Shown: piece after piece, positions 1 to 60,209 of the stretch
Layout: every line of letters begins with the position of its first letter
How positions within the stretch are numbered: position 1 is the stretch's first letter
Assembly: GCA_017628735.1 (NCBI GenBank)
Contig: JAGBYO010000136.1
Span: 1 to 60,209 of the forward strand
DNA from: Alistipes sp.
GTDB lineage: Bacteria; Bacteroidota; Bacteroidia; Bacteroidales; Rikenellaceae
Direction: 5' to 3'
DNA: 60,209 nucleotides
Program-made: the position numbers and the translations under genes
Notes under the pieces: model-generated
Databases searched by the model: none
Told to the model about the DNA's origin: nothing
Seen by the model: only the letters and a program-made list of their open reading frames with translations

Positions 1-765
1 AACTACCGCAACGCTCTCAACCGCTACAACGAGGCGCTGGAGCACGACACGACGAAGTATGAGTCGTTGTACAACCGTGCCAACGCCTACCTGCAGAATA
101 TGCTTACCAACCGTGCCGACACCACGCTGAAGGGCGAGGTGGCAAACACCCTATTCGAGCAGATTGCTGCCGACGAGCTACTGCCAAAGGAGAAGCGTGC
201 CGAGGTGTTGCGCAACTTGGGCGAGGGACTATTTTTGCAACAGAACTATGAGGCTGCACTCAACTCGTTCCGTGAGTCGCTGAAACTAAACCCTGCAGAT
301 AGAGAGGTTAAGCACAACTATATCCTCACCAAGCGCATTGTCGACCAGAAGCGTCAGCAACAGCAGCAGAACGAGCAGAACAACCAAAATCAGCAGAATC
401 AGGACAATCAGCAAAACCAAGACCAGAACCAAAATAACGAGGGCAACAACGACCAGAACCAAGACCAACAGCAGAATCAAGACCAAAACCAGCCCGAGAA
501 CAACGAGAATAACCAAGACAAGAACGACAACCAAAATAACGAGGGCGACAACAACCAAAACGAGAAGCCCGAGAACGAGAACGATAATGGCGACCAGAAG
601 GGTGATGAAGATGAGCAGGAGGGTGAGGCTCCACCGCCAAGTGGCATAAGCCGTGACGAGCAGGAGCGAATGCTTGATGCTATTCAGGCTCAGGAGGATA
701 AGACCAACGAGAAGCTGAAAGAGGGCGAGAAGGCCTATATCATTCCCGGTAAGAAAAATTGGTAA
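1..765 (+). CDS. batC: BatC-like TPR protein, 5'-truncated by window edge
   Basis: Frame open from base 1; TPR-like repeats (YNRANAY, RNLGEGLFLQQNYEAALNSFRESLKLNP), long Q/N/D/E linker, C-terminal ...KKNW; adjacent to batA/batB. Confidence 0.75.
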   Translation, partial: NYRNALNRYNEALEHDTTKYESLYNRANAYLQNMLTNRADTTLKGEVANTLFEQIAADELLPKEKRAEVLRNLGEGLFLQQNYEAALNSFRESLKLNPADREVKHNYILTKRIVDQKRQQQQQNEQNNQNQQNQDNQQNQDQNQNNEGNNDQNQDQQQNQDQNQPENNENNQDKNDNQNNEGDNNQNEKPENENDNGDQKGDEDEQEGEAPPPSGISRDEQERMLDAIQAQEDKTNEKLKEGEKAYIIPGKKNW

Positions 766-767
766 TT

Positions 768-1745
768 ATGAACTTTTTACACCCCAACATATTGTGGTTG
801 GCGCTGATAATTCCACTTATCGCCGCCCACTATATCTGGCAGGGCAGAAAGGGCGCTGCGCTCAATGTTACGACCATTCGTGGCCGTGCTCCTCGCACCT
901 TGCGCTACTATCTGCGGCATCTGCCTATCGTGCTACGACTCACTGCCTTAGCACTCCTTATCGTTGCCCTTGCCCGCCCCGTAGAGGAGCATAGCGAGCA
1001 GGAGGTAACAACCGAGGGTATCGACATCGTCTTGTCGATGGATATATCGTCGTCGATGCTTGCCCGCGACTTTCAGCCCGACCGCCTAACAGCCGCCAAG
1101 CAGATCGCATCGGAGTTTGTAGGCGAGCGACACGGCGATAGGCTTGCTGTTGTGGCATTCGCAGGTGAGTCGTTCACGCAGTGTCCGCTTACCACCGACC
1201 AATCTACCGTGCAGACACTCCTCGCTCGTCTGCGTAGCGGTGTTATCGAGGATGGTACGGCCATCGGCAACGGCCTTGCAACAGCAATAAATCGCCTGAG
1301 AGAGAGTAGCGCAAAATCTAAGGTTGTCGTACTGCTCACCGACGGCGTAAATAATCGCGGACAAATATCGCCACTTATGGCTGCCGAGATAGCCAAGGAT
1401 ATGGGTATCAAGGTCTACACCATCGGCGTAGGTCGCAAGGGCCAGGCACCCTATCCTGCGGTCGATATGTTTGGCAACCAGACGATGGTAATGGCCGATG
1501 TGGAGATTGACGAGAAGCTACTTACAGAGATCGCCACGATGACCGGCGGTAAATATTTCCGTGCCGAGAACAACAACGCCTTGGCCGAGATTTACGATGA
1601 AATCAACCTAATGGAGCGTAGCGAGGTGCAGGTTACCGAACACCTACTCTACGAGGAGCTATTCCTCAGTTGGCTAATCTTAGCGATACTTGTTTTGGTT
1701 GCTGAATTTGCACTCAGCTACCTGATACTTAACCGATTACCATAG
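768..1745 (+). CDS. batA: BatA, vWA-domain membrane protein
   Basis: N-terminal F.HP..LW BatA motif, ALARP, MIDAS DISSSM, GTAIGNGL, LLTDG; ATG 768 preferred. Confidence 0.9.
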   Translation: MNFLHPNILWLALIIPLIAAHYIWQGRKGAALNVTTIRGRAPRTLRYYLRHLPIVLRLTALALLIVALARPVEEHSEQEVTTEGIDIVLSMDISSSMLARDFQPDRLTAAKQIASEFVGERHGDRLAVVAFAGESFTQCPLTTDQSTVQTLLARLRSGVIEDGTAIGNGLATAINRLRESSAKSKVVVLLTDGVNNRGQISPLMAAEIAKDMGIKVYTIGVGRKGQAPYPAVDMFGNQTMVMADVEIDEKLLTEIATMTGGKYFRAENNNALAEIYDEINLMERSEVQVTEHLLYEELFLSWLILAILVLVAEFALSYLILNRLP

Positions 1746-1753
1746 TTTTAGAG

Positions 1754-2782
1754 ATGGATATTTTTGAATTTGCATACCCCGAACGACTTATCTACTTAGC
1801 CGTTGTGCCCGCCCTGTTTTTGGTCTATTGGGCTGTGGTGGCTATGCGCCGTCGTCGCCTTAAGAGGTTTGGCGATAGCGCTACCTTGGCAGAGCTTATG
1901 CCCGAGAGGTCGGTAGCTCGCGGTTGGATTAAGATTTCGTTGTTGGCGGTTGCCGTCATCTTCCTCACACTCGCCGCTGCCCGCCCACGCACAGGCTCGA
2001 AGTTGCGTACCGTAGAGACCGAGGGCAGAGAGATTATGCTTGTTGTCGATGTCTCGAACTCGATGCTTGCCGAGGATATCGAGCCAAGCCGTATGGAGCG
2101 CACACGCTACGCCATATCGCGCTTGGTCGAGAGCATGAAGGAGGATAGAGTGGGCGTTGTGGCATTTGCTGGCGAGGCAGAGGTGCTGCTGCCCATCACC
2201 TCGGACTATAAGATGGCGGAGTCGAAGGTCCGTAGCCTATCGCCCTCGATAATTCGCAACCAAGGTACCGACATAGGTGCTGCGTTGGAGCTTGCAACGC
2301 TCTCGTTTACAGCGTCGAGCAAGAGCAACCGCGTCATTATCCTTATCACCGATGGCGAGGCCCACGACGAGGGGGCTATTGCTGCTGCGGAGGTGGCAGC
2401 CAAGGAGGGCATCACCATATGCGCTATCGGCATCGGCACCCCCGAGGGCGAGACCCTCAAGATTGGTGGCCACTATATCGAAGACGAGGAGGGAAATATG
2501 GTCGTAACGAAGCTCAACGAGGAGCTTCTGCAACAAGTTGCTGCCGCCACCGAGGGCATCTACACACGCTCACGCAACGAGGATTTCGGTCTTCAAGGTA
2601 TTATCGAGAAGCTCGACGAGATTGAGGCTGAGGAGTTCACCGAGCGCATCTTCGACGAGTACGAGGAGCAGTATCAGTGGTTCTTGGGTGTTGCTATCCT
2701 ATTCCTCGCTATCGAGGCTGTGGTGCTCTCGCGCCGTAACCCTATGCTTCGTGGCGTGAAACTTTTTGAAGGAGAAAGATAA
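1754..2782 (+). CDS. batB: BatB, vWA-domain membrane protein
   Basis: AAARP, DVSNSM, QGTDIG, ITDGE motifs, C-terminal TM; follows batA. Confidence 0.88.
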   Translation: MDIFEFAYPERLIYLAVVPALFLVYWAVVAMRRRRLKRFGDSATLAELMPERSVARGWIKISLLAVAVIFLTLAAARPRTGSKLRTVETEGREIMLVVDVSNSMLAEDIEPSRMERTRYAISRLVESMKEDRVGVVAFAGEAEVLLPITSDYKMAESKVRSLSPSIIRNQGTDIGAALELATLSFTASSKSNRVIILITDGEAHDEGAIAAAEVAAKEGITICAIGIGTPEGETLKIGGHYIEDEEGNMVVTKLNEELLQQVAAATEGIYTRSRNEDFGLQGIIEKLDEIEAEEFTERIFDEYEEQYQWFLGVAILFLAIEAVVLSRRNPMLRGVKLFEGER

Positions 2783-2800
2783 CTACTAACAAATTAAAAA

Positions 2801-2996
2801 AAGGGAGGTTTTATAAATTAGGTCGAGTTGATTTTGAAGATTATTTTGATTCAGATTTCTAATTTCTTCCGCAAGGCGCAATGCGAGCATTGTAACTCAA
2901 GGAAAAATTAGAAATATGCCAAAATAAATTCAAAAGCAACCGAAATAGAATCTTCCGACAACGAAAACTTATTTACTAATTTATAAAACATACCTT
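2801..2996. repeat. Palindromic element family A, copy 1 (~195 bp)
   Basis: Terminal IR GTTTTATAAATTAG (2808-2821) / CTAATTTATAAAAC (2976-2989), nested stems; homologous to 15027-15220. Confidence 0.85.
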
Positions 2997-3002
2997 AGAA
3001 TT

Positions 3003-4460
3003 ATGAGCATTAGAGATTTGAAGCCCCAGCTTATCTGGGAGCAGTTTGATGACATCTGTCAGGTGCCTCGCCCCTCGAAGAAGGAGGGCAAGATTATCGC
3101 TTGGCTTCAGGAGTGGGCTAAGAAGCACAACTTCGACTACCAGACCGATGAGACAGGCAATGTTGTTATCCGCAAGGCTGCAACAAAGGGCTTTGAGGGT
3201 CGCCCCGCAGTGATTCTCCAGTCGCACATGGATATGGTATGCGAGAAGAACTCAGATGTAGAGTTCGACTTCGAGAACGACCCTATCCAGCCCTGGATTG
3301 ATGGCGAGTGGGTTAAGGCTAAGGGCACCACACTTGGTGCTGACTGCGGTATCGGTATGGCTGCTGCGTTGGCAATATTGCTCGATGACAGCCTTGAACA
3401 CCCCGCTATCGAGGCACTCTTCACCGTTGATGAGGAGACAGGTCTTACTGGCGCTTTCGGCCTTGGTGAGGGTATGCTTACGGGCAAGTATCTTGTAAAC
3501 CTCGACTCGGAGGACGAGGGCGAGCTGTTTATCGGTTGTGCGGGCGGTATCGACACTGTGGCAACTATGGATTACGACAAGGAGGAGGCTCCTGAGGGCT
3601 ACGCCTTTGTTCGCTTGGAGGTTGGCGACCTTCTTGGTGGCCACTCAGGCGATGATATCGACAAGGGCCGTGGCAACTCGAACAAGCTCCTTGCTCGCTT
3701 CCTCTACAACGCTGCCGACACCTTCCAGATTGCTTTGGCAAAGTTCGATGGCGGTAACTTGCGCAACGCTATTCCTCGTGAGGCATACGCTATCGTAGGT
3801 GTTCCCGCCGAGGCGAAGGAGGATTTCGAGGAGCGCTTCTTGGAGTTTGGTCAGGAGCTTATGGAGGAGTTCAAGCACACCGAGCCCCGTATGCGCTTCA
3901 CCGTTAACGATGTCGATGAGAAGGTTACGGAGGTAATGTCAAATGATGATATGTGCGCTCTGCTCATCACCATCGTGGGCTTGCCCAATGGTGTTTTGGC
4001 AATGTCGTTTGCCGTTCCGGGTCTTGTTGAGACCTCGTCGAACCTCGCATCGGTAAAGTTCAACACCGAGGAGGGCAAGGTGACTATCACCACCTCGCAG
4101 CGTTCGTCTGTTGAGAGCGCCAAGCTCTATGCAGCACAGACTATCGAGTCGGTATTCTTCCTCGCAGGCTTCGATGTAGAGCACTCTGATGGCTACCCCG
4201 GTTGGTCACCCAACCCCGATTCGAAGCTCTTGGCAACCACCGTTGAGTGCTACCGTAACCTCTTCGCCACTGAGCCCAAGGTGCGTGCTATCCACGCTGG
4301 CTTGGAGTGTGGCTTGTTCCTCGAGAAGTACCCCCACTTGGAGATGGTGTCGTTCGGTCCTACACTCCGTGGCGTACACTCGCCCGACGAGCGCCTTGAG
4401 ATTTCGACTGTCGATAAGTTCTGGAAGCTCCTCGTCGAGCTACTAAAGGTTATCGACTAA
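3003..4460 (+). CDS. pepD: Aminoacyl-histidine dipeptidase (M20)
   Basis: LQSHMDMV, TLGADCG, DEETG, NLDSED, HAGLECG, HSPDE motifs. Confidence 0.93.
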   Translation: MSIRDLKPQLIWEQFDDICQVPRPSKKEGKIIAWLQEWAKKHNFDYQTDETGNVVIRKAATKGFEGRPAVILQSHMDMVCEKNSDVEFDFENDPIQPWIDGEWVKAKGTTLGADCGIGMAAALAILLDDSLEHPAIEALFTVDEETGLTGAFGLGEGMLTGKYLVNLDSEDEGELFIGCAGGIDTVATMDYDKEEAPEGYAFVRLEVGDLLGGHSGDDIDKGRGNSNKLLARFLYNAADTFQIALAKFDGGNLRNAIPREAYAIVGVPAEAKEDFEERFLEFGQELMEEFKHTEPRMRFTVNDVDEKVTEVMSNDDMCALLITIVGLPNGVLAMSFAVPGLVETSSNLASVKFNTEEGKVTITTSQRSSVESAKLYAAQTIESVFFLAGFDVEHSDGYPGWSPNPDSKLLATTVECYRNLFATEPKVRAIHAGLECGLFLEKYPHLEMVSFGPTLRGVHSPDERLEISTVDKFWKLLVELLKVID

Positions 4461-4465
4461 CAAAG

Positions 4466-4491
4466 AAGACCGCCGAGGCGGTCTTTTTTTT
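4466..4491 (+). terminator. Rho-independent terminator of pepD
   Basis: AAGACCGCC-GA-GGCGGTCTT plus T run. Confidence 0.8.
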
Positions 4492-4650
4492 AGTTTTTAG
4501 TTATTAGTTGTTAGATGGGCGCTAAAGATAAGCGCAGTCGATAGAGAAGTTAGGGAATTTAAAGAAGTTAGGGAGAGCGCTATCATCATTTATCCCTAAG
4601 CTCCCAACACTCATTAAATTCCCTAATAAACCTCCTCCCAATCAGCACTC
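4491..4650. repeat. Heptamer (TAGTTNT) and nonamer (AAGTTAGGG-like) repeat module
   Basis: TAGTTTT-TAGTTAT-TAGTTGT-TAG, then imperfect 9-mers with inverted counterparts; homologous to 34893-35040. Confidence 0.7.
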
Positions 4651-4654
4651 AGCC

Positions 4655-4783
4655 AATTTCTTGTCAAAAGGGGCATAATTTGGCGCCGATAAAGAAATTG
4701 CCCTGGATGGGACATACTTGGCGTATTTCCCATTCAGGGCAATGATTGAGGCGAAAGAAGGATGCCCCTTTTCACAAGAAATT
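4655..4783 (-). repeat. Palindromic element family B, copy 1 (~129 bp)
   Basis: Termini AATTTCTTGT / ACAAGAAATT, nested stems, apical TAC-loop-GTA; overlaps TAA stop at 4782-4784. Confidence 0.85.
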
Positions 4784-5408
4784 AGAAGGTGAGGGTGAAG
4801 CCAAGGAATACCCCCTGATTGAATTCGTGACGCTTAACATCCTTCTCGTTAAGCTGATAAGCTCCCTCCATCTCGGGACGAGGGCGGAGAAGAAGTGCCT
4901 GATAGCCCACCATGATATCGTATTTGTACTTGCTATCGGGAGCCTGAATACGGTAACCAACACCTCCTGCACATGTTGAGCCAAAGCGCACTCCCTTATC
5001 GAAGAGTAGGTTAGTACCGAGGTTTAGGAAGTTGAAGAGGCAGTTCTTGCGCGTGCCATAGTAGTAGTGTGCAGTGGCATAGATAGGCATTACTGTATAG
5101 TTATACTGCATCTGTACACCGAGCTCTGCACCAATCTTCCAGTGGTTGTTAAGGAAGTAACCTGCGTTGACAAGCACATTACCGCCAAACTTCGCCTGGT
5201 CCTTATAGGTGCGCATAGCCTTCTCACCCACGATGCGTGTGCGGTCGAGCTCATAGAAGATAAGGTTGGCGCGCAACGACACACCCTTCTCCCAACCCTG
5301 ATAGTGGCGGGTCTTGCGCTCAATCTCCTCGGGAGTCTCACGACGGCGTGCTTCAGCCATAGGTATTGTCATCGCCACCAAAAGTAGCAACACTAAAAAC
5401 TTCTTCAT
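4782..5408 (-). CDS. Putative outer-membrane beta-barrel protein
   Basis: Signal peptide, alternating aromatic/Gly strands, C-terminal FLGFTLTF. Confidence 0.65.
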   Translation of the reverse strand: MKKFLVLLLLVAMTIPMAEARRRETPEEIERKTRHYQGWEKGVSLRANLIFYELDRTRIVGEKAMRTYKDQAKFGGNVLVNAGYFLNNHWKIGAELGVQMQYNYTVMPIYATAHYYYGTRKNCLFNFLNLGTNLLFDKGVRFGSTCAGGVGYRIQAPDSKYKYDIMVGYQALLLRPRPEMEGAYQLNEKDVKRHEFNQGVFLGFTLTF

Positions 5409-5443
5409 CGTTAATCGTTTAGATATTAAAACGGCACATCAAA

Positions 5444-6469
5444 CTATTTATTGCCTCTTACATACTTCTCCCACTCCCACGCAGCACGCAGAGTGTCGTT
5501 GAGCTCACGCTCGGCACGCCAGCCAAGCTCCTCGTTGGCAAGCGTTGTGTCTGCCCACACGGCGGTTACATCACCTGCACGGCGTGCGGCAACCTTGTAG
5601 TTGAGCTTTAGCTCGTTGGCAGCCTCGAAGCCCTTGACAAGCTCGAATACCGATACAGGGCGACCAGTACCTACATTGAATACCTCGTAGCGCTCCTTGT
5701 TGCGACCCTCGACCATACGCTCGATAGCCACCACATGGGCACGGGCAAGGTCGACGATGTCGATATAGTCGCGTAGGCACGAGCCATCGGGCGTGGGATA
5801 GTCGTCACCGAAGATTGAGAGGCACTCGCGGATGCCGGCAGCAGTCTGTGTGATGTAGGGCACAAGGTTGTTGGGCACACCACGGGGTAGCTCGCCGATA
5901 AGTGCCGAGGGGTGCGCACCGATGGGGTTGAAATAGCGCAAGGCGATACCGTTGAGTCCCTCGGTAGCAAAGACCATATCGCGGAGGATATCCTCGGACA
6001 TCTGCTTCGTAGCACCATAGGGCGAGGTTGCTGGCTTGCGTGGTGTAAGCTCAGTTACGGGCAACACCTCGGCATCGCCATAGACGGTAGCCGACGATGA
6101 GAATACGACATTGTGGCGGCCGTACTCCTTCATAAGCTCGAGGATTGTTACGAACGAGAGGAGATTGTTGCGGTAGTACTTCATAGGCTCGGCAACCGAC
6201 TCACCAACAGCCTTGAAGGCGGCAAAGTGGATAACCGAGTCGAAGTCGTAGCGCTCAAAGACACGACGCATAGCCTCCTTGTCGCAGCAGTCTGCCTCAA
6301 CAAAGATGGGCTCGATGCCTGTAATCTTGCGAATACCATCGAGCGACGAGGGATCGCTATTTGAGAAGTTGTCGACGATAACAACCTCAAAACCAGCCTT
6401 AGTAAGTTCTACCACGGTGTGCGAACCAATGTAGCCGGCACCACCCGCAACCAATACTCTCTTGTTCAT
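5444..6469 (-). CDS. galE: UDP-glucose 4-epimerase
   Basis: GGAGYIGSH, HFAAFKAVGES, FSSSATVYG, YGATK, LRYFNPIGAH. Confidence 0.96.
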   Translation of the reverse strand: MNKRVLVAGGAGYIGSHTVVELTKAGFEVVIVDNFSNSDPSSLDGIRKITGIEPIFVEADCCDKEAMRRVFERYDFDSVIHFAAFKAVGESVAEPMKYYRNNLLSFVTILELMKEYGRHNVVFSSSATVYGDAEVLPVTELTPRKPATSPYGATKQMSEDILRDMVFATEGLNGIALRYFNPIGAHPSALIGELPRGVPNNLVPYITQTAAGIRECLSIFGDDYPTPDGSCLRDYIDIVDLARAHVVAIERMVEGRNKERYEVFNVGTGRPVSVFELVKGFEAANELKLNYKVAARRAGDVTAVWADTTLANEELGWRAERELNDTLRAAWEWEKYVRGNK

Positions 6470-6497
6470 ATATTGCGTTTCTAAAGTTTACAACCGC

Positions 6498-6529
6498 CAA
6501 AGTTAGGATTTATTTTGCATTTATGCAAA
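6498..6529 (-). promoter_or_regulatory. Bacteroidetes housekeeping promoter for galE
   Basis: TTTG (6529-6526), 20-nt spacer, TAACTTTG (6505-6498). Confidence 0.7.
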
Positions 6530-6554
6530 AAGCAAGCTACAATTTTCCGCCGCT

Positions 6555-6980
6555 TCACTCCACAGCCACTGCACCACGGTCGCGTGCAAAGAGGTTCCAG
6601 CCACGGTGAATATCATCAATCGAGGGGTTCTCGCCATTCTCGATTTCGGCCATTGCCGCCACGATAGGCACCATATCGCGGGGGCTTCGGCTATCCACAC
6701 GCTCGTCGGCACCGATACCCGACCGACGACAGACAAAGCGCACATAGCCATCTGTAAAGTTCTCAGTAGGCGGAGCATAGCGTGATATCATCTTACGAAT
6801 TGTAGTCAGCCCATAGCGACGAGCATAGGTGTCGAGCAGGACAAATATCGCACGGTAGCCATACTCCACCGCCGAGAATTGCTTGAAGGCACTATCCTTA
6901 GATGGTACCACCTCGCCTTTGAAGCGCGTTGCCGAAAGGCGAATATTGCCCGGGTTGTTATTACGCATGCCTCTACTCAC
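6555..6980 (-). CDS. Phage-type lysozyme-like protein (putative endolysin)
   Basis: RGMRNNNPGNIR, GYRA, TIRKMISRYAPPTEN motifs; follows the holin; GTG 6980 overlapping the holin stop preferred over 7001. Confidence 0.72.
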   Translation of the reverse strand: MSRGMRNNNPGNIRLSATRFKGEVVPSKDSAFKQFSAVEYGYRAIFVLLDTYARRYGLTTIRKMISRYAPPTENFTDGYVRFVCRRSGIGADERVDSRSPRDMVPIVAAMAEIENGENPSIDDIHRGWNLFARDRGAVAVE

Positions 6981-7398
6981 CCTGCACCTCCTCGTCGACA
7001 CGACGCTTTACGATACGACCGAGCCACGCCAAAAGTGGCGAATTACTAATCGTGGCGCCATTCTCCAAGAACGACCACAGCTCCACCCCACAGACAAAAC
7101 CTGTAAAGAGACGGGCGAGGTTAAGGTGCATAAATTCCAAAACGCAACTATCAAGCACCCACGACATTACGATACCTACAACGACAAACACGGTCTTCAG
7201 TATCGTGCGCCATGCACGACGGCTCTCGAACCACCACTCACGCCCCGAGCGCCGTGCCTCGACACACGAGGCGGCAACACCCGTTAGGAAGTCCACAAAA
7301 ATAAAGGCTACGGCCGAGAGGATAAGTGGTGTGATAGGACAAAGAAGTGCGGCAAAGGCAGCCACGAGGCCACTAATGAGTCTGTACAATATCTCCAT
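6973..7398 (-). CDS. Phage holin (Phage_holin_4_1/TcdE-like)
   Basis: Hydrophobic segments, DFLTGV...SRRAWRTILK...ELWSFLEN signature. Confidence 0.8.
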   Translation of the reverse strand: MEILYRLISGLVAAFAALLCPITPLILSAVAFIFVDFLTGVAASCVEARRSGREWWFESRRAWRTILKTVFVVVGIVMSWVLDSCVLEFMHLNLARLFTGFVCGVELWSFLENGATISNSPLLAWLGRIVKRRVDEEVQGE

Positions 7399-7849
7399 TG
7401 ATTGAGCAACGATTTAAGGGGTTTTCATCGGGGTTGTACTCCGCAAAATCGGCGAAGTGCGCATTGAGGTAGTCGCCAAGACGGCGTGAGAGGGTCTGTG
7501 CTGTGTGGCGTAGGTTGCGTTGCAGGGCAGACATACGGACATTATCTGCCGTTGTGGCGTTGTAGAAGTCGTTACCCTCGCTCACCAAACACGATGAGCA
7601 ACGGTGGCCGAGCAGGGGTTGAATGGCGTAGCGCACCCAGGCAGCGATGGCGGGGGCAACATACTCCTCCATAAGGTCGGCATAGCGCCCATCGGCAAGG
7701 GCATCATAGAGCGCCTCACCAACCACAGGGCGAATATGGCGCTCCTCGACAGCCACGATATCCGAGGGCATAACGACACTTGGCGAGAGTAGCTCATCCA
7801 CGGAAAAAGCGAGGCGAAATACCCTTTCGGGAGAAATCAATGTCTTCAT
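7373..7849 (-). CDS. Putative head-tail adaptor / head completion protein
   Basis: IRPVVGEALYDAL...Y.DLMEEYVAPA pattern resembling Bacteroidetes phage head-completion proteins; directly after portal. Confidence 0.55.
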   Translation of the reverse strand: MKTLISPERVFRLAFSVDELLSPSVVMPSDIVAVEERHIRPVVGEALYDALADGRYADLMEEYVAPAIAAWVRYAIQPLLGHRCSSCLVSEGNDFYNATTADNVRMSALQRNLRHTAQTLSRRLGDYLNAHFADFAEYNPDENPLNRCSINGDIVQTH

Positions 7850-7855
7850 AACGAT

Positions 7856-9076
7856 TTAAGTATTAGATGTTTTACCAAGCGAAGCAAGGAACTGCTGCTG
7901 CTCGGGGTCGCTCTCGTCATAGTCTAAGCCATCGGCCTTGCGAGCCTCCCAGATACGCATATATTGTGGCTTAGAGCGCGTGGGTGGGCGGTTGACAATC
8001 TCCAACGACGAGGCATCAACACCAAAAACCAACTCTATAACCTTGCGAATGGGGGATAATAACTGCTCCTGCTCGGGGAGAATTACAGTGTTGAGTGCCA
8101 CCTCATACTCGTGCAAGATGCGCTCCGACGAAAACCCCGACGAGTAGTCAAGACCACTTAGCGAACGAAACCACGAGTGGGCGATGATAAGGTCGTTCTC
8201 GGCCTGAGTGTGGAGCGTGTGCCAATCGCCGTCGGTAGCGGTGTTGATGGGGATAAAGCGCGAATTATCGCCCTCGGCTTTGTCGCGTAGAACAAAGAGT
8301 ACTTGGCCTGGGTTACCAGCAAACTTCTCCTCGGCCATACGCACTATACGGTCGGCCTCGGCCTCGCTATCCACCACACTATCGAGCATCATCACGCCCG
8401 ATAGCTGAAAGGCGTTATCAAGACGCGAAATATTCCACTTATCAGTCTTATAGGCAATAGCTGCCGCATCTATTCCGGCGAGGTAGCTCGCCACACCATA
8501 GTGCGAGAACATAGGTTCATAATCTTTGTAGTGCACCATCGAGCGTAGCGTGCCATCTGCTTGCTCCTCGAAACGGGGGTAAAGTGGCAACGACTTAGCT
8601 TCAGCAGCATTGAACGAGCGCCAGTCGTGGTGCAGAACCACATGCTCCGAGTCGCGCGCCACACGACACTCCGAGGCATCACGATGATAGAGTGCAACAA
8701 AGCTATGCTCCGAGTCGGTCACCACCTCCATAAAGGCGTTGCCAAACAACATCTCGTCGAAGGCCAAGCGGTGAATAACATCGCGTAGGGTGTCGCCAGC
8801 ACCATTGGCCGAGGCGATAAGGTGGCTAACGAGTGGTTGCTCATCACCACAAACAAGGCCCTTACCAGCGATATAGTCAGCCTTGTCGTTGAGTATTCGG
8901 CGGTGAGCCACCGAGCGACGCGAGATGAGCGAGAGAGCATAAGGCAACATATTGTCGTCACCCCAATTCCACACTCTCTCAGATGTTGCAGATGCTCCCG
9001 TCACGGCCGAGCCCAAGAGGGGCTCGACACGGTTTTCGGGGGCTGCTATGCGTGTAGCAATGCGTTTTTCTGACAT
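7856..9076 (-). CDS. Phage portal protein
   Basis: WGDDNMLP...SVAHRRILNDKADYIAGKG, D..LFGNAFMEV, DNAFQLSG; ~400 aa next to capsid. Confidence 0.8.
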   Translation of the reverse strand: MSEKRIATRIAAPENRVEPLLGSAVTGASATSERVWNWGDDNMLPYALSLISRRSVAHRRILNDKADYIAGKGLVCGDEQPLVSHLIASANGAGDTLRDVIHRLAFDEMLFGNAFMEVVTDSEHSFVALYHRDASECRVARDSEHVVLHHDWRSFNAAEAKSLPLYPRFEEQADGTLRSMVHYKDYEPMFSHYGVASYLAGIDAAAIAYKTDKWNISRLDNAFQLSGVMMLDSVVDSEAEADRIVRMAEEKFAGNPGQVLFVLRDKAEGDNSRFIPINTATDGDWHTLHTQAENDLIIAHSWFRSLSGLDYSSGFSSERILHEYEVALNTVILPEQEQLLSPIRKVIELVFGVDASSLEIVNRPPTRSKPQYMRIWEARKADGLDYDESDPEQQQFLASLGKTSNT

Positions 9077-9102
9077 AGCAATAGAGGTGTTATAGTTAGA
9101 CT

Positions 9103-10065
9103 TTAGGCGAAGTCGGCACGCACCACGATGCCCTCATCAAGAATCTCGCAACCCATAAGGAACGAGGCACGCTGACGGTTCTCCATCTCATCGGGGTTGT
9201 ACCACATACGAATCTCGGCACTAGGGTCGTCGGCAGTATTTACCGCAAGCACAAGGTTGCGGCTGTCGGTGAGGAAGCAGAGCGTAGAGCACTCCACAGA
9301 CTCACGAGGCAAGAACTGCGAAATACCCATATCGACGATGCGGATGCCGTGGTAGTGGAGCTCACGACGACCTGTGGTCATATCGGTATACGCTGCATCT
9401 GCGCCAAACTTATCGAGATACTGCTCATAGAAGTCCACAATGTCGGATGTACAGAAGAATGTGAGGTGGCCCTCGCTCTTAAGAGCCTTGAGCTCGGGGG
9501 ATGCGGCACTCCACAACTTCTCAAAGAGTTCTACCACGCAGTCGGCAGTCAAAGGCTTGTCGATAAAGTCAATAGAGTTCATCGTAGAGTAGTTGTAGAT
9601 GCGTACAAGCAGACCATCAATAAGGTTCAAATCGTCGGCATTGGTGTCGCCCACCCACATCATAGTGCGGATGCTCTCGGCAATCGATGCACGGAAAAGC
9701 TCTGTTTCGGCCTGCTCAAGCTCAGTACCCGTAAGGTCATCGAGGCTGACATCTGCACGGCCTACGATATGCTCATAAATCTGGTTGAAGTAGTCTTCTG
9801 CCGAGAAGCCCACCTCGGCCTTCATCTTGACCATCTCGATTTGCTTCTGCTCGCGTACAGCGCTATTGCCACCTGTCCAGCCCGAGCTATAGGCCTGCAA
9901 GACATTTTTGCGAGGACTCCAGAGCTGCACCGTAGTAGGCATAGGCATATTGTACAGCACACGAATACCGAGCTCAGCGGCACTCTCACCCTTAAACATT
10001 GGACGGAAAAAGATGGTCTCGATATCACGATTTGTGTATCGCTTGGGGCTTTCAATCATTCCCAT
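9103..10065 (-). CDS. Major capsid protein (HK97-like, inferred)
   Basis: 320 aa immediately downstream of prohead protease; MWVGDT...DGLL motif; A-rich initiation region. Confidence 0.7.
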   Translation of the reverse strand: MGMIESPKRYTNRDIETIFFRPMFKGESAAELGIRVLYNMPMPTTVQLWSPRKNVLQAYSSGWTGGNSAVREQKQIEMVKMKAEVGFSAEDYFNQIYEHIVGRADVSLDDLTGTELEQAETELFRASIAESIRTMMWVGDTNADDLNLIDGLLVRIYNYSTMNSIDFIDKPLTADCVVELFEKLWSAASPELKALKSEGHLTFFCTSDIVDFYEQYLDKFGADAAYTDMTTGRRELHYHGIRIVDMGISQFLPRESVECSTLCFLTDSRNLVLAVNTADDPSAEIRMWYNPDEMENRQRASFLMGCEILDEGIVVRADFA

Positions 10066-10120
10066 AGTAGTAAAAATTTTAAGTTGTTAAAAAATAGGTT
10101 AAGATTTTTTGTATTGTGTT

Positions 10121-11275
10121 TTAGCGTCGACGCATCGAACGAGCATCACGCTCATAGGCAAGCATACGCTCATCGTGTGGTGCATCAATAGGCGATGGGT
10201 CATCCTTGGCCTTTACAGCCGTAGGCTTTGCACTCTTCTGCCCATCGTCGAGGGCAATAAGCGAACCTTCGCCAGATGCCACGGGTAGTGAGTCATAGTG
10301 TGGAATATAGTTGATGTCGTCGTCGACATCGGGTGTCGAGTCGATACCTATGGCTTTGAGCAGAGCTTTTACGCCTCGCATAGCCTTTACGCCAAAGCTA
10401 TCCTCCTCTGTCGTCGACTCCGTAGCTGTGGGGATAAGTCTATCGACAAGCTTTTCGGCGATAGCCTCATCGGGCGCAAGCCAGCGGCCACGGCCACCAT
10501 TTGCCGACATCAGCACCTCAATCTCTTCTACCGCTCGGCCTGAGCGCTCGGCATAGATGGCGGCCAAGCGACGGTCGGTCTGGCGAAGCATATCGACCTC
10601 GGCCTGAAGCTCCTCGGCATTGCCTTCGGTCGAGCATAGCGAGTTGTGGATAAGATAGAGTGACGAGGGTGCCATCTCGCGACAACCCTCCGAGGCGGCT
10701 TGTGCTACGATGGTAGCTGCCGAGGCTGTATAGCCGTAGCAGCGTGTGGTGATGTGGGCACCTGTGGCGCGCAGAGCCTCATAGATAAGCAGGGCATCGT
10801 TGACATCGCCACCAGTAGAGCGGATATTGACCACTATACTTGCATTGCTGAGGTCGGCAATCTTGGCCACACTCTCACGGAAGCGTTCGTAGGTCGCCAC
10901 TCGACTTTCGGGATTGTCGAACTGCCACTCCTCCGAGAGGCCTATCGTGCCCTCAATGTCGATTGTGGCACACTCGGCCTCGTTTCTGATTTTGATTACT
11001 GAGTTCATTGTAGGTTGATTTTTAAGGATTTTTTGTTGCTCATAGACCGCCTGTCGCACCTTCTCGTAGGAGCACGAGAAGGCTACGGCAGCCTCCGACA
11101 TCGCCCGACAACGACCCACACCAGGCACTGCGTGCTGAGCGACGAAGTGCGAGATAGCCATACGCTCGAGGCGAACGATGTCGACCATAGAGTGACGAGT
11201 GAGCATTGCAATGAGGCGTTCATATCGACGGTCGCGTGAGGTAATGGTGGGTGTTTGGCGAATAGAGGTAGTCAT
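10121..11275 (-). CDS. ClpP-type (S14) prohead protease/scaffold with in-frame ~89-aa N-terminal HTH-like segment; probable internal start at 11008
   Basis: INIRSTGGDV, ASAAT (Ser), LIHN (His), WLAPDEAI..KLVD; A-rich tract before ATG 11008. Confidence 0.8.
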   Translation of the reverse strand: MTTSIRQTPTITSRDRRYERLIAMLTRHSMVDIVRLERMAISHFVAQHAVPGVGRCRAMSEAAVAFSCSYEKVRQAVYEQQKILKNQPTMNSVIKIRNEAECATIDIEGTIGLSEEWQFDNPESRVATYERFRESVAKIADLSNASIVVNIRSTGGDVNDALLIYEALRATGAHITTRCYGYTASAATIVAQAASEGCREMAPSSLYLIHNSLCSTEGNAEELQAEVDMLRQTDRRLAAIYAERSGRAVEEIEVLMSANGGRGRWLAPDEAIAEKLVDRLIPTATESTTEEDSFGVKAMRGVKALLKAIGIDSTPDVDDDINYIPHYDSLPVASGEGSLIALDDGQKSAKPTAVKAKDDPSPIDAPHDERMLAYERDARSMRRR

Positions 11276-11290
11276 AGAGTGAGTTAAAGG

Positions 11291-13615
11291 TTAATCGTTA
11301 AATGTTCGTAAGAAACGGCAGCGTGCCGTGTGGTGCTCGGTGTCGTAAGCCTCTACCGAGAGCAGACGAAAGAGTGAGGATTGGCCACCCACCACGAGGC
11401 GGAAGAGTGAGCGAATGGTAGCACCTGAGCTCGAGGGGTCAAAGAGGGCGCGATACTCGTCGGCGTCGATGTGTAGCGTAAGCTCAACAACCTCCCTCTC
11501 AGCCCACTCCTTAAGCTCTGTGTCGTAGTAGCGATGCAGACCCTCTAGACCGTCGCCATCGCTAAACGAGAGGCTCTCGCCAAGCTCGATGTTGTGAAAT
11601 GCAGCGTGGGGGTACGCCGACCTCACCACGGGCGATGCCCACCACTCGCCCTCCGGAAGCTCAACCATTCCAGTATAGAGCACCACACGCGGGGTTAGAC
11701 CCTCGTCGTAGAGGCTATCGCGATTGCCAGCCGTAAGCACCTCGGCCGAGGGTGCCGACGGGGCGAAGTCACGAATAGAGGCAGTGGGAGCAAAGAGTGA
11801 GTTTATGATGGTGTGCTCCGCATACTTCGCCGCATAGCCTGGGTTGTGGTGGCTCCAACTGCCAGGCTCCGAGCCCAACTGCTCCTTGAGTCGACTTATT
11901 ACACCATCGCCCGCCTGATACTTCAGCGTCGTTGTAGCATAGCTCTGCGTAGCCCCCTCGTCAAGCACCACCCCATCATCAACCTGCCTTGCTCGCCAAT
12001 CGACAATCGTCCCCGAGTAGAAATCGTCGTACGGCTCAATAAAGAGGCGCTTCGATGGAGCATGCGAATAGATGCGAAGGTTGAACATCTGTTGTAGCGC
12101 CTGAAGCAGCGTAGTGAGCGATATATCGTGGTGGGTGATATCCTTCCACACGACACTCTCGCCATAACCTGCCACTCCACCAAAGATTGGTGTTACATAG
12201 CAACCACTATGGAGCGTGAGAGTCTGACCCTCCGTAGCACCACCAAAGAAGATGTCGTTGAAGCGCTTGGGCGAGGTGGGCGTATAGCGCTCATACGACG
12301 AGCGAACATCTATCTCGACTGTGCGACGGCCTATGGGCTCAACATAACCATCGTAGAGTGCCCAATCGCCACTATATGGGCTCAAGGCATTAGAGCCTTT
12401 CTCGCTCTGGAAGAGCATTACCGATGAGCCTACACCTTTGGGGAAGGTAACGGTTGTTACGGCCTCCGTAATTCTGCCATAACCCTGCAAGGTATAATCC
12501 ATCTCGGGGTCGAAGTCGAAGATATAGAGATTGTACTCTATTTGCGGATATACCGTATGACGATGGTCAATGTAGGGATTATTGAGCTTGAGTTCCACTT
12601 CACAGCCTGTTCCGATGTTTACCCTATCGAAGCCCTGCAGAAACTTACTCGATGCTATGCGATAATCGGTCGTAAAGCGCAGATGATAATCAAATGCTAC
12701 GCTAATATCACGCTTGGGGCGAAATATAGGTCGACCCTCCTCGAAACTAAAGCAACCGCCATTGGTGTAGGCATCACCCACCATGACACCATCGTCGGTG
12801 AGTGCCGCTGGATTGATTGTGTCTACTATAGCTCCCACATTCGATGCCATAGCTGGCTCCCAAACATATACTCTTCCATCCTCGCCTGCTGTGGCTGTCG
12901 TCGTCTTTAGGCGATAAGCCTTAAAGCCCATTGTGGCTTGAGCCGTAGCACTCTCTACCTTGGGCCATGCGCCACTCATCATCAGTCGACTGAACTTTTC
13001 CGAGCGCATAAAGTTACTCTCAAGCTTATACCCCGCCCTCTCAACAAGGCTCTCGATGATGGGTAGAACCGCGATAAAGGGGTGATAGTTGTGGGGCATC
13101 AATGTACGCTGCTCGACAAAGAGCCCCGTCATTGCAGGCTCAGGATAACTATCGCGCCATAGGGGAAGAAAGCGCACTAGGCTATCATCGCTCCACGACT
13201 CAGCAATTCCTGAGAGTGACATTACACCGCGGTAGTCAATATCCATCTGGCTGAGTTTTGTTGTAGCAGCCATCTCTGCCCACTCCGCACCACCACTACG
13301 AATACGCACTCTATAGGTTGTACCTCGATGGTCGATGTCCACTCCCAAAAGTATTGCTAAGCCCTCAAAAAGAGTCACACCATCAACCTCTATTTGGGCA
13401 GGATGATACGATAAGTTGAAACGCTCACGGCGATAGATATTTGCCCCATCTTGAAAGAGAGCATCGGTCATATCCACCGAGGCCACACGAAGGTCGATAT
13501 CTGCCTCCTCGCGCCAAGCATCGATACTCTCTAAACGCTTTACATTGAATGTGGGAAGCTCTGGCTCACGACCCACAATCGGACATACCACACCATCGAT
13601 TATAAGGCGCTTCAT
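11291..13615 (-). CDS. Phage tail-tip/baseplate hub-like protein
   Basis: Pattern of Bacteroidetes phage tail proteins (FN...LFEG...Y; MFNLRI...LFIEPYDDFY...DW); ATGA-coupled to upstream gene at 13615. Confidence 0.55.
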   Translation of the reverse strand: MKRLIIDGVVCPIVGREPELPTFNVKRLESIDAWREEADIDLRVASVDMTDALFQDGANIYRRERFNLSYHPAQIEVDGVTLFEGLAILLGVDIDHRGTTYRVRIRSGGAEWAEMAATTKLSQMDIDYRGVMSLSGIAESWSDDSLVRFLPLWRDSYPEPAMTGLFVEQRTLMPHNYHPFIAVLPIIESLVERAGYKLESNFMRSEKFSRLMMSGAWPKVESATAQATMGFKAYRLKTTTATAGEDGRVYVWEPAMASNVGAIVDTINPAALTDDGVMVGDAYTNGGCFSFEEGRPIFRPKRDISVAFDYHLRFTTDYRIASSKFLQGFDRVNIGTGCEVELKLNNPYIDHRHTVYPQIEYNLYIFDFDPEMDYTLQGYGRITEAVTTVTFPKGVGSSVMLFQSEKGSNALSPYSGDWALYDGYVEPIGRRTVEIDVRSSYERYTPTSPKRFNDIFFGGATEGQTLTLHSGCYVTPIFGGVAGYGESVVWKDITHHDISLTTLLQALQQMFNLRIYSHAPSKRLFIEPYDDFYSGTIVDWRARQVDDGVVLDEGATQSYATTTLKYQAGDGVISRLKEQLGSEPGSWSHHNPGYAAKYAEHTIINSLFAPTASIRDFAPSAPSAEVLTAGNRDSLYDEGLTPRVVLYTGMVELPEGEWWASPVVRSAYPHAAFHNIELGESLSFSDGDGLEGLHRYYDTELKEWAEREVVELTLHIDADEYRALFDPSSSGATIRSLFRLVVGGQSSLFRLLSVEAYDTEHHTARCRFLRTFND

Positions 13616-14580
13616 AGCCCACCCCCTTTCCACTCCTCGACGATGTCGAGCGATAGGCGTTGCAATGCGCCATGGTCGTCGTAGCCAATCTCGCGGCGAG
13701 CCAAGCTATGAGGAATAATCTTGCCTTGATACTCCTCATATATGTATGGCGAGCAGATAATCTCGGCCAATCGCTCCTGTTCCGAGCTAGAGAGCGTTGC
13801 AGATGTTAGGCGCTCAATGCTCTCAGCACCATTGAGCCAAGCGCGACTGCCCTCTGTCGTTGCTATGGTCGTCACATCAGCCTTACGACTCACTGAGCGC
13901 GAGTGCGAAAAGGCATAGCTCTCAATACCTCCACGACTATTGTACCACAGAAGCGTTCGTGAGGTTGATGAACGCTCAACAATTTGATACTCATACAACT
14001 CTTTTACAAGGCCATTAGTTATTGCAACCTCTATCTTTTCGGCAGACGCCGAAAGTGAAGTGAGCGGTATCACAACTTCGACGGGCATCGAACTACCACT
14101 AAACTGCACGCTCTCCACAACGCGGATACGCCCTCTAATCGACTCATGAATCACCACACTAAGAACCTTCACAGCATTTACCGTAAAGCGTAGCGTATCT
14201 CCTAAGGCAACACCATTTTCGTGTGTCATTGTCGAAAGGATTTGGTGCTCATTAGCCAAAAAGGGGGCTCGAAAGAGCAACAAATCGGGGGATGCCACAC
14301 CCTCAACCTCGACCACTACATGACACAATGAAGGCGAGACAACAATTGTGGGCGAGCTTGCAATCGGCGGCTCAAGACTCACACTGCGACGGATAATCGA
14401 GGATATATCAACTGTCGCCTCTGTTACAGAGTAGAGCCGCATCTCGCCTAAAATAGCACCTGTGTCTACATCTCGCACAACTACCACAACATCGCTCGGT
14501 TGTTCAAGTTCGGTGGAGAATGAGTAGAGGAGCTTATCGTTCCACGATGCACCATTTTTTGGAATGTTTGTAAACTTCAT
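13612..14580 (-). CDS. Phage distal-tail-like structural protein
   Basis: Beta-rich; C-terminal WYNSRGGIESYAF...LAEIICSPYIY pattern typical of the gene preceding the hub in Bacteroidetes phage tail modules. Confidence 0.5.
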   Translation of the reverse strand: MKFTNIPKNGASWNDKLLYSFSTELEQPSDVVVVVRDVDTGAILGEMRLYSVTEATVDISSIIRRSVSLEPPIASSPTIVVSPSLCHVVVEVEGVASPDLLLFRAPFLANEHQILSTMTHENGVALGDTLRFTVNAVKVLSVVIHESIRGRIRVVESVQFSGSSMPVEVVIPLTSLSASAEKIEVAITNGLVKELYEYQIVERSSTSRTLLWYNSRGGIESYAFSHSRSVSRKADVTTIATTEGSRAWLNGAESIERLTSATLSSSEQERLAEIICSPYIYEEYQGKIIPHSLARREIGYDDHGALQRLSLDIVEEWKGGGL

Positions 14581-14856
14581 AAGTTAAATAGTTTAATTAG
14601 AAATAGACAAAAGAGCGGGAGGGTCGCCGAGCAAGCCGAGAATGGTCTTGCTTATCTACCACTGGGGGTGTGGCAACATGAGAAATATTTGTTAGGAATT
14701 TTGTTGATAAGGTGTCAAAAAACGATAATATAACTACTTTAGCACCTTATTATTAAATGATTACGAATGTCGATAACGCCACGACAACTTTTGTTGATAG
14801 TGTCGATAATATCAGATTTGCGACCCTCCATTGGGTAGGATTAAGAGGCGTTTGAC
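14581..14856 (-). promoter_or_regulatory. Long structured 5' leader of the phage-derived operon
   Basis: Perfect 10-bp IR GGAGGGTCGC (14618-14627) / GCGACCCTCC (14820-14829); inner IR ATAAGGTG/CACCTTAT; four TGTYGATA boxes. Confidence 0.5.
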
Positions 14857-14860
14857 GGTA

Positions 14861-14892
14861 CAAATATACAACATGAAAATGCGTTTGTCAAG
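14861..14892 (-). promoter_or_regulatory. Host-type promoter facing the phage-derived operon
   Basis: CTTG (14892-14889), 20-nt spacer, TATATTTG (14868-14861). Confidence 0.6.
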
Positions 14893-14990
14893 AGTTTAAG
14901 TTAAATTTTTTGCATTTATTTTTCATGACAAAATACAACTATTTAACCAATAGCAAATTAACCCTTGTATGAAAATTGAAAATTTTTCGT

Positions 14991-14998
14991 TATATTTG
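14991..14998 (+). promoter_or_regulatory. -7 promoter element for prfA
   Basis: TATATTTG matches TAnnTTTG. Confidence 0.6.
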
Positions 14999-15026
14999 CG
15001 CGAGTTAATAACTTACTTAGGAAAGG

Positions 15027-15220
15027 AAGGTAGGTTCTATAAATTAGTTCGAGTTGATTTTGAAGAGTATTTTGAGGATATTTCTCATTTATTACGGAGG
15101 GCGCAATGCGAGCATTGTAACCGAGCAAAAATGAGAAAGAGCCCAAAATAAATTCAAAAGCAACCGAAATAGAACCAACCGACAACGAAAACTTGATTAC
15201 TAATTTATAGAACATACCTT
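15027..15220. repeat. Palindromic element family A, copy 2 (prfA 5' UTR)
   Basis: IR AAGGTAGGTTCTATAAATTAGT / ACTAATTTATAGAACATACCTT; homologous to 2801-2996. Confidence 0.85.
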
Positions 15221-15222
15221 TT

Positions 15223-16308
15223 ATGGCAGATAATTCGATACTAATTCGCCTTGATGGTCTTAAGCTCAAGTACGAGGAGATTGGTCAGAAGTTGACCGAC
15301 CCCGAGGTGATTGCCGATGTCAAGCAGTTTGTGCAGCTCACCAAAGAGTACAAGGAGTTGGAGCCTATCGTAGAGACCTCTGACCGCTTCCGCACCGCCC
15401 TTGCCAATCTCGCCGAGGCAAAGGATGTCCTTGCCAACGAGAAGGACGAGGAGTTCCGCGAGATTGCACGCGAGGAGGTGGCAACGCTTGAGCCCGCTAT
15501 CGAGAAGATGGAGGAGGAGATTAAGCTCTTGCTTATACCCAAAGACCCCCAGGACGACAAGAACGCTATCGTCGAGATTCGTGGTGGTACGGGTGGCGAC
15601 GAGGCAGCAATCTTCGCAGGCGACTTGTTGCGTATGTATACCAAGTATATCGAGTCGAAGGGCTGGCGCTACGAGATTACCTCATCGTCGGAGGGTGCTG
15701 CAGGTGGCTACAAGGAGGTTGTCCTCAAGGTTACGGGCAACGCCGTTTATGGCACCTTGAAGTATGAGTCGGGCGTGCACCGTGTTCAGCGTGTGCCCCA
15801 GACCGAGACACAGGGTCGTGTCCACACCTCAGCAGCGTCGGTGGCTGTATTGCCCGAGGCTGAGGAGTTCGATATCGAGATTTCGATGAACGACATCCGC
15901 AAGGATATCTTCTGTGCATCGGGTCCTGGTGGCCAGTCGGTGAACACCACCTACTCGGCTATCCGCCTTACGCACATCCCCACAGGTATCGTCGTGCAGT
16001 GTCAGGACCAGAAGTCACAGCTCAAGAACTTCGACAAGGCGTTCGAGGAGTTGCGTACCCGTGTCTTCAACCTCGAGTACTCGAAGTACCTCGACGAGAT
16101 TGCATCGAAGCGTAAGACGATGGTATCGACGGGTGACCGCTCGGCGAAGATTCGTACCTACAACTATCCTCAGGGCCGTATCACCGACCACCGCATCAAC
16201 TACACCATCTACAACCTCTCAGCATTTATGGACGGCGACATTCAGGATGTCATCGACCAGCTCATCGTAGCCGAGAATGCCGAGCGTTTGAAGGAGTCAG
16301 AGTTGTAG
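15223..16308 (+). CDS. prfA: Peptide chain release factor 1
   Basis: ESGVHRVQRVPQTE (PxT), GPGGQ, RTYNYPQGR. Confidence 0.97.
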   Translation: MADNSILIRLDGLKLKYEEIGQKLTDPEVIADVKQFVQLTKEYKELEPIVETSDRFRTALANLAEAKDVLANEKDEEFREIAREEVATLEPAIEKMEEEIKLLLIPKDPQDDKNAIVEIRGGTGGDEAAIFAGDLLRMYTKYIESKGWRYEITSSSEGAAGGYKEVVLKVTGNAVYGTLKYESGVHRVQRVPQTETQGRVHTSAASVAVLPEAEEFDIEISMNDIRKDIFCASGPGGQSVNTTYSAIRLTHIPTGIVVQCQDQKSQLKNFDKAFEELRTRVFNLEYSKYLDEIASKRKTMVSTGDRSAKIRTYNYPQGRITDHRINYTIYNLSAFMDGDIQDVIDQLIVAENAERLKESEL

Positions 16309-16341
16309 GGAGTGGATAGCACAAAATAGGCTAATAGCAAG

Positions 16342-16377
16342 GCGGCCACTCCCCGAGAGGAGAGGTCGCTTTTTTTA
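16342..16377 (+). terminator. Probable terminator after prfA
   Basis: Imperfect GC stem GCGGCC.CTCC / GGAG.GGTCGC plus T run. Confidence 0.55.
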
Positions 16378-16389
16378 TACCGCAAAGAG

Positions 16390-16815
16390 ATGAAAGCGCT
16401 AAAATACATACTTCTCGTCGTAGTCCTGCTCACCGCCGTGGGTGCCTCAGCTGACTACCCTGAGCGTGGCGATTTGGCACGAAAGAAGCAGAAGACGATG
16501 ACCGTCAAGGAGTGGAAGACAACGCCCGATGGTCGCAACCGCTGGATCGACCACACCGAGACCTACAATGCTAAGGGACAGATGATTGCCGAAGCCGAGT
16601 ATAGCGACTTTGGTCGTCGTATGGCATGGCGCTCCGAGCTCTCGTACAACGAGAAGGGTCAGCTTACGAGGGTCGTTATCTACAACGAGCGCAACAAGGT
16701 CGACAAGGTGCGCAAGTACGAATACGACGAGAATGGCGTATGCGTTCGCCGCCTCAATTATCAGGCAAATGGCGTGCTGAGCTCCTACCGCGATTTTGAG
16801 TTTAGTTACGAATAG
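16390..16815 (+). CDS. Secreted protein with YD-like beta-hairpin repeats
   Basis: Signal peptide; repeats YNAKGQ, YNEKGQ, YDENG. Confidence 0.6.
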   Translation: MKALKYILLVVVLLTAVGASADYPERGDLARKKQKTMTVKEWKTTPDGRNRWIDHTETYNAKGQMIAEAEYSDFGRRMAWRSELSYNEKGQLTRVVIYNERNKVDKVRKYEYDENGVCVRRLNYQANGVLSSYRDFEFSYE

Positions 16816-16817
16816 CG

Positions 16818-17630
16818 ATGCAGAGGGCGCAACTGACATACGACGAGCTAAATGCTCTCGAGGTGTGGCAACGGATGTCGCCCATCACGCTTGACGAGAT
16901 GCGTGGCGTGAAGCTTATGAACCGCATCGACACGAAGTATGTGCTTACCGAAGATGAGGTCGTTCGCTTCTTGGAGTTGGCGGCAGACGAGGGCTACCGC
17001 GTACAGCAGATAGGCTCGGTGCGTGCTGCGCGCTACGATACGCTCTACTACGACACCGAGGAGCGAGCGATGTATATCGCCCATCACAACCAGCAGCTTA
17101 CGCGCCAGAAGATACGCGCCCGAACATATGTCGATGGCGGTGGCTCATTTGTCGAGGTCAAGAACAAGAGCAACCGTGGCCGTACACGCAAGGTGCGTGT
17201 GGCGATTGCCGAGAGCGAGGTTGACAACTACCGCCTCAATGCCGAGGCACGCCGTTTTGTCGAGGAGAACGCCCGCTACACAGAGGAGTCGTTGATGCCC
17301 TCGTTGCGCACCCGCTTTGTGCGTATCACACTGGTAAACAGCACCCTCACGGAGCGACTCACCATCGACCTATGCCTAACCTCTGAGGATGTCCGCACCG
17401 CTACAACTGCCAAGATTGAGCGTATGGCAATCCTCGAACTCAAGCAGGATGGTCGCACACGCTCAACCGCCAAACAACTACTTCTCACTATGCGCATTGC
17501 ACCCCTCAAGGTGAGCAAATATTGCATCGGCACAGCACTTACGGTCGAGGGCATCAAGCGCAACCGCTTCGAAGAGAAACTACGATTTATAGATAAACAG
17601 CTAAATAGAGACAATTATGATAAGATTTGA
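16818..17630 (+). CDS. VTC (polyphosphate polymerase, CYTH/TTM fold) domain protein
   Basis: LMNRIDTKY, YDTLYYDT, RQKIRARTY, FVEVK, RITLV...ERLTID, ILELK, SKYCIG. Confidence 0.85.
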   Translation: MQRAQLTYDELNALEVWQRMSPITLDEMRGVKLMNRIDTKYVLTEDEVVRFLELAADEGYRVQQIGSVRAARYDTLYYDTEERAMYIAHHNQQLTRQKIRARTYVDGGGSFVEVKNKSNRGRTRKVRVAIAESEVDNYRLNAEARRFVEENARYTEESLMPSLRTRFVRITLVNSTLTERLTIDLCLTSEDVRTATTAKIERMAILELKQDGRTRSTAKQLLLTMRIAPLKVSKYCIGTALTVEGIKRNRFEEKLRFIDKQLNRDNYDKI

Positions 17631-18366
17631 TAGTGAGGGCGTTGACCCCGATTTGTTCGACCAGGAGATAGCACAACTTACCGACGCTACGGGTAGCGTT
17701 GGCGCAACATTCCTCGGTATTCCGCTTTGCGATACCACCTCGCTGTTGCAACTGCTGTTGCAGTTTACGCTCAACCTCGCCGTCTGTTTCCTTATCGTGC
17801 GCTGCTTCTACTACCCCAAGAGCCACCGCAAGGACTTCTCTGTTACCTTTATGCTCTTCTCGTCGGCAGTCTTTTTGCTCCTCTTCTTTATGAAGTCGGT
17901 GGGCATCGATGTGAGCATCGGTCTCGGACTGTTTATGATTTTCGGCATTATGCGCTACCGCACCGAGATGGTGCCTATCCGCGAGATGACCTACCTCTTT
18001 TTGTCGATTGCCGTGGCGGTTATCAACGGCATCAACCTTATGGTATCGTATGCCGAGCTGTTGGCAGCTAACGGCCTGATTCTCCTTATCTTGGCGGTCT
18101 TGGAATATGGCGTTATGCGCCGTCAGATTGCCACCCGTCTGGTCTGCTATGAGCGTATCGACCTTATCCGCCCCGAGCGCCGTGAGGAGCTTATCGCCGA
18201 CCTCGAGGAGCGCCTTGGCCACAAGGTCGAGGGTGTCGATGTTGGCAATGTCGATTTCTTGCGCGATGTTGCCTTCCTCAAGGTGCACTACATAGCTCGC
18301 AAGGGCGAGCAGCCTATGACCGAGCCCACAATGAAGATTAACGAGAAAAACGCATTTAATCAATAA
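17617..18366 (+). CDS. DUF4956 family membrane protein
   Basis: GLGLFMIFGIMRYRT, IREMTYLF, YERIDLIRPE; follows VTC gene. Confidence 0.85.
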   Translation: MIRFDSEGVDPDLFDQEIAQLTDATGSVGATFLGIPLCDTTSLLQLLLQFTLNLAVCFLIVRCFYYPKSHRKDFSVTFMLFSSAVFLLLFFMKSVGIDVSIGLGLFMIFGIMRYRTEMVPIREMTYLFLSIAVAVINGINLMVSYAELLAANGLILLILAVLEYGVMRRQIATRLVCYERIDLIRPERREELIADLEERLGHKVEGVDVGNVDFLRDVAFLKVHYIARKGEQPMTEPTMKINEKNAFNQ

Positions 18367-18369
18367 GTT

Positions 18370-19152
18370 ATGAGAAAGATAACCACCATAATAGCGCTCC
18401 TTGTGAGCACCCTCTCGCTCTCGGCACAGGAGCTTACGCCTACGGTTAGCAACACCAACGACTTCCGTGGTCGCATCGAGGGCGACTTCGAGTGGGAGAT
18501 TGTGAAAAACCTATCGTTGGAGGCAGGTGTTCAGCTACGCCTCAACAACGACTTCGCCTCGGTAGACCGTATCCAGAGCACCGTGGGTCTCGAATATGAG
18601 GTTAACAAATATTTCAACCTCGGCGCCGACTACGCCCTCTTGAACAACTACGACCACACCGACAAGGTTTGGGAGAAGCCTCGCCACCGCGTAAACATCA
18701 ACCTCGAGGGAAATATCAAGGCTGGTCGTGTGGAGTTCTCGTTGCGCGAAAGGTTGCAGACCACATTCCGCACCGACTCGGTAAACCGCTACGAGAAGCC
18801 CAACCCACAGCTTGTGTTGCGCTCACGCCTTATGGCAGAGTACAATATCCGCCACTCGGCGTGGACACCCTACCTTATGTTTGAGCTTCATAACACGCTC
18901 AACGCCCCCAAGGTTGTTGCCAACTTCAAGGAGGATAAATTCGGCATCGACAACTACATCACGCGCTATCGTGCCGGCATCGGTGTCAAGTACCGCATCA
19001 CCCGTAGCCACCGCCTTGATTTCTACTACTACTTCGACTACGACCGTGGCTATAACATTGACTACAAGGGTAATAAGGGCGACCTCAAGGGCTATGTTCA
19101 GGAGAACGAGTTTCGCCATATCTTTGGCATAAGCTACAAATTCAAGCTCTGA
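18370..19152 (+). CDS. DUF2490-like outer-membrane beta-barrel
   Basis: Signal peptide, RHR, FSLRERLQ, LRSRL, PY..FE, HIFGISYKFKL. Confidence 0.75.
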   Translation: MRKITTIIALLVSTLSLSAQELTPTVSNTNDFRGRIEGDFEWEIVKNLSLEAGVQLRLNNDFASVDRIQSTVGLEYEVNKYFNLGADYALLNNYDHTDKVWEKPRHRVNINLEGNIKAGRVEFSLRERLQTTFRTDSVNRYEKPNPQLVLRSRLMAEYNIRHSAWTPYLMFELHNTLNAPKVVANFKEDKFGIDNYITRYRAGIGVKYRITRSHRLDFYYYFDYDRGYNIDYKGNKGDLKGYVQENEFRHIFGISYKFKL

Positions 19153-19697
19153 TGCTACGCCGTTTTGCCATAGTCGTTTTGGCTCTAGTCGCCACACTCA
19201 CCGCCACGGCGCGTGAGCCACTCTATGTGGTCAATGGCGAGGTTGTAGCCACCATCGAGGGCATTCCACAGGAGGATATCGAGTCGATAGATGTGTTGCC
19301 GGCCAACGAGGAGACCATCGCCGAATGGGGCTTGGAGGCCTCCGAGGGCGTTATCCTCGTTAAGCTACGCTACGACACCCCTGCCCGCTTCTCGGCAGAG
19401 GGTCACACCAACTTTACCGAGTACCTCGCCTCGAAGGTCAAGTGGAACGAGAATATGCCTGCCGAGCGAGTGTCGCTACGCCTAACCATCGGCACCGACG
19501 GCAGAGCAACCGTTAGCGAGGTGTTGCAATCCACCTCTCGCCAATTCCTTAAGCGAGTCGAAAAGGCTATCGGTCTTTCACCCCTTTGGAGCCCTGCAAC
19601 ACGCGACGGCAAGGCGGTTGAGAGCATAGTGCTTGTTAACCTGCAACTACCTGAGGGCAAGGAGCTTCCCGTGGAGCGTGCCGTAATTATACTTTAA
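19152..19697 (+). CDS. Secreted plug-motif plus TonB C-terminal domain protein
   Basis: Signal peptide; PLYVVNG...IESIDVL...GVILV; WSPATRDGKAV. Confidence 0.6.
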   Translation: MLRRFAIVVLALVATLTATAREPLYVVNGEVVATIEGIPQEDIESIDVLPANEETIAEWGLEASEGVILVKLRYDTPARFSAEGHTNFTEYLASKVKWNENMPAERVSLRLTIGTDGRATVSEVLQSTSRQFLKRVEKAIGLSPLWSPATRDGKAVESIVLVNLQLPEGKELPVERAVIIL

Positions 19698-19699
19698 CG

Positions 19700-20971
19700 A
19701 TGATTGAGCCACTAAACATAACGACATCACCCACCGAGAGCCTTACGCTGGTCGACCTTCAGCGTATGGTGCGCTCGACTATCGAGGGGCGTTTTGCGGA
19801 GCCGTTGTGGGTGAGTGCCGAGATCTCGGAGCTCAAGCTCAATCGCTCGGGACACTGCTACCTCAACCTTGTTGAGAAGGGGACTAATAGTGGCACACCC
19901 CAAGCCGAGGCTCGTGCCGTTATCTGGCGCTCGGCATATCAGCGCTTGGCAACGGTTTTTGAGGAGCTCTCGGGCACACGCCTTGCTGCGGGCATCCGTG
20001 TCTTGGTGCGTGTCTTGGTCACCTTCCACGAGGTCTACGGCTTTATGTTGCAGATTGTCGACCTCGACCCCGCTTACACCTTGGGCGAGGTGGAGAGGCG
20101 TAAGCGCGAGACCATAGCGCAACTCCAGAGGGATGGTGTATGGGATATGAACCGAGAGTGCAATATGCCCCGCCCAGCACTCCGTATCGCCATTGTGTCG
20201 AGCGCTACGGCTGCTGGTTATCAAGATTTTATGCGCGAGGTAGGGCGAACACCCTACCGCTTTCGCTTCACCCTCTTCGAGAGCTTGATGCAGGGCGACA
20301 ATGCCGAACGGAGCATTATAAATTCGCTTGTTGCGATTGCCGAGCGTGAGGAGGAGTTCGATGCTGTGGTCATCATTCGTGGCGGTGGCTCGACCAGCGA
20401 CCTCGGCATCTTCGACAGCTATATGGTGGCATCCTCGGTGGCGCAATTTCCGCTACCCATCATCTCGGGCATCGGTCACGACAAGGATGTGAGCATTGTC
20501 GATATGGTGGCACATACGGCGTGTAAGACGCCTACCGCCGTGGCAACGCACCTTGTCGAGTTGGTAGATGGCGAAATGGCGCTTATCGACGACCTCGCAC
20601 AGCGCCTTCGTGATGGCATCGCACGCCGAATGGCTAACGAGAGGTTACGCCTTGAGCGCTCTACGGCCGACCTTCGCAACCTTGTCTCGGTGAAGCTAAC
20701 ACGCGAAAACCTACGCCTCGATGCTCTTGATGAGGGCATCATCGGCGAGGCTCGCTCGCTAATTGCCCGCGAGAAGCAGAGACTCGATGCTGCTGCCGAC
20801 ACCGCTGAGGCACGCTCGCCTGAGCGCCTCTTACGCCTTGGCTTTGCCGTCTTGCGCTCGGCAGAGAGGAGCCTGCGCTCCGTGTCGCAACTAAGCGAGG
20901 GCGACACCATACAAATCGAAATGGCAGATGGCAACGCCACAGCCGAAATAAAGACGATAACAAAGAAGTAA
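19700..20971 (+). CDS. xseA: Exodeoxyribonuclease VII large subunit
   Basis: AEISEL..RSGHCY, IIRGGGS, SGIGHDKD, KTPTAVA. Confidence 0.95.
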   Translation: MIEPLNITTSPTESLTLVDLQRMVRSTIEGRFAEPLWVSAEISELKLNRSGHCYLNLVEKGTNSGTPQAEARAVIWRSAYQRLATVFEELSGTRLAAGIRVLVRVLVTFHEVYGFMLQIVDLDPAYTLGEVERRKRETIAQLQRDGVWDMNRECNMPRPALRIAIVSSATAAGYQDFMREVGRTPYRFRFTLFESLMQGDNAERSIINSLVAIAEREEEFDAVVIIRGGGSTSDLGIFDSYMVASSVAQFPLPIISGIGHDKDVSIVDMVAHTACKTPTAVATHLVELVDGEMALIDDLAQRLRDGIARRMANERLRLERSTADLRNLVSVKLTRENLRLDALDEGIIGEARSLIAREKQRLDAAADTAEARSPERLLRLGFAVLRSAERSLRSVSQLSEGDTIQIEMADGNATAEIKTITKK

Positions 20972-20975
20972 CTAT

Positions 20976-21173
20976 ATGGCAAAGAAGAAGTTAAATTATG
21001 CGGAAGCGATGGCAGAGTTGGAGGTTATCCTTGCTCGCCTGCGCTCCGATGAACTCTCGGTCGACGACCTTTCGAAGAGTGTAGCCCGTGCTACGGAGCT
21101 TATCGCCGAGTGCCGTGCAATACTTACCACCACCGAGGAGGAGGTCGAGAAATTGGTAAACACCGAGGCTTAA
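20976..21173 (+). CDS. xseB: Exodeoxyribonuclease VII small subunit
   Basis: YAEAMAELE..L..L...LSVDDL; follows xseA. Confidence 0.9.
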   Translation: MAKKKLNYAEAMAELEVILARLRSDELSVDDLSKSVARATELIAECRAILTTTEEEVEKLVNTEA

Positions 21174-21947
21174 GTGAAACGATTTATTCGCTGGATACTC
21201 AACCACATACCCCGCACAGCGTTACAGCGCATTGCAGGGTGGGCGGTGCCCATTATGGGTCTCGCCTACTTGGGTCGTGGCCGTGAGTGTCCTATATGCC
21301 ACACTCGCCGTCGCAAGTTCCTACCCTACGGCTATGTTCGCTCGCGCGAGGATGCCCTGTGTCCGAGCTGTCTATCTCTGGAGCGCCATCGTATGATATG
21401 GCTGTGGATAGAGCGCAACACCGACCTCTTCCGGAGTCGCCCACGCCTACTCCACATAGCACCCGAAGTGTCGCTAATGCGCCACTTTCGGCGCCTATAT
21501 CGTGGCACGGATGGCTATATTACCGCCGATTTGGAGTCACCTTTGGCTGATATGCACTTCGATGTACAATCTATCCCCCTTGCCGAGCGTTCGGTAGATG
21601 TGGTGATTGCCAACCACCTCTTGGAGCATATCGCCGACGATAGGCGTGCAATGAGCGAGATTTACCGCATTATGCGCCCTGGCGGTTGGGGCATTATCAT
21701 CGTTCCCGAAGACCGCAACCGTGCCACAACCTTCGAGGACGACACAATCACCGACCCCGAGGAGCGCACACGGCTATTTGGTCAGTATGACCACCGCCGA
21801 GTCTATGGTCGTGACTACGATGACAGACTACGCGAGGCGGGCTTCATAGTGGAGCGCATACCCTTCGAGGCGATGCTCTCCGAGAGCGAACAACAACTCT
21901 ACAAAGTGGGTGGTGACGACCTTATCGTCATTCGTAAACCATTGTGA
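21174..21947 (+). CDS. Class I SAM-dependent methyltransferase with N-terminal Zn ribbon
   Basis: CPIC/CPSC, LERHR, LLHIAPE, NHLLEHI, RIMRPGG, FGQYDH. Confidence 0.8.
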   Translation: MKRFIRWILNHIPRTALQRIAGWAVPIMGLAYLGRGRECPICHTRRRKFLPYGYVRSREDALCPSCLSLERHRMIWLWIERNTDLFRSRPRLLHIAPEVSLMRHFRRLYRGTDGYITADLESPLADMHFDVQSIPLAERSVDVVIANHLLEHIADDRRAMSEIYRIMRPGGWGIIIVPEDRNRATTFEDDTITDPEERTRLFGQYDHRRVYGRDYDDRLREAGFIVERIPFEAMLSESEQQLYKVGGDDLIVIRKPL

Positions 21948-21949
21948 TT

Positions 21950-24160
21950 ATGAGCGTTTTACAAAGATATAGTGCGCTACGCGACTATGTAGCCAAGAAC
22001 TTTTCGACTACCACTGTTGAGATGGTCGACCACGCCTTAGGCTTTGCCGATAAGCACCTTAAGGGGTATGAGCGCTACGACCATACGCCGATGCTCGACC
22101 ACGGCGTAGGCGTTGCACAAATCGTTATCGAGGATATCGGTCTTGGCCGTAACTCCGCCATCGCCTCTATCATCCACGATGTGGTGCGCATCGCCATTCA
22201 GCAGAGCCAGCCTACCGACGAGCTCTTTGCCGCAATCCGCCGTGATTATGGCGAAGAGGTGCTCGGCATTGTCTTGGCGCTCTGCAAGATTTCGGATATC
22301 AAGCTCAAGGTGTCGAAGGAGCAGGCATCGGACTTCCGCGATATGATTGTGTCGTACTCCGAAGACCCCCGAGTGATACTTATCAAACTCGCTGATAGGT
22401 TGGAGGTTATGCGCTCGCTCTCGATATTCCCCGAGGCAAAGCGCCGCACCAAGAGCTGGGAGAGCCTCAACCTCTATGCGCAGATTGCCCACAAGCTCGG
22501 ACTATATGCCATCAAGAGCGAGTTGGAGGATTTGTCGCTCAAGTATCTCGAGACCGAGGCATACAACCATATCGTTCACGAACTCAAGGAGAGCGAGGAG
22601 GAGCGAATGGCATTTATCGAGGAGTTCCTAAAACCCGTGCGTGAGTTGCTCGACCGCGATGGCTTGAAGTATCATATCAAGAGCCGCACCAAGTCGGTAT
22701 ACTCCATCTTCCAGAAGATGCGCAAGCAGAAGGTCAGCTTCAAGGGCGTCTACGACATCTTCGCCCTGCGCATCATCATCGACTGCCCCGTGGAGCGCGA
22801 GAAGGCACTCTGCTGGACTGTCTATTCGCATATCGCAAGCCTCTACACGCCCAACCCCGAGCGTATGCGCGACTGGATATCTATCCCAAAATCAAATGGT
22901 TATGAGTCGTTGCACACCACCGTCTCGGCAGGTGGTGGTCGTTGGGTCGAGGTGCAGATACGCACCGAGCGTATGGACGAGGTGGCAGAGCGTGGTATCG
23001 CCGCACACTGGCGCTACAAGGGTATCAAGCAGGGCGGTATGGGTGCCGAGGAGTGGTTGCAGAGACTTCGTGAGATGCTCGAAGATACCACCTCGGAGTC
23101 TATCGCACATCGCTTCTCGGAGCGACCTACGACCAACGAGATATTTGTATTCACCCCTTCGGGCGATATCCGCAAACTCCCCGAGGGTGCTACCGTCTTG
23201 GACTTCGCCTTCGATATCCACACCTCGTTGGGTGCTATTTGCGTGGGTGGCAAGATTGGTGGCAGGGTTGTGCCTATCAAGGAGCCGTTGCACAATGGCG
23301 ATATCTGCGAGGTGCTGACACGCCGTGACCAGACACCCAAGGCGGACTGGCTCACAATCTGCGTCACGCAGAAGGCACGCTCACGCATCCGTGCATTCTT
23401 GCGTGAGGAGCGACAGAAGCACGCCCGACTGGGTCGCGAGGAGCTGGAGCGCAAGCTGAAGAATTGGAAGATGGATATCGCTATAGATGAGGCAGTTGCC
23501 TATCTTTCGAAACACTTCAAGGTGCGCCGAGGCATCGAGGTATATACGCTAATTGCCGACCAGAAGGTAGAGCTTTCACAGATAAAAGATATCCTCAATC
23601 ACTGGCTCTCGGGCGAGGCAGACGAGCAACGCCGACAGGCGGCTGCCGAGGTCGAGGAGCATAAGGCGCGACTGCGCGAGGAGCGTTCGGAGAGTACACC
23701 ACAGCGCACCGATGCCCTGATTATCGACGAGCGTATTAATAATATAGAGTACAAACTCGGCAAGTGTTGCAACCCCATCAAGGGCGATGATATTTTCGGC
23801 TTTATCACCATTAGTGCCGGTATCACCATCCACCGCACCGACTGCCCCAATGCTCGCCGTATGAGGGAGCGATACCCCTATCGTGTGATGGAGGCTCGCT
23901 GGCGTGAGGGCACATCGGGTGCTTTCCGTGTTACGGTGGCAATCTCGGCAGCCGATATCCCGGGCTTGGCAACGACGATTATGGATATCGCATCCAAGGA
24001 GCTGAAACTCTCGGTGCGTGGCATCAACTTCACCCCCAAGGGCGATGGCTCAGCCTCGGTGCAGCTCTCTGTCGAGGTGCCGAGCGTGGGCGTTGTCGAT
24101 ATGCTGCTGCACTCGCTACGCCGTGTCAAAGGTGTAAAAAATGCATATAGAATTAACTAA
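21950..24160 (+). CDS. relA: Long RelA/SpoT homolog with degenerate HD domain
   Basis: SYNTH (KSNGYESLH, EVQIRT), AAHWRYK, TGS (DFAFDIHT), CC, ACT; HDVVRI and DRLEVMR replace HDxxED and DRLHNMR. Confidence 0.9.
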   Translation: MSVLQRYSALRDYVAKNFSTTTVEMVDHALGFADKHLKGYERYDHTPMLDHGVGVAQIVIEDIGLGRNSAIASIIHDVVRIAIQQSQPTDELFAAIRRDYGEEVLGIVLALCKISDIKLKVSKEQASDFRDMIVSYSEDPRVILIKLADRLEVMRSLSIFPEAKRRTKSWESLNLYAQIAHKLGLYAIKSELEDLSLKYLETEAYNHIVHELKESEEERMAFIEEFLKPVRELLDRDGLKYHIKSRTKSVYSIFQKMRKQKVSFKGVYDIFALRIIIDCPVEREKALCWTVYSHIASLYTPNPERMRDWISIPKSNGYESLHTTVSAGGGRWVEVQIRTERMDEVAERGIAAHWRYKGIKQGGMGAEEWLQRLREMLEDTTSESIAHRFSERPTTNEIFVFTPSGDIRKLPEGATVLDFAFDIHTSLGAICVGGKIGGRVVPIKEPLHNGDICEVLTRRDQTPKADWLTICVTQKARSRIRAFLREERQKHARLGREELERKLKNWKMDIAIDEAVAYLSKHFKVRRGIEVYTLIADQKVELSQIKDILNHWLSGEADEQRRQAAAEVEEHKARLREERSESTPQRTDALIIDERINNIEYKLGKCCNPIKGDDIFGFITISAGITIHRTDCPNARRMRERYPYRVMEARWREGTSGAFRVTVAISAADIPGLATTIMDIASKELKLSVRGINFTPKGDGSASVQLSVEVPSVGVVDMLLHSLRRVKGVKNAYRIN

Positions 24161-24179
24161 CCTATAACTTTATAACGAT

Positions 24180-24521
24180 ATGAGCTTTGAAGATATCCGT
24201 TGCCCTTGGGGCGACACCCTAAAAACTTGTGCTATTACGGTTTGCGACCTTGATGGCGTGGTGCTTTACCAGAACAAGCGCTCGATAGAGGTAAATGGCG
24301 ATGTCCGCGATAAGTCGATGATACCTTGCCACTCGGAGCGTTCACGCCAGATTATCAACCACCTGATGACCCAGGGCGAGAACAACGCCTACACCATCCA
24401 GAAGGGCGACCTTCGCAAACTTATCTACCAAACCCCTTGGTACGAATCTGGCGAGATAGCGGGTCTAGTGGAGTTCTCCCTCGAAATCCCCGCCGAGATG
24501 CCCCACTATGTCCGTGGCTAA
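24180..24521 (+). CDS. Small stand-alone PAS-like protein
   Basis: AITVCDLDGVVLYQN, PCH, YTIQKG..KLIYQTPWY..GLVEFS. Confidence 0.7.
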   Translation: MSFEDIRCPWGDTLKTCAITVCDLDGVVLYQNKRSIEVNGDVRDKSMIPCHSERSRQIINHLMTQGENNAYTIQKGDLRKLIYQTPWYESGEIAGLVEFSLEIPAEMPHYVRG

Positions 24522-24543
24522 TCTCAACTAATAATAAACGACA

Positions 24544-24570
24544 AAGGGCTATCCACCGCAGATAGCCCTT
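24544..24570. terminator. Hairpin between convergent genes
   Basis: AAGGGCTATC-N7-GATAGCCCTT. Confidence 0.65.
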
Positions 24571-24581
24571 AATCTTATATA

Positions 24582-24703
24582 TAGAGCGACCAAAAAGGAT
24601 GAAGTACAAGGCTTGCGAAACCCGAGATACCGCAGCATACTGAAGCGTAGTGAGGATATCGAGGGTGAGCGTAACGCAGTAATTCGCCTTTTTCGTCGTT
24701 CTA
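24582..24703 (-). repeat. Palindromic element (RPE-like, ~122 bp) starting at the dxs stop codon
   Basis: IR TAGAGCGACCAAAAAGG / CCTTTTTCGTCGTTCTA; core CCGCAGCATAC-loop-GTAGTGAGGAT. Confidence 0.75.
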
Positions 24704-26563
24704 CTTCTCAATCGCTTTTAGAAGTGCCCCCTCATCATAGCCACAGTCGGCATAGAGTTCGGCGGGTTTGCCGTGCTCAACAAAGCTATCGTTGATGCCC
24801 AAGGTCGAAATCTTGGGCGAAAGGTTGTTGCGAGCGATAAGTGCAGCGATGGTCTCGCCAACGCCACCTCGCAAGATGCCATCTTCAATGGTGATAATAT
24901 GCTTGAAGTGGCGGGCAACATCCAAGATAAGTGCCTCATCCAGAGGCTTTACATAGCGCAAGTCGTAGACCGCAACACTCTTTGAACTCTTCTCGGCAGC
25001 ACGCATCGCCACATTTGCCATTGTGCCAACAGCCAACACAGCGACATCCGAGCCCTCCTTTAGGCACTCGCCCTTGCCCACTTCGACACTCTCAAATGGC
25101 ACACCCTGCCACTCGACACCCTCGCCAACACCTCGTGGATAGCGCAGTACCGAGGGCGACTCCTGTTGCAATGCGGTGTACATCATCTGTCGGAGCATCA
25201 GCTCGTTACGCGGTGCTGCGATAGTGAGGTTAGGCACACAGGCAAAGTATGCCATATCGAAGGCGCCGTGGTGTGTTGCGCCATCCTCGCCAACGATACC
25301 TGCACGGTCGAGGCAGAGGACAACGGGGAGATTTTGGAGCGCTATATCGTGGATTACATTGTCGTAGGCGCGCTGCATAAACGACGAGTAGATATTGCAG
25401 AAGGGGCGTGCACCCTGTGCTGCCAAGCCTGCCGAGAATGTCACGGCGTGACCCTCAGCGATACCGACATCGAAGCAGCGGTCGGGCATCTCACGCATCA
25501 TAATATTGAGCGAGCATCCCGAGGGCATTGCGGGTGTGATGCCCACGATGCGCTCATCACGGCGTGCAAGGTCGAGAAGTGTCTCACCAAAGACATCCTG
25601 ATAGCGCGAGGCGGTGTAGGCACCCTTGATGCGCTCACCAGTCTTTACATCGAACTTGCCAGGTGCGTGCCATACCGAGGGGTCTGCCTCGGCAGGGGCA
25701 TAGCCCTTACCCTTGCGGGTCTTGATATGCAGCAACTTTGGGCCACCGATGCGCTTCAAGCTACGCAAGGTATGCACCAACTCCACAACATCGTGGCCAT
25801 CGACAGGTGCAAAATAACGAAGGTTAAGGCTCTCGAAGAGGTTGCTATTTTTAAGAAGTCCCTGCTTTATGGCATTACCCGACTTACGGATAAAGTTGAG
25901 CACAGGAGGTGCCACAGAGAGCATACGCCAAAGGGTGCGCTTCAATGAGTTGTACCACTTCGAAGTAGACATACGCACCAAGTAGCGGTCGAGAGCGCCA
26001 GCGGGCTCGTCGATAGACATCTCGTTGTCGTTGAGCACGACAAGAAGGTCGGTTGTGGGCGAGACACCAGCATTGTTGAGTGCCTCAAATGCCAAACCGC
26101 CCGTAAGAGCGCCATCGCCAATAACGGCGACCACATGCTCTTTGCCACCCTGCATCTCGATAGCCTTTGCCATACCGAAGGCTGCCGATATGCTCACCGA
26201 CGAGTGACCACCGCCAAAGGCGTCGTACTCACTCTCCGCCATACGCGGGAAGCCACTGATGCCACCACGGGTGCGGTTGTTGCGGAATGCCTCACGGCGA
26301 CCTGTGAGAATCTTATGGGCGTAGGCCTGATGACCGACATCCCACACAAGGCGGTCGGCAGGGGTGTCGTAGACATAGTGCAGAGCCACGGCAAGCTCCA
26401 CCGCACCAAGACTCGAACCGAGGTGGCCAGGGTTTACAGCGCAACACTCCAAGATATACTCTCTTAGTTCTGCACATACCGCCTCAAGCTCCTCGACCTT
26501 CAGACGCTTGAGGTCTGCGGGTGAGTTGATAGTATCAAGATATCTCTGTTTCTCCTCTGCCAT
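24701..26563 (-). CDS. dxs: 1-deoxy-D-xylulose-5-phosphate synthase
   Basis: GHLGSSLGAVEL, WDVGHQAY, GDGALTGG, DVGIAEGHAV, DRAG..GEDGATH; ATG 26563 preferred. Confidence 0.96.
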   Translation of the reverse strand: MAEEKQRYLDTINSPADLKRLKVEELEAVCAELREYILECCAVNPGHLGSSLGAVELAVALHYVYDTPADRLVWDVGHQAYAHKILTGRREAFRNNRTRGGISGFPRMAESEYDAFGGGHSSVSISAAFGMAKAIEMQGGKEHVVAVIGDGALTGGLAFEALNNAGVSPTTDLLVVLNDNEMSIDEPAGALDRYLVRMSTSKWYNSLKRTLWRMLSVAPPVLNFIRKSGNAIKQGLLKNSNLFESLNLRYFAPVDGHDVVELVHTLRSLKRIGGPKLLHIKTRKGKGYAPAEADPSVWHAPGKFDVKTGERIKGAYTASRYQDVFGETLLDLARRDERIVGITPAMPSGCSLNIMMREMPDRCFDVGIAEGHAVTFSAGLAAQGARPFCNIYSSFMQRAYDNVIHDIALQNLPVVLCLDRAGIVGEDGATHHGAFDMAYFACVPNLTIAAPRNELMLRQMMYTALQQESPSVLRYPRGVGEGVEWQGVPFESVEVGKGECLKEGSDVAVLAVGTMANVAMRAAEKSSKSVAVYDLRYVKPLDEALILDVARHFKHIITIEDGILRGGVGETIAALIARNNLSPKISTLGINDSFVEHGKPAELYADCGYDEGALLKAIEK

Positions 26564-26738
26564 AGCTACTACATTTTGCCCCGAGGGCATAATATCTATT
26601 CTACAAAGGTAGCAAAATTTTTCGTTATACGCACTTTATCGACCAAAAATGCACATAATAGATAAAGTGTTGGCCAAAACATTATGATTTTTCGAGAAAA
26701 AATACTATCTTCGCACAAATTAAAACAAATCAAAGATT

Positions 26739-27455
26739 ATGGCTAATACAGCGTACAAGAGAATACTTCTAAAACTTAGCGGCGAGTCGTTGCAGGGCAA
26801 GCAGAACTATGGACACGATGTCGAGGTGCTCAAGGCATATGCCGAGCAGATTAAGACAATCCGCGATATGGGTGTTGAGATTGGCATTGTCATCGGTGGT
26901 GGCAACATCTTCCGTGGCATTCAGGGTGCTGGTCGTGGCTTCGACCGCGTAAAGGGCGACCAGATGGGTATGCTCGCTACAATCATCAACTCGTTAGCGT
27001 TGCAGTCGGCATTGGAGTCGGCAGGCGTTAAGTGCAAGGTTTTGACCTCTATCCGTATGGAGCCTATCGGCGAGTACTACTCAAAGGCGAAGGCTATAGA
27101 GTACATGGAGGCGGGCTACATCGTAATCATCGGTGGTGGCACCTCTAACCCCTACTTCTCGACCGACACCGCCTCGGCATTGCGTGGCATCGAAATCGAG
27201 GCCGACATTATGTTCAAGGGCACTCGCGTAGATGGCATCTACACCGCCGACCCCGAGAAGGACCCCACAGCGACAAAGTTCGACACTATCACCTTCGACG
27301 AGGTCTTGGCACGCCGCTTGAAGGTTATGGACCAGACGGCATTTACACTCTGCCGCGAGAACCACTTGCCCCTCGTTGTCTTCGATATGGACACCGTGGG
27401 CAACTTGGAGAAGGTCATTCGTGGCGAGAACATCGGCACCGTCGTAACAGAGTAA
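26739..27455 (+). CDS. pyrH: UMP kinase
   Basis: LLKLSGE, GGGNIFRG, NPYFSTD. Confidence 0.97.
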   Translation: MANTAYKRILLKLSGESLQGKQNYGHDVEVLKAYAEQIKTIRDMGVEIGIVIGGGNIFRGIQGAGRGFDRVKGDQMGMLATIINSLALQSALESAGVKCKVLTSIRMEPIGEYYSKAKAIEYMEAGYIVIIGGGTSNPYFSTDTASALRGIEIEADIMFKGTRVDGIYTADPEKDPTATKFDTITFDEVLARRLKVMDQTAFTLCRENHLPLVVFDMDTVGNLEKVIRGENIGTVVTE

Positions 27456-27476
27456 CTTACCTTAAATCAAACGATT

Positions 27477-28070
27477 ATGGCAGAGAAAAAGTTTAAGAAG
27501 CGTGGTTCTACCGCTTCGTTAGTAGCGATGCTCCTTATATTGATAGCCTTGGTTGTGGCTATCATTATGTGGCCTACCGAGGCATCGGCAGAGGCAAACC
27601 GTGCCAATGTCATTCAGGACGACATCGCCCAGACAACACTTATCAACGAGGGCGACAAGGCTCCCGACTTTACCGTAGAGATGCTCGATGGCAGCAAGAT
27701 TAAGCTATCGTCGCTCCGTGGCAAGGTTGTGCTTATCAACTTCTGGGCTACTTGGTGTCCTCCCTGTCGTCAGGAGATGGCACACCTCCAGAAGGGCGTT
27801 ATCGACCACTTCGCAGGCAAGGACCTCGTTGTTTTGCCTATCTCGCGTGGCGAGGAGCGTGCTACGGTTGAGGCATTCCTAGATAAGATGGGCTACACCT
27901 TCCCCGTAGGTCTCGACAAGAGTCAGGCTATCTACCGCCAGTATGCCTCGAACTATATCCCCCGCTCGGTGGTTGTAGGCAAGGACGGCAAGGTGGTATA
28001 TGTTGCCGTGGGCTACGACGAGGAGATTGCCAAGGAGGTGAATGCCGCTATCGAGAAGGCGCTGAAATAA
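27477..28070 (+). CDS. TlpA/ResA-family thiol-disulfide oxidoreductase
   Basis: N-terminal TM, APDFT, NFWATWCPPC, IP cis-Pro motif. Confidence 0.9.
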   Translation: MAEKKFKKRGSTASLVAMLLILIALVVAIIMWPTEASAEANRANVIQDDIAQTTLINEGDKAPDFTVEMLDGSKIKLSSLRGKVVLINFWATWCPPCRQEMAHLQKGVIDHFAGKDLVVLPISRGEERATVEAFLDKMGYTFPVGLDKSQAIYRQYASNYIPRSVVVGKDGKVVYVAVGYDEEIAKEVNAAIEKALK

Positions 28071-28097
28071 TTAGATAATTATATAAACGAAGAAACT

Positions 28098-28655
28098 ATG
28101 GATACTAAGAGTATTTTGAATGAAACAACCGATCGTATGCAGCGTGCTGTCGATCATCTTGTTGAGGAGTTGTTGAACATCCGTGCTGGCAAGGCTTCGG
28201 TGAATGTTCTCAACGGCGTTTTCGTTGACTACTACGGCTCACAGACCCCTGTGTCGGGCGTAGCGAGTGTAACGGTGCCCGATGCTAAGACCATACTTAT
28301 CCAGCCTTGGGATAAGAATATGATTCGTCCTATCGAGAAGGCTATTATCGACTCTAACATCGGCCTTACCCCCTCGAACAATGGCGAGCATATTCGTCTG
28401 TCGATACCCCCTCTTACCGAGGATCGCCGTAAGGAGATCGTAAAGAAGGTAAAGGCAGAGGGCGAGACTGCACGCATCAGCCTCCGCAACGCACGCCGTG
28501 ATGCTGTTGAGGCCTTCAAGAAGGCTCAGAAAGATGGTATGTCTGAGGACGAGCAGAAGGATGGCGAGGCACAGGTACAGAAGCTCTTGGAGAAGTACAC
28601 CAAGCTGATGGATGTTGAGTTGGAGAAGAAGGAGAAAGAGGTAATGACCGTGTAA
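28098..28655 (+). CDS. frr: Ribosome recycling factor
   Basis: IRAGKA, VDYYG, PPLTEDRR, RNARRD; pyrH-linked. Confidence 0.97.
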   Translation: MDTKSILNETTDRMQRAVDHLVEELLNIRAGKASVNVLNGVFVDYYGSQTPVSGVASVTVPDAKTILIQPWDKNMIRPIEKAIIDSNIGLTPSNNGEHIRLSIPPLTEDRRKEIVKKVKAEGETARISLRNARRDAVEAFKKAQKDGMSEDEQKDGEAQVQKLLEKYTKLMDVELEKKEKEVMTV

Positions 28656-28781
28656 TTTCTTGTGAAAAGCCGCAATCTGCGGCTCATCCTAAAGTTAACC
28701 ACCGAGGGCTGTACTTTTGTACTATCCCCCGGTGGTTCCTTTTTACGATGAGCCACATCTCACGACTTCTGACAAGAAATT
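28654..28781 (+). repeat. Palindromic element family B, diverged copy 3 (128 bp)
   Basis: Same termini and flank (GAGTGCTGGTTGGGAG), different interior stems, apical GTAC-TTTT-GTAC; overlaps frr TAA. Confidence 0.8.
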
Positions 28782-28926
28782 GGGGAGTGCTGGTTGGGAG
28801 ATGGGGTTATTTGACCAGAGAGACCAGAGAGAGGTCGGGTATCACATAATACCTTTGTCCGCATCGTCTCTTCGGTCTCTTCGGTCATTTCTCTCTCTTT
28901 GCTCTTTGAACTTTGCTCTTTCCTCT

Positions 28927-29607
28927 CTATCTTACCACCAACTTATACCCTACGCCTCGTATCGAGATAATCTCGACGCCATTGTCCTCGGCGAGGTAGC
29001 CCCTCAACTTCGAGATAAAGACATTCATCGAGCGCAGATTGTAGTAGCTGTCATCGCCCCAGATATCCATCAGCATACGGTGCGAGCTGACAACACTACC
29101 CATCTCCGCTGCGAGAGCAGCAAGTATGGCACTCTCGCGTGTCGAGAGGTGGGTTAATTTATCGTTGTGCGTAAGGGTCTGCTCCGTGGGCGAGAAGCGA
29201 TAATTGCCTATATTATACTCCGTTACGCTCTCCGCATCCTCAACACGCGCGAGGAGTGCCTCGACACGCGCCATAAGCTCGTTGAGGGCAAAGGGCTTAC
29301 GCAGATAGTCATTACCACCCGCACGGAAGCCCTCGACAACATCGTCGGCACCACTGCGTGCCGAGAGGAACAAAAACTGCGTAGCACCTCCCGAACGGCG
29401 CATCGAGCGCACCATCTCAAGACCATCCAAGCGGGGCATCATAATATCGGCAATAACAAGGTGGGGTTGCTCGCTCTCAAAGAGGCGCAAGCCCTCCTCG
29501 CCATCCGTTGCCACCGCAACACTATATCCTGCACGCTCCACAGCATCGGCGACAATACGGCGCAACACCGCCTCATCCTCAACAATGAGCACTCTTTTAC
29601 TTGCCAT
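28927..29607 (-). CDS. OmpR-family response regulator
   Basis: IVEDE, ADIMMP, DYLRKPF, winged helix VFISKLR, IRGVGY. Confidence 0.93.
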   Translation of the reverse strand: MASKRVLIVEDEAVLRRIVADAVERAGYSVAVATDGEEGLRLFESEQPHLVIADIMMPRLDGLEMVRSMRRSGGATQFLFLSARSGADDVVEGFRAGGNDYLRKPFALNELMARVEALLARVEDAESVTEYNIGNYRFSPTEQTLTHNDKLTHLSTRESAILAALAAEMGSVVSSHRMLMDIWGDDSYYNLRSMNVFISKLRGYLAEDNGVEIISIRGVGYKLVVR

Positions 29608-30808
29608 AGCTGGGTAGTTTAATGGTTAGTCGTGAGCCCTTGGGCGACGATGATACTACGACCTTGCCACCGTGGCGCTCAACAATCATCTTAACATAGT
29701 ATAGACCAAGTCCGTAGCCGCGTGTAGTGTGGCGATTGCCCTCACCTATGCGGTAGAACTTCTCGAATATGCGCCTCTGCTCACGGCGGGCTATGCCTCT
29801 GCCATTATCCACCACCGTGATAGCCACCATATCGCGCTTGCTGCTCGCCTCGATAGCCACACGCGGAGGCTCACCGCCATACTTTATGGCATTGTCGGCA
29901 AGTGCACTCAGTGCCGATAGCAGGTGGAAGCGGTCGGCAACGACAACCACATCTTCGCCTACGCCCAACGACCACTCTACGCCCCTATCGTTATACTTCA
30001 TATCGAGCGTATGCCTTACCTCCTCGGCGATATCCCTCACTTGGCACTCCTCACGCCGAAGCTCCACATTGCGGAACTCCTCGGTCGATGTTCTTAACAC
30101 CTCCTCGACCATCGTATCGAGGCGTTTAAGCTCGCCGAGGGTCATCTGCAAGTAGTCTGTTCGGCTTGCGTTATCCTCCGCCAAGTCGGGCATCTGGAGC
30201 AGGGCATCCGTTGCGGCGTATGCGGCAGCGATAGGCGTCTTTAGCTCGTGGGTGATATTGTGTGTAAGGTCTCTGCGTATGCGGTCGATGCTCTTGGCAC
30301 GAAAGAGTGTGCGGAGCATATAGAGGAATGCCACGATAAGCACCACGATAGACAAAACCTGCAATATCAGCATCGAGCGCATCGAGCGCATAATGCCTGT
30401 ATGGGGGTCATCTACCGTAAGGCGCATAATGATGGGTGCTATGCATTGCTCAACCACCATACGCTCCTCGCCAAGGCTATCGCCACCCATCGACATAAGG
30501 AGTATCGGCTCGGCATCGGTTGTCGATAGCACCTCGACCATAAAGTGTGTCGAGATACCCGCCGAGCGTAGCTCATCGCTAACGAAGGTATGGAAGCGGT
30601 CGATAGGGCCGATGCTGAAACCTTGGCTTAGCCTGCGCCCCTCGGTATATTGCCATATCGCCTCATCGAGGATGCTCTCTATCTGGTGGCGGTAGTTGGC
30701 CTTAAGGTCGCGATAGTTGCCCACAGCCCACATCGCCTCGACCGATGCAAGAAGCACCAGTGCAACGACAACGACCACGACAACAAATGTAAAGCGACTC
30801 TGTTTCAT
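29597..30808 (-). CDS. Sensor histidine kinase
   Basis: Two TMs, HELKTP, DNAIKY, DNGRGI, GYGLGL. Confidence 0.93.
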   Translation of the reverse strand: MKQSRFTFVVVVVVVALVLLASVEAMWAVGNYRDLKANYRHQIESILDEAIWQYTEGRRLSQGFSIGPIDRFHTFVSDELRSAGISTHFMVEVLSTTDAEPILLMSMGGDSLGEERMVVEQCIAPIIMRLTVDDPHTGIMRSMRSMLILQVLSIVVLIVAFLYMLRTLFRAKSIDRIRRDLTHNITHELKTPIAAAYAATDALLQMPDLAEDNASRTDYLQMTLGELKRLDTMVEEVLRTSTEEFRNVELRREECQVRDIAEEVRHTLDMKYNDRGVEWSLGVGEDVVVVADRFHLLSALSALADNAIKYGGEPPRVAIEASSKRDMVAITVVDNGRGIARREQRRIFEKFYRIGEGNRHTTRGYGLGLYYVKMIVERHGGKVVVSSSPKGSRLTIKLPSYGK

Positions 30809-30858
30809 ACCACAAAGTTATAAAAATATATATAGGTCGCACCACGACAGCAGCCAAT

Positions 30859-30896
30859 TTAACACTTTTTAACAAAAGCCTTAACATTGTTTAACA
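30859..30896 (+). promoter_or_regulatory. Four direct TTAACA boxes, candidate OmpR-type operator
   Basis: TTAACA at 30859, 30869, 30881, 30891 directly upstream of a -33 element. Confidence 0.65.
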
Positions 30897-30903
30897 CAAA
30901 AAA

Positions 30904-30935
30904 TTTGGGTTTCGGCCGTGGCCACCCTACCTTTG
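30904..30935 (+). promoter_or_regulatory. Bacteroidetes promoter for the TonB-C pair
   Basis: TTTG (30904-30907), 20-nt spacer, TACCTTTG (30928-30935). Confidence 0.75.
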
Positions 30936-30979
30936 CAATACGAAAAAGCTCGAGCAATAAAAATTAAAACTTCAACACT

Positions 30980-31630
30980 ATGAAACAGTTTATTATTACA
31001 AGCCTACTTTTGTTTGCAACAATCGCGGTGTCTGCCGCCGAGCAGGAGCCGTTGTATGTGGTAAACAACCGCGTGGTATCGAAAGAGGCGTTAAACAAGA
31101 TTAACCCCAACGACATCGAGTCGATGATGGTGCTTAAAGATGACAGTGCACAGCAGTATGTCGAGTTGGGCGACACATCGAATGGCGTGATTATCATCAC
31201 TCTTCGTGAAGAGGGCGAGGCGAAGGAGCGATTGTCAGCCGAGGTGATGCCCGAGTTTATGGGGGGCGATGTAGAGACCTTCCGTCGCTGGCTAATGCAG
31301 AATATACGCTACCCACAGGAGGCATTAGAGCAGGGCAAGGAGGGCACCGTAATCGTTAAGTTCACTGTGGGTGCCGATGGCTACATCAACCAAAACCGTC
31401 TTAACTTCTTTGACAAGTGTGGTGCGGTGCTCCACGACGAGGTTATCCGTGTGCTTGCCAAGTCGCCACAGTGGACACCCGCAAGAGAGGATGGCGAGGC
31501 AGTTGCCGTAACATTCTCCGTGCCTATTGTCTTTGCAATTCCCAAGGAAAACAAAATACAAGAGAGCGATGCTAAGCTCGAAGTCGAGAAGTCGATAGAG
31601 AATATTGTCGTAGTCGGCTTTGATAAATAA
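30980..31630 (+). CDS. Secreted plug-motif plus TonB C-terminal domain protein
   Basis: Signal peptide; PLYVVN...IESM...NGVIII; MPEFMGG, IRYP.EA, G.V.V.F.V, WTPA..G. Confidence 0.8.
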   Translation: MKQFIITSLLLFATIAVSAAEQEPLYVVNNRVVSKEALNKINPNDIESMMVLKDDSAQQYVELGDTSNGVIIITLREEGEAKERLSAEVMPEFMGGDVETFRRWLMQNIRYPQEALEQGKEGTVIVKFTVGADGYINQNRLNFFDKCGAVLHDEVIRVLAKSPQWTPAREDGEAVAVTFSVPIVFAIPKENKIQESDAKLEVEKSIENIVVVGFDK

Positions 31631-31664
31631 AGATTATTCGTAAAACCTTAAAACTCAAAAGATT

Positions 31665-32228
31665 ATGAAACGATATATTATTGCGTTGGTAGCACTCTTC
31701 GCTGCCACTATCGCTACCGCACAGCAGCCTCTATATGTTATTGATGGTCGCAAAGCTACGGCTGAGGAGATCGAGAAGATTATCTCTACAAACATCGAGT
31801 CGATGACCGTGATTAACGATGAGGAGGCAAAGGCAGCCTATGCGCATATGGGCAACACCGAAAATGGTGTGGTGCTTATCTACACACACAAGGAGAGTGA
31901 TACCGATGAGGTTTGGCTCGCGGCAGATGTGATGCCCAAGTTTATGGGTGGCGACGCCGCATCGTTCCAGCGCTGGGTGATGCAGAATATAAAGTACCCC
32001 GCCGAGGCTATCGAAAAGGGTATTGAGGGTCAGGTGAATGTGCGCTTCATCGTTGGCAAAGATGGCAAGGTCGATACCAATCGACTAATGTTCCTCGACC
32101 AGTGCGACAATATCTTGCATCAGGAGGTTATCCGTGTGCTCGACAAGGCACCCGCGTGGACACCTGCTGTGCAGAAGGGAGAGATTGTCGAAGTTCAGTT
32201 GATGATACCTGTGGTGTTTGCGTTGTAG
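31665..32228 (+). CDS. Secreted plug-motif plus TonB C-terminal domain protein (tandem paralog)
   Basis: Same architecture and visible similarity to 30980-31630. Confidence 0.8.
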   Translation: MKRYIIALVALFAATIATAQQPLYVIDGRKATAEEIEKIISTNIESMTVINDEEAKAAYAHMGNTENGVVLIYTHKESDTDEVWLAADVMPKFMGGDAASFQRWVMQNIKYPAEAIEKGIEGQVNVRFIVGKDGKVDTNRLMFLDQCDNILHQEVIRVLDKAPAWTPAVQKGEIVEVQLMIPVVFAL

Positions 32229-32247
32229 GCAACTCGATAATCTTTGG

Positions 32248-32587
32248 AGCCGACCATTGCGGTCGGCTTTTTTTAGTTGTTAGTTATTAGTTGTTAGATA
32301 AGACCTTAGGACTTTAAGGCCATTAGGATTTTTCTCCTATCGTCTTAAAAACTCTCTCTCAGTGGTCTCTCGATAATGGGTTAAAATGAGTTACGATATT
32401 TTTCAGAGGTTTTTTTAACAACTCTCTTTACTGTAATCACAACATCGGAGCTTTAGCTCGCAGGCGTTCCGCCTGCCACAAGCCCCTCCATTGTCAAGGG
32501 CAGGGGTTTGGGGTGGGATGTAAATATAATTCCCCTTTTTGTATGATTTGCTAATTTTAACAACTAAAAACCAATAACTAACAACTA
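32248..32587. repeat. Terminator plus heptamer-armed repeat module
   Basis: AGCCGACC/GGTCGGCT stem, (TAGTTRT)n left arm, inverted arm 32558-32587, inner GC hairpins. Confidence 0.65.
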
Positions 32588-32633
32588 TTTTAATCTTTTT
32601 TCTTATCTTTGTGCCTATAAACTTTTCCCTATT

Positions 32634-33560
32634 ATGAATGCTATTCTTTCTGTCGAGAATGTATCGAAGAGCTATACTGGTCACAAGGCGCTCGACGATG
32701 TCTCGATTGAGGTGCCGAGAGGTGCCGTCTATGGCTTGTTGGGCCCCAATGGTGCTGGCAAGACCACCCTTATCCGTGTAATCAACCGACTCACCATCGC
32801 CGACTCGGGTCGTGTGTTGCTCGATGGCAAGACGATGAGTGCCGACGATATCTTCCATATAGGCTATATGCCCGAGGAGCGCGGTCTTTACAAGAAGATG
32901 CGCGTGGGTGAGCAGGCTATATTCTTTGCCCGCCTTAAGGGCCTTGATAAGCGTGAGGCAGAACACCGCCTACACACCTGGTTTGAGCGCTTGGGCTTGA
33001 AGGATTGGTGGAACCGTGCTGTCGAGGATTTGTCAAAGGGTATGGCGCAAAAGGTGCAGTTTATATCTACCGTGGTACACGAGCCCAAGCTCCTAATCTT
33101 CGATGAGCCATTCTCGGGCTTCGACCCCATCAATGCCAATATCCTCAAGGAGGAGATTCTTGGTCTTCGTGACCGTGGTGCTACCATCATCTTCTCGACA
33201 CACAATATGGCATCGGTAGAGGAGATTTGCGACCATATTACCCTTATCAACAAGTCGCGCAACATCCTCTCGGGCTCGGTAGATGAGATACGCCGTGCGG
33301 CAGGTGGCAACACCTTCGAGATTATGCACCGTGCCGACGATGTTACCTTCCGTAGCGCTATCGAGGGCATCGCCGAAGTTTTGGGTGAGAGCCGTGGCGT
33401 GGTGGGTGGCTACACCGCAACAAAGATACATATCGCCCGCAACGAGGATGTCCACGATGTCATTGCACATCTGAACGACCGTTGCCAGCTACGCTCGATG
33501 CAGGAGATTATGCCCTCGATGAACGATATCTTTATCCGTGCCGTGAATGGTACCCTCTAA
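32634..33560 (+). CDS. ABC transporter ATP-binding protein (NatA/YhaQ-like)
   Basis: GPNGAGKT, LSKGMAQK, IFDEPFSG, STH. Confidence 0.92.
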   Translation: MNAILSVENVSKSYTGHKALDDVSIEVPRGAVYGLLGPNGAGKTTLIRVINRLTIADSGRVLLDGKTMSADDIFHIGYMPEERGLYKKMRVGEQAIFFARLKGLDKREAEHRLHTWFERLGLKDWWNRAVEDLSKGMAQKVQFISTVVHEPKLLIFDEPFSGFDPINANILKEEILGLRDRGATIIFSTHNMASVEEICDHITLINKSRNILSGSVDEIRRAAGGNTFEIMHRADDVTFRSAIEGIAEVLGESRGVVGGYTATKIHIARNEDVHDVIAHLNDRCQLRSMQEIMPSMNDIFIRAVNGTL

Positions 33561-33572
33561 AACAGCAGGACT

Positions 33573-34856
33573 ATGAAAAAGATGTTTTTGATTATATCAC
33601 GCGAATACTCGGAGCGTGCCCGCAAGAAGTCGTTTATCATCACGACACTCCTCACGCCTATACTTATGATAGGCATTATGATTGCCCCCTCGTTGATGAT
33701 GCTCTACAACACCAGCGACCAGAAGCAGATTGTCGTTGTCGACCGCTCGGGCCTGGTTGCCGATAAGTTGCAGTCGTCAGACGAGCTACTCTTTATGCCC
33801 CACGACAATATCTCGAAGGCTGAGGCGTGCAAAATTTACAACGAGGAGAGTGGTATCTTCGCCATATTATATATAGGTAGCGAGGTTGAGAGCCGCGACT
33901 CTGTGCAGCTTATCACCAACGCCTCGTCGTCGATGATGCTCGAGAGCAACATCACCTCGCAGCTCAACGAGATCGTCGAGCAGGAGAAGTTACGCAAGCT
34001 CAATATCGACAACCTCGACGAGATTTTGGCACAGGTAGAGACAAACATCGCCCTCAGCACCTACATTAACGACGGTACTGGCGAGGAGGATAGTATGGAG
34101 TCTACATCGTCGGATATCAGCTATATCCTCAGCCTTGTGCTCGGTATGATGCTCTATATGATTATCATCCTCTATGGCTCGATGGTGCTCACCTCGGTTG
34201 TTGAGGAGAAGTCGAGCCGTGTGCTGGATGTCATCGTCACAAGCTGCACCCCCTTCCAGATTATGATGGGTAAGATTATGGGTATCGCCCTTGTTGCCCT
34301 CACGCAGATTGCCATCTGGGCAGCCTTGGTCATCGCTGCATCGAAGTTCTTGGTGCCCGCCATCCTCTCGGAGGATGTCGCTGCAACCAACGATATGATG
34401 ATGCAGGCTATGATGGGCACTATCGGCAATACAGCATATATCGCATCGCTGTTCGCCTATATGCTCCTCTTTATCCTCGGTGGCTTCTTGCTCTATGCAT
34501 CGTTGTATGCTGCCGCAGGCTCGGCTGTCGACTCGGTGCAGGATGGTCAGCAGTACAACACCATCATTATGATTCCCATCATCCTCTCGATTATCGTGAT
34601 GATGTCGGTATTTAACGACCCCAACTCGCCCATCGCGTTCTGGTTCTCGATGATACCCTTCACCTCGCCTATCGTGATGATTGCCCGCATACCTTTTGGC
34701 ATAGCGGCGTGGGAGATATGGCTCTCTATCGGCATCCTCTATGCCACCTTTATCTTCACCACCTGGCTTGCTGCGAAGATCTACCGTATCGGCATCTTTA
34801 TGCACGGCAAGAAGCCCTCGTGGAAGGAGCTCGCCCAGTGGCTCAGAATGAAGTAG
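33573..34856 (+). CDS. ABC-2 type permease (NatB/YhaP-like)
   Basis: EEKSSR, GKIMG, IPFTSP, KIYRIGI; multiple TMs. Confidence 0.9.
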   Translation: MKKMFLIISREYSERARKKSFIITTLLTPILMIGIMIAPSLMMLYNTSDQKQIVVVDRSGLVADKLQSSDELLFMPHDNISKAEACKIYNEESGIFAILYIGSEVESRDSVQLITNASSSMMLESNITSQLNEIVEQEKLRKLNIDNLDEILAQVETNIALSTYINDGTGEEDSMESTSSDISYILSLVLGMMLYMIIILYGSMVLTSVVEEKSSRVLDVIVTSCTPFQIMMGKIMGIALVALTQIAIWAALVIAASKFLVPAILSEDVAATNDMMMQAMMGTIGNTAYIASLFAYMLLFILGGFLLYASLYAAAGSAVDSVQDGQQYNTIIMIPIILSIIVMMSVFNDPNSPIAFWFSMIPFTSPIVMIARIPFGIAAWEIWLSIGILYATFIFTTWLAAKIYRIGIFMHGKKPSWKELAQWLRMK

Positions 34857-34861
34857 GAGAT

Positions 34862-34899
34862 ACAACTAAAAAGACCACCGAGGTGGTCTTTTTAGTTGT
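34862..34899. terminator. Bidirectional terminator
   Basis: 18-bp perfect IR ACAACTAAAAAGACCACC-GA-GGTGGTCTTTTTAGTTGT. Confidence 0.8.
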
Positions 34900-35040
34900 T
34901 AGTTGTTAGAGTGGCGCAGGAGATAAGCGCAATCAAAAGTGAATTTAGGGAGATTAAGGAATTTAGTGAAGTTAGGGATAGCGCTACCATCATTTATCCT
35001 TAAACTCCCTAAAACCCCACCTTCCAATCAGCACTCAGCT

Positions 35041-35167
35041 AATTTCTTGTCAGAAGGGGCATAATTTGGCACCGATAAAGAGAAAGCCCGGATGGGACAT
35101 ACTTGAAGTATTTCCCATTCGGGCTTTGGATTGAGGCGTCGAAGGATGCCCCTTATCACAAGAAATT
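35041..35167 (-). repeat. Palindromic element family B, copy 2
   Basis: Homologous to 4655-4783, with the upstream 7-/9-mer module also shared. Confidence 0.85.
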
Positions 35168-35176
35168 CACAACAAA

Positions 35177-36466
35177 TTACTCGGTGATGATGTCCTTATT
35201 AACATTCTTCGAACCGATGAGGGCGTAGAAGAGGAGGTAGGCAAGACCTGCTGCGATTACCCAGTAGCTAACGAGGTAGTTGCCAGAGAGGTCTACAACT
35301 GCGTTCTGCAAGAGGGGAAGGATACCACCACCGCAAACGAGTGCCATAAAGATACCCGAAGCCTTCTCGGTGTACTTACCCAAGCCCTCAACAGCGAGGT
35401 TGAAGATGCCACCCCACATTACCGATGTGCAGAGACCGCAGAGAACGAGCAATGCTGCGTTGATAGGCACCTGAGCCATACCGAAACCATCGGTACCCTT
35501 GAATACGGGGAGGTTAACCGAGATTGCGGGGTCGAGGAACATAGCGCCAAGCACGAGGCAGAGACCTACGATAGATACAGCGCTCAACATAGCCTTTGCC
35601 GAAACCTTTGCGCCGAGAGCAGCACCTGCCAAACGGCCAAAGAACATAAGCAACCAGTAGGTAGCGGCAACAGTTGCTGCGATACCCTCGGCACCAACCT
35701 CAACATCGAGACCGCCATTCTGCAACCACTTCTGCAATACATTGGGGATACCTACCTCAACACCTACATAGATGAAGATAGCCACAGCGCCCAACACAAA
35801 GTGACGGAACGACATAGGACCGATATTCGACTTTTTCTCCTCGAGGGCTGCGTTGCGCTCCGTCTCGGGGATGTTGGTAAAGAGGATAACCACAAATGCC
35901 AATGCGAAGATTGCCAACGCGATGAACATCAAGGGGAACACCTGCTTAATCTCGGCATCAACGATGCTGGGCACGAATACGCCAGTAAGGAAGATAACCG
36001 CTGTACCCATAAACGAGTTGAACGAGCCACCCACCTGCAAGAGCTGATTACCACGGTTACCACCGCCAGCGAGCTTGTTAAGCATGGGGTTAACCACGAT
36101 GTTAAGCATACACATCGAGAAACCTGCGATAAACGCACCGAGCAGATATACGCCAAATGCTGCGTTGCCGTCCAACAAACCAGCGATAGTCTGCACGCCA
36201 ACACCCGTGAAACCTACGGTCACGGCAGCCAAGGCGGTAAACTTGTAGCCACGCTTCTGGAGGAGGTTACCTGCGGGGATACCCATACAAGCGTAGGCGA
36301 TAAAGTTGGCGAATACGCCGAGCGTACCCATCCAGTTAGCCACATTGAACTGGTTCTTGAGGACATCACCCATAGGCGAAGCCAAGTTGGTTACGAACGA
36401 GATCATTCCGAACAAGAGAATCATCACGATGATGGCCAAAACATTACTGTTTTTCTTCTGTGTCAT
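35177..36466 (-). CDS. MFS sugar transporter (FucP/GluP family)
   Basis: ~12 TMs; VVNP, IYVGVEVG, GRL.G, SVMWGGIFNLA, GGGILP. Confidence 0.88.
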   Translation of the reverse strand: MTQKKNSNVLAIIVMILLFGMISFVTNLASPMGDVLKNQFNVANWMGTLGVFANFIAYACMGIPAGNLLQKRGYKFTALAAVTVGFTGVGVQTIAGLLDGNAAFGVYLLGAFIAGFSMCMLNIVVNPMLNKLAGGGNRGNQLLQVGGSFNSFMGTAVIFLTGVFVPSIVDAEIKQVFPLMFIALAIFALAFVVILFTNIPETERNAALEEKKSNIGPMSFRHFVLGAVAIFIYVGVEVGIPNVLQKWLQNGGLDVEVGAEGIAATVAATYWLLMFFGRLAGAALGAKVSAKAMLSAVSIVGLCLVLGAMFLDPAISVNLPVFKGTDGFGMAQVPINAALLVLCGLCTSVMWGGIFNLAVEGLGKYTEKASGIFMALVCGGGILPLLQNAVVDLSGNYLVSYWVIAAGLAYLLFYALIGSKNVNKDIITE

Positions 36467-36498
36467 AGTCTTATAAAGTTTAGTTATAAAATTCCTTT

Positions 36499-37515
36499 CT
36501 ATCTATCTCTTTCGGCGATAAAGGTGCAGAGGTCGAGCATCGCACGACGGTAAGGCGTGTCGGGATACTTCGATGCGTGGTGCATAGCACGGTGGATATA
36601 GGCGTGCATCGTCTCGGCAGCAAGCTCGGGACCACCACCCTCGACCACAATACTGTGAAGCTCATCCACGGCACTCTCATCCTCCGAGGCTCGCTTCAAA
36701 AGGTCGAGCATCACGCGGCGCTCCTCCTCCGACTTGCGCTCCATAACCTCCAACATCGGGAGCGTTATCTTCTTCTCGCGTAGGTCGTTGTTCGAAGGCT
36801 TGCCTGTGTTGTTATCGCGCTTAAAATCAAGGATATCGTCTTGAATCTGGAATGCCATACCAATGGCCTCGCCAAACTTACGCATACGCTCCACCTCCTC
36901 GCGCTTAGCACCTACCGACAGAGCACCGAGGGCAGCACTTACGCCCAAAAGGCTGGCGGTCTTCTGGTAGATGATTTTGAAGTAGTCATCGCGTGTGGTA
37001 TCCATCGCCTTGGCGTGCTGACTCTGCAACACCTCGCCCTCGCAGAGCGTAGCCATCGCCGAGCCTATATACGAGATAATGTCGTACTGCGCCGATGCCA
37101 TACCCACAGCCATTGTGCGGGCAAGGATATAGTCGCCGAGGATAATTGCGGTGTCGGACTGCCACTTGGCATTCACCGAGGGACGACCACGGCGTTCATC
37201 CGCCTCGTCGAGGACATCATCGTGGATAAGCGATGCGGTATGTATCATCTCGACAAGCATTGCCGCAAGGTAGGTGCGCTTGGTGCAGTGGCGCTCCTCG
37301 CCACATTTGTCCGACGCCTCCTCTGCCGTTGGGCTATGCATCGAGGCGGTGAGGAGCGTAAGGATAGGTCTTACACCCTTGCCACGCGACGATAGGGCAT
37401 ACGAAAGCATCTCGCTAAGGAGTTCGCCTTCTGCCGAGAAGTTGTCGGCAACAAACTTATCGAACGCCTCCAAATCCGAGGCAATAGGTTTTCTAATAAG
37501 GTCGATAGACACCAT
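36499..37515 (-). CDS. Polyprenyl diphosphate synthase (IspB-like)
   Basis: GKGVRP, HDDVLD..RRG, KTA, FQIQDDILD. Confidence 0.92.
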   Translation of the reverse strand: MVSIDLIRKPIASDLEAFDKFVADNFSAEGELLSEMLSYALSSRGKGVRPILTLLTASMHSPTAEEASDKCGEERHCTKRTYLAAMLVEMIHTASLIHDDVLDEADERRGRPSVNAKWQSDTAIILGDYILARTMAVGMASAQYDIISYIGSAMATLCEGEVLQSQHAKAMDTTRDDYFKIIYQKTASLLGVSAALGALSVGAKREEVERMRKFGEAIGMAFQIQDDILDFKRDNNTGKPSNNDLREKKITLPMLEVMERKSEEERRVMLDLLKRASEDESAVDELHSIVVEGGGPELAAETMHAYIHRAMHHASKYPDTPYRRAMLDLCTFIAERDR

Positions 37516-37720
37516 ACTCTCGAAGTAAGTTCAATCTGTTTCTAAGTTTTATATTTTGCAAATATAACTATTTTTTTCTGTAAGCGGGCAACAATCGCAA
37601 AATATTTCACCCAATCACCACCATATCAACCAAAACGATGCCACCATAGATGGGTCAATATCGTGCGATTTTTGTATTTACAATAATTTTTGCTAACTTT
37701 GTGCGCTATATATTCATATA

Positions 37721-40285
37721 ATGAAACGCGAGATTTTGAATAAGATAATTGGTGCTGTAGCACCGTGGATTACGGGTATTGTTGCCTTTTGGTTGGTGTC
37801 GAATATCTTCTTTGCGCCACAACGCGATGGAATGTCGCTCGACCAAGGCGATATCCGCCAATATGCTGGTATGTCCGAGGATATTCGCCAGATGCGTGAG
37901 GCGACAGGTGAAGATCCCCAGTGGACAGGCAATATGTTCTCGGGTATGCCCGCCTATCTTATTGACATTGAGTATCCTACGCAGAGCGTCAAACAGACCG
38001 TGGGTAGCGTAGTCAAAGTCATCGACTCGCCGATGAATATGATATTCTTCGCTATGGTCGTGATGATGCTCTCGGTAGTGCTTATGGGCATCAACCCGTG
38101 GATAGGCATCGTTGCGGGCTTGGCGTATGGTCTCTCGACCTACTTCTTCCTTATCGTTGGCGTAGGACATATCACCAAGATGTGGGCATTGGTCTATGCC
38201 CCTGCATTAGTTGCTGCCGTATGGCATACCCTAAGGCGCAATATGTGGCTCGGAGGCTCGTTAGCAGCCCTCTTCGGTTCGTTGGAGCTGGCAGCCAACC
38301 ACCCACAAATCACCTACTACTTCCTCTTGGCGTGTGCCGCATTGTGGCTTAGCGAGGCATTTTTTGCCTATCGCGATAAGCGCATCAAGGATTACGCTCG
38401 TCGCTCGTTGGTGCTGCTCGTTGCAGCCATCTTTGCCGTAGCATCCAACTTCTCGCCGTTGCGCTATACGCTTGAGCATCACAAATATACCACCCGAGCA
38501 ACAAGCGAGGCTGTCGATGCAGAGGATGCCCGCGAGGAGAAGATTGCCTACAACACCGCTTGGAGCTATGGTCGCGCCGAGAGCTTCAATATGCTTGTGC
38601 CCAACTATATGGGTTCGTGGTCGGGCGACTTCTCGGAGGAGGTGACACGCCACCTTCAGAGCCGTGGTGTGCAGGAGGCGATGTTCAACGACTCGTTAGA
38701 CGAACTTACCGAGATGCTCCGCCAGAGCTATCCCGAACTACAACGCGAGGATGTCGAATATCTGCTCAACTCGGGCGATGAGACCCTTGCCGAGCACCTC
38801 TACACGCTCTATGAGTTGCGCTGGGGCGAGGCATCGAAGTATGCATCAAACTACTGGGGCGACCAGCCCTACACCGCAGGCCCTACCTATCTTGGTGCCT
38901 CGGTGCTTCTGCTCGCCATCCTCGGTCTAATCCTCACCTCGAATCGCAATCGCTGGTGGCTTATCGCGGTATCGCTCTTCGCCATCCTCTTGGCGTGGGG
39001 TAGCAACTTTATGGGCTTCTACCGCCTGATGTTCGATATCTTGCCCGGCTACGCAAGCTTCCGCACCGTATCTATGGCGTTGGTTGTTGTTGAGTGGAGC
39101 GTGCCTCTATTGGCGGCTATCGCACTTATGGAGTTGTGGCGCACAGAACTTAACTATAAGCAGATTGCCACTCGTGCCACCGCAGCCTTTGGCGTTATCG
39201 TGGCGTTGGTGGCCGTGATGTGGGCTGTCGCCGACTTTGGCGTTCAAAATATCAACGCGGAGTTGGGCAATGGCTGGTGGGTTGAGCAACTCAAGGAGGC
39301 GGCACTCGCTGCTCGCCGTTCAGCCTTTACGGCAGATGCTTGGCGCACCCTGCTCTATGCTGGCGCAACGACCGCTATCGTTATCCTCTACGCCCGCTTT
39401 AAGGAGCACAAAGAGGATGTTGCAAAGATAGTCTTGGTGCTTGCCTCGGCTGCCGTTGTCGTTGCCGATATGGCATTGGTCGATGGCCGCTACCTCAACG
39501 AGGAGAGCTGGCACAAGGGCGCACCCACCGATATCGAGCCCTCGGAGGCTAACCTCGCAATTATGGCAGATGAGGAGCTTGGCTTCCGCGTTCTCGACCT
39601 TACGAGCGACCCCTTCAACTCGGCAAATGCCTCGTATTTCCACCGTTCGGTAGGTGGCTACCATGGTGCAAAACTTGGTCGTTATCAGGATGTTATCGAC
39701 CACTACTTGCGCGAGGAGGATGGCAATATGTTGGCTGCACTCAACACCAAATATGTGATTTTCGAGGGCGAGGCGCTGGAGTTTACGCACCTCTACGATA
39801 TTGAGCCCTACGGCGCTGCGTGGCTTGTGGAGCGCACATCGAAGATGCAAACCCCTGCCGAGGAGCTTGATGCCATAGGCTCGACCGACCTTCGCACAAC
39901 GGCTGTTGTAGCCTCGGATAGCGACCTCGAAGCATCGTACAATGCCGAGGGCACAATCTCGCTTACGGAGTACCGCCCCAACTACCTACGCTACGAATAT
40001 GATGGCGTAGGCGAGAGCTTTGCGGTATTCTCGGAGGTCTACTTCGCTGATGGCTGGAGGGCATTTATCGATGGCAAGGAGGCGGAGTACTATGCCGTAG
40101 ATTATATCCTTCGTGGTATGGAGCTTCCCGCAGGCAAGCACACCATCGAGTGGCGCTTCCGTGCTCCATCGTGGGGTCTTAACTCGGCAATCACAGGCAT
40201 TGCATCGTGGGCAATAATCATTGCATTAGTCATAACTATCGTTTTAGCAATCAAGAAGATATGGAACAAAGAGATAAGCGAATAG
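37721..40285 (+). CDS. YfhO-family (GT-C-like) membrane protein
   Basis: WTGNMFSGMPAY, NHPQITYY, YWGDQP, GGYHGAKL, FSEVY..GW, GKHTIE. Confidence 0.85.
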   Translation: MKREILNKIIGAVAPWITGIVAFWLVSNIFFAPQRDGMSLDQGDIRQYAGMSEDIRQMREATGEDPQWTGNMFSGMPAYLIDIEYPTQSVKQTVGSVVKVIDSPMNMIFFAMVVMMLSVVLMGINPWIGIVAGLAYGLSTYFFLIVGVGHITKMWALVYAPALVAAVWHTLRRNMWLGGSLAALFGSLELAANHPQITYYFLLACAALWLSEAFFAYRDKRIKDYARRSLVLLVAAIFAVASNFSPLRYTLEHHKYTTRATSEAVDAEDAREEKIAYNTAWSYGRAESFNMLVPNYMGSWSGDFSEEVTRHLQSRGVQEAMFNDSLDELTEMLRQSYPELQREDVEYLLNSGDETLAEHLYTLYELRWGEASKYASNYWGDQPYTAGPTYLGASVLLLAILGLILTSNRNRWWLIAVSLFAILLAWGSNFMGFYRLMFDILPGYASFRTVSMALVVVEWSVPLLAAIALMELWRTELNYKQIATRATAAFGVIVALVAVMWAVADFGVQNINAELGNGWWVEQLKEAALAARRSAFTADAWRTLLYAGATTAIVILYARFKEHKEDVAKIVLVLASAAVVVADMALVDGRYLNEESWHKGAPTDIEPSEANLAIMADEELGFRVLDLTSDPFNSANASYFHRSVGGYHGAKLGRYQDVIDHYLREEDGNMLAALNTKYVIFEGEALEFTHLYDIEPYGAAWLVERTSKMQTPAEELDAIGSTDLRTTAVVASDSDLEASYNAEGTISLTEYRPNYLRYEYDGVGESFAVFSEVYFADGWRAFIDGKEAEYYAVDYILRGMELPAGKHTIEWRFRAPSWGLNSAITGIASWAIIIALVITIVLAIKKIWNKEISE

Positions 40286-41148
40286 CGCGTAAGGTACGCC
40301 GCTCCTACATCATCTCAACAGTGAGCATCACGCTTGTGCTGTTTATGCTCGGCATCGTGAGCTATGTAACGCTCTCGGCACTCTCGGCAGCGCACAACCT
40401 CCGCGAGAGGGTTGTTGTATCGGTCGAGATGGCAGACTCGCTCTTTGCGGGTGAGCAACAAGTGGTGCTCGACAAAATCAATTCGCGTGAGGAGGTGGCG
40501 CGTGTCGACTACCTCTCGAAGGAGGACAAGGTGAACGATGCGGCTTTCCGTCGCCAGTTTGAGTTGGAGATTGACGAGCTCTTGGGCGAAAACCCCTTGC
40601 GCAACAGCTACGAGGTAACGCTAAAACCTGAGCTCTCGGCACGCGAGAATATCGAGGCCTTTGTCGAGGATGTAGAGCCTACGGCGGGTGTTGAGTATAT
40701 CTCCGTTCCCCCCGTTGAGGTTGTCGAGCATATGCACTCGACGATTACGACAATCTCGCTCGGACTTTTAATCTTCCTTGCCGTGTTGCTCGTTATCTCG
40801 CTACTACTCCTTCACAACACCATCCGCCTGGCTATCTACTCAAAGCGCTACCTTATCAACACCCTCAAGCTTGTGGGCGCTACGAAGTGGTATATTATGC
40901 GACCTCTGCTCGGCTCAGCACTCAAGCAGGGCGTTTGGGCAGGTGTAGTCTCGGGTCTTTTGATTGCCTTTACGGTCTATGGCGTTGAGGCCTTCACACC
41001 CCAGGGCATCGCTATGCTCGACCATATTGCAGTGGGCATCATCATCGGCTCGACACTCTCAGTAGGTGTGGTTATCACCCTGCTCTATACAGCCGCTGCG
41101 GTCAACAAGTTTGTGAATATGAAAACCAACAAAATTTACCTCTACTAA
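40261..41148 (+). CDS. ftsX: Cell division permease FtsX
   Basis: GENPL, NTIRL, KLVGAT..YI.RP; ATG 40261 preferred. Confidence 0.88.
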   Translation: MEQRDKRIARKVRRSYIISTVSITLVLFMLGIVSYVTLSALSAAHNLRERVVVSVEMADSLFAGEQQVVLDKINSREEVARVDYLSKEDKVNDAAFRRQFELEIDELLGENPLRNSYEVTLKPELSARENIEAFVEDVEPTAGVEYISVPPVEVVEHMHSTITTISLGLLIFLAVLLVISLLLLHNTIRLAIYSKRYLINTLKLVGATKWYIMRPLLGSALKQGVWAGVVSGLLIAFTVYGVEAFTPQGIAMLDHIAVGIIIGSTLSVGVVITLLYTAAAVNKFVNMKTNKIYLY

Positions 41149-41149
41149 T

Positions 41150-41380
41150 ATGAGCAGACTCCCCTTACAGAAGAAGAACTATATGTGGCTTGTCATCGGC
41201 CTTGCCGTCATTATCTTCGGCTTTGTGCTGATGTCGGGTGGTGGCAACCATACAGCCACTGAGTTTGACGAGTCGATTTTCTCGTTCCGCCGTATCACGC
41301 TTGCCCCCATTGTGGTCATTGCGGGCTTTGTAATCGAGATTTTCGCCATTATGAAACGCTTTCCTCACGAAGATAAATAA
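41150..41380 (+). CDS. DUF3098 family small membrane protein
   Basis: KKNY, GFVLMSGG, IFSFRRITLAP; ftsX-uppP context. Confidence 0.85.
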   Translation: MSRLPLQKKNYMWLVIGLAVIIFGFVLMSGGGNHTATEFDESIFSFRRITLAPIVVIAGFVIEIFAIMKRFPHEDK

Positions 41381-41396
41381 ATAAAACATAGATAGA

Positions 41397-42191
41397 ATGG
41401 AAACTTTAGATGCAATCATTTTGGGTGCCGTACAGGGCTTGACTGAGTTTTTGCCCGTGTCGAGTAGTGGACACCTGCAGTTGGCCAAGGAGTTGCTTGG
41501 CGTGGAGATTGAGGAGAACCTGACATTCGATATCACGCTACATGCAGCTACGGTGTTGAGCACCATTGTTGTTCTGTGGAGCGAGGTCTGGTGGCTCATC
41601 AAGGGTATCTTCTCGCGCGGTATGAACGACGAGAAGAGCTACTTCTTCAAGCTCGTTTTGTCGATGATACCTATTGGTATTGTGGGCTTTGCGTGCAAGG
41701 ATTATATCGACCAGATGCTCGGCTCGGACTATATTATGGCTGTTGTGGGCGCTATGCTTCTGCTTACTGCTGCGTTGCTCTCGTTTGCCTACTACGCCAA
41801 GCCTCGTGAGAAGGAGAGTATCTCTTACCGTGATGCCTTTATCATCGGCTGTTCGCAGGCTGTAGCCTCGATGCCTGGTCTTTCACGCTCGGGCACAACC
41901 ATCGCTACGGGTCTTTTGCTTGGCAATAAGAAGGCTGCCGTTGCCACCTTCTCATTCCTTATGGTCTTGGCACCTATTATGGGTCAGACATTGTTGGACA
42001 TCGTCGATGGCGGTCTTGCTACATCATCTATCGGCACCGTGCCCCTCTTGGCGGGCTTTGTTTCTGCATTCGTTGTGGGCTGTTTGGCATGCCGCTATAT
42101 GATTGATATCGTTAAGCGAGGCAAGCTTATCTATTTTGCTATCTATTGCGCCATTGTAGGTTGCCTTGCAATCGGCTCTTATATCTTCTAA
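41397..42191 (+). CDS. uppP: Undecaprenyl-diphosphate phosphatase
   Basis: [23 protein letters not shown]. Confidence 0.95.
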
Positions 42192-42201
42192 ACCACCCAT
42201 T

Positions 42202-42915
42202 ATGAGTGATTTTACATTACAGGGCGTAGACTTCCCCGAGGGCTATGTGGCGGTTATCGACAAGCCCTACGAGTGGACCTCGGCAGATGTCGTGCGCAAG
42301 ATAAAGTTTCAGTTGCGCAAGTGTGGCCACCCCAAGATTAAGATTGGTCACGCTGGCACTCTCGACCCTCTGGCTACGGGCATCCTGCTCGTCTGCATTG
42401 GTCGTGCCACGAAAAAGGTAGATATGTTGCAGGCCGAGCGCAAGGAGTATGTTGCAGAGTTGCAGCTGGGCGCCACCACGCCGAGTGGCGATATGGAGCA
42501 CCCTGTAGACCAGACCTACCCAACGGAGCATATTACACGCGAGAAGGTTGAGGAGGCGTTACGCTCGCTTACGGGCGAAAGAGAGCAGCTGCCACCCCTC
42601 TACTCGGCAAAGAAGGTGCAGGGTGTGCGTGCCTATGAGTTTGCTCGCGAAGGTGTTGAGGTAGAGCTTAAAAAGGCACTTATCAACATCTACGCAATGG
42701 AGCTTGTGGAGTACGACCTTCCACGCATCAAGATTCGTGTTGAGTGTAGCAAGGGTACCTATATTCGTTCGTTGGCTTTCGAGATTGGCGAGGCACTCAA
42801 TAGCGGTGCATATCTTAGCTCGTTGCGCCGTACTCGCAGCGGCGAGTTCTGCGTAGAAAATGCACATTCGCTCGACGAGTTTATGGAAAAGTTGAAGGAA
42901 TGTGAAACAAAATAG
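42202..42915 (+). CDS. truB: tRNA pseudouridine(55) synthase
   Basis: GHAGTLDPLATG, CSKGTYIRSL; ATG 42202 preferred. Confidence 0.95.
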   Translation: MSDFTLQGVDFPEGYVAVIDKPYEWTSADVVRKIKFQLRKCGHPKIKIGHAGTLDPLATGILLVCIGRATKKVDMLQAERKEYVAELQLGATTPSGDMEHPVDQTYPTEHITREKVEEALRSLTGEREQLPPLYSAKKVQGVRAYEFAREGVEVELKKALINIYAMELVEYDLPRIKIRVECSKGTYIRSLAFEIGEALNSGAYLSSLRRTRSGEFCVENAHSLDEFMEKLKECETK

Positions 42916-42965
42916 CGAGTTTTGCGTATAATATTTGATTGTTACACACTTTTTTTTGAGAATAT

Positions 42966-44015
42966 ATGAAACTTTCGCAGTATGGTTATGAGTTTTCGGA
43001 GGATATGATTGCCAAGTATCCTACCGTAAATCGTGACGATGCCCGCCTTATGGTGCTTCACCGCGACACTGGCGAGATTGAGCACCGAACATTTAAGGAT
43101 ATTATCGAATACTTCGACGAGAAGGACATGTTTGTCTTCAACGATACCAAAGTATTCCCTGCACGATTAAAGGGTTGCAAGGAGAAGACAGGTGCCGATA
43201 TCGAAATTTTCCTCTTGCGTGAGCTCAACCGAGAACTTCGCCTTTGGGATGTCCTCGTTGACCCCGCCCGTAAGATTCGTATCGGCAACAAGCTCTTCTT
43301 TGGTGACGACGAACTGATGGGTGCCGAGGTTATCGACAACACCACCTCGCGTGGCCGTACCTTGCGTTTCCTCTTCGATGGCTCGTATGAGGAGTTCAAA
43401 GAGGCGCTATACGCCATGGGCGAGACTCCGCTCCCAAAGTGGGTACGCGAGACCGTGGAGCCCGAGGACGAGGAGTGGTATCAGACCATTTACGCTAAGC
43501 ATGAGGGTGCTGTGGCAGCTCCCACGGCAGGTCTTCACTTCTCGAAGCACCTTATGAAACGCATGGAGATTAAGGGCATTGACAGCTCGTTTATCACACT
43601 TCATGTAGGTCTTGGCAACTTCCGCACCGTAGATGTTGAGGATCTCTCGAAGCATAAGATGGACTCGGAGCAGTTCTTCGTTACGGAGAAGGCTGTCGAG
43701 GAGATCAACACCGCAAAGAACAACGGCCACAAGGTTGTAGCCATCGGCACGACAGTGATGCGTGCTATGGAGACTGCTGTGACGGTTGGTGGCAAGCTCA
43801 AGCCTATGGAGGGCTGGACAAATAAGTTTATCTTCCACCCCTATCAGTTCACCGCCGCCGATGCTATGGTATCTAATTTCCACCTGCCCTACTCAACACA
43901 GTTGATGATGGTTGCAGCGTTTGGTGGCTACGACATGGTCATGGATGCCTACCGTATTGCCAAGGAGGAGGGCTACCGCTTTGGCACTTATGGTGATGCA
44001 ATGTTGATTTTGTAG
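42966..44015 (+). CDS. queA: SAM:tRNA ribosyltransferase-isomerase
   Basis: [37 protein letters not shown]. Confidence 0.96.
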
Positions 44016-44052
44016 AAAATTTTTACTATTTTTGCGTAGTAAATTAGCGATT

Positions 44053-44859
44053 ATGGCAACAAACAAAATTCTGTTCGTATGTCAGGAGATATCCCCATAT
44101 CTTCCTGAGAACGAGCTCTCTAAGTTGAGCCTTGAGATGGCTCGCCAGATGCAGGAGCGTGGCTCGGAGGTGCGCACCTTTATGCCCCGCTATGGCTGTA
44201 TCAACGAGCGTCGTAACCAGTTGCACGAGGTTATCCGCCTGTCGGGTATGAATCTTATCATCAACGACAACGACCACCAGCTAATCATCAAGGTGGCCTC
44301 AATACCCTCGGCACGCATCCAGATTTACTTTATCGACAACGATGACTACTTCGCTCGCCGTGCCATCTTGCACGATGAGAGTGGTAAGCTCTTTGAGGAT
44401 AATGATGATCGTGCTATCTTCTTTGCCCGTGGTATGTTGGAGACTGTCAAGAAGTTGCGCTGGGCACCCACCATCGTACACTGCCATGGTTGGTTCTCAG
44501 CCATCGTACCAATGTATCTAAAGAAGGTATTCTACGACGACCCTCTCTTCCGCGATGTGAAGATTGTATTGTCGCTTGCCGACGATAAGTTCGAGGGCCA
44601 GCTCGATCCGGCGCTTAAGCGCAAGCTTGAGGGCGAGGGCATTATGGATAGCTCGATGAAGATTTTGGAGGAGCCCACATACGAAAACCTCTATCGCTTC
44701 GTTATTGACTATGCCGATGGCGTCGTTGCCACCTCGGAGAATGCCGATGCCTCACTCTTGGAGTATGCTCGTGAGAAGGGCAAAAAGGTGCTCGACTACC
44801 AGAGTGGTGACGATAAGGAGGTATTCGATAACTATAAACTGTTCTATGACCAACTATAA
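44053..44859 (+). CDS. Glycogen/starch synthase N-terminal (GT5) domain-only protein
   Basis: FMPRYGCINERRNQLHEVIRLSG, DNDDRAIFF, IVHCHGW. Confidence 0.85.
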   Translation: MATNKILFVCQEISPYLPENELSKLSLEMARQMQERGSEVRTFMPRYGCINERRNQLHEVIRLSGMNLIINDNDHQLIIKVASIPSARIQIYFIDNDDYFARRAILHDESGKLFEDNDDRAIFFARGMLETVKKLRWAPTIVHCHGWFSAIVPMYLKKVFYDDPLFRDVKIVLSLADDKFEGQLDPALKRKLEGEGIMDSSMKILEEPTYENLYRFVIDYADGVVATSENADASLLEYAREKGKKVLDYQSGDDKEVFDNYKLFYDQL

Positions 44860-46459
44860 GCTAAGCTCTCTACTCTGTGCCATACTCTGTATGGTCCTCT
44901 TCGGCGTGGGATGTACCACCGAGGTCGACTACACACAGGGCTCTGAGTTCGTGCCATCTAACCAAAAGATGGAGCTTAAGCGCCGTACCTATCGCGCAGG
45001 CACCATGCTTGAGGGTGACAACGAGGTTAAAGTTGCTATGGCCTCGACACGCAACTATCTTACCGACTCTTTGCGCTCGTCGAACCTCGACTTCGCCTAC
45101 CTTGGCACTGAGCATAGCGATACCTTTGGTACACGCAGCGCAGGCTTCATGACACAGATGCTCTTCAGCATGAGCCTCCACAAGGATCGTGGCTGGGGCT
45201 ACCGCCCAATCTTCGATTCTATGTGTTTAGGCTTGTATGTCAGTGATTATCATGGTGATACTACTGTAAAGCAGCGCTTCGAGGTCTACGAGATTACCTC
45301 TAACGACTATCTGAGCCTCGGTCTGAATCGTGATGGCGAGAACGATACCACCTTCTATATCAACTTCGACCCCACACCCTATATCGGTGCTGAGCCAATT
45401 TTTGAGTTCACCTTCCCCAATCAGGAGAGGGGTGTCTATGTTGGCGACATCGAAGACCCACAGATTTGTCCTGTGCGACTGGAGCACACCCCAGCAACAA
45501 TGGATTATGTGCGCCGCCTGATGTTCCTCAACGAGCTTGACGAGAACGATGGTTATGCCTACGACAAGGACTCGCTCTATGTCAATGGTAACGAGAAGGC
45601 CTTTGTTGACGAGGTCAAGGGCCTATATATCAAGCCTGTTGATAGCAATACAGAGGGTCGTGGCGCAGTCTACTCTACTCGCCTATCGGAGTCGGCAATG
45701 TATCTCTATGCTCGTGGCAGATATGAGGAGGACCCTACGATTATCCGAGATACCACCTATATGCTCTATAATTTCTACCTCGACCCCTCGACCTTCGATG
45801 TTGAGGCCGGTAATGTTTCGGTTTCGATGGTTGAGCACGAGGAGCCGACACTGACTCTTGAGGCTGGCATCAACCTCGTTGATGGTATGGGTGGCTATGT
45901 TACAGAGGTGGAGTTTACCGACGAGATGATTCAGTCATTGGCAGATATCGTCTTGGCAAACGAGGGTTCAGTGGTGTCGGTAAATCAGGCACACCTCAAG
46001 GTGTACCTTGATGGCTCGGACTATGACCCCTCAATGATTAGTCCATTGGAGATTACCCCTGTGCTTAACTCGTCGATGCAGAGCATTGGCCTATATACCG
46101 ACTACGCCGAAGGCATTGGTATTGTTGATTATATCATAGGCTCAACATCGTCTACCTACGATGGTATCCTCAACCGTTCGTTAGCTTGCTACAATATGAA
46201 TATATCAACCTTTGTGCAGTCGCTTATGTTTGCTGCTGCCGATAATCTTCAGGAGGATGGCAAGACGGTAGATTTTGCTAAGTTCAAGGAGGGTTACGAA
46301 CCTAAGGAGGAGTGCTTGGTGCAGTATCGCAGGCTCTATATTGGCCCCGAGGCTGCTGAGAAGTTCGGCTTTAGACGACAAGCGATATATGGAGGCGATG
46401 CGGGAGGTGCAGCTAAGGCGCCAATCTCGTTAGAGCTGACATATACTATTGTAGATTAG
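44846..46459 (+). CDS. DUF4270-like lipoprotein
   Basis: Lipobox GVGC after hydrophobic leader (ATG 44846); YLG..D.FG; C-terminal LELTYT; adjacent to GT5 gene. Confidence 0.7.
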   Translation: MTNYKLSSLLCAILCMVLFGVGCTTEVDYTQGSEFVPSNQKMELKRRTYRAGTMLEGDNEVKVAMASTRNYLTDSLRSSNLDFAYLGTEHSDTFGTRSAGFMTQMLFSMSLHKDRGWGYRPIFDSMCLGLYVSDYHGDTTVKQRFEVYEITSNDYLSLGLNRDGENDTTFYINFDPTPYIGAEPIFEFTFPNQERGVYVGDIEDPQICPVRLEHTPATMDYVRRLMFLNELDENDGYAYDKDSLYVNGNEKAFVDEVKGLYIKPVDSNTEGRGAVYSTRLSESAMYLYARGRYEEDPTIIRDTTYMLYNFYLDPSTFDVEAGNVSVSMVEHEEPTLTLEAGINLVDGMGGYVTEVEFTDEMIQSLADIVLANEGSVVSVNQAHLKVYLDGSDYDPSMISPLEITPVLNSSMQSIGLYTDYAEGIGIVDYIIGSTSSTYDGILNRSLACYNMNISTFVQSLMFAAADNLQEDGKTVDFAKFKEGYEPKEECLVQYRRLYIGPEAAEKFGFRRQAIYGGDAGGAAKAPISLELTYTIVD

Positions 46460-46545
46460 CAACTTAACTTTAGTTAACAACTTCTACGGAGAAACCTAAG
46501 CCACCGACTTAGGTTTTGCCGTTTAGTAGAAAGAAAGATATTTTG

Positions 46546-48846
46546 ATGGAAAATTTGGTAATTGTTGAGTCTCCCGCCAAGGCCAAGACCATTGAGCGAT
46601 TCTTGGGTAAGGAGTACACGGTGAAGTCGAGCTTCGGCCACATCCGCGACTTGGCGAAAAAGGGACTCGGTGTCGATATAGATAAGTCGTTCGAGCCAAT
46701 ATATGAGATTCCCGACGACAAGCGCAAGGTTGTTGATGAGCTTAGTCGCTTGGCACGCACGGCAAAGACCGTGTGGTTGGCATCCGATGAGGACCGCGAG
46801 GGAGAGGCCATTGCTTGGCACCTTGCGAAGGTACTGGATTTACCTATCGACCAAACCAAGCGTATCGTGTTCCACGAGATTACGCAGCGCGCGATATTGA
46901 ACGCTATTGAGAATCCGCGCACTATCGATATGAACCTCGTCAACGCACAGCAGGCACGCCGTGTATTGGACCGTTTGGTGGGCTTCGAGCTCTCGCCCGT
47001 ATTGTGGAAGAAGGTGCGCCCTGCACTCTCGGCGGGTCGTGTGCAGTCGGTTGCCGTGCGCCTTATCGTGGAGCGCGAAAGAGAGATTATCGGCTTTAAG
47101 TCCGTAGCGCAGTATCGTGTTGTTGCGCAGTTCTATATCGCTGGCGACGAGAACGCGACTCTCTTCAAGGCTACGCTTTCGCACCCCTTCGAGAAGCGTG
47201 AGGATGCCGAGCAGTTCCTTAACGACTGCATCTCGGAGGAGTTCACCGTGACGAAGGCTGAGGAGAAGCCCGTGCAGCGCTATGCAGCACCTCCGTTTAC
47301 CACATCGACACTTCAGCAGGAGGCTGGCCGTAAGTTGGGTATGAGCGTGTCACAGACGATGTCCGTAGCGCAGAAACTCTATGAGCAGGGTCTTATCACC
47401 TATATGCGTACCGACTCGGTAAACCTCTCGCAGATGGCCATCACGCAGTGTAAGAACGAGATTACACGCCTCTTTGGTGCTAAGTACTCCTATCCGCACA
47501 ACTTCAAGACCAAGGCGAAGGGTGCTCAGGAGGCTCACGAGGCTATCCGTCCATCGTATATCGAGCGTCACGAGATTGAGGGTACAGCCACCGAGAAGCG
47601 CCTCTACGACCTTATCTGGAAGCGCACCGTGGCATCGCAGATGGTGCCCGCCGAGCTCGACCGCACAAATATCGTCATCGACCTTAAGCACCGCAAGGAG
47701 CAGTTTATGGCCGTGGGTGAGGTTGTACGCTTCGACGGCTTTATGCGCCTATACTCCGAGGCCGTAGACGAGGATGCACAGCAGGAGGGCGAGGGTGGCA
47801 TCCTGCCTAAGATGATGGTTGGCGACAAGCTCGTTGCTACGCAGATTACCGCAACACAGCGCTACACCCAGGCACCTTCGCGCTACAATGAGGCTGCCCT
47901 CGTTAAGCGCCTTGAGGAGCTTGGCATCGGTCGTCCTTCGACCTACGCTCCTACAATTACCACGATTATCAACCGTGGCTATGTAGTAAAGCAGAATCGT
48001 GATGCTCAGCGTCGTAGCCTCGAGCAGATGATACTCTCGAACGGCAAGATAGCAACGAAGCAGACCTCGGAGAGCTTCGGCAAGGAGAAGAACCGCCTTG
48101 CACCTACCGATATCGGTATGGTCGTTAACGACTACCTCGAAACGCAGTTTGCCTCGATTATCGACTATAACTTCACGGCAAATGTCGAGAAGGAATTCGA
48201 CCGCATTGCCGATGGCGAGATTACTTGGCATAGAATGATTGATGACTTCTATGCACCATTCCACACGCTTGTAGACGAGGCCGTTGGCACACAGCCCACA
48301 CGCTCACAGCAGGCTACGCGCATGCTCGGCGTAGACCCCAAGACGGGTCAGACCGTCAAGGCTCGTATCGGCCGTTATGGCCCTATGGTAGAGCTTGAGG
48401 GTGAGAATGGCGAGAAGGGTCAGTTCGCCTCGTTGAAGAAAGGACAGCTTATCGAGTCTATCACATTGGAGGAGGCGCTAGAGCTATTCGCTCTACCCCG
48501 CAACCTTGGCGACTTGGATGGCGAGGCGTTGATGGTTGGTGTCGGCAAGTTTGGCCCCTATGTGCGCCACGGCAAGAGATTCGCATCGCTCTCGAAGGGC
48601 GACGACCCATATACAATTACGCGCGAGCGAGCCGAGGAGCTTTTGAAGGAGACCAGCGCCAAGCAGCGTGCCGCATCGGAGCCTATCCGCACCTTCCCCG
48701 AGGATGGGTCGGTGGTGATTAAGAGTGGTATGTATGGCCCCTACATCGCCTCTAACGGCAAGAACTACCGTCTGCCCAAGGGCACAAAGGTTGAGACCCT
48801 GACCTTGGCAGATTGCCGCAAGATTATGGCAAAGGCGAAGAAGTAA
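46546..48846 (+). CDS. topA: DNA topoisomerase I
   Basis: IVESPAK, DEDREGE, SAGRVQS, ITYMRTD, C-terminal GRYGP/GKFGPY repeats. Confidence 0.97.
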   Translation: MENLVIVESPAKAKTIERFLGKEYTVKSSFGHIRDLAKKGLGVDIDKSFEPIYEIPDDKRKVVDELSRLARTAKTVWLASDEDREGEAIAWHLAKVLDLPIDQTKRIVFHEITQRAILNAIENPRTIDMNLVNAQQARRVLDRLVGFELSPVLWKKVRPALSAGRVQSVAVRLIVEREREIIGFKSVAQYRVVAQFYIAGDENATLFKATLSHPFEKREDAEQFLNDCISEEFTVTKAEEKPVQRYAAPPFTTSTLQQEAGRKLGMSVSQTMSVAQKLYEQGLITYMRTDSVNLSQMAITQCKNEITRLFGAKYSYPHNFKTKAKGAQEAHEAIRPSYIERHEIEGTATEKRLYDLIWKRTVASQMVPAELDRTNIVIDLKHRKEQFMAVGEVVRFDGFMRLYSEAVDEDAQQEGEGGILPKMMVGDKLVATQITATQRYTQAPSRYNEAALVKRLEELGIGRPSTYAPTITTIINRGYVVKQNRDAQRRSLEQMILSNGKIATKQTSESFGKEKNRLAPTDIGMVVNDYLETQFASIIDYNFTANVEKEFDRIADGEITWHRMIDDFYAPFHTLVDEAVGTQPTRSQQATRMLGVDPKTGQTVKARIGRYGPMVELEGENGEKGQFASLKKGQLIESITLEEALELFALPRNLGDLDGEALMVGVGKFGPYVRHGKRFASLSKGDDPYTITRERAEELLKETSAKQRAASEPIRTFPEDGSVVIKSGMYGPYIASNGKNYRLPKGTKVETLTLADCRKIMAKAKK

Positions 48847-48916
48847 TAACTTGCAAATGAGAAATGAGCAATTAGCAATTAGTAAAACTAAGTATAAACC
48901 TTAAAACAAATCATTT

Positions 48917-50110
48917 ATGAAGAAAATCTTTGTTTTGGCACTCGCAGCTATCTCGGCTATGGGTGCGATGGCTCAGGAGGCAGAGAACGCTCTTGAGTTC
49001 ACCGTTGTGAAGGAGAACCCTATCACAAGCATCAAGAACCAGAACCAGGCAGGTACCTGCTGGTGCTACTCTTCGTTGGCATTTATCGAGTCTGAGCTTT
49101 TGCGTATGGGCAAGGGTGAGTTCGACTTCTCGGAGATGTACCTCGTACACAACACCTACCTCGACCGTGCCGACAAGGCTGTTCGCACCCACGGTGATGT
49201 ATCGTTCTCACAGGGTGGCTCGTTCTACGATGTTATCTACGGTATGGAGGCTTTCGGTCTCGTTCCCGAGGAGGAGATGCGCCCTGGCGTGATGTATGGC
49301 AAGGAGCTCTCTAACCACAACGAGCTCTCGGCTGTTAGCGATGCTGTGGTTGCTGCTATCGCTAAGGGTCGTCACCGCAGCTTGCAGACCGATGCGGAGG
49401 GTATGCCCCTTTGGAAGAAGGCTATCGAGGCTATCCACGACATCTACCTCGGCGTTCGTCCCGAGAAGTTCACCTACAACGGCAAGGAGTATACTCCCAA
49501 GTCGTTCTACGAGGAGTTGGGCTTGAATGCTGACGACTATGTATCGTTGACATCTTACACCCACCACCCCTTCTACGAGTCATTCGTACTCGAGATTCAG
49601 GATAACTGGCGTTGGGCAAAGTCTTACAACTTGCCTATCGACGAGCTTATGCAGGTATTCGACAACGCTATTATGGAGGGCTACACCATCGCATGGGGTA
49701 GCGATGTTTCGGAGAAGGGCTTTACTCGTATGGGTACTGCTGTTCTTCCCGAGGAGGCTACTGGCACCGACCTTCAGGGCTCGGATATGGCAAAGTGGCT
49801 TAACCTCAGCGAGGAGGAGAAGAAGAACACTCCCAAGCCCACAACACAGCGTTGGGTATCGCAGGAGGAGCGTCAGTTGGCATACGACAACTGGGAGACC
49901 ACCGATGACCACGGCATGCAGATTTATGGTATCGCTAAGGACCAGAACGGCACCGAGTACTACATGGTAAAGAACTCATGGGGCGAGGCTGGCACTTACA
50001 AAGGTATCTGGTACGCATCTAAGGCGTTTGTTCGCTACAAGACTATGAACATCATCGTTCACAAGGATGCGCTTCCCAAGGATATTAAGAAGAAGCTTGG
50101 CTTGAAGTAA
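48917..50110 (+). CDS. Secreted C1B cysteine aminopeptidase (PepC-like)
   Basis: Signal peptide; QNQAGTCW, DDHGM, KNSWG. Confidence 0.9.
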   Translation: MKKIFVLALAAISAMGAMAQEAENALEFTVVKENPITSIKNQNQAGTCWCYSSLAFIESELLRMGKGEFDFSEMYLVHNTYLDRADKAVRTHGDVSFSQGGSFYDVIYGMEAFGLVPEEEMRPGVMYGKELSNHNELSAVSDAVVAAIAKGRHRSLQTDAEGMPLWKKAIEAIHDIYLGVRPEKFTYNGKEYTPKSFYEELGLNADDYVSLTSYTHHPFYESFVLEIQDNWRWAKSYNLPIDELMQVFDNAIMEGYTIAWGSDVSEKGFTRMGTAVLPEEATGTDLQGSDMAKWLNLSEEEKKNTPKPTTQRWVSQEERQLAYDNWETTDDHGMQIYGIAKDQNGTEYYMVKNSWGEAGTYKGIWYASKAFVRYKTMNIIVHKDALPKDIKKKLGLK

Positions 50111-50119
50111 GCAGTTAAC

Positions 50120-50371
50120 AACCACCCTTCGGGGTGGTTTTTTTTGTTTTTAGTTTTTAGCTATTAGTTGTTAGAGTGCGCTCGGAACGAGCGCAGAGCA
50201 TTCGCTCTGATGGGTAAAAGGGTTCTAAGGGGTAACAGAGGCCAACGGCCGAGCGCTAATAAAGCGCTTCCTAGAAGCGCAACCCCTTGTGCCACTCTGA
50301 ACCCTCAGACCCCTCTGCGATAGCAGGCGCTCCAACGGAGCGCAGCTCTAACAACTAAAAACTAATAACTT
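50120..50371. repeat. Terminator plus heptamer-armed multi-hairpin element
   Basis: AACCACCC-TTCG-GGGTGGTT; arms TAGTTGTTAGAG / CTCTAACAACTA; several short internal hairpins, many GCGC-based. Confidence 0.7.
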
Positions 50372-50372
50372 A

Positions 50373-50404
50373 TTTGCCGTTTTCGGGAAAAATTATTAAC
50401 TTTG
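50373..50404 (+). promoter_or_regulatory. metG promoter
   Basis: TTTG, 20-nt spacer, TAACTTTG. Confidence 0.7.
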
Positions 50405-50494
50405 TTTCGTATTGTGCGCAGGGGCGTAGCATACACTATGCTTACTTGCGAAGCATCAACGACTTAAGAGAAAATTAAAAGAATACAATAAAGA

Positions 50495-52537
50495 ATGAGT
50501 AAGGAGTACAAGCGTTATCTTATCACCTCGGCACTACCCTATGCCAATGGTCCCGTGCATATCGGACACCTCGCTGGCGTATATGTGCCGTCGGATATCT
50601 ACACCCGTTATCTTCGCCTCAAAGGCTACGATGTTATCTCGGTATGCGGTAGCGATGAGCACGGCGTGCCCATCACAATCAAGGCCCGCAAGGAGGGTAT
50701 CACACCCCAGCAGGTTGTAGACCGTTACCACGCAATCATCGAGAAGTCGTTCCGCCGTCTCGGCATGTCGTTCGACATCTACTCGCGTACATCATCGCCC
50801 ACACACCGCGTAACAGCCTCGGAGTTCTTCCGCAAGCTCTATGACGAGGGTAAGTTTATCGAGCAGTCGTCGATGCAGTACTACGACGAGGAGGCACAGA
50901 CCTTCCTCGCCGACCGCTACATCGTCGGCACCTGCCCCCACTGCCAGAACGAGAAGGCATATGGCGACCAGTGCGAGAAGTGTGGCTCAACGCTCTCGCC
51001 CGACGAGTTGCTCAACCCCAAGAGTGCCGTATCGGGTGCTGTGCCCGTGAAGCGCGAGACAAAGCACTGGTACTTGCCTCTGGATAAGTACGAGGGTTTC
51101 CTTCGTGAGTGGATTCTGGAGGGTCACAAGGAGTGGAAGTCGAATGTCTATGGTCAGTGCAAGAGCTGGCTCGACCTCGGTCTTCAGCCCCGTGCCGTAA
51201 GCCGTGATTTGGACTGGGGTATCCCCGTACCTGTGGAGGGTGCAGATGGCAAGGTGCTCTATGTATGGTTCGATGCTCCTATCGGCTATATCTCTGCTAC
51301 TAAGGACCTTACACCCGACTGGGAGAAGTATTGGAAGTCCGAAGATACCAAGATGGTACACTTCATTGGCAAGGACAACATCGTCTTCCACTGCATCGTC
51401 TTCCCCTCGATGTTGAAGGCTCACGGCGACTATATCCTACCGGAGAATGTCCCCGCCAACGAGTTCCTTAACTTGGAGGGCGACAAGATTTCGACCTCGC
51501 AGAACTGGGCTGTATGGCTCCACGAGTACCTCGACGAGTTCCCTGGCAAGGAGGATGTATTGCGCTATGTACTCTGCGCCAATGCCCCCGAGACAAAGGA
51601 TAACGACTTCACTTGGAAGGACTTCCAGGCACGCAACAACTCGGAGCTTGTTGCCGTGTTGGGCAACTTCGTAAACCGCGCCTTGGTGCTTACCAAGAAG
51701 TACTACGACGGCATCGTTCCCGAGCGTGGCATACTCACCGACTACGATGAGGCAACCATCGAGGAGATGCAGCAGATTAAGGCGTCGTTGGAGCGCAATA
51801 TCGAGCACTACCACTTCCGCGAGGCGTTGAAGGATGCTATGAACTTCGCGCGTATCGGCAATAAGTACTTGGCTGACACCGAGCCTTGGAAGGTTATCAA
51901 GACTGACCCCGAGCGCGTTAAGACCATTCTTAATATCGCATTGCAGATTACCGCCAACACCGCTATCGCCATCGAGCCCTTTATGCCCTTCTCGGCAGAG
52001 AAGATGCTCAAGATGCTCGCTGTCGACAAGTTTGGTTGGGAGCAGATGGGCTCTATGGAGCTTATTGAGGCGGGTCACGCCATTGGCGAGGCACAGCTCC
52101 TCTTCGAGAAGATTGAGGACGATGTAATTCAGGCACAGCTCGACAAGCTCGCAGCAGCTCGCCAGGCTAAGCTTGCCGCCGAGGCAGAGAAAAATGTCAA
52201 GGAGCAGAAGGAGGAGGTGTCGTTCGACGACTTCCAGCGAATGGATATCCGCGTATCGACAATCCTCGAGGCAGAGAAGGTGGCAAAGACCAAGAAGCTC
52301 TTGAAGCTCACCATCGATACAGGCATTGACAAGCGCACTATCGTGTCGGGCATCGCCGAGTACTACACCCCCGAGCAGTTGGTGGGTCGTCAGGTGTTGG
52401 TGCTTGCCAACCTCGCACCTCGCGAGATTAAGGGTATCGAGTCACGCGGTATGATTCTTATGGCCGAGGATGCTTTGGGTCGCCTTGTGTTGCTCCAGCC
52501 CGAGGATAAGACTATGGCGGGCGCTATGGTAGGCTAA
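50495..52537 (+). CDS. metG: Methionine--tRNA ligase
   Basis: ALPYANG..HIGH, KISTS, Zn knuckle, C-terminal tRNA-binding OB domain. Confidence 0.97.
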
Positions 52538-52605
52538 CAAATTGATAATCAAGGGTTTAACTTAAAACAACCTAAAAATATAACCAAAAACTTAAACAAA
52601 CAATT

Positions 52606-53619
52606 ATGGAAAACATTAAATGGGGAGAGCTTGGTTTTGCTTACTACAAGACCGCTTTCAATGTTCGTTACCACTATGCTAACGGTCAGTGGAGCCAGAT
52701 GCAGGTTACCGACGATGAGTACATCAAGATGCATATGTCTGCAGCTTGCTTGCACTATGGTTTGGAGATCTTCGAGGGCTTGAAGGCCTTCCGTGGTGTT
52801 GATGGTAAGGTACGCTTGTTCCGTCCCGACGAGAACGCTAAGCGTATGATTAACTCAGCTAACCGTCTCTGCTTGCCCGCACCTACTGTTGAGCAGTTTG
52901 TTGAGGGTTGCGTAGAGTGTGTTAAGCGCAACACTGAGTTTATTCCTCCCTACGAGACTGGTGCATCGCTCTACTTGCGTCCTACCCTTCTCGGTACAAA
53001 GACTTGTCTTGGTGTTCGTGCCGTAGACGAGGCTGATCTTATCATCTTCTGCGCACCCGTAGGTCCCTACTTCAAGGGTGGTATGTCGGCTATCAAGGCC
53101 CTCATTATGCGTGATCAGGACCGTGCTGCACCGCGTGGTACAGGTGATGTAAAGGTTGGTGGTAACTACGCTTCATCTATCTGGTCTTTGGAGGCTGCTC
53201 ACCAGAAGGGCTTCTCTAATGTATTGTATCTCGATGCTGCAACCCACTCAAAGGTTGAGGAGTTTGGTGCTGCAAACTTCTTCGGTATCAAGAACAACAC
53301 CTATGTAACTCCCAAGTCACTCTCTATCCTTCCCTCAATCACCAACAAGAGCCTTCGTCAGATTGCTCAGGATCTCGGTCTTACTGTTGAGGAGCGTGAT
53401 ATCCCCGTTGAGGAGCTCGCTACATTTGAGGAGGCAGGTGCTTGCGGTACTGCAGCTGTTATCTCGCCCATCGGCGCTTTGTACGACCTTGACAACAATA
53501 TTACCTACGACTATGGTATGAAGGTTGGCGAGACTTGCAAGAAGATGTACGACCACTTGCAGGGCATCCAGTACGGCCGTGTAGAGGATATTCACAACTG
53601 GAATGTAGTTGTTGAGTAA
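52606..53619 (+). CDS. ilvE: Branched-chain amino acid aminotransferase
   Basis: LHYG..FEGLKA, LYLRP, KVGGNYA, EEFGAAN, CGTAA. Confidence 0.95.
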   Translation: MENIKWGELGFAYYKTAFNVRYHYANGQWSQMQVTDDEYIKMHMSAACLHYGLEIFEGLKAFRGVDGKVRLFRPDENAKRMINSANRLCLPAPTVEQFVEGCVECVKRNTEFIPPYETGASLYLRPTLLGTKTCLGVRAVDEADLIIFCAPVGPYFKGGMSAIKALIMRDQDRAAPRGTGDVKVGGNYASSIWSLEAAHQKGFSNVLYLDAATHSKVEEFGAANFFGIKNNTYVTPKSLSILPSITNKSLRQIAQDLGLTVEERDIPVEELATFEEAGACGTAAVISPIGALYDLDNNITYDYGMKVGETCKKMYDHLQGIQYGRVEDIHNWNVVVE

Positions 53620-53639
53620 TAACTCTGCAAGGATTATAA

Positions 53640-53821
53640 AAAAAGACCACCGTTTTGGTGGTCTTTTTTGTTAGTTGTTAGTTATTAGATCTTAGTTTTT
53701 AGGGTATATTTAAGACCATTAGGACTAAAAGACCTTAAGACCATAAGAATAATTTCCTAATGTCTTATCGTCTTACTTGTCATATCGTCTTCTAATTACT
53801 AAAAACTAATAACTAACAACT
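53640..53821. repeat. Terminator plus heptamer/nonamer inverted repeat module
   Basis: AAAAAGACCACC / GGTGGTCTTTTT, (TAGTTRT)n, TTAAGACCA-type 9-mers, inverted right arm. Confidence 0.7.
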
Positions 53822-53830
53822 CAAAAAAAG

Positions 53831-53846
53831 TGTTCCACGGGGAACA
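53831..53846. promoter_or_regulatory. parS-like centromere site, also a bidirectional terminator hairpin
   Basis: TGTTCCACGGGGAACA, one mismatch to TGTTCCACGTGGAACA; just downstream of mnmG. Confidence 0.65.
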
Positions 53847-53856
53847 CTTTTTTTAT

Positions 53857-55740
53857 TTATCGGCCGAATTTAACTAATAAAACATTGATATCAGCAGGCG
53901 AGACACCCGGTATTCGTGATGCTTGACCAATAGTCGTGTGTCGAATACGGGTCAATTTCTGACGAGCCTCTATAGTTAGCGACTGCATTGCATTGAAATC
54001 GAAATCATCGGGGATAGCAATATTCTCCAACCTATGTAGCTTATCAGCAAAGAAACGCTCACGCTCGATATAGCCACGATACTTAATTTGTATCTCCGTC
54101 TGTTCGATAACCTCGGCAGACAACTCCTCTTTTTCGACAAAATTCTTTAAGCGAGGTACTGCCTCGATAAGACCTCGGAGTGTTACCCCACTTCGCAAAA
54201 CGATGTCATAAAGCTTGCGACCTTGCGTCAAAGGCTCTTCTCCGACCGAAATTAAATAGCTGTCAATTTCGCCTATTTTGACCGACTGCTTGCGTAGGAA
54301 AGAAATAAGCGATTCTACAGAAGATGATTTTTTGAGTAAATTGTCGTATTTCTCATCCGAAACAAGACCAATTTCGTGACCAAGAGGTGTCAATCTTGCA
54401 TCGGCATTATCTTGACGGAGCAAGATGCGATACTCGGCACGCGAGGTAAACATACGATAAGGCTCATCGACACCCTTAGTTACAAGGTCATCAATCAGCA
54501 CACCGATATATGCCTCGTCGCGCTTTAAGACAATAGGCTCAAGGTTGTGCAACGAACGGTGAGCATTGATGCCCGCCATAAGACCTTGCGCTGCTGCCTC
54601 CTCATAGCCCGTGGTGCCATTGACCTGACCTGCGAAGTAGAGACCATCAACAAGCTTTGTTTCGAGCGAGTGGCGTAACTGCGTGGGTGGGAAGTAGTCG
54701 TACTCGATAGCATAGCCAGGGCGGTAAACATGCACATCCTCCAAACCCGAAATCTTACGCAACGCCTCCAACTGTATCTCGTATGGCAATGACGAAGAGA
54801 AGCCATTGAGGTAATACTCATTGGTAGACCTTCCCTCTGGCTCCAAGAAGAGCTGATGTTGCTCCTTATCGGCGAATGTTCTGAGCTTATCTTCGATGCT
54901 CGGACAGTACCTCGGACCGATACCCGATATTGTTCCGTTGAACAATGGCGAACGGTCGAAACCCTCACGCAAGGTGTCGTGTACCTCTTTTGAGGTATAG
55001 ACCATAAAGCAAGGTAGTTGATGATTAACCACTTGAGTATCAGGGTCGTATGAGAATTTAGAAGGTTCCATATCGCCCTCTTGAACCTCCAAAGCATCGA
55101 AGTTTATGGTGCGGGCATCCAATCGTGCAGGCGTTCCAGTCTTCATTCTTCCGCTCTCGAAGCCGAGCGAAACGAGTTGCTCGGTAATGCCGTGCGAAGC
55201 TTCATCGCCCGCACGACCACCCTCTGCCGAGTTTGTTCCACAGTGCATCAGGCCACCGAGGAAAGTACCCGCAGTGAGCACTACCCTACGGCACTCAATC
55301 TCCACTCCCATTCGCGTTTTAACGCCCCTTACAGCGACTTTCTCCCCCGAGTGGTCGAGGAGTATCTCCGTGACGGAATCCTGCCACAAATAGAGGTTTC
55401 TGGTGTTTTCCAAAGTGCGTCGCCAAAGGCGCGAGAACTCCGACTTATCGCACTGCGCACGGGGACTCCACATAGCAGCACCCTTGGAGCGATTGAGCAT
55501 ACGGAATTGAATGGCGCTCTGGTCGGTTATTCTTCCCATCTGACCGCCAAGAGCATCTATCTCTCTCACTATCTGACCTTTAGCCACACCGCCTACAGCG
55601 GGGTTACACGACATAGAGGCTATCTTCTCCATATCGATAGTGATAAGCAGAGTGCGTGAGCCAAGACGAGCCGCCGCCGAGGCAGCCTCAGCACCAGCAT
55701 GGCCAGCACCCACAACAACTATGTCGTAACTGAGCTTCAT
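53857..55740 (-). CDS. mnmG: tRNA modification enzyme MnmG (GidA)
   Basis: GAGHAG, MSCNPAVGG, GPRYCPSIEDK, GQVNGTTGYEEAA; ATG 55740 preferred. Confidence 0.97.
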   Translation of the reverse strand: MKLSYDIVVVGAGHAGAEAASAAARLGSRTLLITIDMEKIASMSCNPAVGGVAKGQIVREIDALGGQMGRITDQSAIQFRMLNRSKGAAMWSPRAQCDKSEFSRLWRRTLENTRNLYLWQDSVTEILLDHSGEKVAVRGVKTRMGVEIECRRVVLTAGTFLGGLMHCGTNSAEGGRAGDEASHGITEQLVSLGFESGRMKTGTPARLDARTINFDALEVQEGDMEPSKFSYDPDTQVVNHQLPCFMVYTSKEVHDTLREGFDRSPLFNGTISGIGPRYCPSIEDKLRTFADKEQHQLFLEPEGRSTNEYYLNGFSSSLPYEIQLEALRKISGLEDVHVYRPGYAIEYDYFPPTQLRHSLETKLVDGLYFAGQVNGTTGYEEAAAQGLMAGINAHRSLHNLEPIVLKRDEAYIGVLIDDLVTKGVDEPYRMFTSRAEYRILLRQDNADARLTPLGHEIGLVSDEKYDNLLKKSSSVESLISFLRKQSVKIGEIDSYLISVGEEPLTQGRKLYDIVLRSGVTLRGLIEAVPRLKNFVEKEELSAEVIEQTEIQIKYRGYIERERFFADKLHRLENIAIPDDFDFNAMQSLTIEARQKLTRIRHTTIGQASRIPGVSPADINVLLVKFGR

Positions 55741-56171
55741 AGCATTTCGTGAAGTAGTTTTAGGTAGCGATTCTCCATACGGCGCATATTCTTCTCTGCC
55801 CAAGGCGTCTTATCCTTATGGCCACATAGATGTAGCGCTCCGTGAACAACAACACGGCGCATCTCATTGATAGGCAATGCGTTATACATAGGAGCATTAT
55901 CTGTAACAGTATCTACATCGATATATACCTCACCCTCGACGATGCCCTCGCCTACCCTACTTTCACGGTTTTCGAATGTGATAGCATCTGTAAAGTAGTC
56001 GTGACCCAAGTAGTCACGATTCATCTGTCGGTGGAAGTCCGACGAGCAGAAGATATAGTTGATTTCGCCCGCCTTGTAGCCCTCCATTTCGATGACCTTT
56101 TCGATCCATCTACGGAGAACTAATCGTTTGGTAGGCAGATAGTTAGTGCCTTCGTTAAAGAAATGTATCAT
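55737..56171 (-). CDS. ybeY: Endoribonuclease YbeY
   Basis: NRDYLGHDYFTD, RVVVHGALHLCG. Confidence 0.92.
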   Translation of the reverse strand: MIHFFNEGTNYLPTKRLVLRRWIEKVIEMEGYKAGEINYIFCSSDFHRQMNRDYLGHDYFTDAITFENRESRVGEGIVEGEVYIDVDTVTDNAPMYNALPINEMRRVVVHGALHLCGHKDKTPWAEKNMRRMENRYLKLLHEML

Positions 56172-56177
56172 ACTACC

Positions 56178-57308
56178 CTACTTCTTAAAACAATCCATCA
56201 CCGACATACGCTTGTTGCTATCGGCGTGGTTAATCATAAACTGCATATAGGCGCTCTCCTTGCCCGTGTGGTCGATGCCGATGCCTATAGTGCCTATCTT
56301 TTGGTCGCGCTTAACGGTCTGGTTCTCCTTTACCGACACCGAGCCGAGGTGGGTATAGACGGAGATATATTGACCGTGGGCGATAAATACCATACTATGG
56401 TTGGTGTTATCCTTCGATATGCGGATAACCTTACCCTCATATATAGAGCGCACATCGGAGCCTCGCTTGCCCGTGATGGTCGCCATATTGCCTTGTGCCT
56501 TACTTACCGAGCCACCCACTACGGGGAGATTTAGCGCCTTTGTCTTGTCCGAGAACGAGCTACCGGCAGTATTTCCCTCGGTGAGCTTTCGAAGCTCTGC
56601 AATGGCGCTATTTAGCCTCTTTTGCTGCTGTTGCTGGTTGTTGAGTGCCTTACGCTCGGCAGATGATAGGTTGTTGTAGGTGCGCTGTGCCTCCTTCTTA
56701 TCCTCTGCCAACGATGCTCGCTCCTTTTCCAACGACATCGTTATAGAGTCCAACTCGTGGCGACGGGTTGCCAAGCGCTCTCTTTCGATGCCCAACTCCT
56801 CCTCCTGCCGTGCTATCTCCTCAGCAAGCGCCTTACGGCTATCTGCGAGGTGCTGTACCTGCGCCATACGGCGTGATGCATCGGAGATACCTTCGGAAGA
56901 AAAGAGGTAGTTGGTGGCGGTATTCTGCCGATAACTGCGATATGCAGCACGCACAGCCTCGCCATATATTGCGCGGTTGCGGTCGAGAGCCTGTTGCAAT
57001 GAGTCGGCAAGGTGGTCTACCATGGCGATATCCTCCTTTACAAGGTCCTTCTCGCGCTCTGTCTCGGCTATATAGTTATTGCGCAAGTTCATCTGTCGGT
57101 TAAGTGCCTTGACACGCTCCGATGCCGAACTCTTCTCTTTTTTGAGCTTCGACACCTCGCTCTTCGCCTTCTCCAAGTCCTTGCGGTACTGCTCCACCTT
57201 CTGCCGCTGCTCCTCAACCTTTTTGGTCGATTGCGCAGAAAGGAGTAGTGGGGTAGTGGTGAGTGCCACAACCATCAACAAACGCAATATATTATTTAAC
57301 ATCTTCAC
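56178..57308 (-). CDS. EnvC-like murein hydrolase activator (coiled coil plus degenerate M23)
   Basis: Signal peptide, long coiled coil, LPV.G, H..YISVY..L..V.V. Confidence 0.82.
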   Translation of the reverse strand: MKMLNNILRLLMVVALTTTPLLLSAQSTKKVEEQRQKVEQYRKDLEKAKSEVSKLKKEKSSASERVKALNRQMNLRNNYIAETEREKDLVKEDIAMVDHLADSLQQALDRNRAIYGEAVRAAYRSYRQNTATNYLFSSEGISDASRRMAQVQHLADSRKALAEEIARQEEELGIERERLATRRHELDSITMSLEKERASLAEDKKEAQRTYNNLSSAERKALNNQQQQQKRLNSAIAELRKLTEGNTAGSSFSDKTKALNLPVVGGSVSKAQGNMATITGKRGSDVRSIYEGKVIRISKDNTNHSMVFIAHGQYISVYTHLGSVSVKENQTVKRDQKIGTIGIGIDHTGKESAYMQFMINHADSNKRMSVMDCFKK

Positions 57309-59040
57309 TCTTTAGTTCGTTTATATGTTTCTCCATTGTAGCCTTGTCGTAGCCCTTGTCAATGGCCTTCTTCCAGTAGGTTTCGGCCATAAACTTCTCG
57401 CCCAACGCCCACAATATATCGCCATAGTGTGCCAAGAGGTCGGCATCGCGCTGACCATCGAGCGACAAGGCACGAAGCATCAACTTCTTAGCCTCGTCGT
57501 AGCGCCCCATCTTATAGAGCACCCAAGCACAAGTGTCGATATATGTAGCATTACCCGAATCGAGCGACATAGCCAGATGTGCCATCGTAAGCGCCTTATC
57601 CAAACCACGACCCGTAAGCGAAAGGTAGTAGGCGTAGTTGTTCAACACAGGGATATTATTCTCGTCGTAGTGCAAGGCATCGTAGTAGGCTCTGAAGCAC
57701 TTCATATCCTTGCCCTGCTCGTGATATATATCGCCGATATAGCCCAAATACTGACTACGCAACTTGTTATCCTCCAACTTTTTAGCACGCTTTACGCCCT
57801 GCTTAAAGATTTTCAGCGCTTTGCTGTACTCCTCCGTCTCGGTATAGTAAAAACCCTTAAACGAGAGTAGGGTATCGTTGCCCTTAAACCTTGCTGTAGC
57901 CCTATCCAACATTGCCACAATCTCGGCATCGCTCTTCTCCAAGAACATCATATATTGCAGCAACATAATATAGTCGTCAGCCGTTGCCGACTCATCATCT
58001 ATATGGCGCAACATATAGTCGTACGCCTCATCCGTAGCGCCACCACCGATAAGGTGCATAGCGTATGCATTTACGAAGTTGCGGTTAGTGGGGTAGTCCA
58101 TCGTAAGACCTACGATAATAGAGCCAAGGCGGAAGTAGTTGTCACGATAGAACTCCGTATTGCCAGTATACTGCTCCAATCGTCGCTCCTTATCCTTAAC
58201 CGGCGCTCGCTTATCCTTAAACAATAGCTCCTCATAGTCGAGCATCTTACGCCAGTTGCCCACTCTATTGTAGTAGTCAGCAACCTCGGCAAGAGTCGAT
58301 AGGTTGGTGGTGTCGATACGATAGGCACGAAGATATGTAGCCTCTGCCAACGAATCCTGGCGTGACACCTCATAAGCCTCGGCTAAAGCCAAGTGATTTT
58401 CAACACTATAAGGGCTCTCCTCGCACAATCTTTCTCCCTCCTCAATGGCTCGCTTATATTGGTGAGTATCAAGCAGTAAGCTCTGTTTCATAGCACCCAA
58501 GAAAGGGTGACGACCAAGGCGCAACTCGGCACTATCCAAGATAGCAATCGCACTATAGGGCATTCGCTGCACACCATACAAAAGTGCCAAGGCGTGATAG
58601 GTTGAGAGCTCCTTGTTATCCAACACCAACAAACGACGATAGATAGGCAACGCCTCACTATAGTTGCCCGAGGTGATAAGCATCGAACCATAGTTCTGGG
58701 CATACCACTTATTCGAGCTATCTGCCTCGTATGCTCGGCGTGCATACTCCTTGCTCTTATCACGGTTTCTGCTATCCGTAATACTCAAATAGTAGAGAGC
58801 AGGGGAGTAGGTGGAATCCTCTGCGATAAGTTCGCTCCATAGTTGGCGTGCTGCGACTGTATCTCGCTCGATAGATAATCGCTTTACGGCATCCGAGTGC
58901 CGATATGTTCGGCGCTGTCGCTCAGGCACGCTGTCGCAAACGGCATCTGCTGGCGAAGAGCAAAACTCCTGACCAAATGCAAATGCCGTAACGAATGACA
59001 ACACAATGGTCGCCAACAATATTTTACTAATTTTTCGCAA
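57292..59040 (-). CDS. Secreted TPR-repeat protein
   Basis: Signal peptide; LNNYAYYLS, YIDTCAWVLYKMG, HYGDILW. Confidence 0.85.
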   Translation of the reverse strand: MRKISKILLATIVLSFVTAFAFGQEFCSSPADAVCDSVPERQRRTYRHSDAVKRLSIERDTVAARQLWSELIAEDSTYSPALYYLSITDSRNRDKSKEYARRAYEADSSNKWYAQNYGSMLITSGNYSEALPIYRRLLVLDNKELSTYHALALLYGVQRMPYSAIAILDSAELRLGRHPFLGAMKQSLLLDTHQYKRAIEEGERLCEESPYSVENHLALAEAYEVSRQDSLAEATYLRAYRIDTTNLSTLAEVADYYNRVGNWRKMLDYEELLFKDKRAPVKDKERRLEQYTGNTEFYRDNYFRLGSIIVGLTMDYPTNRNFVNAYAMHLIGGGATDEAYDYMLRHIDDESATADDYIMLLQYMMFLEKSDAEIVAMLDRATARFKGNDTLLSFKGFYYTETEEYSKALKIFKQGVKRAKKLEDNKLRSQYLGYIGDIYHEQGKDMKCFRAYYDALHYDENNIPVLNNYAYYLSLTGRGLDKALTMAHLAMSLDSGNATYIDTCAWVLYKMGRYDEAKKLMLRALSLDGQRDADLLAHYGDILWALGEKFMAETYWKKAIDKGYDKATMEKHINELKSEDVK

Positions 59041-59049
59041 AGTTAATCT

Positions 59050-60075
59050 TTACAAAGCGCCCTCAAACTGGTTAAGGAAGCGCACATCGTTCTCGAAATA
59101 GAGGCGAAGATCTCCCACGCCAAACTTAAGCATTGCGATACGCTCAATACCCATACCAAACGCAAAGCCCGAGAACTCCTTGGGGTCGATGTTGTTGGCC
59201 TCCAAGACATTAGGGTCAACCATACCGCAACCCATAATCTCCAACCAGCCAGTGCCCTTACATACGCCGCAGCCCTTACCGCCACAGATTGAGCACGACA
59301 CATCCACCTCTGCCGAAGGCTCGGTGAAGGGGAAGTACGAAGGACGCATACGAATCTGCGCCTGCTCGCCAAAGAGCTCCTTGGCGAAGTACAACAGCGA
59401 CTGCTTCATATCGGCAAACGATACATTGCGGTCGATATATAAACCCTCAATCTGGTGGAAGATGCAGTGTGCACGATATGAGATTGCCTCGTTACGGAAT
59501 ACACGACCAGGACAGATAACACGGATAGGGGGCTTCTGGCGCTCCATAGTACGCACCTGAATAGATGAGGTGTGGGTACGAAGCACTACATCGGGGTTGC
59601 TCTCGATAAAGAAGGTATCCTGCATATCGCGTGCGGGGTGCTCGGGAGGGAAGTTAAGTGCAGAGAATACATGCCAGTCATCCTCAATCTCGGGTCCATC
59701 TGCCACGGTGTAGCCCAAGCGCGAGAAGATAGATACAATCTCATTCTTCACAATCGAGATAGGGTGGCGTGAGCCTACCTGCTCCGATGTTCCGGGGCGT
59801 GTCATATCGTCGATATGTGATGCACTCATCGCAGCCTTATTCTGCAACTCCTCCTTAAGCGTGTTGATGCGCTCGGTAGCCACATTCTTAAGGTGGTTAA
59901 GCTTCTGACCAAGCTCGCGCTTCTGCTCCGCGGGTACGCTCTTAAACTCCTCCATAAGTGCGCCCAACGAGCCCTTCTTACCGAGAATCTTAATTCGGAA
60001 AGCCTCAACATCAGCAGCCGTAGCGGGTGCAAATGCCTCAATCTCCTTTAAAATCTCTTCAATCTTGTTAATCAT
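59050..60075 (-). CDS. pheS: Phenylalanine--tRNA ligase alpha subunit
   Basis: HPARDMQDTF, LRTHTS, YFPFTEPS, GFAFGMGIER. Confidence 0.97.
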   Translation of the reverse strand: MINKIEEILKEIEAFAPATAADVEAFRIKILGKKGSLGALMEEFKSVPAEQKRELGQKLNHLKNVATERINTLKEELQNKAAMSASHIDDMTRPGTSEQVGSRHPISIVKNEIVSIFSRLGYTVADGPEIEDDWHVFSALNFPPEHPARDMQDTFFIESNPDVVLRTHTSSIQVRTMERQKPPIRVICPGRVFRNEAISYRAHCIFHQIEGLYIDRNVSFADMKQSLLYFAKELFGEQAQIRMRPSYFPFTEPSAEVDVSCSICGGKGCGVCKGTGWLEIMGCGMVDPNVLEANNIDPKEFSGFAFGMGIERIAMLKFGVGDLRLYFENDVRFLNQFEGAL

Positions 60076-60113
60076 ATTTATAGAGTATTATTTTTCAATT
60101 TCGTATAATTGTA

Positions 60114-60144
60114 CAAAGGTAAGAAAAAAAGAGTAAAGAGCAAA
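60114..60144 (-). promoter_or_regulatory. pheS operon promoter
   Basis: TTTG (60144-60141), 19-nt spacer, TACCTTTG (60121-60114). Confidence 0.65.
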
Positions 60145-60209
60145 GAGCAGAGAGCAAAAGTTCATAGTTTTTAGAATTAGAAATTAGCAGTGAGCAATGG
60201 TTTTAGAAA

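Follow-up and report, generated by a model that had tools for sequence, protein, structure and literature searches.

RcGTA keeps a full tail, PBSX of Bacillus subtilis is a domesticated prophage with a repressor, and capsid-forming satellites possess a mechanism by which tails are taken from phages. In long-tailed phages, the tape measure is normally needed for DNA ejection. PBSX has been described as packaging host DNA, and FpGTA as near-ubiquitous in its genus and as forming particles without a visible tail (PMC12946183); the small terminases of known GTAs are described as having no DNA-binding domain (PMC11841831). Here, we analyzed a 60,209-nucleotide (nt) stretch of DNA, referred to as the window, from Alistipes (Rikenellaceae), a genus that, together with its relatives, is abundant in the gut of people and ruminants. 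The window harbors a phage-derived operon that probably encodes part of an independently domesticated, short-tailed or tail-less GTA-like particle.

Results

Our ORF reading of the window revealed eight co-oriented ORFs without internal stops on the negative strand, flanked by galE and prfA (Table 1). Their library and fold matches bear out the first-pass annotation, which had listed eight intact co-oriented genes. As in a GTA, the phage-derived head, portal, protease and terminase genes are present and intact. We infer the identity of the capsid protein from gene position and weak profile links to PHROG 11320 (unknown function, 5e-10) and PHROG 1623 (virion structural, 0.0055); in distant relatives, matches to PHROG 1623 reach 5e-19 and PHROG 212 ("major head protein") is matched as well, and the capsid gene comes after the protease gene in related phages too. 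A PDB sequence-profile search with the capsid, hub, distal-tail, tube and 89-aa proteins yielded nothing useful. The hub, whose ATG start at position 13615 overlaps the stop of the upstream gene, was modeled confidently with an alignment of 148 rows (AlphaFold pLDDT of 91, pTM of 0.86; pLDDT of only 34 when folded without the alignment). The model matched the siphophage baseplate hubs of T5 (pb3) and DT57C and the lambda tail tip (Foldseek PDB, E value of about 1e-5), and its comparison with BFVD gave an E value of 1e-40. Structure-atlas look-alikes of the distal-tail-like protein included a "phage tail protein" cluster (TM 0.78).

The gene first read as an HTH/ClpP protease is indeed a fusion in this genome; in most relatives and in phages, however, the HTH-like part of approximately 89 aa, for which no significant family match was found, is an ORF of its own. 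The catalytic Ser and His of the protease were present in 39/39 full-length copies, and only ORFs of 88 to 107 aa were found in 3 of 41 loci. The GC content of the operon (50 to 57%) is similar to that of the rest of the window. Compared with 921 ORFs of the genome, codon adaptation placed the capsid and portal genes, the head genes having been noted by eye as host-like in codon style, at the 48th and 38th percentiles; the distal-tail gene ranked at the 2nd percentile and the hub gene at the 13th. The reported lack of tRNA genes and att-like repeats also held, as no tRNA was found within the window and no direct repeat among the 20 largest repeat families bracketed the operon. Neither the operon nor the terminase locus contains integrase or replication genes, and both are bounded by host genes.

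Table 1. Features of the operon and its flanks (positions in the window)
Feature	Position	Strand	Remarks
galE	5444..6469	-	Host flank; adjoins operon in 17/62 close loci; neighbor status not conserved
Endolysin-like protein	6555..7001	-	PHROG 873, 3e-44; core motif residues in 24/24 copies
Holin	6973..7398	-	PF05105, 2e-12; PHROG 199
DUF6712 protein, putative head-tail adaptor	7373..7849	-	Pfam match above cut-off; comes after portal in phages
Portal protein	7856..9076	-	PHROG 11226, 5e-20; TIGR01540, 4e-15; dN/dS 0.11
26-nt gap at site of missing tail-tube-like gene	9077..9102	-	Gene present in phages and 25/40 relatives
Major capsid protein	9103..10065	-	Named from position and PHROG links
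ClpP-type prohead protease	10121..11008	-	Pfam, 1.9e-25; PHROG 94, 5e-36
89-aa HTH-like domain, candidate late regulator	11009..11275	-	Fused to protease in this genome
774-aa baseplate hub/central tail-tip protein (T5 pb3, lambda gpJ fold)	11291..13615	-	AlphaFold and Foldseek
322-aa distal-tail-like (Dit-like) protein	13612..14580	-	Putative name; precedes hub in phages
AT-rich 5′ leader with repeated TTATCAACA-like 9-mers	14581..14860	-	Candidate regulator sites
Predicted operon promoter	14861..14892	-	CTTGACAA element, 16- to 17-nt spacer, TATATTTG (Bacteroidota −7 box)
prfA	15223..16308	+	Host flank; neighbor in 54/62 close loci, this subclade only; elsewhere in other relatives

The predicted promoter was described at first pass as host type, which applies to its usual Bacteroidota −7 box but not to the unusual conserved CTTGACAA element. 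It was matched in 54 of 58 close relatives, and a matrix derived from relatives, with the window left out, ranked it first in the genome. The same pattern was found upstream of the operon in several other genera and was not found in 5/5 related phages. By itself, TTGACA..TAnnTTTG is unspecific, with 2 to 37 sites per genome, including a repeated element in genome G116. At the TerL (large terminase) locus described below, the operon promoter motif is confined to this subclade, apart from a weak occurrence in one other genus. The leader is the only 250-nt stretch of the genome with four TTATCAACA-like boxes. For the closed relative G086, we rejected such DnaA-box-like repeats as an oriC, as the operon lies mid-replichore there (GC skew, 20 sampled 20-kb stretches). 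Some Alistipes genomes carry the operon's promoter on a two-gene helicase-primase cassette. This third promoter site (contig C137) was considered as a core run-off helicase and rejected; the cassette is patchy (11/301 genomes), lies at varying sites and therefore does not qualify as a core run-off origin. In G187, another helicase has a similar promoter and is likewise patchy (53/231, paralogs included). A single RNA run (X4) showed flat depth over the operon, flanks and intergenic DNA alike, with the operon lower, and is uninformative on expression. In DNA run X6, operon depth was higher, which we discounted because the runs were found using this very stretch.

The operon locus itself lacks a terminase and a repressor, as first reported, yet the genome does not: TerL, which stems from the phage lineage of the operon, and a cI-like S24 repressor sit at a second locus on contig C27. 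With a spanin-like gene at a third locus (contig C146), the suggested split over several loci proved correct. TerL was found in 271 of 301 family genomes, and the second-locus genes recurred in 20/21 (repressor), 19/21 (a 94-aa gene) and 21/21 (TerL) loci. The TerL locus is more than 0.5 Mb away from the operon in most closed genomes and about 20 kb away in G102. Walker A, Walker B and the nuclease aspartates of TerL were present in 31/31 cases; the catalytic Ser and Lys of the repressor were present in 31 and 30 of 38 rows, respectively, some of which represent the same genome twice. Locus 2 can persist without the operon, since four Alistipes genomes (94 to 99% complete) retain TerL and the repressor but yielded no match to capsid or portal. 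Terminases of the Bacteroides phage B40-8 type share about 48% identity with TerL, and a PF04466 search for a second terminase found none.

In 8 of 30 genomes, the 94-aa gene and TerL flank a homolog of TerS, the small terminase; none was detected in the other 22, this genome included. Judged from alignment to one phage TerS, seven of the eight homologs align only from residue 46 to 88 onward and one is full-length-like. By this alignment, the chromosomal TerS has apparently lost its N-terminal part or the whole gene, as reported for GTAs. The 94-aa gene was rejected as TerS because, in the phages, a distinct TerS gene precedes TerL and the homolog of the 94-aa gene is located close to the repressor (3/5). 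Because of the latter position, locus 2 reads as the left arm of such a phage minus the replication module.

Related free, uncultured temperate phages of the gut, represented by 37- to 44-kb IMG/VR records (loci L107-L123 and L127), share the late-gene order of the operon. The placement of portal after capsid is therefore inherited and not, as initially suggested, a sign of co-option. Phage and chromosomal proteins are 46 to 49% (capsid), 58 to 60% (portal), 60% (TerL) and 22 to 24% (hub) identical. The phages keep TerS, a tape measure of 1070 to 1490 aa, and tube and fiber genes. In contrast, a full tape measure was found in none of 40 chromosomal loci, no fiber homolog was found in the chromosomal system, and this genome (86% complete) yielded no tube, terminator-like, chaperone-like or TerS homologs. 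The tail tube is gone in several lineages, including this genome, its gene requiring five changes on the host tree, and the tube and terminator-like genes were lost repeatedly. Living lineages keep graded stages: TerS is whole, truncated or undetected, and the tail chaperone, tube, terminator and a remnant of the tape measure occur in some lineages and are lost in others. We presume the identity of the tube, terminator and chaperone proteins from position and resemblance; they matched no Pfam or PHROG family. Among cultured phages, no close capsid, portal or hub homolog was found. In single-gene trees rooted on distant environmental phages, the gut phages fall inside the chromosomal copies; in a concatenated test, one origin was neither rejected (p-AU 0.50) nor demonstrated. 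MT838736.1 and several short IMG/VR records are chromosomal copies catalogued as phages, so that counts of the gut virome are affected.

The capsid gene was found in 264 of 301 family genomes (201/214 of high quality), with a single match in 260. Seven genera had no capsid match, and TerL was missing from six of these and present in 1/7 genomes of the seventh. Outside Rikenellaceae, only 6 of 396 order-level genomes gave matches, all weak. The operon is single copy across 24 genera, gene order is constant in 40 loci while the flanks change, and protease, capsid and portal are full length in 62/62 close loci. In 26 genomes, the capsid+portal+hub tree shared 12/23 splits with the rpoB+prfA tree (random mean of 0.13, maximum of 2 in 1000), with 1/14 strong splits in conflict and a patristic r of 0.85; the TerL tree also shared 12/23, with 2/10 strong splits in conflict. 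As a yardstick, prfA and rpoB shared 11/23 splits with each other. Over 8 to 11 disjoint pairs, dN/dS was 0.11 to 0.28 (highest single value of 0.46), holin and portal being most constrained (0.11) and the distal-tail gene evolving fastest (0.28). Between sister species, distal-tail, hub and capsid are 55 to 75% identical in nucleotides versus 92 to 98% for the flanks and TerL. These comparisons indicate that Rikenellaceae keep the operon vertically, in one copy and under purifying selection. Domestication, as proposed at first pass, is favored by presence, dN/dS, rare pseudogenes and phage distance alike: the capsid gene is not patchy, dN/dS is far below 1, broken genes are rare, the closest active-type phages remain distant in capsid, one match with fixed gene order is the rule though flanks vary, and the head and tip genes follow the host tree.

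Discussion

The operon is likely the head, tail-tip and lysis part of a former prophage and likely forms a particle with the second-locus terminase. By analogy with GTAs, such a particle would likely take up host DNA irrespective of its sequence and leave the cell through lysis. DNA damage or another stress may trigger cleavage of the S24 repressor, de-repressing the 94-aa gene and TerL in some cells, and an activator at the CTTGACAA promoter would turn the operon on. Protease, portal and capsid would build a prohead, which TerL would fill by headful packaging from host DNA, as proposed because the DNA-recognition domain of TerS is apparently gone. The distal-tail ring and hub, attached either to the neck itself or to a vestigial tube, would set the recipient range, a role that would explain their fastest divergence, and the producer cell would be lysed by the holin, lysin and spanin-like protein. 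The weakest step of this mechanism is how DNA would be delivered in the absence of a tape measure. With respect to SOS control, both noncanonical LexA groups of Bacteroidetes, whose regulons are governed via GGA-N5-TCC or CTAA-N5-TTAG boxes, are reported to be absent from Bacteroidales (PMC8565304). In a long-read study of virus-like particles from three donors, Rikenellaceae were abundant in total DNA, and none is named among the GTA-like events (PMC12946183).

Several other classes of element differ from what we found. The locus has no integrase, att sites, replication module, complete tail or patchy presence, as an active temperate prophage would; a tailocin keeps the tail and loses head and terminase, the opposite of the pattern here; and, in contrast to capsid-forming satellites (cf-PICI), the system is non-mobile, has no integrase or replicon, and has an apparently truncated or absent TerS. 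Interference with phages is an unlikely role. Infection by related temperate phages would induce the operon, whose divergent capsid, distal-tail and hub proteins would poison assembly or channel phage DNA into heads that lead nowhere, infection being cut short by holin and lysin. Very close phages do share the habitat, a phage late gene has a 93%-identical copy in one Alistipes genome, the much faster divergence of distal-tail, hub and capsid relative to flanks and TerL resembles an arms race, and a decoy pays nothing for the loss of tape measure, tube and fibers. It needs, however, neither an intact TerL with its own repressor, kept so widely in the family, nor a TerS from which only the DNA-binding end has apparently disappeared, and the lack of the promoter pattern in all five phages also argues against it.

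Killing of related strains in the manner of PBSX, or regulated lysis releasing DNA and vesicles, would be a host use of a DNA-filled or empty particle that involves no gene transfer. We consider it distinctly unlikely, as PBSX or tailocin killing needs the tail that the chromosomal system is losing and lysis by itself would not preserve an intact portal, protease, capsid and TerL, even though constraint is strongest on holin and portal, a rapidly evolving tip would suit target choice, and PBSX is described as packaging host DNA without injecting it (PMC12946183). DNA-filled heads with their own tip might also be completed with the tape measure, tube and fibers of a parent-family phage that resides in the same cell or infects it, satellite-like but carrying host DNA. 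The missing parts are exactly those that the related phages encode, the tube gene changed five times on the host tree, and capsid-forming satellites taking phage tails have been described (10.1101/2025.02.11.637232). Such borrowing is nevertheless very unlikely: the system's own ring and hub, under purifying selection, would be superfluous if whole tails were borrowed, and the hub is so dissimilar to phage hubs that cross-assembly with phage tails may fail. A decaying prophage remnant with no current role is barely credible and largely refuted already, since the single copy in 24 genera, the low dN/dS, the scarcity of broken genes, the invariance of catalytic residues and the conservation of the promoter outweigh progressive gene loss, short protease ORFs in three loci, four genomes without the operon and an RNA run uninformative on expression.

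The parent phages, the erosion of tail and TerS, the conserved promoter and the third locus were traced in the present analysis. Beyond the GTA-like particle that we favor, a more specific reading is possible but doubtful: it could be the first GTA of Bacteroidota, a siphophage becoming tail-less, in which tape measure, chaperone, tube, terminator and TerS were shed repeatedly, ring and hub sit on the neck, TerL acts alone, and the helicase-primase cassette copied the promoter, self-amplifies and rides along. In a search of titles and abstract openings, with subscription journals and bioRxiv supplements outside its scope, we found no report of such a particle type in Bacteroidota. With the parent phage family extant and successive stages in living lineages, this is an unusually tractable case for the evolution of GTAs from phages, and it raises two structural questions, namely what lets a siphophage tip function when tape measure or tube is missing, and by what means TerL could package DNA in the absence of TerS.

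Like the Alistipes system, FpGTA of Faecalibacterium prausnitzii belongs to a gut commensal and comprises two loci and lysis genes; it differs in its Gram-positive host, its short-tailed-phage genes and a terminase within the head operon, and its particles with approximately 9 kb of DNA were observed (PMC12946183), whereas the Alistipes system is known from genes and derives from a long-tailed phage by deletion. BaGTA of Bartonella, which uses run-off replication, likewise consists of split phage-derived modules; the helicase-primase cassette with the operon promoter in some Alistipes is similar but, unlike in BaGTA, patchy and at varying sites. RcGTA and CcGTA share with the Alistipes system phage-derived head and tip genes, several loci, vertical inheritance and a lack of replication genes. 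Their small terminases are described without a DNA-binding domain (PMC11841831), and the TerS of the Alistipes family is truncated or undetected by alignment; an RcGTA virion chain (6tba, E value of 3.6e-4) is also among the fold matches of the Alistipes hub. Rather than descending from the RcGTA cluster, however, the Alistipes system has Bacteroidota-type phages as nearest relatives, a different gene order and apparently an independent origin from a Bacteroidota siphophage family. Unlike in RcGTA, TerL lies apart from the head genes beside a cI-like repressor, the tape measure is missing, often together with the tube, and TerS is apparently often lost entirely. The gut temperate siphophages of IMG/VR have the same late-gene order and keep the TerS, tape measure, tube and fibers that the chromosomal form lost. 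Finally, PBSX is one contiguous locus with a full contractile killing tail, whereas the Alistipes system combines an eroded tail with split loci.

Structural operon and its inheritance

As the first-pass annotation had described, the window holds eight intact, co-oriented open reading frames between galE and prfA, all on the minus strand, with neither a tRNA nor a flanking repeat. By database names, the host belongs to Alistipes (family Rikenellaceae). Library matches name the protease, the portal, the DUF6712 protein (probably the adaptor), the holin, and the lysin. The library match of the capsid is weak in this genome, and its naming is reinforced by the PHROG matches of relatives and by its position in phages. 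The 774-aa protein is, by its modeled fold, a siphophage baseplate hub, and the 322-aa protein is taken to be distal-tail-like because it resembles phage tail proteins and its phage counterpart sits before the hub. Full-length protease, capsid, and portal were found in 62 of 62 close loci; the hub was short in six of these, four lying at contig ends and two carrying possible frameshifts. Separately, the capsid has a C-terminal, beta-rich extension of about 85 aa in the loci L032, L054, L056, L060, L064, L066, and L070, and in L032, L054, and L056 the protease has shrunk to short open reading frames. Inverted repeats in the window are listed in the table.

Single-copy presence, synteny, and dN/dS had been proposed as checks of the candidate GTA-like system. 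The capsid was matched in 264 of 301 sampled genomes (in 260 by a single match) and in 201 of the 214 high-quality genomes of the family, and the 150 matches listed contained no stops. The gene order was identical across the 40 retrieved loci, with differing neighbors. When 185,579 species genomes were scanned by pattern, 464 relatives emerged; the 80 listed bore Alistipes or Rikenellaceae titles except for two generic Bacteroidales/Bacteroidetes entries. Outside the family, at the order level, weak matches occurred in 6 of 396 genomes. In 26 genomes, the tree of the structural concatenate shared 12 of 23 splits with the rpoB+prfA tree (0.13 by chance), about as many as the prfA and rpoB trees had in common (11 of 23), and only one of its 14 strong splits was in conflict. 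Pooled over 8 to 11 disjoint pairs, dN/dS ranged from 0.11 (portal and holin) to 0.28 (distal-tail) rather than lying near 1, compared with 0.017 for prfA. Compared with the two nearest species, the studied genome mostly shows 92 to 98% DNA identity in the syntenic flanks and 93 to 98% protein identity in the large terminase (TerL); in the distal-tail, hub, and capsid genes, DNA identity falls to 55 to 75%. Synonymous divergence is likewise raised where these three diverge, which suggests that the exposed parts may be under allele exchange or balancing selection.

Parent phages and erosion of tail genes

In environmental phages and in temperate gut phages of 37 to 44 kb, the late genes run in the order distal-tail, hub, tape measure, small HTH gene, protease, capsid, tube, portal, and adaptor, followed by fibers and lysis. 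The position of the portal after the capsid, previously considered a notable reversal, is thus ancestral, since free phages share it. The gut phages and the chromosomal copies are 46 to 49% (capsid), 58 to 60% (portal), and 60% (TerL) identical, i.e., as close as other genera, and one origin of the system would be compatible with the data. The copy of a gut-phage late gene in G183 (see the table) suggests that this operon-bearing Alistipes genome also holds a prophage belonging to the parent family. The phage-filed record L095 (MT838736.1) and short IMG/VR records such as L098, L099, and L106 either resemble the chromosomal copies in layout, lacking a tape measure, or cluster with those copies; records of this type are probably host DNA in virus catalogues. 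Two short contigs of the studied genome, C139 (L327) and C149, look like pieces of a different prophage with capsid-like and probably sheath-like genes.

A full tape measure was present in none of 40 loci, and a short remnant with only its C-terminal motif was found in 11. The chaperone-like gene is kept in 7 loci, the terminator-like gene in 26, and the tube-like gene in 25, while 12 loci keep none of the four. The tube profile matched in 169 of 301 genomes, with no match in four capsid-bearing genera or in the closed genome G128, and its distribution requires five changes on the host tree. In the studied genome (86% complete), the tube, terminator-like, and chaperone-like genes had no match, and the gap between capsid and portal is 26 nt. 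Eight of 30 genomes, all outside Alistipes, have a homolog of the small terminase (TerS), and seven of the eight homologs align only past the N-terminal HTH region; loss of that HTH/DNA-binding domain is, according to PMC11841831, a shared trait of known GTA small terminases.

Terminase and spanin-like loci

The earlier claim that a terminase and a repressor are missing holds for the operon but not for the genome, in which both lie on contig C27. A terminase search of the genome revealed an orphan TerL there. Ahead of it lie a 94-aa gene and a divergent repressor with HTH and S24-peptidase domains, and a host phosphatase gene bounds the locus on one side. TerL was found in 271 of 301 genomes, and the genera that lack it are almost the ones that lack the capsid; its catalytic motifs are invariant (31/31), and the trio recurred in 19 to 21 of 21 loci. 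Because the 94-aa gene lies 1 to 2 kb from the repressor in three of five gut phages and TerS is immediately upstream of TerL in all three phage loci read, the locus reads as a repressor and early gene that a deletion spanning the replication region would have brought next to the terminase. Four well-assembled, near-complete Alistipes genomes (G110, G151, G211, and G229; loci L087 and L353-L355) keep intact TerL and repressor genes without a capsid or portal match.

An orphan gene on contig C146, presumably spanin-like judging from its position and resemblance, is a probable third locus of the system. It is 46% identical to the gene past the phage lysin, and in four other genera its counterparts sit inside the operon locus. 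It was matched in 13 of 16 Alistipes genomes (distant from the operon in closed ones), in two of seven other operon-bearing genomes, and in none of three genomes without the system.

Positions of features
Feature	Position	Context
AAA_25 helicase and zinc-ribbon/DUF6371 primase-like cassette, ~2.2 kb	G000:C137:4510-6180 (L326)	
Spanin-like orphan gene	G000:C146:10990-11577	between host genes
Gene 93% identical to a gut-phage late gene	G183:C1:741306-741917	
Nested inverted repeats	window 4550-4783	intergenic stretch past peptidase gene
22-nt inverted pair	window 15027-15220	prfA leader

Predicted promoter and helicase-primase cassette

In 54 of 58 close relatives, the predicted operon promoter pairs CTTGACAA with a TATATTTG box at fixed spacing. 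When a matrix from which the window had been left out was scored across the genome, this operon ranked highest (95.7), followed by a site on C137 (63.7), the TerL locus (4.3), and a fourth site at -8.4. The motif lies upstream of the operon in several genera, but its occurrence before TerL is limited to this subclade and, in weak form, genome G019; it was not found in the five related phages searched. The predicted C137 site precedes the helicase and primase-like genes and shares identical runs of 22 and 16 nt with the operon promoter. This cassette occurs in 11 of 301 genomes, at differing sites between housekeeping genes, with the promoter in six; it is multicopy in some genomes, and pieces lie on C140, C46, and C63, with further loci at L341-L345 and L348-L351. 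No integrase was recognized near it, and it is possibly a hitch-hiking replicon. A promoter of this type also lies ahead of a second helicase in G187 and of an AT-rich noncoding element present there in two copies (L388, L398, and L411). G116 (e.g., L356 and L361) carries an intergenic repeat, present about 30 times, that holds a TTGACA..TATCTTTG promoter-like sequence.

Interpretation and comparison with known systems

DNA delivery by a GTA-like particle would be hard to explain without a tape measure, and therefore a role in defense, borrowing of tails by the particle, and roles without gene transfer are kept as less likely readings of the operon. In the one RNA run, depth was flat and so carried no information on expression.

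No description of this system was found in the literature searched. PMC12946183 and its supplementary files, as searched, name no Rikenellaceae GTA, and the main text of 10.64898/2026.07.08.737213 mentions neither Alistipes nor Rikenellaceae. In PMC12946183, the Faecalibacterium prausnitzii element FpGTA is termed the first gut GTA-like element. Judging from genes, we consider it fairly likely that the operon and the terminase locus together encode a GTA-like particle, since packaging and lysis are kept, replication and probably self-recognition are removed, and retention is strictly vertical, as in known GTAs.
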